Source of the DNA: Elainellaceae cyanobacterium
Lineage (GTDB): Bacteria; Cyanobacteriota; Cyanobacteriia; CAZCXK01
Assembly: GCA_051117555.1 (NCBI GenBank)
Contig: JBNPEG010000035.1
Coordinates: forward strand, 27,180-64,070
Length of the DNA: 36,891 bases
Direction: 5' to 3'
Shown: one piece after another, positions 1 through 36,891 of the stretch
Layout of the letters: each line of letters opens with the position of its first letter
Numbering within the stretch: position 1 is the first letter of the stretch
Position numbers and translations under genes: made by a program
The notes under the pieces: model-generated
Database searches by the model: none
What the model was told of the DNA's origin: nothing
Seen by the model: only the letters and a program-made list of their open reading frames with translations

Positions 1-10
1 AGTTCGTATA

Positions 11-33
11 GCCGCCGATTTTAATCGGACGGC
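11..33. terminator. GC-rich hairpin downstream of cysK, possible terminator
   Basis: GCCG-CCGATT-tt-AATCGG-a-CGGC inverted repeat about 70 nt past the cysK stop; no clear U-tract. Confidence 0.35.
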
Positions 34-105
34 ACATGAGGACTATTGCAGATTATAAGCAAAGTAACTATAAATTCAGCGTCACATCACATATCAACCG
101 CTGCT

Positions 106-1089
106 CTAAACGGGTGACAACGGTTTATCACTAGTAGCCACATGAGTCCTCGGTTCTAAATCTCTAAATAGGACGGTGCTGAGATAGCGTTCGCCAAAGC
201 TAGGCTGAATCATGACAATCAGCTTTCCTTCATTGTCAGGACGCTTGCCGACTTTAATCGCAGCACACAGCGCCGCACCCGATGACAGCCCAGACAGCAA
301 CCCCTCTTCACGGGCTAGACGACGACCATAGGCGATCGCCTCGTCATCACTGACCATTATTACTTCATCAATCAAATCTGTCCTCAAGACGTCGGGCACA
401 AACCCAGCTCCGATGCCTTGAATCTTATGAGGGCCGGGTTGCCCTCCTGACAATATTGGGCTTCCCTGGGGCTCAATGGCGATCGCCTGCACGTTCGATT
501 TTCGCTGTTTCAGTACGTCCGCGACACCTGTGATGGTGCCCCCGGTCCCCACTCCAGCGATAAGAATATCGATCTGTCCGTCCGTATCATCCCAAATCTC
601 CTCAGCGGTCGTGTCTCGATGGATTTGAGGATTAGCAGGATTCTCAAACTGCTGCGGCATGAATGCATGGGGAATACTATCGGCTATCTGCATCGCCTCG
701 TTGATAGCGCCCTTCATGCCCGCCGAACCTGGCGTCAGGATGAGCTCGGCTCCATAGGCATTGAGCATAGCCCGACGTTCGAGGCTCATAGTGTCTGGCA
801 TCGTGAGAATGAGACGATATCCCTTAGCGGCAGCAACCATTGCTAAGGCAATCCCAGTGTTACCTGATGTTGGCTCAACGATAATGGTTCGGCTCGGGTG
901 AATTAAACCTGCCTCCTCAGCAACGCAAATCATATTTGCGCCAATGCGATCTTTCACAGATGCCCCTGGATTCATGCCTTCCAATTTGACCACCACACGG
1001 GCTAGGCATCCTTCCGCTTGAGGAATGCGGTTTAACTGCACCAGAGGAGTGTGGCCAATGAGTTTGGTGATGTCATGTGCGATTCGCAT
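106..1089 (-). CDS. cysK: Cysteine synthase A (O-acetylserine thiol-lyase)
   Basis: 327 aa; [20 protein letters not shown] (PLP lysine), [37 protein letters not shown]. Confidence 0.97.
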
Positions 1090-1326
1090 AGAGTTTATTT
1101 TTAGCTTACGTCAGATCCTCAGCAGACCGACTCAGTCTTGAATACCCTGTAACGAAAATTTGTTTGTCAGGCCTCCATGGCGCAGCCCTCAACGACAAAA
1201 GAGACATAACCCATGTCATGCCCCTTTTGACTATCAATTTGAATATCAAACTGACGATTAGCCCCTGTCCATCGAGAAAATAGAGAGTTCGTCAATATCT
1301 ATAGCGGTATGCGCTTGAGATATGCG

Positions 1327-3018
1327 TCAGGATGCGCTACTGGTCACAGGCATTTCAGCCCGTGTTTTCTCAATGAGTGGCTTACCCTCAAAATACTCAG
1401 GGACAGGCACATCCATTAACGTCAGCACAGTGGCGGCTAGATCCAGCGAGTGTCCGTTAGGCAACTGAGTGCCCGGTTCAACGTGGGGACCTTTTGCGAC
1501 AAAGAATCCATCTGAACGATGGCTTCCGGTTCTTAAATACGGGACAGGACCAATTCGACCACAATCTGGGCAATCTACGACATCGGTCGTATGCTCCTCT
1601 TGCCAAATAACGACCAGATCGGCATCCGGTAATTTAGGATCATCGTCCAATGCTGACTGACGAGTGCGAATGACCTCTTTGACCATTGACGCGCCAGTTC
1701 GGGCATCTTTCATGCCATAAAGCTTCTGCGTGATTGACTCACAGAGTTCGTCATACTCTTCTGGAGACACAATTCCGTTCGCTTCTCTGCCTTTCAAATT
1801 AATGCGGACGTAACCTTCGGAGAAGCTCGGAATGGCAAATGCTTTCATTTCAGACCAAAACTGTTTGTACCACAGAGCAGGCTGGAAATAGAGCGAATCG
1901 CCTTCCCGTTGAAGCTGGAATGGAGATACGAGATCGGGGGTTTGAGGCTTGCCAAATAACGGCTGAATTCGGTCAAAAATCTTGGTCGGCAGTTTTTGAC
2001 GCAAGAATCGCTGAATCGGATTGGCGTCATGCTTCATGCTCCACATGGTGCCCAACCAACCCCGTTTTGCGCGAGGTCCAAAAATAGGATTGGGAGAGAT
2101 TTTGCCTCGTTTCCCGCGTGCCATCCCAACTTTTCCAGGGAAATTAAGCCGGAAAAGAAATTCTGGCAAGAAGAACATGCTGGGTAAGTCCATCACATTG
2201 GAGCCCATGCCGTGTGCCGCAAACACTAAAATCTGGGCATTCTCGGGAGCTTTGCTAATAATGTCGCCGATCGCCTTATCAACCGATTCAAAGACTGACA
2301 GCAGGGGATCATCCGGCGGCTTTGCCACAAGGTGATAGAGGGGATGGTCAGGCTTGCTTAGATGCCAAAAATAGTGCCCTGCCGCGTGGGTTTCGCCGAA
2401 GATGGTCAAAAACATATCCCAGGGTTCGCGCTGGAGGATGTCTTGGCAAATTTGTGCTCGTCGAGCGATCCCCGTTTCTAGTCCGTCTTGCAGGCGCTTG
2501 AGAGCCGAGAAATCGACGGTGCTGGCATGATCTCGACGCAACACGGGATGTTCGCCATATTGCTCAGTCACCTCTTTGAGAAGCGGTTCTGGGACGGAAA
2601 TGCTCGGCGTCATTGGCGCATGGGCACCCCATGCCAATACTTGTAAGCCATTGACTTGCTCAGAGAGTTGGGTATGGGGCATATCAAATACCGCAACCCG
2701 GCGATCGCCACAGAGAGAATAGAATGTCGGAAATTCGTCAAACTTATAGGCTTGAACTTCCTCTACGTCGTAGCTGTTGGGGTAAAACTTTAGAGGTGCC
2801 CAATATCCGGTTTGGCGAGGTGAGCAACCCGTCAAAAAAGTTGTCCACGGCGTTTCTGCCCGATAATACTCAAATGTTTTTAGTCGAGCATAGGCCCCTT
2901 GCTCGCGAAGGCTACGGAGATTTGGTAAATATCCTTGAGACATCCAAGCCTCAATCAAGTTTGGATCGGCGGCGTCTAAGCCAATAGCGATCACAGGATT
3001 AGTCATAATTCCTCCCAT
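1327..3018 (-). CDS. Alkaline phosphatase superfamily protein (type I phosphodiesterase/nucleotide pyrophosphatase-like)
   Basis: VIAIGLDAAD, LPNLRSL, WTTFLTG, ETHAAGHYFWH, AAHGM, VRINLKGRE, GSHRSDG, DLAATVL; start may be the second Met (MTNPV). Confidence 0.85.
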   Translation of the reverse strand: MGGIMTNPVIAIGLDAADPNLIEAWMSQGYLPNLRSLREQGAYARLKTFEYYRAETPWTTFLTGCSPRQTGYWAPLKFYPNSYDVEEVQAYKFDEFPTFYSLCGDRRVAVFDMPHTQLSEQVNGLQVLAWGAHAPMTPSISVPEPLLKEVTEQYGEHPVLRRDHASTVDFSALKRLQDGLETGIARRAQICQDILQREPWDMFLTIFGETHAAGHYFWHLSKPDHPLYHLVAKPPDDPLLSVFESVDKAIGDIISKAPENAQILVFAAHGMGSNVMDLPSMFFLPEFLFRLNFPGKVGMARGKRGKISPNPIFGPRAKRGWLGTMWSMKHDANPIQRFLRQKLPTKIFDRIQPLFGKPQTPDLVSPFQLQREGDSLYFQPALWYKQFWSEMKAFAIPSFSEGYVRINLKGREANGIVSPEEYDELCESITQKLYGMKDARTGASMVKEVIRTRQSALDDDPKLPDADLVVIWQEEHTTDVVDCPDCGRIGPVPYLRTGSHRSDGFFVAKGPHVEPGTQLPNGHSLDLAATVLTLMDVPVPEYFEGKPLIEKTRAEMPVTSSAS

Positions 3019-3654
3019 AGCTGTAAGGTCGGTGAGAGCAATGCACTTGCTCTGTGAATGTAGGGGGCAGAAGTCACGTCACGATCGGAAATCTTGAAGC
3101 ATCTGGTCGAGTCAGATATCGGTGACAGTAAAAACCGCAGATACACGACCCAACCGTAAGCATCTCCGAAGTCTTATCAAATCAAACAACACTGCACTCG
3201 CACTAGGGCGTATCCCTCCGCTTCATCGATTTCTTAAAGAGTCGGCGTGCAATTAAAAGGGAGTATTAAGATGATTTCCCCTCTATTCGGCTAATTTACT
3301 GAGTTTGATTCTAAAGCACCCTTCTCCATTTGACGGATTTTGCGGATACATTCTTACGGCTACTTCATATTTACTGCCTTTCGATGGTCGATATAGTTCT
3401 ACACACACTCGACGTGCTAACGCGAGAATATAGCCCTACGGACTCACCACCCGTTCAGCGTCATAACGCGAGAGTGTACGGCTATACAAGGCAATAGATC
3501 GATCTTGAAATGCGAGCTGTATTCTGAAGAAAGATGGATAAATGGACACTAGCTGATTAACTTGCTTCAAACTGAAACTAATAGGGGCTTACACTGCTCG
3601 AAACCTCTATAACGTGGGAATTTTTTCTGTCATTACGTAGAGACTCAAATTTTT

Positions 3655-4101
3655 ATGGCATCTGAACAAGACGTTCGCCAATACCTGGCATATTGGTTCC
3701 AACTGGGTAAGAAGGTGATGATCAATAATGGTCAGGTCGCTTATCAGCCTGACTCTATTATTCAGGGCGATCGCTACAGTACTGAGTTTGAACATTGCTG
3801 GCAACGCATTCGCAGCCCAGAGTCAGGTGACTGTTATTTAGAAGGAACAGATCAAACGGTTGGTCAACTGCTCTCAGATCAGTGGGAAGTTGACCCGTGT
3901 GCTCGGTGTGGGATGCCGATTCCAATTATCACGGTGGGAATGCCTTCCTCAAGCTGTCCCTGTAGCGATTTGCCATCATGGCCCAATGTGGATTTGCCTC
4001 AGCCGCGATCGCCCATTAGCAGCCGCGATCGCCTCAGCCAAATCCAATCTCGCCTGACACGCCAGTCATCAGTCCCAGCAGATTCGTCGTCAAATAATTA
4101 A
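3655..4101 (+). CDS. Conserved cyanobacterial hypothetical protein with Cys motifs
   Basis: 148 aa; MASEQDVRQYLAYWFQLGKKV start, CYLEGT, CARC, CPCSDLPSWPN. Confidence 0.8.
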   Translation: MASEQDVRQYLAYWFQLGKKVMINNGQVAYQPDSIIQGDRYSTEFEHCWQRIRSPESGDCYLEGTDQTVGQLLSDQWEVDPCARCGMPIPIITVGMPSSSCPCSDLPSWPNVDLPQPRSPISSRDRLSQIQSRLTRQSSVPADSSSNN

Positions 4102-4125
4102 ATTAACAACCCGTCTCACGATCTC

Positions 4126-4155
4126 TGCGGTGCTATTCAGATGAATACCACCGCA
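4126..4155. terminator. Hairpin between convergent genes, possible bidirectional terminator
   Basis: TGCGGTG-c-TATTC-agat-GAATA-c-CACCGCA between the stops at 4101 (+) and 4251 (-). Confidence 0.5.
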
Positions 4156-4250
4156 TTGCAGTATTGCATGACAGAGAAGACTGATTCGCACGGTTCACCG
4201 TGATAGGTTACACCCTGATTAACTGACACACACAGGCGTCGCTCTCAGAC

Positions 4251-5018
4251 TCATTGAAGAGAATATAAGCGTCCATCTCGCAACTGCACAACGGGGTGGT
4301 CTGACATTCGCACAAGCTGTTCATCGTGGGTCGTTACAATGACTGTGATGCCGATTTTGTTAAGCTTTTTAAAAATCTTAATGACCTGCCAGGAGTTTTC
4401 GGGATCTAGATTTCCAGTCGGTTCATCTGCCAAAAGCACAGGGGGAGTACTGACGATGGCCCGGGCAATGCTGACTCGCTGCTGCTCTCCTCCCGACAGC
4501 TGATCCGGAAAGCAATTGGCTTTGTCGTGCAGCCCGACCATCTTTAAGGTCGGCAACAAGCGCCGGTGAATTTCTTTGCGTGTAAACCCCTGTGCCCACA
4601 GCACAAAGGCAACATTTTCAGACACCGTTCGCCGAGGAATCAGCTTATAGTCCTGAAACACAATGCCAATCTGCCGGCGCAGCATCGATAACTGGCTTCC
4701 TCGCAACCGAGACACGCGCAGTCCATTGACGATGACATCCCCTTCAGTACTTTTTTCTTCTCCATATAGCAACTTCAAGAGAGTCGACTTACCTGCGCCC
4801 GATGAACCCGTCACAAACCAAAAATCTCCTCGTCGGACTTGCCAATTCACGTTTTGCAGTGCTTGGCTCCCGTTGTTATATCGCTTAGTCACTTGCTGAA
4901 AGCTGACAATGACACGAGATGCTGGATCTCGCCACTCTGGTACGGCGTTAGAAATGGTCGAATGCCCCGAAGCGCGAGACGGTATTCGCGAGGATGGATC
5001 AGTGGTGACAGAAACCAT
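4251..5018 (-). CDS. ftsE: Cell division ATP-binding protein FtsE
   Basis: Walker A GSSGAGKST, LRRQIGIVFQDYKL, LSGGEQQRVSIARA, LADEPTGNLDP. Confidence 0.92.
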   Translation of the reverse strand: MVSVTTDPSSRIPSRASGHSTISNAVPEWRDPASRVIVSFQQVTKRYNNGSQALQNVNWQVRRGDFWFVTGSSGAGKSTLLKLLYGEEKSTEGDVIVNGLRVSRLRGSQLSMLRRQIGIVFQDYKLIPRRTVSENVAFVLWAQGFTRKEIHRRLLPTLKMVGLHDKANCFPDQLSGGEQQRVSIARAIVSTPPVLLADEPTGNLDPENSWQVIKIFKKLNKIGITVIVTTHDEQLVRMSDHPVVQLRDGRLYSLQ

Positions 5019-5218
5019 AAGGATGAGAATGCACGATAGAGTTCAATTGGTCCACGTCTGAAAACTCAGACTATACTAAATCGAATGCATCGAGCTATAG
5101 CACTCACGGGAAGAAACGCTCTCCGAGGGCTTATTGTAATCGGTGTTGGTAAGGGAGTCACTAAATTTGTCAGTTTGTTGCATCTATCCCGCCATAAAAC
5201 GGCTAGCGAGATTTGTTA

Positions 5219-5959
5219 TCACCCCCTCGAGTAAACCAAGGCTCGCCATGCAAACTTAGGCAGCGCTAACATTCGGCGCCAACGCCACGGTTCTTGATAG
5301 AGTCGATACATCCATTCCAGATGGTTATTCCGAAACCAATCAGGGGCTCTGGTCTTGATCCCTGCCCAAATGTCAAAACTTCCTCCAACCCCAATCCAAA
5401 TGGAGTTGGGGGATAAATGACGGTGCTCCTCAATCCAAAATTCTTGACGAGGAACCCCCAGCCCAACCAAAATGATGGACGGTTGTAACGACGATAGGTC
5501 TTCGCAGACCTGGTGGTGTTCGTCCGCTGATAAATATCCGTGCTGAACTCCAGCGATCGCCAATTCTGGAAGCAATTTCTGCCAGCGATTGACCGCATTC
5601 TGAGCGACGCCGGGCGATCCGCCATAAAAGAACACGGTTGCAGGTGGGTTACACTGGCTGCTTCGCTTTAGAAGAGACTCAGCGAGTTCGATGCCGGGGC
5701 ACCGCTGGATGTGCCGATTGCGGAGCCAGAGATAGAACACTACTCCCGACCCATCGGGGACTACCAAATCTGCCTTGCGAATCACACGGGCTAGATCCGC
5801 ATTACGTTCAGCTTGAATCGACATCTCGGCATTCAGCGTCACCACGTGCGTTCCTCGATGGTGATGAAGCTGCGAGATGAGCCAACCCGAATAATCCTGT
5901 GTCAGGTGGACAGGTAATCCTAAAACATCTGCTTGTTCTAGAGTTTGGAGATCTGACAT
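5219..5959 (-). CDS. WecB/TagA/CpsF family glycosyltransferase
   Basis: VVTLNAE, PDGSGV, GIELAE, VGLGVPRQEFWI, GVGGSFD, RAP, LEWMYRLYQEPWRWRRM. Confidence 0.95.
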   Translation of the reverse strand: MSDLQTLEQADVLGLPVHLTQDYSGWLISQLHHHRGTHVVTLNAEMSIQAERNADLARVIRKADLVVPDGSGVVFYLWLRNRHIQRCPGIELAESLLKRSSQCNPPATVFFYGGSPGVAQNAVNRWQKLLPELAIAGVQHGYLSADEHHQVCEDLSSLQPSIILVGLGVPRQEFWIEEHRHLSPNSIWIGVGGSFDIWAGIKTRAPDWFRNNHLEWMYRLYQEPWRWRRMLALPKFAWRALVYSRG

Positions 5960-6041
5960 TGTAAGGAACTGTGCATCGTCTCACACCACCATTCATTATG
6001 AGGCGTGCCAGGGCAAATCGTACACGACAAATCGTACACAA

Positions 6042-6173
6042 TTAAGCGCATCGCTTGAGCGTACCATCTGCATAAAGCTCTAGTGGAACAATCTCCACCT
6101 TGCCGTTGACTCTTTCTTTTGAATAGACGATTTTGATGAGCGGTGATTGGTTTTGATTACGCCGACGAGACAT
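6042..6173 (-). CDS. Small basic protein, 43 aa (MSRRRNQNQSPLIKIVYSKERVNGKVEIVPLELYADGTLKRCA)
   Basis: ATG at 6173 has a perfect AGGAGG Shine-Dalgarno 6 nt upstream (6180-6185); the longer ORF-track call lacks such support. Confidence 0.7.
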   Translation of the reverse strand: MSRRRNQNQSPLIKIVYSKERVNGKVEIVPLELYADGTLKRCA

Positions 6174-6655
6174 GAGAAACCTCCTATACGCTGACCCAAA
6201 TGCAAACGAGCTTGCTATAGTCAAAAAAGTGAGAAAAATCTGGTTGCATGACGTTTCAATCTGAAGAATGCTCCTCAAACCTGACAGAGAACTCAGTAAA
6301 GATACTGACAAGTTTTGCGATAATGATTTGAAGATCTGAGGAGTAATACAAACCGAGAATTGGCATCTTCCCAGAATTTAAACTAGATTTCTGTCATCTC
6401 TCCCTGGGCGATCGCCTGCAACGTTCTCATCTTATTATTCTCGTTTCAATCCTCGATGTGCGATCGCGCGCGCTCATGCTACGCAGCTCAATCAAATCAA
6501 CATTCAAACACTAAAATTAGAAAAGTTTTCGAACGGTTCTCTGTCGAGCAGATTTCGAGAGAGAGTGGGTGTGACCAGACTCCTGGTTGTGTTCTGGTAT
6601 ACCATTATCTCCACTGTGTCCAGTTTGAATTCCGGAAATTTTTAATATACGCCTA

Positions 6656-9600
6656 ATGTCTACTCCCACTTCATTTTCAACTGGTGATTCTACCTACCGT
6701 CTATCTCTACTCTCCCTTCAAAATCGACTCGATGCCTATTATCAGGAAGTAAAGGGAGTCATCCTATCTCGACAAAATCCAGTCACTGGATTGTTCCCCG
6801 CTAGTACAGCCGTCAACACGCATGGCGACTACACTGACGCCTGGGTTAGAGATAATGTTTACAGTATTTTGGCGGTTTGGGGCTTGGCGTTAGCCTATCG
6901 CCGAGTTGATGATGACTGGGGTAGAACCTACGAGCTAGAGCACAGCATCGTCAAACTGATGCGGGGGTTGCTCTTTTCGATGATGCAGCAAGCGTCTAAA
7001 GTTGAGCGGTTCAAGGTAACCCAGGCTCCCCTTGATGCGTTACATGCGAAGTACAACACTCGAACGGGTGATACGGTCGTGGAGGATGATGGATGGGGGC
7101 ATCTCCAACTCGATGCCACGTCTATTTACCTGCTGATGCTCGCCCAAATGACGGCATCGGGGCTACAAATCATTTTCACTCTCGATGAAGTAAATTTTAT
7201 TCAAAACCTCGTCTATTACATCGGGCGCGCCTATCGTACTCCTGATTATGGCATCTGGGAACGGGGCAATAAGATTAATCATGGTAATCCAGAACTGAAC
7301 GCAAGTTCGGTTGGGATGGCAAAAGCGGCGTTAGAAGCCATGAATGGGTTTAATGTATTTGGAGTGCGTGGCAATCAAGCATCTGTTATTCACGTGTTGC
7401 CTGATGAAATTGCGCGGGCTCGGATTACGCTCGAATCCTTGCTACCCAGAGAGTCTGGCTCTAAAGAAGTTGACGCAGCGTTGCTGAGCATTATTGGATT
7501 TCCAGCATTTGCGATCGAAAATCCGGCACTCGTTGATCGGACTCGCACCAATGTTGTCCAAAAACTCCAAGGACGCTATGGCTGTAAGCGATTCTTACGA
7601 GACGGGCACCAGACGGTTTTAGAAGATGCGTCTCGGCTACACTACGAACCGTGGGAGCTTAAGCAATTTGAACATATTGAGTGTGAATGGCCTCTCTTCT
7701 TTACGTATCTGTTTCTGGATGCGTGGTTTAGGGGCGATCGCCTAGCCGCTGATGACTATTATCAAACGCTCGAAGGGCTGAGCGTCGATCGAGATGGATT
7801 TAAGCTTTTGCCCGAACTTTATTATGTGCCGGAAGCGGCAATTGGCTCAGAGCGCGAAAATCCGCATAGCCAAGTCCGACTGCCCAATCAAAATGTTCCG
7901 CTTGTGTGGGCACAAAGTCTTTACATGCTGGGCAAGCTGCTGAAAGAAGGTCTCATTAGCATTGGGGATGTTGATCCCCTCGGTCGACATCGTCAGTCCA
8001 ACTCGTATCGACAGTCTCTGGTGCAGGTGGCACTGCTTGCCGAAGATGATATGCTCCAAACCGAGCTCGCCACCTATGGCATCAATACGCAAACCCCCGC
8101 CCAACTCGAATCCATTCAGGTTCGCAAGCCAGGTGAGTTGTCTGCCATTTATGCCCAGATTGGTCGCAACGATGCGCTAGCGCTAAGTGGTCGCCCGAGT
8201 CGACGGCTCCGCAGTCTCACAACATCCAGAATATTTCGCATCGCGAATGATGTTGTCGTTTTCTTGCCGTCATTTCTTGACCAGCAGCAGTTTTACTTGA
8301 CACTCGACTACCATTTCTTGGTGGCGCAAATCAAAGGCGAACTGGCCTATATCCAAACTCACTGGCATGAACTCGGGCGCCCCACGGTGACCTTGCTGTT
8401 AACCCACACGATGTTTGAAGCAGGGCATAAAAATGAAACGGGTGCGTCAGGAATTGAGCGATCGCCCCTTCTAGAATTGATTAAACAGCTCCGCGATGGC
8501 AACTGCGAGGGGGTCGCAATTAAGGTTGAGCGATTAAATCAGCTCATGCTGACAGCTAAAACCGAGCGTATCGACCACATCCAGGATTTTCAATTTGCGC
8601 CTATTCAAGACGCAGCCCCCGCACCGCAATATTTAACCTTTTATCCTGATCGCAACTGGCCGCTCAGCAACACCCAGGAGTTTTTGCTGGAGTGTGAGAC
8701 CAATATTTCTCCGTTGCTGACGAGCTTACGCCAGTCACATAACCTATACGAGCAAATCGAGCTACTCGAAACCCTAGTTCATTTGCAAGGGCTAGAGTTT
8801 GATACTGGAATTGGCGGCCCAACTCAACGCGTGACCGTATCAGATTTGCTGAATGAGGTATACGACAAAGCCGCTCAAGTCGGGCTTTGGGCGGTGATTC
8901 GTCGAGCAGCAGGGTTGCTTAATAAAGTCGATATTGGTCTGTCGGATGCCGTGACTGATATTTTAGTTCGCCAAAAGCAAATTACAGTCGGCAAAGCCTA
9001 CAGCCAGGCGTCGCTGATTGATAAGCCGATGTCTCACGGCGAAATCATGGAGAGAATTAATGAATTTTGTGGGGAAGATATTCGCGATCGCCCGCTTACT
9101 CAAGAAATCTTGATTTATCTCAGCATCCTGATTAAAACCGATCCCCATCTTTTTGATGGACTGCTAACCTTGCGCGTCAGCTACTTAATCTTACTGGTGA
9201 CCAGCGAACTCGCCCAAGAACTTCAGATGCCGCAAGATGAAGCGTATGAACATCTCATGCAGCTTCCGCCCTTTGAAATTGAAAATCGGCTGCGTCAGGT
9301 CTTGGAAGGCTATGCCGGATTAAATCAAACCTTGTTCCGGCGAGAATCGTTGTCAATCAAACGAAGTGGCGCAATCCAATGGGTGGTCTTGCCTGAAGAT
9401 GAAGATCAAGACCCCTTTGGTGGAAGCTGGTGGCGACATCGGCAACGCGACGGCTCTCTCAACATGGTTCCCCAAGGGTTTTATCCAAAGGTTTGGACTG
9501 TTTTACAGCACTGCGAGGGAATCGTCATTGGCGACAAACTTGAGCGGCGTAACCGCTTAAACAGCGAGCTAATTTTGTCAGAAATGACACCGGGTGAGAA

Positions 9601-9973
9601 AAATTTTGCCCTCCGCATCGAGCATCTTTTAAATAAGATTCAGGCTCCTGAGTATCGACAGGTCAACGTTGAGGCGCTCACTGAGCTTGCCGCTATTGTA
9701 GAACGCAATCCAGACATTCTCATTGAAAGCAATATCGTGTTGGATATTTTGATTGGTCATGCGGTGCGGCTTGCATGGCTCGATCGTCATCCGGATCATC
9801 AGGATCGCTACGATGAATATAAAGTTCAGGCGTGGCGGTCGTTTTATGAAACGTCTCCGCATCGGTGTTCGAGCTATATTGCCAAAGCCCTGCAGTTCCT
9901 AATAGAAATCGGACAGGAGCATTCAGAGATGAACATCCCGTCCGAATCTAAAGTTGAAGAAACGTTAAACTAA
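6656..9973 (+). CDS. Glycoside hydrolase family 15 / phosphorylase kinase alpha-beta-like protein
   Basis: 1105 aa; [78 protein letters not shown]. Confidence 0.9.
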
Positions 9974-10152
9974 CGTGTAAAACGCCCCCTGCTCCGACGA
10001 GCACTTGCTTTTCGCTTGCGCTTTTCAGTGGGCGTTTCAAAGTGACGTTTGCGTTTTAGATCAGACAAAATTCCTGCTCTAGAAACTCGGCGCTTAAAGC
10101 GACGAAGGGCGGATTCGATACCTTCGTTTTCGCCAACGGTAACCTGAGCCAT
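9970..10152 (-). CDS. rpsU: 30S ribosomal protein S21
   Basis: [45 protein letters not shown]-like AGGGAG upstream. Confidence 0.97.
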
Positions 10153-10173
10153 ACTGCACTCTCCCTACGCGAC

Positions 10174-10518
10174 CTAAAAGCGTCGAGAGTACCGATCATT
10201 TTGACGAGATGAGGAAAAGCCATCCCAATTATCACGCTTAGAGCCAGAACGACGGCGATCGCCACCGCGATTATTTTCGCGAGGCTTCGCTTTGTTCACT
10301 TTAATTGTGCGCCCCATCCACTCTGCACCGTCTAATGCATCAATTGCGGCTTGCTCTTCTGTGTCAGATGACATATCGACAAACCCAAATCCACGCATCC
10401 GACCGGTTTCCCGATCTGTGGGTAACTGGACCCGCTCTACTGTGCCATATTCAGAAAAGACAGTGGTCAAATCCTCCTGAGTTGCATCGAACGAAATATT
10501 ACCGACGTAAATTGACAT
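10174..10518 (-). CDS. rbp: RRM RNA-binding protein (cyanobacterial Rbp family)
   Basis: MSIYVGNI (RNP2), RGFGFVDM (RNP1), DGAEWMGR, KVNKAKPRE, G/R-rich tail; start placed at ATG 10518; directly upstream of rpsU. Confidence 0.95.
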   Translation of the reverse strand: MSIYVGNISFDATQEDLTTVFSEYGTVERVQLPTDRETGRMRGFGFVDMSSDTEEQAAIDALDGAEWMGRTIKVNKAKPRENNRGGDRRRSGSKRDNWDGFSSSRQNDRYSRRF

Positions 10519-10525
10519 ATCTGAT

Positions 10526-10596
10526 TCCCCGAACCGATGAAGTGCAGAGATCAAGATTCGGAGAAATGCCTGTGATAAACAAACTTCTTAACCGAA
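10526..10596 (-). promoter_or_regulatory. Conserved rbp 5'-UTR boxes (cold-regulation leader)
   Basis: Minus strand: TTCGGTTA (10596-10589), TTTGTTT (10583-10577), TCTCCGAA (10564-10557), TTCGGGGA RBS (10533-10526); matches my recollection of the box III/II/I/RBS pattern of cyanobacterial rbp leaders. Confidence 0.8.
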
Positions 10597-10684
10597 TTTA
10601 TATCTCTCTAGCAACGTTAGCACACAATTACAATGATGGAACATACCCCATCATTACGATGCGGTTCATATTTCTAAGATTGTG

Positions 10685-11998
10685 ATGTTTCAAACGACTC
10701 GCCGCCGCCTAGCCCTATGGTATACCCTCGTCACCGCTACACTACTTATTTTGTTTGCGAGTGGGTTTTATTTATATGTCCGAAACACATTAGTGGAGCG
10801 AGTCGATGATACGTTAAACCACGTCGTTGAAGTGATTCAGCGATCGCTTGTCATTGAGCATGACTCCGAAGATAGGCTGCATGTCAATGTGGAAGCTAGT
10901 TTTCGAGACAATGCAGAGACGGTTGACGACGATCATATTGATTTGGAGTGGTTTAGCCCAACCGGAATCCTTGTCTGGTCGACCTTCGACCAGCCTCTCG
11001 ATAGCCCGCTTCATTTCAATTCAAAGGGTGAAACCGTTCACTTTCATGAGCAACTATTGCGACAGGTAACTCAGCGAGTGCAAATGGGGCGACACGTGTT
11101 GGGCTATCTTCGCGTCAGTCATCCTTGGTTTGAAGTCACTAAACCCATTCGTCAACTCATCGTTGATTTAAGTTGGGGAACGGCGCTCATGGTCGGAGTG
11201 ACGGCTGCGATTGGTTGGCTGCTGTCGGGGTTGGCAATGGCTCCGGTGCGAGACTCATATCAGCGTCTTAAGCAGTTTACAGCCGACGCATCTCATGAAT
11301 TGCGAAATCCAATTGCGGTGATTCAGACCAACGTGCAGGTGGCGCTTTCTGACTCCGATCCGCAATTTCAGCACGATCAGCTTAAAGTCGTCGAACGTAT
11401 TACGCGGCGACTGGGGCGATTGGTGGATGATTTGCTGTTTCTAGCTCGGCAAGACAGCGGCATTGTGCAGCTTTCGTTTAATCCAATTTCAATCTACGGC
11501 GTACTGAGTGAGGTGATTGACGAGCAGCAGGCGATCGCATCCGATAAACACGTTCAGCTTAGGCTAAATCATCCGAAACCGGACTCTCGTAGTAGCTCCA
11601 TCAAGACTGATCCCTACAGTCCGCTGTATCTGGTTCAGGGCGATCGCAATCAGCTGACCCGACTATTCACTAATCTCATTGGGAATGCGATTCAATATAC
11701 GCCTTCGGGGGGTGAGGTATATATTACGTTGACGACCCTAAAGCGAAACAACGACGTCCAGACTGTCGTTCAAGTCCAAGATACTGGAGTCGGGATTCCG
11801 CCTAATGCAATTCCTCATCTATTTGACCGCTTTTATCAAGTTGATTCATCTCGATCTCACAGAACAGGCTCAGGACTAGGGCTGGCGATCGCCAGAGCGA
11901 TTGTTGACAATCATCAGGGTCAGATTCACCTGGACAGCACTCCCGGCGAGGGCACGACTGTCACCGTAACGTTGCCCGACCTAAGCGAAGCGTCGTGA
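10685..11998 (+). CDS. Membrane sensor histidine kinase, orphan, possibly ManS/Hik27-like
   Basis: Two TM segments, H-box FTADASHELRNP, N-box NLIGNAIQY, DTGVGI, LFDRFY, GSGLGLAIA; the ManS resemblance is from memory of the N-terminus only. Confidence 0.9.
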   Translation: MFQTTRRRLALWYTLVTATLLILFASGFYLYVRNTLVERVDDTLNHVVEVIQRSLVIEHDSEDRLHVNVEASFRDNAETVDDDHIDLEWFSPTGILVWSTFDQPLDSPLHFNSKGETVHFHEQLLRQVTQRVQMGRHVLGYLRVSHPWFEVTKPIRQLIVDLSWGTALMVGVTAAIGWLLSGLAMAPVRDSYQRLKQFTADASHELRNPIAVIQTNVQVALSDSDPQFQHDQLKVVERITRRLGRLVDDLLFLARQDSGIVQLSFNPISIYGVLSEVIDEQQAIASDKHVQLRLNHPKPDSRSSSIKTDPYSPLYLVQGDRNQLTRLFTNLIGNAIQYTPSGGEVYITLTTLKRNNDVQTVVQVQDTGVGIPPNAIPHLFDRFYQVDSSRSHRTGSGLGLAIARAIVDNHQGQIHLDSTPGEGTTVTVTLPDLSEAS

Positions 11999-12034
11999 AA
12001 CTAGCAGGTCAGCTCTGTTGATTCAAGACAGCAA

Positions 12035-14380
12035 TTAACCGGAGTGGTTTAGTGCATCCAGAGCCGCTTGAATGAGATTAAAAATGTGCGGATGAGACAC
12101 ATCAACCTCACGAGCTTCGGCTCGATTTCGCCCCAATAATCCTCGATTGTGCTGAGGTTGAACGGCTAAGACCTGTCCTTCAGGGTTGCGGATTCTTAAT
12201 TCTTGAGCGCTACCAACCTGAGACAGGCTACACAGATATTGGCGTTGATTGTAGGTGAAGGTCGCCTTTTTCAACGGTGGCAAGGACGGGCCTTCAGAAT
12301 CAAAGTCACGATCTGATCTAGAACGTGGTGCATTCAGAGAGGGTGGAGTTGATGGCTTGGTGACCTCAAACATCTGTCCAAGGTTGCGATCGGCTGAATC
12401 AATCGGGAAGGATACTGTGTTGGACAAGACCTCATCCGATTCGTCTTGGGAATCAGATTGGTCGTCGTCAAACAGAGGTAGATTGTCATCAGAGAGAGGA
12501 TAGTGCTCACGCATCGATTCATCGGGCAGAGGAGATTCGATTGCGCTCAGAGCCGGGGTTTGAGGAAGCCGAACGCCGATCACCTCTAGCTCTACATTTT
12601 TGCTGCCGTTCCATTCATTGAGCCGCAAGCGATAGGCAACATCAACTCGACTCGGCAATGGGCAATATTCACCCCAACGCCAGGCGATCGCCCGAATACT
12701 TTTCATGCCGTCCTGTGCCAGGGTGAGCTTTAAGTGATTGCGCGATCGCCCGATGGTCTTTTGCTCTAAAACCCGAACATTAGGTGTCCAAAAAACCGGA
12801 TCGGAGTTCTCAATGCCGCAGGGATGTAGCGCATCAATTTGGCTATACAAATTAAGATCGAGCTGATCAAAGTTAGCTTGCACGTCGACGGTCACCAACG
12901 GCTTAAGATGATGGAGCTGGAGCTGCATATTGGCAAAGATTTGGAGGCGCGATCGCAGCTCTGACAGGTTTTCTGCCTGGAGTGAAAACCCTCCGGCAGC
13001 TCGATGCCCACCATATTTATCCAATCCCTCTTCACAAAACTTCAGCGCTTCAAACACATTAAATTCAGGAATTCCCCGCGCCGATCCCCGAATCCGAGTT
13101 GGATCATCATCTTCATAGGTGCCGATGAAAACTGGAACACCATATCGCTCGACTAGTCGAGATGCCACGATGCCGATAACGCCATGATGCCATCCCGGCT
13201 GAACGATAACCAGCACACGCTCCTGTTCTAAGTTGGGTTGGCGCTCTTCAATCCAATGAATGGCTTCTTGCTCAATCAGTTCGCACAACTGCTGGCGGCA
13301 TTGATTAATTTGTTCGCATTCCATTGCCCGTTCGAGGGCGTAGCCTTCATCGTCTGTCGTGAGCAGCTCAATGACAATTTCAGGATTGTGAATACGCCCG
13401 ACTGCGTTAATGCGAGGCCCCAACCGAAATCCGATGGCGTCTGGCTTCAGCGTGCCGGTTTCATGGCTAAGCCCTGCTACTTGAATCAGCGATCGCACGC
13501 CTGCGAGTCGAGAGGATGGCAAGAGCTTGAGTCCTCGTTTGACCCACCGACGATTGACACCCGTCAAAGGAGCTAAATCGGCAATGGTTCCTAAGGTGAA
13601 CAGCTCAAGCAACGACGTGGCTAAATCCTTGGTTTTGCCTAGATACTGGGCTAAGCAAACCGCAAGAATATAGGCAACTCCAACTCCTGCGAGCCCATAA
13701 TACGGCGATTCTGTTCGAATCAACTTGGGATTGAGGATGGCATGGGCAGGCGGCAGGCGGGGTGGAAGGTCGTGGTGGTCGGTGATAATCACCTTCAGAC
13801 CTAGTTCTCTCGCTCTAACAACGGGGTCGTAGGCTGCGATGCCATTGTCGACTGTGAGAATGAGATCAACTCCCTCTTGGTGAAAGTCTTCCACAATACG
13901 CTGATTAATGCCATATCCCTCTTTCATGCGGCTGGGAATCGCATAGTCAACTGTGGCACCTAAGAAGCGCAATGCTCGGATCAGCAAGGATGTGCTGGTC
14001 ATACCATCCGCATCATAATCTCCGCAAATCGCAATTTTTTGCTTAAATTCTACGGCAGTTGCGAGCAGTTCTAGCGCGGTTGACAAATCTGGGAATTCAT
14101 CGACTGGAGACGGAAGCTGTTGAATTTCGGGGTTGAGAAAAATTTTAGCCGCAGCCGATGTGGTGATGCCTCGGTTAATCATCACCTGGGTTAACAGAGG
14201 CGATAGTTCCGTTGCTTCGATGAGTCGCTGTGCCAGCTTAAGATTGGGAGATGCGATGTGCCAGCGTTGGCTCGGAAGCCGGGGCGATCGCCCCTTGTCT
14301 GCTGCACTGGTTTGGGTCGCAGCAGGAGAATTGCCATTTTTACCATTAAAGGATGCAGATGAAATAGGTCGAGTAGACAC
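12035..14380 (-). CDS. recJ: Single-stranded-DNA-specific exonuclease RecJ with C-terminal extension
   Basis: GDYDADG, ILTVDNG, ITDHH, LGTIAD, GPRINAVGR, HHGVIGIVASRL, GSARG, GGHRAAGG. Confidence 0.95.
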   Translation of the reverse strand: MSTRPISSASFNGKNGNSPAATQTSAADKGRSPRLPSQRWHIASPNLKLAQRLIEATELSPLLTQVMINRGITTSAAAKIFLNPEIQQLPSPVDEFPDLSTALELLATAVEFKQKIAICGDYDADGMTSTSLLIRALRFLGATVDYAIPSRMKEGYGINQRIVEDFHQEGVDLILTVDNGIAAYDPVVRARELGLKVIITDHHDLPPRLPPAHAILNPKLIRTESPYYGLAGVGVAYILAVCLAQYLGKTKDLATSLLELFTLGTIADLAPLTGVNRRWVKRGLKLLPSSRLAGVRSLIQVAGLSHETGTLKPDAIGFRLGPRINAVGRIHNPEIVIELLTTDDEGYALERAMECEQINQCRQQLCELIEQEAIHWIEERQPNLEQERVLVIVQPGWHHGVIGIVASRLVERYGVPVFIGTYEDDDPTRIRGSARGIPEFNVFEALKFCEEGLDKYGGHRAAGGFSLQAENLSELRSRLQIFANMQLQLHHLKPLVTVDVQANFDQLDLNLYSQIDALHPCGIENSDPVFWTPNVRVLEQKTIGRSRNHLKLTLAQDGMKSIRAIAWRWGEYCPLPSRVDVAYRLRLNEWNGSKNVELEVIGVRLPQTPALSAIESPLPDESMREHYPLSDDNLPLFDDDQSDSQDESDEVLSNTVSFPIDSADRNLGQMFEVTKPSTPPSLNAPRSRSDRDFDSEGPSLPPLKKATFTYNQRQYLCSLSQVGSAQELRIRNPEGQVLAVQPQHNRGLLGRNRAEAREVDVSHPHIFNLIQAALDALNHSG

Positions 14381-14585
14381 AGCAAGACCTTTGAACGAGC
14401 AATCACAACTAACGAACTACGATCTAAATGCAGATTATAAACGCAGGTTTAAGCGTTGAATCTTAAGCGTGACATCCGTGAGAAAGAGTTAGACGGTTGA
14501 GCAATAAGCCTATCACAGAGTTCAAATGTTCTATTTATCTACCTTAAATTAACATTTTGAGAGGGCTGACGAGAGTAGTGGACGA

Positions 14586-17500
14586 CTAAAACGGCAAATT
14601 TGTCAAAATAGGAGCCGTTAGTTTCTGTCGAGCACTTGCGGTCAAGCTATTTAGATACCGTCGAACCTGATGACATTGCTCAATATTGGTTTGATAGGTC
14701 TGATAGTCTTTTTTGTGAAACAGCGGTGCTGCTAATAAAATTCGATAGTCTGGATTTTGCTGAGATTCGGGAGTGAGGCAGTCAAAGTCACTTTGAGTAG
14801 GGACGAAGCCAGCCGGAAGCTGCCCTTCTAGTATTGCTAAAACCTGAGCGTAACAAATCTGCGGATCGATGCCTCGACTCTCTAAAATCTGCATGATGTT
14901 GCTGACCGTCAGGGGCTGATTGGGCAGCGCCCGCAGCAGTTCTAGCAGAAGAAAATAGTCGTTATACCGTCGCCGAGTGGGTTCCATCACGTTGGGATGG
15001 AGTGGTAGGGTGGCTAGTCCATAGGCGACTCGACTGCACGTGGGAGAGTATCTGTTTTGCTGAGATGATGTCGAATGGCTAGTATAGGTGTCTTGAATGA
15101 TCGTCGCTTGAGGTAATTTTTGGCGTAGCCAGATCGCGATAATGCGTAACGACGCGCTTCCTCCCGAACAAATCACCTGTCTAATCGAATAGAGAGATCC
15201 TCCCGTTTGTCTCAATAGATCGATCAGATCGTGGTGAAGAAGCTGAATAAAGGGCACAAACACCCGGCTTCCCAAATCTTGCTGAGGAATGACCCACTGC
15301 TCATCGCCCAACTGAATGGTAATACTCTTTTGATGCTGGAGGATAAATTTAATGCGACCTGCGATTTCCAGAAGGGTTTTGCCAGATTGAGAACTGTCGA
15401 GGCGCTGGCGCAACTGATGTCGCCTTGCTAAATCAGACTGTCCTGGATTCGGAAGCTCAAGCGTCTCAAGCCGCAAGTCGTCCCACGATATTTGCTCTGA
15501 AGACTCCAGATCTGCGGATTCAAACTCGATATTCGATGGGTCAATCTGCCGATTCGCTCGATACCGAGGAGGGTAGAGTAACTGGCATACAATGTCTTGG
15601 TCGAGAGCATCTCCCCCGAATGCTACACTCTTGGCTGTGAAGTCTTGATATGTCAGATCGTGTAGAGAATCGGGTAAGTTGACAAGAGCAAATTCGGTTG
15701 TAGAGGCGCCCGCATTGATTGCAAGTGTATAGCCAGTCCAATCGGTGTTATGGATGTGGGGTTGTTGCAATAGCTGAGAAGGAAGCATAACCGATCGCCC
15801 ATCTGCACCGTGCAAGCCCGACAATATCGTGGCGATCGCATCATCGACAAACATCACCTGCTCAGGACCTGCAACAAGACGGGCTCCCAAAACAGCTTCT
15901 CGAACGTTAAAGCGATAGGTATCAGACCCGCATTCAGGTTGTCCCATGATTACGCCTGCTAGCTGTTGAAGGGCGGATTGAAACGCTGATTCTTCTAGCC
16001 CTATCGCACCACAGCTTACTGTAGAAACCGCTGCAGTCAAGGGCGATCGCGACGTACCAAGGGTGTTTAACAAAAGCTGGAGCGCTTGATATAGTTGGCT
16101 AAGTGCGACTTGGTGCTGATCTGTCCACTGGAGAACGGGTTCCCATGTCGACGTTTGGGCCGAATAGTAGGGAATGCCGACATTGAGATAGGGCTTAAAG
16201 TGCTGTAGCGAAACATAGGTCTCTTGAGGATACTGATCGGCAGTCAGAGATTCTCCATGCTCTTGACTTGCGTCTAGAATGGGAGGTCCGCTAAGGAGAG
16301 TGGAGGGCGCATCTGGAATAGTCAATGAAGCCAGCGTCGGCAGCCGGAATCGATTCTCAGGTGTTTCTGACGAGGCGTCGGCTAACGAACTGGCATCACT
16401 CCAATAAATGGGGTGCAGTTCGCATGTCTGACGGTTAAGCAAGACAGCAGAGAGCCCGGTGGTTCCAAAATCGATGCCTAAAAACCACGTAGCGTGTCGA
16501 GGTTCGTCCTGATGGGGCGGAGGCGATGGCGGGGCAGCCTCAGGATTGGTAAACACAGACTCTATTGAAGCAATTTCCTGCTCAGTTGCAGAAATATCAG
16601 TGTCAGCAGACAGATTAAACTGTTCCGGGCGATCGCCAACGGGTTCGACACGAGCCTCTGGAACATCTTCGTTGAGATCGAGGTCGGGCGTTGCAAGCGC
16701 TAAATCGGGAGTCGGGTTCGCATTGACGTCACTCGCTTCAGAATCGAAAGAATCAGGTTCATCATTTAGATTCTTTTTTTTTTGGCTAGATTCGTTTGCC
16801 TCCTCTGGATCGCCTGGCCGGCCTGTCCTAGCTGGATTGACATAACCAGAAAGGTTGCCCTGCCAGGGTATTTCGCTAGCGTCGGGACTTGCCATCAGGT
16901 CATAGAGCGTTTGTCCTTCCGGGGGAGTGTCAGATGATGAAATATCGGCGTGAGTCAGATCTTCAAACAGGCTGTCAAGTCCTTCGATGGTTGAAGGCTG
17001 TCTATCTTCAACATCGATGCCTTCATTCTCAAACGTAAACACGTTGTCAAGATTAATATCCTCTTTATTGTCTACTGATGCTGTCTCATCAACCGGTATG
17101 TCAGTAGACGAATCTACGTGCCCCGCAACGTCATCGAGAGTCAATGCAGAATCGTCTGACTCGGCTAGAGAATCCGCATCAATAGTTAGAGCTCGCAATA
17201 AGTCATCCTCAAGATTCGGCATTGAAAGGAGACGTTCTAAGCTCAGATCACGGTCAGGAAGATTCAGCAGGTTATCCGTATCCGCGTCGCTTCGGGATAC
17301 GCCTGTATCCTGACTTTCTTCACGGGGAAAATCAACAGTCTGCACCGAATCACCCGCATCTTGACTGGTGAACAAGTCTTCAACGGTGGGATAGTCAGAC
17401 AGCGATTCCTCATCATTGTGAGACGAAAAAATTAATGTTTGGTCGTCATCCGAATCGTCTAAATCATAATCCTCAGCGAAAAGGTCGATACCCTCCGATG

Positions 17501-19988
17501 AGGAATAACTACTGGTCTCTGACATATTGGCTATGAGGTCTGATGCATCAGCCGCGAAAAAGTCATCCTCTGGAGGAAGAAAATCATCGGCGGCTGCAGG
17601 TGTTCCCGATGACGTCAGAGCAGCGAATATGGTGTTGCTCGAGGAGCCAGTCTGAGCGGATTCAAATACGTCTTGGCGTTCATCCGTCATATCCGCGTCG
17701 GATGTGTCTAGAGGAGTAAGGTTTTCAGACTCATTTAAATCAGACTGGAGGAACGTAATTTCATCCTGCTCCAGACCTTCTAACTGAGAAAGATCAGTTG
17801 TGAGCTGCTGAAGGGTTGACTCATCGAGTTGGAGATCAAGCCGAGGATCGCGGGGCTGATCCTCCGCTATTAACAGATTCTCGTCCGGAGAGGCTGCAAT
17901 AAACTCTCTCTCAAAAGAATCCTGATTGGGGTCATTAGAAGGCGAGGTGAGGCCATCATCGAGGTCATCATCAGACTCCGAATCAATCACCAGATCAGTC
18001 AAGCTAGCGATTGTCTCAATAGAGTCATCGGATTCATCATCGTCGGATTCATTGAGTAGATGATTAGGGGGGGTATCCGTTTGATCGGTGTGGGGGGCAA
18101 CGCCAAGACTTTCATCAAACAGGAAATTTTCCAGGGTTTGCTCAGACAATGCGTCGTCTTCGAATGACCGGACAGGCGCTTCATTCGGATCGTCATCGTT
18201 TGCAACAGGTTGAGATGAGGTGTCCCCGTCTAGGAAGTCGTCATACTCAGATGGCGCGATCGCCCTCTGCTCTGGGATTTCTTCTGGGTAGACTGCCGTC
18301 GAATCGACGTCTTGCTCGTCATTGAGATTCTCGTAGAATGCATCGAATTCGTGATAGAGATTTTCTGGAGATGCGGCTTCGGAGGGAGTATCTGCGCCCA
18401 TCAATGTGGGTTCTGTCTCCGATGCCTCTACCCGATCGTTTTCATCAATGGTGCTCAGTTTCTCATCCCGCAACTCAGCGGTGATTTGGTTGAGAATATC
18501 TAAAGCATCAGAGTCAGATTGATCGGTTGAGTCTGATGGAAGGCTTGCAGCGATCGCATCAATATCGTCATCAATAATGCTGTCGTCACTATCATCGATA
18601 CTGTCATCAGCCGATACGTCCTGAGAAAGAATAGTCTCATCAACGTCAGTCGTTTCGGCAGCGTCATCAAATTGGAAGATGGCCATCTGACCATCCAAAT
18701 CGACGGGCAAATCTAGAAATGCCAGGTCTGATTGCAAGTCGAGGTTATCGATATCAAGATTGAGAGAGTCAAGGTCATCGAAGTCTTCTCGATCTAAATC
18801 AGCCAATTCGTTCGCGGGATCGGTCTGAGCTGCCAGATCAGACTGACCGGATGCTGAATCAGCCGCGTCAGCCGCGTCAAACTGAACCGTGTCGCCTGTC
18901 TGATCACCTACTTCGGCATTAGGCCCATCCAGCATATCCAGGTCTTCAGTGTTTATCTCCCCCAAGAACTGATCAATTTGATCATCTGAGAGCTCATCTG
19001 GAATAGACTGCTCTGCCGATCGCCACGGCGGAGATTCACGCCGATCGGCGGGTGGAGTCGTCGCATTTTCGACGCTGGAGAGCCCTGGCAGCTCCCACTC
19101 CGTATTGTCTAAGGATGACCGCAAATAGGACGATGCTTCTTGGCCAAGCTGCCGCGCTAACCGATTGATTAACGCAGCAAACATAATCTCGCCCTGCTGC
19201 CCCAGGCTATGCATTTTGCCAAGCCCTTGCCCTAGCGAGTCTTGATAGCTCTCAATGTTTTTCTGAAGCGACTCAAAGACAACACCCATCGTTGAATCGA
19301 GCTTGAGCATGAGTTCATCAGACCTAGATTGGAGCATCTGAATATGCTCAAGCCGTTCTCGCGGGCTGAGTCGGGGCAAGTTGGCGATCGCCTCTGATGA
19401 GCCTTCTAATTGTCGTTCCTGGATCGATCGAGCTTCTAGATCAGCCAGGGTTTGAACAACCTGGCTGGTTAAATGTTCTTGTAGCTTCTCCATCAGCGTG
19501 CGGAGAAATTCATTGATGACACGCTGCTGGTCAACGGCTTGGGGCGGACCATACTCACGTCGCTGAGCTTCGAGTTGTCTCACCTCTGCTAGCAGTGCTT
19601 CGCGCTGTTGATGTAGACGAGCGACATCTTCTCGAAGCGGCTGCATCATATTTGACCGCAGATAGTCCATTTCTTGGACAACGGCCTGTAAAACCTGCTG
19701 GGCTGATTCCCCGGGCGAAGCAAGCGATTGGCGCGACTGGGTTGAATCGTCTGAATCATCTGTCACCCGTCGGTCATCTGCGTTAGAAAGTCCAATATCT
19801 GAACGCGCGCGATCGCTGGCCTCATTCTGTTGCTGTAGAGACACCAGATAGTCGCGAGCTTGTTCGAGCACGTGTTGCTGACGAGCAGAATCCCCAGACA
19901 TAACCCAGGGAAGGCGCAGGCTCGATTTGCTAAGCACCTCATCAATCGTGCTGATTAGTGATTGAATCTGAGAATTTTGAGAAGTCAC
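14586..19988 (-). CDS. 1800-aa protein: N-terminal coiled coil, long Asp/Glu-rich region, C-terminal Hsp70/actin-like ATPase fold
   Basis: Heptad-like N-terminal ~300 aa; ~850 aa acidic low-complexity region; FLGIDFGTTG (phosphate 1), INAGASTT (phosphate 2-like), GGDALDQDI, VICSGGSASL (adenosine). Confidence 0.8.
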   Translation of the reverse strand: MTSQNSQIQSLISTIDEVLSKSSLRLPWVMSGDSARQQHVLEQARDYLVSLQQQNEASDRARSDIGLSNADDRRVTDDSDDSTQSRQSLASPGESAQQVLQAVVQEMDYLRSNMMQPLREDVARLHQQREALLAEVRQLEAQRREYGPPQAVDQQRVINEFLRTLMEKLQEHLTSQVVQTLADLEARSIQERQLEGSSEAIANLPRLSPRERLEHIQMLQSRSDELMLKLDSTMGVVFESLQKNIESYQDSLGQGLGKMHSLGQQGEIMFAALINRLARQLGQEASSYLRSSLDNTEWELPGLSSVENATTPPADRRESPPWRSAEQSIPDELSDDQIDQFLGEINTEDLDMLDGPNAEVGDQTGDTVQFDAADAADSASGQSDLAAQTDPANELADLDREDFDDLDSLNLDIDNLDLQSDLAFLDLPVDLDGQMAIFQFDDAAETTDVDETILSQDVSADDSIDDSDDSIIDDDIDAIAASLPSDSTDQSDSDALDILNQITAELRDEKLSTIDENDRVEASETEPTLMGADTPSEAASPENLYHEFDAFYENLNDEQDVDSTAVYPEEIPEQRAIAPSEYDDFLDGDTSSQPVANDDDPNEAPVRSFEDDALSEQTLENFLFDESLGVAPHTDQTDTPPNHLLNESDDDESDDSIETIASLTDLVIDSESDDDLDDGLTSPSNDPNQDSFEREFIAASPDENLLIAEDQPRDPRLDLQLDESTLQQLTTDLSQLEGLEQDEITFLQSDLNESENLTPLDTSDADMTDERQDVFESAQTGSSSNTIFAALTSSGTPAAADDFLPPEDDFFAADASDLIANMSETSSYSSSEGIDLFAEDYDLDDSDDDQTLIFSSHNDEESLSDYPTVEDLFTSQDAGDSVQTVDFPREESQDTGVSRSDADTDNLLNLPDRDLSLERLLSMPNLEDDLLRALTIDADSLAESDDSALTLDDVAGHVDSSTDIPVDETASVDNKEDINLDNVFTFENEGIDVEDRQPSTIEGLDSLFEDLTHADISSSDTPPEGQTLYDLMASPDASEIPWQGNLSGYVNPARTGRPGDPEEANESSQKKKNLNDEPDSFDSEASDVNANPTPDLALATPDLDLNEDVPEARVEPVGDRPEQFNLSADTDISATEQEIASIESVFTNPEAAPPSPPPHQDEPRHATWFLGIDFGTTGLSAVLLNRQTCELHPIYWSDASSLADASSETPENRFRLPTLASLTIPDAPSTLLSGPPILDASQEHGESLTADQYPQETYVSLQHFKPYLNVGIPYYSAQTSTWEPVLQWTDQHQVALSQLYQALQLLLNTLGTSRSPLTAAVSTVSCGAIGLEESAFQSALQQLAGVIMGQPECGSDTYRFNVREAVLGARLVAGPEQVMFVDDAIATILSGLHGADGRSVMLPSQLLQQPHIHNTDWTGYTLAINAGASTTEFALVNLPDSLHDLTYQDFTAKSVAFGGDALDQDIVCQLLYPPRYRANRQIDPSNIEFESADLESSEQISWDDLRLETLELPNPGQSDLARRHQLRQRLDSSQSGKTLLEIAGRIKFILQHQKSITIQLGDEQWVIPQQDLGSRVFVPFIQLLHHDLIDLLRQTGGSLYSIRQVICSGGSASLRIIAIWLRQKLPQATIIQDTYTSHSTSSQQNRYSPTCSRVAYGLATLPLHPNVMEPTRRRYNDYFLLLELLRALPNQPLTVSNIMQILESRGIDPQICYAQVLAILEGQLPAGFVPTQSDFDCLTPESQQNPDYRILLAAPLFHKKDYQTYQTNIEQCHQVRRYLNSLTASARQKLTAPILTNLPF

Positions 19989-20053
19989 AGCGGAATCCCT
20001 GGCTAAACTTGCAGGATTTACAGGTCAAAGAAGCAGATATAACAGTTCGATGT

Positions 20054-20103
20054 CCTGTTCAAAGCCTGTTCAAAATAATCGACGTTAGCTCATATTAGCT
20101 AAC
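20054..20103. promoter_or_regulatory. Candidate regulator sites upstream of the 1800-aa gene
   Basis: Perfect 10-bp direct repeat CCTGTTCAAA with 11-bp period (20054-20074), then inverted repeat GTTAGCT-N6-AGCTAAC (20084-20103). Confidence 0.4.
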
Positions 20104-20450
20104 ATTTAGATTTCCCGGAAAGGATTGCGGATTTCTCGCCTTCAGCATATTGATTGGAGGACATGTCGCCTGATCCGTTATGAATTTTTGGGCGTTTAGG
20201 TAGAGGATATCCCTGCTTATTCGCTGAGACGAGATTTAGGTTTTTGGGATATATGCTTGGATTCTAAATTAGATCTACACCCCTGTTTTTTATCTTATAT
20301 CTAGCCGCTGATATATGACTTTGATAAGCAAATTAACGAAGTCTACACATCACCTGTGAATTTTTATTGATATCTGCCCAAGCCTATCACCTGCTGTAAA
20401 GTTATATGAAGAAACCCATTATTCGTCGCACTCGTTAATCGACCTAATCT

Positions 20451-21026
20451 ATGAGATTTTTTCGACGCTCTGTTCTGAAAGCAATTTCTACTATCGGATT
20501 AAGCCTAGGTCTTACCTTGATTTTAGGATTATGTACTGCGTCTGATGCATTAGCACTGGGAGGGCCACAGCCTCCCATAGGACAGCCTGCACCTGCCTTC
20601 TCGTTGCTGACTAACAGCGGCGATGGTGAGATATCACTGTCTGACTATCAAGGCCAGTGGGTCGTTGTTTACTTCTATCCGCAAGATTTCACGTCAGGCT
20701 GCACCCTTGAAGCGCGGAGGTTTCAGCAAGATTTACCAAAATATCTAAAGCGAAATACACAAATCCTGGGCGTGAGCGTAGATGATGTCGATTCTCATGC
20801 AGATTTTTGTGATTCTGAAGGGCTTCGATTTCCGTTACTTGCAGATGTAGATGGATCGGTGAGTCAGGCATATGGGTCTTGGCTGGGGTATCGCTCTCTC
20901 CGTCATACCTATCTGATTGACCCTGATGGCATCTTAAGAGAGCGCTTCTTAGGAGTTAGACCGGCAATTCATAGTGCTGAGGTATTGGCTCGGCTAGATG
21001 ATCTGCAAGCTGAACATACATCCTAA
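20451..21026 (+). CDS. Peroxiredoxin (PrxQ/BCP family) with Tat-like signal peptide
   Basis: YFYPQDFTSGCTLEA, ILGVSVD, FPLLAD, RHTYLIDPDG; N-terminal FRRSVLK, hydrophobic stretch, ALA. Confidence 0.92.
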   Translation: MRFFRRSVLKAISTIGLSLGLTLILGLCTASDALALGGPQPPIGQPAPAFSLLTNSGDGEISLSDYQGQWVVVYFYPQDFTSGCTLEARRFQQDLPKYLKRNTQILGVSVDDVDSHADFCDSEGLRFPLLADVDGSVSQAYGSWLGYRSLRHTYLIDPDGILRERFLGVRPAIHSAEVLARLDDLQAEHTS

Positions 21027-21067
21027 TGCCGGTAAGTTTTGAGTTAGGTGGATGAGGTGGGCTAGGG

Positions 21068-21907
21068 CTAGTTTACAAAATCATGTCGAGCATGCTGAGT
21101 GTGCTGAAGCGTTTCCTCGAGAGTCTGCCAATCATCGCGCTCGATCGCAGAAATAATCTGGTTCAGATGGTCGCGATAGATATGGAGCGATCGCACCAGT
21201 TCGGTTTGATTATATTGAGCCATCATTAACCCTAGTTCTGGATTGCCTCCTCCCACTCGACTCGTGTCTCGGAATCCCGAACTAGCAAGGATTTTAGCAA
21301 GTTTGAGAACACGGGAATCGTCTTCTTTTAAGCACGCTGTAATCAGGCTGGCACTAACCATGACGGGCAGATGAGAAATCCACGCGACTGCGCGATCGTG
21401 GTCGCTGGGCTGACAGTGATAGACGGTTGCGCCGAGCGATCGCGCCAGTTGCATGACAATATCAACGCTAGAGGTGGGAGTGTGATCGATGGGGGTCAAA
21501 ACATAGGAGCGATTGATAAATAGATTGGCCTGCGCTGCATCTAGCCCGTGCTCGGCTGTCCCCGCCATCGGATGACCGCCTACAAAGTTAGACCATATCG
21601 GGGCGATCGCATTGACAACGGGGGTTTTCACCGAACCAACATCTGTCAAAATCGTGCGAGGTGCAAGGTAAGGGAGCAGCGTACGAACGGTAGGTTCTAA
21701 AGCTGCCAGCGGCGTGCACAGAAAAATTACATCAGCGTCTGCCATCAGCATTGGCTCGGCGCTGGCATGGTCGACCATGCCCCGAGCGATCGCCTGCTGG
21801 CAGGTTTCAGCCCGCCGACTCATGCCTAAAACGGTATGCTGCTGCGCCTTAAAATCAATTGCAAGCGATCCGCCAATCAATCCGAGTCCAACAATTCCGA
21901 TGATCAT
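21068..21907 (-). CDS. tyrA: Prephenate/arogenate dehydrogenase
   Basis: GIVGLGLIGGS, TDVGSVK, GGHPMAG, HDRAVAWISHLP, SGFRDTSRVGGGNPELG. Confidence 0.95.
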   Translation of the reverse strand: MIIGIVGLGLIGGSLAIDFKAQQHTVLGMSRRAETCQQAIARGMVDHASAEPMLMADADVIFLCTPLAALEPTVRTLLPYLAPRTILTDVGSVKTPVVNAIAPIWSNFVGGHPMAGTAEHGLDAAQANLFINRSYVLTPIDHTPTSSVDIVMQLARSLGATVYHCQPSDHDRAVAWISHLPVMVSASLITACLKEDDSRVLKLAKILASSGFRDTSRVGGGNPELGLMMAQYNQTELVRSLHIYRDHLNQIISAIERDDWQTLEETLQHTQHARHDFVN

Positions 21908-21923
21908 AGCGACTTGCTTCCAT

Positions 21924-22322
21924 TCACTTTAGGGAGACGGCTGCGATCGCCAAACATCCCCATCCCACAATCAATGAAAGTCCACCTAAGGGGGCGATCG
22001 CTCCAAGCCACTTGATGCCAGATATGCTTAAGGCATAGAGACTTCCTGAAAAAATAACAACGCCCACGATAAACGCAACTCCTGATGCTGTAATCAACGC
22101 GTGAGCAGACTCGGCGCGGCTCAGAAGTAGGGCAACGAATAGAAGCGCAATCGCATGATACATCTGATATCGAGTGCCCGTTTCAAATATCTCAAGAGAG
22201 CGATCGCTCAGAGTATTTCGTAGCGCATGAGTCGCAAAAGCCCCACCCGCAACCGATAGCCCTCCAAACACCGCTGCGATCGCTAGAAAGATTCGAATCA
22301 TAGCCGATATGGGATCGTTCAC
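21924..22322 (-). CDS. DUF423 family membrane protein
   Basis: GAFATHAL, FETGTRYQMYHA, FSGSLY, LGAIAPLGG. Confidence 0.92.
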   Translation of the reverse strand: MNDPISAMIRIFLAIAAVFGGLSVAGGAFATHALRNTLSDRSLEIFETGTRYQMYHAIALLFVALLLSRAESAHALITASGVAFIVGVVIFSGSLYALSISGIKWLGAIAPLGGLSLIVGWGCLAIAAVSLK

Positions 22323-22358
22323 CTGTTGTTGAGCAGCGGAGTAGATAGTCCAGAATGT

Positions 22359-23246
22359 TTAGCTGCCTTCAAACGCCTCTGGCTGATGGCGATCGTCAGG
22401 AACACAATATGAACACCAATCGCTCCAGCTACCTGCATAGAGTTTAGCGTGTTCGATGCCCGCACAGGTAAGAGATAGCAAATTCACACACGCGGTCACT
22501 CCGGAGCCACAATAGACGATGATTTCATCTGCTTGACGAAGGGGTGTCCATCGCTGTTGCTGTTCATGGGGCGATCGCATCAATCCTCGGTCGTCAGTGA
22601 CCTCGTGCCAAGGATAATTGACCGCTCCGGGAATATGCCCTGCGATCGGGTCAATTGGCTCCCGTTCCCCCCGATAACGAGCCGCTTCGCGCGAATCTAT
22701 AAGTACGACTCTCTCCGTGTCTTTGCGGTCTTTCACATGATGAATATCAACTATCCGATCAGATTGAATATGCAAATCAAGGTGTCCAGATTGCGGCGAG
22801 GGACTCTCTTGAGTAACTGGATAGCCAGTTGACTGCCAATGTCGGAAACCACCATCTAACACGGCGACTTGAGTGTGTCCTAGATATCTCAACAGCCACC
22901 ATAGCCGAGCTGCAAATGCAAACCGACTGTCATCATACGCAATCACTACGGTTGAATGAGCATCATCCCCCGACCGAACACCTGCTGACTCTAGTTTTTT
23001 GACCAATCGGTCGATATTGGGGAGGGGATGCCGTCCACCATGACGACCGACTGGGCTAGACAAATCGTGATTGAGATGAAAGTAGTGAGCGTTGGGAATA
23101 TGACCCTGTTGATACTCCTGATATCCACAGTTGGAATCAGCTAATGAAAAGCGACAATCTGCAATAACAACTTGAGGGGCATCAAGATTTTCGGCTAGCC
23201 ATGAGGCAGAAACGATGGGAGCAGATGTCGACGGTAAACTTACCAT
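22359..23246 (-). CDS. Two-domain rhodanese / thiosulfate or 3-mercaptopyruvate sulfurtransferase
   Basis: GHIPNA, GRHPLP, AARLWWLL, LDGGF, EPIDPIAGHIPGA, YCGSGVTAC, LYAGSWSDW. Confidence 0.93.
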   Translation of the reverse strand: MVSLPSTSAPIVSASWLAENLDAPQVVIADCRFSLADSNCGYQEYQQGHIPNAHYFHLNHDLSSPVGRHGGRHPLPNIDRLVKKLESAGVRSGDDAHSTVVIAYDDSRFAFAARLWWLLRYLGHTQVAVLDGGFRHWQSTGYPVTQESPSPQSGHLDLHIQSDRIVDIHHVKDRKDTERVVLIDSREAARYRGEREPIDPIAGHIPGAVNYPWHEVTDDRGLMRSPHEQQQRWTPLRQADEIIVYCGSGVTACVNLLSLTCAGIEHAKLYAGSWSDWCSYCVPDDRHQPEAFEGS

Positions 23247-23444
23247 AGTGGACTGCCAAATTGATAGAGATTAGGGTATCACGAGCATTCAAGACGAATG
23301 AATTGAGGACTGTCAAGTTTAGAGAGTCTGAATATTGAGGGATCGCCTCCATGCCCATGGCTTATAGGTATGACACCCTCTCTGAATCAGATTTTTCACG
23401 AGCGGTCTATTCATGCCTTAGAAACTGGGAACTCTCTTACTAGC

Positions 23445-23470
23445 AAGCGCATTTTTTAAGTGCGTTTTTT
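23445..23470 (+). terminator. Terminator-like hairpin with U-tract in a divergent intergenic region
   Basis: AAGCGCATTTTTTAAGTGCGTTTTTT. Confidence 0.35.
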
Positions 23471-23703
23471 AATAATGCTAGATTCTTACCGTCTCTATTC
23501 TCAATAAGGTGTGATCATCTATCCATTTTCCCAAAACTCGAACTCCGGGCTTATAAACTCCGTAAAAAAACTGATTTACCGCGCTGATGCATATACCATA
23601 CTGGAAATCGTGAACCCTCATGTTGGCTCAGTAGAGCGACGTTAAACGAAGTACATACCTCATCTATACTTGCACTTTCAGACAACTGAGGTGAAATCCG
23701 ACC

Positions 23704-24732
23704 GTGAATCTTTTTGAAACTGAACGCCCGAAAATTTTGGTGGTTGACGATCATCCTTCGAGTCGGATGACAGCAGGTGCATTGCTGTCTGTCGAAGGGT
23801 ACGAGGTCATAGAAGCGGATAGCGGGTCAAATGCCCTTGAGTGTGTATCTGACATCAATCCAGATCTCATCTTGCTTGATGTCATGATGCCCGGAATGGA
23901 CGGGTTTGAAGTATGTCGCCGTCTCAAACAGGATGAACAAACTCGATTTATTCCAATCATTTTTGTAACCGCGCTAAACGATCGTCGAGCCCGACTGCGG
24001 GGCATCGAAGCCGGAGGAGACGACTTTCTCACAAAGCCATTTGATCAGTTAGAACTGTCTGCACGAGTTAAGTCTTTGATTCGACAAAAGCGCCTCAATG
24101 AAGACCTAGATCATGCAGAGAAAGTTTTATTTTCAATCGCCCGCATCGTTGAAAGCCGCGACCCTAACACAGGAGATCACTGCGAACGTCTGATTGCGCG
24201 GAGCCGAATCTTCGGAGAATTCTTGGGGTTATCTCGCAATGAAATACGGGATTTAGTGTGGGGAAGCTATCTCCACGATATCGGCAAGGTGGGTATTCCA
24301 GATGCCGTCCTCTTAAAGCAGGGCAAACTCACTCCAGATGAATGGAGTATCATGCAGCAGCACGTCCTCATTGGCGAACGAATCTGCCAACCTTTGCGAA
24401 CCATGCGGGGCGCGATTCCGATTATTCGTCATCATCATGAACGTTGGGATGGTTCGGGGTATCCGGATGGACTCGTCGGTCAAGATATTCCTAGGCTGGC
24501 GCAAGTGTTTCAAATGATTGATATCTATGATGCGCTGACAAGTGAACGACCTTACAAAAAGGCGCTTTCACCTACAGAGTCATTAACGATCATGTCAGAA
24601 GAAACCGCAAAGGGATGGCGAAATCCGGACTTGATGAAAAAATTCGCAAAATTTATTCACGAAACAGAAATTTCTGGCGATGGGCTTGACTTGCCGGGTG
24701 CCATGACCCAACTTTCGTCGCAGGTGGCGTAA
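23704..24732 (+). CDS. Response regulator with HD-GYP phosphodiesterase domain
   Basis: REC: LVVDD, LLDVMMPGMDG, FLTKPF; HD-GYP: ESRDPNTGDHCER, LHDIGKVGIPD, HHHERWDGSGYP, DIYDALTSERPYK. Confidence 0.95.
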   Translation: MNLFETERPKILVVDDHPSSRMTAGALLSVEGYEVIEADSGSNALECVSDINPDLILLDVMMPGMDGFEVCRRLKQDEQTRFIPIIFVTALNDRRARLRGIEAGGDDFLTKPFDQLELSARVKSLIRQKRLNEDLDHAEKVLFSIARIVESRDPNTGDHCERLIARSRIFGEFLGLSRNEIRDLVWGSYLHDIGKVGIPDAVLLKQGKLTPDEWSIMQQHVLIGERICQPLRTMRGAIPIIRHHHERWDGSGYPDGLVGQDIPRLAQVFQMIDIYDALTSERPYKKALSPTESLTIMSEETAKGWRNPDLMKKFAKFIHETEISGDGLDLPGAMTQLSSQVA

Positions 24733-24864
24733 GTTTGATGTCTTTGACGGAAATATCGCAGGCAATACGTTCAAAATTGGTTCTCTAAAATAACTCTATT
24801 AAGGTTTCCTCAAAATGCATGATGTCCGGTATACTCCGTTCGGACGCATTTCTGGTTGATGAGC

Positions 24865-26286
24865 ATGGTAGCAGTAGCAATTCTTGCGGCAGGGCGTGGG
24901 ACGCGAATGAAATCTCGCTTGCCGAAAGTTTTACATCCCTTGGGGGGGCGATCGCTCGTCGAGCGAGTTTTGGAGAGTTTATCTGAGATAGAACCGACCC
25001 GACGCATTGTGATTGTGGGATATGAAAGCGAACTAGTCAAAGAGTCACTGAAACCTTATGCAGATGCCACATCGTCGCAGTCAAGTCTAGAATTTGTGGT
25101 GCAAACGGAACAGATGGGGACAGGACATGCTGCGCAGCAAATCATTCCGTCTTTACGCGATTTTGAAGGGGATGTGCTGATCCTGAATGGAGACGTGCCG
25201 CTGTTGCGACCCAGTACGTTGAGCCAATTGTTAGCAGCTCATCGAGAGCACCAAAATGCAGCAACCTTATTAACAGCTCAAATGCCTGATCCACGCGGAT
25301 ATGGACGCGTGTTTTGCGAGGGTCAAAACATCGTCACGCAAATTGTCGAAGATCGAGATTGCACAGCCGCTCAAAAACAAACCCGTCGAATTAATGCAGG
25401 CGTGTATTGTTTTCGATGGTCAGATTTGAAGCGGGTGTTGCCCCAGCTCGGAACCAACAATGACCAAGGTGAATATTATCTAACCGATGCTATTTCGCTG
25501 ATGCGCCCTGTCATGGCAGTCGATGTGGACGACCCTCGCGAAATTTTGGGCATTAATGACCGCAAACAGCTCGCTGCGGCACACACCATTCTTCAACAAC
25601 GCACTAAGGATTTTTGGATGGCGGCAGGGGTGACCTTGATTGACCCCGAAAGCATCACAATCGATGATAAGGTTCAGATTGAATCGGATGTCATTATCGA
25701 ACCCCAAACGCATCTTCGGGGGCAAACCGTCATTCAGTCTGGATGCCGGATTGGGCCAGGTAGTTTAGTTGAAAATAGCCGCTTAGGCGAAAACGTTACG
25801 GTTTTATATTCGGTGTTGACCGATAGCACGGTAAAAACGAATTCGCGCATTGGCCCGTATGCCCACCTCCGAGGGCATGTGCAGCTAGGGGAGGGATGTC
25901 GGGTCGGTAATTTTGTTGAACTTAAGAATTCGACGTTGGGCGATCGCACGAATGCTGCCCACTTGTCGTATTTAGGGGATGCAACCGTGGGCGATCGCGC
26001 CAACATCGGTGCTGGGACGATCACAGCAAATTATGACGGGGTGAAAAAACATCCCACCCAGATTGGCGATCGCACTAAAACTGGGTCTAATAGCGTATTG
26101 GTTGCACCAGTGACGCTCGGAGCAGACGTCACCGTTGCCGCAGGCTCGACCGTAACCAATGATGTGCCTGATGATTGTCTCGTTGTTGCTCGTGCCCGCC
26201 AAGTCATTAAACCCGGATGGCGGCTTCAGTCATCTGCCGAATCATCGTCTCCAGGCAATTTGCCTGCATCAGACCCAACATCCTAA
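24865..26286 (+). CDS. glmU: Bifunctional UDP-GlcNAc pyrophosphorylase / glucosamine-1-P N-acetyltransferase
   Basis: [34 protein letters not shown], hexapeptide repeats, [22 protein letters not shown]; start chosen at ATG 24865. Confidence 0.97.
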
Positions 26287-26296
26287 TCCGATGCTG

Positions 26297-27259
26297 CTAT
26301 GGGCGATAGGCTGTTTGCATGCCAATGTCTGAGTCGAGCGTATCGCCCCGCTCGATGCCGTCATGGTAGGCGGCAAGCAGTACGTCGCTAGTTTTGCCCC
26401 AGGCGATCGCCCCAGTGCGGTCAATTCCAATTGCTCCTAAGTCGCGATGATGTGCGCTTGCTTCTTTGAATGACCGCTCAAATGCTGCATGAAATGGCAG
26501 CCCGTCCGTGGTGCGAACGACAATCCGGGCTGCTAAACACTCATCAATAATGTCTTCGCCAATGCCAGTGCAGCTTATGCCTGCAAACGAGTTGGCATAA
26601 TTCCCGGCGGGCATCGCAGAATCGCTCACCCGCCCAATTCGCTCAAAGCCTTTGCCGCCGGTTGAGGTACCTGCTGAGATATTTCCCTCTCGGTCACGGA
26701 CAACTACTCCAATCGTTCCGCGTCTGGCATTAGAATCCGTAACCAATTCCTTTTCAGCGACTACGCCCGCCATCGCTCGTTGAAAATTTCCTGCTCTTTC
26801 TTGAATCCATTCGCGGAGACGGAGTTCTGTTAGGGGGTCATGGACTGGCACTCCAAGTTCTCTGAGCAACGTAGCAGCCCCATAATCTGACAGCACCCGA
26901 TCGGGGGAGTCTTGAAGAAAATGAGCTAAATTGATCGGATTTTTGACACGGGATACGTTGATGACTCCGCTAAATCGCTGTGCCATACCATCCATTAAGG
27001 ACGCACTCATGCGAACTTGCCCATCTGATTGGAGCACCGAACCCGTACCGGCATTAAAGCGGGGTTCGTCTTCAAGCAACTGACACCCTCGAACCACTGC
27101 ATCGTTTGCATGCTCCCCTTGAAGCAAGCGCGAGTAGACGTCGTCAACAACGGTGTAGAGAGATTGCCGCACGGCATCGGCTCCACCTTTGCCTTTCAAT
27201 GAACTTCCTGCACCACCATGAATAATGACCTTGGGCTGCACCGGATTGACTGATACCAT
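26297..27259 (-). CDS. iaaA: Isoaspartyl peptidase / plant-type L-asparaginase (Ntn hydrolase)
   Basis: IIHGGAG, FNAGTGS, G-TIGVV autocleavage Thr, TSTGG, GRVSDS, CTGIGE. Confidence 0.9.
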   Translation of the reverse strand: MVSVNPVQPKVIIHGGAGSSLKGKGGADAVRQSLYTVVDDVYSRLLQGEHANDAVVRGCQLLEDEPRFNAGTGSVLQSDGQVRMSASLMDGMAQRFSGVINVSRVKNPINLAHFLQDSPDRVLSDYGAATLLRELGVPVHDPLTELRLREWIQERAGNFQRAMAGVVAEKELVTDSNARRGTIGVVVRDREGNISAGTSTGGKGFERIGRVSDSAMPAGNYANSFAGISCTGIGEDIIDECLAARIVVRTTDGLPFHAAFERSFKEASAHHRDLGAIGIDRTGAIAWGKTSDVLLAAYHDGIERGDTLDSDIGMQTAYRP

Positions 27260-27279
27260 TACAAGATTTTCCTCATCGA

Positions 27280-28113
27280 TTAACGGTTGGTAGATTTGAA
27301 GGATTTTTTCTTAACGCCCTTTTTAGACTGCGATTTGGACGAATAAAACTTGTACTTGCTGATTTCTGTGTTTGCCGCCTTGACCACATTGATATCTGAA
27401 TCACGAAGTGCTTGTCGGATAAATGGAATCACCTTGGCAGATGGCATGTTGCCTAGCGATTCGATGGCTGTTTGGCGCACCGACGGATTTGGATCTTGGC
27501 TGAGCTTGCCTAGAGGCGGGATGGCTTTTTGAACCGCTGAATTACCTCGATTAGAGTCTGCTATTTTGCCCATCACCGATGCGACCTGCTTTCTAATTTC
27601 GCTACTTGGATGATTCACAAATTTGGACAATTCACCAATATCGGAAACTCGGTGAGACTCACCCATGTCGGCAATCGTATCGCGAACATTTTGGGAAGAT
27701 ACGGAAGAGTGGGGTTGAACCGGAGCTGCCCAGGGACGATATTGTGGGGTCGCCTCTGGGGTCACCTCTGGGGTCACTTCTGGGGGGGAGGCACTCGTTG
27801 GAGGAGTCTGGGCATCTGGGGCAGGTTTTGCATCCTGGAGCCGAGATTCGTAGTCACGCTTGAGCGCTTGAATATGATCCGCGTGTTGGCGGTTTAGCTC
27901 CTCGCTTTGCTGATGAAGCTGATGTTGATAATCCCGACGAATGGAGCTGACTGTTTCTTGAATTCGCGCGTCTCGCGATTTTTCTGCGTCTTCCGTAACA
28001 CGACGGCTTTGCTTGAGTTCTTGGGTTTGCTGAGATATTTTTTGTTGAAAGCGCCAATAGACAACAAAGGCACCGATGGCTAGACCGATGATAATTCCAA
28101 TTAAGAAACCCAT
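27280..28113 (-). CDS. Membrane-anchored coiled-coil protein with C-terminal HEAT repeats
   Basis: Start MGFLIGIIIGLAIG with GGAGGAG SD; Gln-rich coiled coil; Pro-rich linker; repeats LSQDPNPSVRQTAIESLG and LRDSDINVVKAA. Confidence 0.85.
   Translation of the reverse strand: MGFLIGIIIGLAIGAFVVYWRFQQKISQQTQELKQSRRVTEDAEKSRDARIQETVSSIRRDYQHQLHQQSEELNRQHADHIQALKRDYESRLQDAKPAPDAQTPPTSASPPEVTPEVTPEATPQYRPWAAPVQPHSSVSSQNVRDTIADMGESHRVSDIGELSKFVNHPSSEIRKQVASVMGKIADSNRGNSAVQKAIPPLGKLSQDPNPSVRQTAIESLGNMPSAKVIPFIRQALRDSDINVVKAANTEISKYKFYSSKSQSKKGVKKKSFKSTNR
27745..27786. repeat. 12-bp coding tandem repeat, 3.5 copies (PEVT units)
   Basis: TGGGGTCGCCTC TGGGGTCACCTC TGGGGTCACTTC TGGGGG. Confidence 0.8.
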
Positions 28114-28169
28114 GAACTCCTCCAGATTCTCCCAATGTATTGCAGGTTCTGTAGCAATCCCAAATGGGT

Positions 28170-28210
28170 TGTAATCGGTAGGACAGGAGGCGCCCGCCCC
28201 ACCGATTACA
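28170..28210 (-). repeat. 18-bp stem-loop (REP-like or 5'-UTR structure)
   Basis: Minus strand TGTAATCGGT-GGGGCGGG-cgcct-CCTGTCCT-ACCGATTACA; fully paired if three G:U pairs are allowed. Confidence 0.7.
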
Positions 28211-28542
28211 CACAATTCACAAGCGATTTAGGATCGCTATATCTAGTTTCTCTTACTTGAGGCAAATGATTGAATTGTATAATCATCTCCTCAATGTAGA
28301 GGATGCTCTACCCATTCATCTAGTCACGCGTGAAAATTTAGGAGAGGCTAATTACTCGGCGGGCGATCGCCGTCTTCGGCATCTCTCTGAGCAATATTTC
28401 ACATCATCCCAGCAGTCTGCCCATTTCTTGCGCCATGTAAAGGGGCTCTGACACACTGGACAGACTTTTGTTGGTAGATCAGACTTTGAACGTGAACGTC
28501 CCATTGGTAGTAGCGATGTAGGGTATAAGATAGAAGATTTTA

Positions 28543-28568
28543 TAGGACTTAATATTAGGACTTACGCA
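28543..28568. repeat. Solo TAGGACTTACGCA terminus of a cyanobacterial MITE/IS-derived repeat, partly duplicated
   Basis: TAGGACTTA-atat-TAGGACTTACGCA; recalled as a common cyanobacterial repeat end; no partner end in the window. Confidence 0.45.
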
Positions 28569-28708
28569 ATTCACGCTAGTTTGGTCTCCCAATTATGAGA
28601 TCGGATTGCCCCCGGTGGGGAAGACTTAGGGAGCCAAATCGCTGTATGAGGGAAACGCTCTTAGTTTTAAACCAGCGGTGATTAAACCGTAACATTCTGT
28701 AAGAGTTC

Positions 28709-29518
28709 ATGCTGGATGCAGTCAACCAAATCAGAATCATTCTCGTTGAACCCGCAGGATCTCTAAATGTCGGGTCGATTGCACGAGTGATGAAAAATAT
28801 GGGTCTATACCGGTTGACGTTGGTGAATCCGCACTGTGATCCGCTCAGCGCTGATGCGTTTCAAATGGCCGTTCATGCAGCCGATGTGCTGAGGTCGGCA
28901 GAGGTGGTGACAACCTTACCGGATGCTCTGGTGGGATGCCGCCGGGCGATCGCCACAACCTCGCGCGATCGCGCCTTAGAGATGCCGATAGACCATCCCC
29001 AAGCGGGCGTACGCTGGCTGCTTTCGTCGCAAATCAACCCGGCAGCGTCTCTAGACAGTGCCTTGATTTTTGGTCCTGAAGATCGGGGGTTAAGCAATCA
29101 AGAACTAATCTATGCTCAACGCTGCATTCGAATTCCGTCGAATCCGATTTATCCATCATTAAATTTAGCGCAAGCGGTCGCAATTTGCTGTTATGAGCTG
29201 TATCAGCTGAACCACGAGCAATTCGGAGCAACCAATGTCGACGATTCGCGCATATCTGGGTCGGAGAGGGATGCCATGCAGCCTGCGCATGCCGACGCTG
29301 CGCCACTGGAGGTGTTAGAAGGATATTTTCAACAGCTCGAAGCCGTACTGCTGAAAATTGGCTATCTCTACCCTCACACGGCTGAAAGCCGAATGGCAAA
29401 GTTTCGTCGATTGTTTAATCGCGTTGAGCCATCTGAGTCAGAAGTTGCGATGCTGCGGGGCATTTTAAGGCAGATGGAATGGGCGTTAAAAAACCACTCG
29501 AGTATGAATGCTGAGTAG
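28709..29518 (+). CDS. SPOUT RNA methyltransferase, TrmJ/LasT type
   Basis: IILVEPAGSLNVGSIARVMKNMG, IFGPEDRGLSN, YPSLNLAQAV, EVAMLRGIL. Confidence 0.92.
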   Translation: MLDAVNQIRIILVEPAGSLNVGSIARVMKNMGLYRLTLVNPHCDPLSADAFQMAVHAADVLRSAEVVTTLPDALVGCRRAIATTSRDRALEMPIDHPQAGVRWLLSSQINPAASLDSALIFGPEDRGLSNQELIYAQRCIRIPSNPIYPSLNLAQAVAICCYELYQLNHEQFGATNVDDSRISGSERDAMQPAHADAAPLEVLEGYFQQLEAVLLKIGYLYPHTAESRMAKFRRLFNRVEPSESEVAMLRGILRQMEWALKNHSSMNAE

Positions 29519-29709
29519 TATGGTGTTGATTTTCTTGCAGATCTTTGTAGTTAGGTGCAAGACTTTTCGTGAATAGCGTCATAATGTGCATAATTTAGTT
29601 CGTTGAGATTATTCTCAAAGAGTCCATAATCGTTAGATTTTCCTGGTTGTCGCTCACGGCTGCATGAATAGTCGTATCAATTGGATCAAAGGTGTCGGAG
29701 GTATGATGC

Positions 29710-31503
29710 GTGGTTGAATCCAGTGATCAGTTAAAAATGGCGAGGCGACGACGCATGATGCGGCGACGCTCTGGGGGATCGCCATCACAGCCACCATCTT
29801 CGCCGCAGCGGCGCCCCCTGAAGCGCGACCCATATCCCCCTCGTTCGCCTGACAATGTCATCGAAGCTCGGCAGTGGAAACGCAATCGATCGGATTTAGC
29901 GAAAGCGGATCGGGCTGGAGCCTCATCTCAAGCTCGGTTTCTGAGATCAGCAAGTCTCTCAGAGGGAGATCGCCTGCCCCGTCAACACCTATTGCCAGGA
30001 AGCTCATCATCGGAGGCGAGTCTACCTGCCTCACGACGACTGCGATCGCGCAATGAATCTCCCCGTTCCCCAAATCCGCGAATGCGAATGGGGGCTGATT
30101 TGCGCCGAGGTCCGCAAATTCCATCCCGGGCGTCTGCTTCCAGAGCAAAATCTCCTCAAGAGGGGCACGCAAGACGTAGTCGGGGAGGTGCGTTAAGCAA
30201 AGTTCCACCCCGGGATCAACTGTTACCTGTGTTGCCCGCTCGCAAATCAGCGCCGCTGTCTGCCAGAGCTGAACCCCCTGTCAAACGGCTTAGTCCGCGC
30301 CCCATCCCATCGTCTCAGCGTCCACGGAAAGTACGCAAATCCCGTCAGCCGAGTCGCCCGACCTCACCCCTTGTCTATGCAATTCGGCTCCTGATTTTAG
30401 GCGTAGGCATAGGGGCGATCGCAGGTACGCTGATTTCAGTGCTCAACCCGGCTGCTCGCCATCAGGGGGAACTGGCTCAAACTTCAGCTAATTCTGCCCT
30501 TTCTCCTACCGAGTCTGGCGAAGGAACGGCTTCTGCTCAAGGCCGCACGCGGTTTATGGAGAACACAAATGGGCGATCGCTGCCAACGATGTTGCAACTC
30601 CGGCAAGAGATGCGTCCCCTACTGGACGGCATTCGAGAACTGACACTTGAGACGCCAGACCTCACGCCCGGAATTTTCCTAGTCGATTTTGACAGTGGCG
30701 CCTATCTTGATCTCAACGGCACGCGGCAGTTTTCATCGGCTAGCATGGTCAAAGTGCCTATCCTAGTTGCGTTTTTTCAAGATGTTGATGCTGGAAAAAT
30801 TCGCTTAGACAAGATGTTGACTATTGAAGACGACGACATTGCCACAGGGTCAGGTGATCTTCAGTTTGAGGCAGTTGGCACTCAATACAGCGCGATTGAG
30901 GTGGCAACAATGATGATTACAATCAGCGATAATACGGCGACAAATATGTTGATTCGGGAAATGGGAGGAATGGACATCCTCAATCGCCGCTTTCAATCAT
31001 GGGGATTTTCAACGACGCAATTAAATAACCTGCTGCCCGACCTGGACGGCACCAATATGACAACTCCCAGGGAGTTGGTCGAATTGATGGTCATGGTGAG
31101 TCAAGGAGATTTGATCTCCATGCGATCGCGCGATCGCTTGCTGGATATTATGCAAAGCACGGTCACCAATACGCTACTGCCAGCCGGATTGGCTCCTGAT
31201 GCAACCATTGCTCACAAAACGGGCGACATTGGCTCAATGGTGGGTGATGTGGGTGTGGTCGATATGCCCAGCGGCAAGCGATATGCGATCGCCACGATGA
31301 TTCAGCGCCCTCACAACGACGACCGAGCCCAAGACCTGATTCGGCAAGTATCTGGAATGGTCTATGATTACCTCGAAAATCCGGCAGATTTTCAAGGGAC
31401 GGAGAATGATTCTGACGTGCGCGATTTGAATGATGCCGCAAACAGCTCTGACGAATCAGTTGATCCGTATGCCGATCCATATTTGGAGGACGAAACCTGG
31501 TAG
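29710..31503 (+). CDS. Class A beta-lactamase-like serine hydrolase (PBP-A-like) with long basic disordered N-terminus and one TM helix
   Basis: SASMVK (SxxK), ISDNTATN (SDN), AHKTGDIG (KTG); TM LLILGVGIGAIAGTLISVL; start codon uncertain. Confidence 0.88.
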   Translation: MVESSDQLKMARRRRMMRRRSGGSPSQPPSSPQRRPLKRDPYPPRSPDNVIEARQWKRNRSDLAKADRAGASSQARFLRSASLSEGDRLPRQHLLPGSSSSEASLPASRRLRSRNESPRSPNPRMRMGADLRRGPQIPSRASASRAKSPQEGHARRSRGGALSKVPPRDQLLPVLPARKSAPLSARAEPPVKRLSPRPIPSSQRPRKVRKSRQPSRPTSPLVYAIRLLILGVGIGAIAGTLISVLNPAARHQGELAQTSANSALSPTESGEGTASAQGRTRFMENTNGRSLPTMLQLRQEMRPLLDGIRELTLETPDLTPGIFLVDFDSGAYLDLNGTRQFSSASMVKVPILVAFFQDVDAGKIRLDKMLTIEDDDIATGSGDLQFEAVGTQYSAIEVATMMITISDNTATNMLIREMGGMDILNRRFQSWGFSTTQLNNLLPDLDGTNMTTPRELVELMVMVSQGDLISMRSRDRLLDIMQSTVTNTLLPAGLAPDATIAHKTGDIGSMVGDVGVVDMPSGKRYAIATMIQRPHNDDRAQDLIRQVSGMVYDYLENPADFQGTENDSDVRDLNDAANSSDESVDPYADPYLEDETW

Positions 31504-31525
31504 GTCTAACCGATTAAGACACCGA

Positions 31526-32581
31526 TCAAGAATTGGGCACAAATTCGTTTAGCACTGTTGGGCTAGTCTCTTCTAATGCATTCATAGATGCATCTAAGCG
31601 ATCCCAAATTGCTTGTAGCATTGGGTCTAAGCCCGTTCGCGCAACTGCCGAAATCATAAATACGGGCGCATGGCTAAGCTGGTGCAAATGATCGGCAATG
31701 GCAGTGAGGCGATCGGGGTCGGAGGTCGTTGCATCGATCTTGTTAATGGCGAGAATTTGGGGATGGTGCTCTAACCCGCGTCCATAAGCCTGAAGCTCGT
31801 CTTGAATGATGTGATATGCAGCAACAGGGTCAGCTTCGGTACCATCGATTAGATGCAGAAGCAGTCGAGTCCGCTCAATGTGGCGCAGGAAATCGTGCCC
31901 CAGTCCGGTTCCGAGATGCGCACCTTCGATCAGACCAGGAATATCCGCAAACACGGTGCCATCTCCTGTTGGCTTACGAACCACTCCCAGATTGGGAATC
32001 AGCGTTGTAAAGGGATAATCGGCAATTTTAGGACGAGCTGAGGAGAGGGCGGCAATCAGGGTCGATTTTCCTGCGTTGGGCAAGCCAATAATGCCAACTT
32101 CAGCGAGGAGCTTGAGTTCGAGCCGCAGGAGGCGCTGTTCACCGGGTAGCCCAGGGAGAGCATGTTCGGGAGCACGGTTGCGATTGCTCAAAAAGTGCTT
32201 GTTGCCCAATCCGCCTTTGCCACCTTTTGCCACGAGAAGGGTTTGGTCGGGGTTGACCAAATCTCCAATGAGGTCGCCAGTTTCAGCATCGTAAACAACA
32301 GTGCCACAGGGAACCTCGATGATGCGATCGCTCCCGGATGCGCCCGTTTTGTTTTTCGACCCGCCTCGGGTGCCATTTTGAGCCTTAAACTGATGGGCAA
32401 ACTTGAAGTCTAGCAAGGTCTGAAGTCGTTCTTTGGCAATGAACACGACAGATCCGCCCACGCCGCCATTGCCGCCCGCTGGCCCCCCTGCCGGAACGTA
32501 CTTTTCACGACGAAAGGCAACCATGCCATCGCCGCCATCCCCTGCCTGGACTTCAATTTCTGCCTGATCGATGAATTGCAT
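31526..32581 (-). CDS. obgE: GTPase ObgE/CgtA
   Basis: [53 protein letters not shown]. Confidence 0.97.
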
Positions 32582-32810
32582 AGTGGAACGACGTAATCGG
32601 AACAACAAACTTCCTATTCTCCATCATAGGCAATTCTGAATTGTGCAAGAGACATGATGGTGTTTAAACCTAGCTGGGCTCTGTTTGCTCGCACTGAACA
32701 TGACAGCTTCATTGCACGCGATGGAGAAGCCGTTTGAACATCGGGAAGCAGGTTCTAATGCTCTCGGAATAAGACAGGCGACCCCTAAAGCATCGCTTAA
32801 AGAGAGTTGA

Positions 32811-33305
32811 TTATAAGCTGCCACGGGTAAAATATTCTCGATCGAGCATAGATAGCACGATGAGTGACTCGTAGCGATCGCCTACTTTTTCACACTCTCG
32901 CAGGGTACCTTCGACGATGAATCCTTCTGTTTGATAAAGATGAAAGGCGCGATGATTGAAATCTTTTACATCCAGCCAGAAGCGGTGTAGGTGCAGGTCT
33001 TCAAACGCAAGTGCCTTGAGTAAACGCAGGGCTATTCTGCCATACCCAAACCCTTTTTCAATCACCACCAATCGACGCAATTGAGCGCTCTGATTATGAC
33101 TTGTTAGACCTTGAAGAATGGCGTAGCCGACCCGATGAGCAGTATCAGTGCATAAAATAAAGTGCAAATAGTCGTCATCCTGCAAGGCGTGTTGGTGCTG
33201 TTCGCAGGCCCATTGAGTAATAAACGGTCGGTTATCGTCCGCGCATTCTGCCGACACGACAAAATCAAGGTCGGAGATGTGCGTAGGGCGTAAGTGGATA
33301 GACAT
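32811..33305 (-). CDS. GNAT family N-acetyltransferase (RimJ/SpeG-like)
   Basis: KGFGYGR motif A, LHRFWLDVKDFNHRAFHLYQTEGFIVEGTLRE; start abuts the pdxJ stop. Confidence 0.9.
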   Translation of the reverse strand: MSIHLRPTHISDLDFVVSAECADDNRPFITQWACEQHQHALQDDDYLHFILCTDTAHRVGYAILQGLTSHNQSAQLRRLVVIEKGFGYGRIALRLLKALAFEDLHLHRFWLDVKDFNHRAFHLYQTEGFIVEGTLRECEKVGDRYESLIVLSMLDREYFTRGSL

Positions 33306-34025
33306 CTATTTCAACGCATCGAGATAGGCTTTCACGGCGTTGGCAAACCCTATATAAAGCGCATCAGCCGTCAGGGCATGACCAATCGAAACTTCTAAAA
33401 TTCCAGGGATCGATGAGCAAAATATTGGTAGGTTATCGAGATTGAGATCGTGCCCCGCATTGACGCCTAGCCCAACGTCTTGAGCAACCTGAGCGGCGAT
33501 CGCAAACTCCTGAAGCACAGATTCATAGTCACCCTCACGGAACGCAGTGGCGTACGGTTCGGTGTAGAGCTCGATGCGATCGCCCCAAATGTCTTTCGCG
33601 CGTTTGATCTGGTCAGGAATGGGGTCCATGAACAGGCTGACGCGAACGCCCAACTGGTGAAGGTCTTGAATGATAGGCAGGAGGCGATCGCCCTCAGTAG
33701 CTAGATCCCAGCCCTGATCGGAGGTAACCGCGTCAGGATTATCAGGAACCAATGTGCATTGGGTGGGTTTGACATCACGAACGACCTCCATGAAGCGCCC
33801 CAAAAACGGATTCCCTTCAATGTTGAATTCTACCGTGAGCATATCGGCTAATTCATAGACATCGGCGTATCGGATGTGTCGTTCATCGGGTCGAGGATGC
33901 ACCGTAATGCCGTGGGCTCCGGCTTCAATACACGTCTTGGCAGCATCAATGACGCTTGGGATGCCAATGGTTCGAGAATTGCGGAGAAGCGCAACTTTAT
34001 TGAGATTGACGCTGAGGTGAGTCAT
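33306..34025 (-). CDS. pdxJ: Pyridoxine 5'-phosphate synthase
   Basis: SVNLNKVALLRNSR, GITVHPRPDERHI, NIEG, CTLVPD, RIELYT, VNAGHDL, EVSIGHA; start set at ATG 34025. Confidence 0.93.
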   Translation of the reverse strand: MTHLSVNLNKVALLRNSRTIGIPSVIDAAKTCIEAGAHGITVHPRPDERHIRYADVYELADMLTVEFNIEGNPFLGRFMEVVRDVKPTQCTLVPDNPDAVTSDQGWDLATEGDRLLPIIQDLHQLGVRVSLFMDPIPDQIKRAKDIWGDRIELYTEPYATAFREGDYESVLQEFAIAAQVAQDVGLGVNAGHDLNLDNLPIFCSSIPGILEVSIGHALTADALYIGFANAVKAYLDALK

Positions 34026-34199
34026 GGTAGGCAATCAAAAATCAAAGACAAAAATCAAAAAATGGATATAGCGCATCGATGCACGGGCGACTCAAGATGT
34101 TTAGCATAAAAGAGTTGCCAAACCTATAGTCTCTCATGACGAGGGGCGCATGCAGTCAGCCCATGATATCCACGTTCATCGATTATTTGAGGTTGTGAT

Positions 34200-34742
34200 A
34201 TGCCAACTCCCAAGGCTGTCGTCTTATTATCTGGCGGGCTTGATTCTGCGACGTCGGCTGCTCAGGCGATCGCCAACGGGTATGACGTAATTGCCCTGTC
34301 GTTTCGCTATGGTCAGCGTCACGAGCGAGAACTCGATGCCGCACAAGCAGTCGCGCATCACCTCGGCGTCACAGAGCATTACATTGTTGATATTAATCTA
34401 GCCGAGTGGGGAGGATCTGCACTCACTGATGCATCCGCTCAGATGCCAACCGATGGCGTGCAGCCCGATGTGATCCCTGCAACCTATGTGCCAGGGCGAA
34501 ACACCGTGTTTATTGCGATCGCCCTTTCGGTTGCAGAAGCTAAAAAAGCCAGCGCCATCTATCTCGGCATCAACGCCGTTGATTATTCAGGCTATCCAGA
34601 CTGCCGCCCTGACTATCTTGACGCATTTCAAACGCTTGCTCGACTTTCATCAAAAGCAGGGCTCGAAGGACATGCTCCCCAATTGGTTGCCCCTCTCGTT
34701 GTTGATTCAAAATATGAGAAAACAGGGTCTACTGCGTTTTAG
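34200..34742 (+). pseudogene. queC: 7-cyano-7-deazaguanine synthase, 3'-truncated
   Basis: [26 protein letters not shown] present; similarity stops at APLVVDSK (~34712); the C-terminal Zn-binding TWSCY...CGxCxSC is absent; 180 aa versus the usual ~220-230. Confidence 0.85.
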
Positions 34743-34780
34743 CCAAAAGTACTGGTGTGATAGTGCTTCAATTTTGGTCA

Positions 34781-34890
34781 CTAGTACAAGATGGCGGAAG
34801 TTTCATAACCGTAGTGTGAGCGTCTCGCTCACGTCGCAGGCGAGATGCCCGCACTTAAATGGTTGGCTTATTTTTACCAAACAGTACTAG
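34781..34890. mobile_element. ~110-bp MITE-like element with an internal REP-like palindrome
   Basis: Ends CTAGTAC...GTACTAG (9-bp perfect IR including flanks, CACTAGTAC/GTACTAGTG) with degenerate subterminal IR; core GTAGTGTGAGCGTCTCGCTCAC...GGCGAGATGCCCGCACT. Confidence 0.65.
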
Positions 34891-35095
34891 TGATAGCAGG
34901 TGAAAGTCTTACGTCAATTGCCGTCTCTGAAAATCACTCAGCGACACCTGCCAATCCAAAATCCAAAATCGAGAATTGGAATAATCTCCGTTAGAGGATG
35001 CTTGAAAAGTCCTATGAATTTGAAGAATGGATATTTCGATCCTTTGTCCGAAGGTATATGAAGGTATTGGAAGTATTTTCCTCACATCCAGTTGC

Positions 35096-35281
35096 TTAGG
35101 ATGCAACTAATTCAAGAAGTTCAGGATTTGACGCAAAGAATTCTTGGCAAATTGCATCGGCTTCGCTCTTGCTGCTCACCGCATACTGCGCCTTTGCGCC
35201 TCCCCCTAAGGGAATCACGAGAACAAGTTTTTTAACCTTACCCAGATGGGTTCTAATTGGTTTTTGCGTTAAAGACACCAT
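35096..35281 (-). CDS. Hypothetical small protein, 61 aa
   Basis: ATG preceded by GGAGAGG SD; plausible beta-beta-alpha composition; no family recognised. Confidence 0.55.
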   Translation of the reverse strand: MVSLTQKPIRTHLGKVKKLVLVIPLGGGAKAQYAVSSKSEADAICQEFFASNPELLELVAS

Positions 35282-35608
35282 AAAGCCTCTCCATTGCTAA
35301 CGATTAGCGGGTGAGATGCTTTCCCTGTAAAAGTCTGGTATCACTTCAAGTACCTTTTGTTTCGCGACATGCGGTTGATGGAATACGCATATCCGTTGTG
35401 TAGATATCGATGATAGTAGCATCAATCAAACGTCATTTTTATTACATTCCATTATGAAACGAAATAAAGAAATGTAACTCTTTCATTGGGTGGAACTGAG
35501 TGTGACTTGTTTATGCAGTTCGCTACCTCCGTCCTATTTACTGGCGTAATGCCATCGCAAATTACTATATTTCCTCCCTTAGCTAGACCTTACTTTGGAT
35601 TACCTCCG

Positions 35609-35779
35609 ATTGAGTTTTATCCGGCTCATATCGATAAAGAAAATAACCACTTTTTTTGGCCTTGCATGCAGTACGTTACCGATGACGAGTCGGATGCCAT
35701 GCTCCATGAATTTTCAGAGATGGATCGGCAGATGATTCACGATAAGTATCGGCACCTCGTGGAACAGTTGGAGTCGTAG
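35609..35779 (+). pseudogene. 3' remnant of a hemerythrin (HHE) domain gene
   Basis: IEFYPAHIDKENNHFFWPCMQY...MLHEFSEMDRQMIHDKYRHLVEQLE carries the second HxxxE motif; the upstream in-frame sequence is unrelated. Confidence 0.65.
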
Positions 35780-35900
35780 TCGGAGCGTATCAAATGGGGC
35801 GATCGCCAAACAATACCTAGTGGGATAGATGCCCAAGCGTATAGGGGGTGCATAGAGTGGGGGTGTCGATAGCACACCTGCTCGCACGTAATGCAACGCT

Positions 35901-36848
35901 ATGAAATATCCTACATTTGATATTACAGAAATCTGGGAAGAGCTTGCTTGGGAACAAGACACAAAAATTATCTATCTAATCTTGGACGGCTTAGGCGGGT
36001 TGCGGAGTTCGGAGCATGGAGGCACAGAGCTTGAAGTTGCCAAAACGCCGAATCTAGATCAACTGACCCGCCGTTCGAGTTGTGGTTTATTAGAAATCGT
36101 AGGACCTGGGATTACACCAGGGAGTGGACCGGGGCATCTGGCTTTATTTGGATATGACCCATTAAAGTATCGAGTGGGCCGAGGTGTTTTATCGGCGTTA
36201 GGGATTGACTTTGATCTGCAACACGGCGACATTGCGGCCCGGATCAATTTTGCGACGATCGCCCCCGATGGGACTGTGAGCGATCGCCGTGCAGGCCGCA
36301 TTCCTACCGATTTGAATGAACGTCTGTGTGACAAAATTCGTAGTAAAGTTGTGCTCGACTTTGAGGGAGACTATTTTCTGACAACCGTCAGCGAGCATCG
36401 AGCTGTTTTAGTGCTGCGCGGCACAGGATTGGGAGATGCCCTCAACGATACTGACCCGCAGACAACAGGCGTTATGCCTCGTGATCCCGTCGCTGAAACA
36501 GAAGAGGCTCAGAAAACCGTTGATTTGGTCACATCGTTTGTGCAGCAGGTCAAGGATGTTTTGGCAGATGAAGAGCCTGCCAACATGATTCTCATGCGGG
36601 GATTTGAGCGTTATGACCCGTTGCCGTCATTGCGCGATCGCTTTGGGCTGCGTGGCGTTTGCATCGCAGATTACCCCATGTATCGCGGCGTTAGCCGTCT
36701 AATTGGCATGGATGTTGCGCCTCGTCCCGGTGGAATGGAGAATCGCTTTGATGCGCTCCAGTCTATATACTCATATCTTGCACCTGGTAATTTGAACTTC
36801 AATTCCCTGCTGTTGCAACAAGGAACGTTTTCGTTCGATATCGGCTAA
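35901..36848 (+). pseudogene. apgM: Archaeal-type (ApgM) cofactor-independent phosphoglycerate mutase, 3'-truncated
   Basis: LILDGLGG, TPNLD, PGSGPGHLALFGYDP, GRG, DRRAGRI, PMYRG; similarity ends near QSIY (~36769); C-terminal metal ligands (KxxD, DHSTP, H) missing. Confidence 0.8.
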
Positions 36849-36891
36849 CAACAGTGTCACTAAAACATCTGCCAAAGCGGCTTCTAGCACT
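36770..36891 (-). mobile_element. Probable right end of an insertion sequence (partial, family undetermined)
   Basis: CTCATATCTTGCACC (36770-36784) begins exactly at the apgM breakpoint; a minus-strand frame open from the window edge (VLEAALADVLV...QITRCKI*) stops inside this motif, as many transposases stop in their TIR. Confidence 0.6.

Follow-up and report, generated by a model that had tools for sequence, protein, structure and literature searches.

A run of ten adenines in the coding sequence of a 1800-aa cyanobacterial protein is probably (we put the chance at roughly 78%) a conserved programmed slippage site, through which one gene would give rise to two proteins. The run lies within the window, the whole stretch of 36,891 nucleotides from an Elainellaceae cyanobacterium that was analysed, and sequence comparison of 123 loci supports the switch between a long and a short isoform that a first-pass annotation of this DNA had put forward. 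Both protein forms are most likely made, and the main route towards them is most likely slippage of RNA polymerase on the homopolymer, to which ribosomal -1 slippage on an in-phase A_AAA_AAG may add as a source of the short form. The gene and its features are the following.

14586..19988, minus strand: 1800-aa open reading frame with a GTG start, containing the tract and lacking a match in Pfam and NCBIfam
19089..19988, minus strand: coiled-coil domain at the N-terminus, aa 1-300; a 622-aa paralog of SepJ architecture has a coiled coil similar to residues 90-303
16791..19088, minus strand: acidic, lysine-poor linker, aa 301-1066, in which D+E make up 28%
16799..16803, minus strand: GGAGG, 15 nt upstream of the A10 run; not conserved at related sites
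16774..16783, minus strand: A10 run (T10 on the plus strand), gene nt 3206-3215, CAA AAA AAA AAG coding for Q1069 K K K1072; proposed slippage site, with a similar run at 87 of 123 related loci
16773..16779, minus strand: A_AAA_AAG heptamer, positioned for a -1 slip of the ribosome (its first A closes codon 1070, and codons AAA AAG follow)
16766..16768, minus strand: TAA closing the +1 frame; loss of one A from the mRNA would give a 1073-aa product ending in KKRI
16762..16764, minus strand: TGA closing the -1 frame; gain of one A in the mRNA would give a 1075-aa product ending in KKKESK
14589..16502, minus strand: predicted Hsp70/actin-like ATPase-fold domain and helical tail, aa about 1163-1800, with a phosphate-1-like motif WFLGIDFGTTG from aa 1168

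With all other runs in the window at 7 or shorter, the T10 at 16774-16783 of the plus strand is its longest homopolymer, and it occupies codons 1069-1072, in agreement with the earlier placement at about codon 1070. On the coding (minus) strand, the sequence across the tract reads ...GAGGAGG CAAACGAATCTAGCC AAAAAAAAAA G AAT CTA AAT GAT GAA. After the tract, the -1 frame continues as AAA GAA TCT AAA TGA and the +1 frame as AGA ATC TAA, and the alternative frames of the gene are closed 3 and 5 codons on from the A10 run. Both stops, as well as the GGAGG 15 nt upstream, had been read correctly in the first-pass annotation, and the distance of about 100 codons that it gave between the tract and the Hsp70-like domain amounts to 96 codons to the start of the WFLGIDFGTTG motif.

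Comparative evidence comes from related cyanobacteria. We fetched 124 loci and scored 123, leaving out one (L148) that lacked a tblastn match; these loci come from the 123 of 206 genomes with a match for which match coordinates were given, and the sample therefore tilts to closer relatives. A run of A9 to A11 is present at the junction in 87 of the 123 loci, covering 18 of 24 families and 49 genera, although, the genomes being relatives, independent events are fewer than such counts suggest. This bears out the earlier expectation that a run of at least eight adenines would persist in orthologs within an otherwise divergent linker. In the window's own family, the A10 is found in identical phase in all four genomes, one of which is at 50% protein identity with diverged flanks. 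As in the window, 25 of the 123 loci carry a fused gene with the run (A9 or A10) in frame, while in 62 the gene is divided into two ORFs that overlap, and the run invariably falls within the overlap (61 classed by script, plus L073 with an A11 in a 13-nt overlap). The remaining loci lack the run, being either fused (34/123) or separate genes (2/123), and the site is thus dispensable in some lineages.

In the 25 in-frame loci, every synonymous position of the run is an A, and the +1 frame closes at a median of 1 codon past the run, compared with a background of 13. An out-of-frame stop placed like the window's +1 TAA is therefore typical of these in-frame relatives. To see how unusual the run is, it can be set against its own genome of 6.06 Mb, where A/T runs of 10 occur three times and longer ones not at all. 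As about 8 such 10-runs are expected per genome from independent bases (p about 0.256), finding one somewhere is not improbable as such. Within the 2335 open frames of at least 300 aa, the tract is the only sense-strand A10. In frames of this size, KKK is written as AAA AAA AA[A/G] in just 5 of 67 instances, with AAA accounting for 57% of the Lys codons; the genome avoids KKK coded as unbroken A runs. That 87 of 123 related genomes share this run at this very junction is, judged from this comparison, far beyond chance.

The split loci show where the frame is broken. Their N-terminal ORFs end in ...KKKL, ...EKKK, ...EKKN and similar residues directly before the stop, as had been anticipated for homologs annotated as two ORFs, and the shortest overlaps, found in 5 loci, measure 13 nt. 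A 0-frame stop lies no more than 5 codons past the run in 52 of 61 split loci, and in all split loci the frame of the C-terminal domain continues without a stop as far as the ATPase motif, a stretch of up to 562 codons from the run. Joining the two ORFs takes a -1 shift in 44 of the 62 loci and a +1 shift in 18.

Could the run nonetheless be incidental, with KKK kept for protein reasons and the split loci being two independently translated genes, pseudogenes or sequencing errors? Such a reading gains something from family f27, in which the N and C genes are truly separate, lying about 130-140 nt apart, and the C gene has an ATG of its own, and from C-ORF-sized proteins that appear in public sources as stand-alone hypothetical proteins. 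Moreover, 7 of 56 split loci have a C-frame start codon no more than 15 nt from where the N ORF stops, and translational coupling could serve in those seven. In another 42, some start codon is present after the run and ahead of the domain. In the last 7 of the 56, conversely, ATG, GTG and TTG are all absent between the run and the phosphate-1 motif, which means that the C domain cannot start on its own there. All 62 split loci also have their frame break at the run rather than at varying places along the 5-kb gene, the frame downstream stays open, and the adenines at all synonymous positions of the in-frame loci contrast with the 5 of 67 KKK that are written this way in the genome's frames of at least 300 aa. 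Furthermore, sequencing error is ruled out by out-of-frame states that are uniform across whole genera; several of the genomes behind these states are multi-megabase single contigs, complete genomes among them. On these sequence patterns, an incidental run is already disfavoured, and we regard it as scarcely credible.

Junction runs have lengths of 9, 10 and 11 only, and they occur in all three codon phases; none of 7 or 8 was found among the 123 loci scored. An A10 is shared by 23 in-frame loci, 31 loci requiring -1 and 17 requiring +1, and as the run is identical in all three states, the differences in frame must lie outside it. These data bear on the suggestion, raised in the first-pass annotation, that the gene might be phase variable, i.e. 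that it holds a contingency locus, a hypermutable DNA repeat at which replication slippage heritably switches cells between a fused and a truncated state, with one form per cell. In-frame, -1 and +1 states do all occur among the relatives, and they are mixed inside genera g39, g44 and g134; in g39, an A11 in one genome stands against an in-frame A10 in two others. However, the length of a phase-variable tract should vary among close strains and track the on or off frame, whereas the run here stays at 9-11, mostly 10, whatever the frame. A single A10 state is moreover fixed across separate species of whole genera: +1 in g18 (4/4) and g88 (4/4), and -1 in g24 (4/4), g80 (5/5) and g101 (3/3). Two independent soil-metagenome DNA contigs spanning the tract, X1 with 0 differences and X3 from a diverged relative, likewise carry no indel at it; a further contig, X2, ends short of the tract, and X4 gave no alignment. 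Heritable switching hence fits less well than slippage during expression, and we consider it very improbable.

So how would a programmed slippage site of this kind work? On a T10 template, the entire RNA-DNA hybrid within RNA polymerase would consist of rA:dT, and the nascent RNA could re-pair one position back or forward, yielding a mixture of A9, A10 and A11 mRNAs. In the window, the faithful A10 mRNA would encode the 1800-aa protein, made up of a SepJ-like coiled coil, the acidic linker and the Hsp70/actin-like ATPase domain. An A11 mRNA would lead into the -1 frame and a product of 1075 aa with KKKESK at its end, and an A9 mRNA into the +1 frame and one of 1073 aa with KKRI; the two would be alike in being an N-only scaffold form of coiled coil and acidic linker. 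For most relatives, where the run sits in the overlap of out-of-frame ORFs, the default would be this N-only form, with slippage producing the fusion. Several hallmarks of transcriptional slippage are found at the site, namely a run of at least about 9 nt, its retention at the nucleotide level in divergent sequence, and flanking frames that fit. How cyanobacterial RNA polymerase behaves on an A10 was not found in the literature searched, and a search of RNA runs gave none that contains the gene.

A ribosomal route has to be weighed against this, in which the tract is transcribed faithfully and the two products arise mainly by -1 frameshifting on A_AAA_AAG or A_AAA_AAA, as in dnaX of Escherichia coli. 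The window resembles that system in having A_AAA_AAG in the right phase and a short product that ends a few codons past the shift. Its genome furthermore has a single tRNA-Lys(UUU) gene and none with CUU among the 42 tRNA genes found; in E. coli, having tRNA-Lys(UUU) alone makes AAG shift-prone, and a single such tRNA reading the heptamer could be an additional, ribosomal source of the short form. The 44 of 62 split loci that require -1, the 0-frame stops within 5 codons of the run (52/61) and the window's GGAGG 15 nt upstream point in the same direction. Yet 18 of the 62 split loci, about one in three, need +1, which is beyond the reach of a -1 heptamer, and a -1 direction common to the family is not seen. 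A heptamer would also be enough for the ribosome, while no junction run shorter than 9 occurs among the loci scored. The -1 signal of E. coli dnaX is defined by an upstream SD-like element and a downstream stem-loop, and neither kind of stimulator is conserved here. An SD-like motif precedes the run in 16 of 53 non-redundant loci against a background of 15%, so that the GGAGG, proposed earlier as a stimulator at slightly more than the usual spacing, is unsupported as a conserved feature; a flank profile of the same 53 loci gave no conservation around the run. Folding 50 nt on each side in these loci revealed no conserved RNA structure (mean z -0.3 to +0.6), nor did the 161 nt around the window's tract stand out (z +0.58), and Rfam returned no match around the tract at gathering score, frameshift elements included. 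We therefore judge it unlikely that the ribosome is the main source of the two products. In the window, a small hairpin lies directly 3' of the run, and it is not kept in relatives.

Slippage by RNA polymerase at such a run has precedents. In Thermus thermophilus, dnaX makes use of transcriptional slippage on an A9, and other dnaX genes consist of two ORFs with an A10, as described in the part of PMC3711429 available to us. Like the site studied here, these genes have a coding A9 or A10 run that yields a long and a short product, and they combine in-frame and split forms in one family (PMC3711429, same part). They differ in that the protein is unrelated, and in that our gene family mixes in-frame, -1 and +1 arrangements at equal run length. 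Reporter data in the available part of that paper give frameshift efficiencies of 63% for 11 A, 40% for 9 A and 10% for 7 A. Clusters of Mg-chelatase genes (chlD/bchD-type) likewise carry poly-A runs at a domain junction, with an efficiency that rises with run length; according to the same partial source, these runs measure 7-11 and go down to 7, as opposed to 9-11 only at our site, and the protein is again another one. In Citrobacter rodentium, the accessible portion of PMC4256274 describes transcriptional slippage on an A11 run in tssM1 that produces two length variants, both of which are required, as is their ratio. The likeness lies in a poly-A run just before a stop, where added adenines give a truncated form and a full-length form with its C-terminal domain (PMC4256274). 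However, tssM1 encodes a secretion-system membrane component of enterobacteria and occurs in few species, while the site described here extends over 18 cyanobacterial families and is in frame in the window. No earlier report of slippage in the tract gene was found in the literature searched, including the available parts of PMC5009743 and PMC3711429, and no cyanobacterial genus names occur in two of the three supplementary files of the latter. The site would thus add to a known type of mechanism, exemplified by dnaX and tssM, as a case absent from the literature searched.

What would the two forms be? Searched whole or by its two ends, the protein has no match in Pfam or NCBIfam, and the C-terminal domain does not belong to the Hsp70 family proper (Pfam HSP70). 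At the fold level, however, the earlier assignment of an Hsp70-like C domain holds: its AlphaFold model (pLDDT 80, pTM 0.84) has a two-lobed nucleotide-binding fold, for which Foldseek places DnaK nucleotide-binding domains (E 1.3e-10, TM by target 0.63) and MreB at the top. A profile search against the PDB matched PilM, DnaK and MreB weakly, at E 0.017 or weaker. The model thus predicts an Hsp70/actin-like (ASKHA) ATPase fold with a DxGTT-type phosphate-1 loop. Ahead of it, residues 301-1150 contain 5 K in all, 3 of which are the KKK of the tract. The coiled coil matches that of the 622-aa paralog with E 9e-16 and 33% identity, and this paralog has the order coiled coil, S/P-rich linker and EamA permease that makes up the SepJ architecture, in which the C-terminal permease is of the DMT/EamA type. 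SepJ is a septal protein of filamentous cyanobacteria, according to the available part of PMC12096826. The likeness is in the homologous coiled coil and the long low-complexity linker that follows in both, whereas the tract protein has an acidic linker and a C-terminal Hsp70/actin-like ATPase fold; it is no SepJ, as the permease sits in the separate paralog.

Since a coiled coil of the SepJ septal type is joined to an Hsp70/actin-like ATPase, two isoforms at a set ratio may bear on septum or filament biology. One may tentatively go further, though here the odds are somewhat against us, and picture the A10 as an ancient, frame-agnostic hinge: slippage of RNA polymerase would sample three frames, lineages would drift between in-frame, -1 and +1 while keeping both products, and selection would maintain run length as the setting for the ratio of SepJ-related scaffold-only to ATPase-fused form, the protein being a septum or divisome component of filamentous cyanobacteria. 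If programmed slippage is indeed what the run serves, a chromosomal gene of cyanobacteria would harbour a recoding site of wide conservation, whose presence in 18 of the 24 families sampled would imply that a bare homopolymer is old and under strong selection. Annotations as "hypothetical protein" would then miss the fused product in most species, and the truncated product in species like that of the window. The natural range of states in the family (in-frame, -1, +1, run lost, genes separated) would make it possible to study how slippage ratios are tuned and, equally, the behaviour of cyanobacterial RNA polymerase on A runs.

A link to SepI (Alr3364, 521 aa, in the available part of PMC12421839) was considered and dropped, as none of the 39 proteins that matched the first 520 aa of an ortholog from family f32 bears the name alr3364 or SepI. 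Each of five f32 genomes searched has the tract gene and a SepJ-sized paralog, and nothing further of the kind. In family f17, four loci have long linkers.

The longest homopolymer of the window, which the first-pass annotation had placed within an 1800-aa open reading frame, was found at that position and in that frame when the sequence was re-read. On the minus strand the site reads GAGGAGG-CAAACGAATCTAGCC-A10-G AAT CTA AAT GAT GAA, with the heptamer A_AAA_AAG in phase. The early stops proposed for both other frames are present as well: the -1 frame continues as KKKESK to a TGA, for a computed product of 1075 aa, and the +1 frame as KKRI to a TAA (1073 aa).

Features of the gene and its surroundings
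10682-11998, plus strand: RppB-like sensor histidine kinase
12035-14380, minus strand: RecJ exonuclease, directly downstream of the gene
14586-19988, minus strand: the gene, 1800-aa ORF
16774-16783: T10 on the plus strand, longest homopolymer of the window
16799-16803: GGAGG, 15 nt upstream of A10
20451-21026, plus strand: PrxQ-type peroxiredoxin, upstream of the gene on the opposite strand
Residues 1-300 of the gene: coiled-coil domain
Residues 301-1066: acidic region, 28% D+E
Codons 1069-1072: the tract, CAA AAA AAA AAG (QKKK)
Residues ~1163-1800: C part, opening with WFLGIDFGTTG

The neighbouring genes are ordinary. Pfam and NCBIfam models gave no match to the gene, and its relatives in public sources are all named hypothetical proteins and all come from filamentous cyanobacteria. 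Residues 90-303 match (E 9e-16) a paralog of 622 aa located elsewhere in the same genome (L156:53-1921 on contig C216 of G000, the window's own genome; minus strand). Its N-terminal coiled coil is followed by a linker rich in S/P and by an EamA permease, the architecture described for septal SepJ in PMC12096826. Most gene-carrying genomes hold one match of this SepJ-like type (open frames of ~560-820 aa). A link of the gene to SepI was tested and is not supported. The C part, modelled from a 24-sequence alignment (pLDDT 80, pTM 0.84), is predicted to resemble DnaK nucleotide-binding domains (Foldseek E 1.3e-10) and MreB; its sequence-profile links to PilM, DnaK and MreB are weak. The acidic region also holds plus-strand runs of G7 (18067-18073) and G6 (18092-18097), which are C7 and C6 in the coding sense.

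By number alone, long runs are not enriched in this genome (6.06 Mb, 48.8% G+C), since A/T runs of 10 occur three times against about eight expected from simple base composition, and none is longer. Among 2335 open frames of at least 300 aa, however, this tract is the only sense-strand A10. Residues 301-1150 of the gene contain just five lysines, and the tract's KKK accounts for three of them.

A first round covered 41 related genomes and found the gene in 30, many with two adjacent pieces, and 24 full loci were taken. The A10 is kept in the same phase in 4/4 genomes of the window's own family, even in a member whose flanks differ and whose protein is only 50% identical. Another 13 genomes have N and C ORFs that lie in different frames and overlap at an A9 or A10, while the run is in frame in three others and missing from four. 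Across the class, 206 of 401 genomes had a match to the C domain at E <=1e-25; junctions were taken from 100 further genomes, those with listed coordinates, which biases the sample towards stronger matches and places 83 of the 206 outside it. This resulted in 123 scored loci out of 124 (L148 gave no match and was left out; L051 enters with its first-round score), which, being from related genomes, are not independent counts.

Junction states among the 123 scored loci
Split, scored by script, 61 loci: A9-A11 run within the ORF overlap in 61/61
Split, scored by eye, 1 locus (L073, genome G238): A11 in a 13-nt overlap
Fused, in-frame run, 25 loci: A10 in 23, A9 in 2
Fused, no run, 34 loci: longest A run at most 7
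Separate genes, no run, 2 loci: family f27

Thus an A9-A11 run stands at the junction in 61 scripted split loci, in L073 and in 25 in-frame loci, and homologs are indeed laid out as two ORFs in 62 of the 123, each time with the run in the overlap. Among the loci scored, the run is represented in 18 of 24 families and in 49 genera, all of which carry coded labels. A -1 shift is needed in 44 of the 62 split loci (A9 in 9, A10 in 31, A11 in 4), and a +1 shift in 18 (A10 in 17, A11 in 1). Loci without a run were mostly read over 2.3-3.4 kb upstream of the C domain; five of them (L038, L044, L046, L053, L155) were read over their whole length and carry no junction run. The N frame of L073 is open over just 137 codons of the piece taken, which may mean that its N part is shorter or that the frame is broken a second time.

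Where, then, does the frame change? The upstream frame stops within five codons past the run in 52/61 loci, and no stop interrupts the downstream frame over the 17 to 562 codons that separate the run from the ATPase motif (56 loci with the motif located). The two frames overlap by just 13 nt in five loci, and the downstream frame sometimes opens within the run itself. Furthermore, the peptide after the lysines is alike in fused and shifted readings (KKKNLNDEP, KKKGIVDET, KKKVDEP, KKNLIEP, KKKLAEP). Judged from these reading frames, the shift would take place within the run. Separate initiation of the C domain cannot occur in 7/56 split loci, as the stretch from the run to the phosphate-1 motif has no ATG, GTG or TTG there; in another 7/56, the N stop has a start codon no more than 15 nt away, which makes coupling possible at those loci.

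Sequencing error is ruled out as the cause, and decay and simple phase variation, the latter of which the first-pass annotation had offered as an alternative, are disfavoured. Out-of-frame states with A10 are common to whole genera of separate species, both +1 (g18 4/4, g88 4/4) and -1 (g24 4/4, g80 5/5, g101 3/3), and several of these loci sit on multi-megabase contigs. Within the parts read, the break is always at the run. Since an A10 is shared by 23 in-frame, 31 -1 and 17 +1 loci, the frames differ through changes beside the run and not through its length. Mixed states within g39, g44 and g134 do mean that the frame state flips in evolution. For the window's tract, two soil-metagenome DNA assemblies span it with no indel.

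AAA makes up 57% of Lys codons in the window's genome, and only 5 of 67 KKK tripeptides in its long open frames are written AAA AAA AA[A/G]. In contrast, the in-frame loci without exception write each synonymous position of the run as A, and across the loci the run occurs in any of the three codon phases. Past the run, the +1 frame of the 25 in-frame loci reaches a stop after a median of one codon, where the background value is 13, and both other frames are closed within eight codons in 14/25, against 18% of background positions. These patterns indicate that selection acts on the nucleotides of the run.

The run is otherwise bare. No conserved flanks were found around it apart from an adjoining G or C. 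The GGAGG upstream of the window's run, although present, does not hold up as a conserved stimulator, with an SD-like motif in 16/53 non-redundant loci against a background of 15%. Folding of 50 nt on each side gave mean z-scores near zero (+0.58 for the window's own 161 nt), and no Rfam family reached gathering score around the tract. A small hairpin is predicted at 16741-16772 on the minus strand, beginning at the G directly after the run (8 bp, AGAAUCUA pairing with UGAUUCUU); it is not kept in relatives, and the folding energy of the region is not unusual. The length of the bare run, always 9-11 and not once 7 or 8, the indifference to phase, the use of both -1 and +1, and the lack of stimulators point to RNA polymerase slippage as the likely main route. 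As the window's tract has A_AAA_AAG in phase and its genome a single tRNA-Lys gene, UUU (42 tRNA genes found), a ribosomal share in the -1 product is plausible.

According to PMC3711429, reporter tests of other poly-A sites gave efficiencies of 10%, 40% and 63% for runs of 7, 9 and 11 A, respectively, from which a substantial short-form fraction would be expected at the window's A10. The same source describes poly-A slippage in dnaX, two-ORF forms with A10 included, which the A10 two-ORF relatives resemble. Likewise, tssM1 is described in PMC4256274 as having an A11 ahead of a stop that yields two length variants, both required, and the mechanism proposed here would be of the same kind. The literature searched contained no prior account of this cyanobacterial family or site. 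As such, the kind of mechanism is known, and the family and site are apparently new. What is unusual is that a single orthologous family includes loci with the run in frame, loci that need -1 or +1, loci that have lost the run and loci with separate genes.

In family f27 (L132 of G312, L146 of G280) the N and C genes lie ~130-140 nt apart, the C gene having its own ATG a few codons ahead of a WYLGIDFGTTG motif; on sequence grounds, this arrangement shows that the N part and the C part can each exist as a polypeptide of its own. In family f32 (L110, L111 and L117 versus L106, L108 and L112), some genera read GAA AAA AAA AAG GAA (EKKKE) and others hold A5 remnants (EKQE, EKED) at the same distance from the C domain, which look like recent run losses in fused genes.

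Three other sense-strand A9 runs in open frames of at least 300 aa of the window's genome lie on the plus strand of contigs C47 (near 45168, codon 30 of 495), C73 (near 7390, codon 28 of 676) and C157 (near 7610, codon 548 of 890); the C157 run, internal to its frame, may be a further slippage-prone site.
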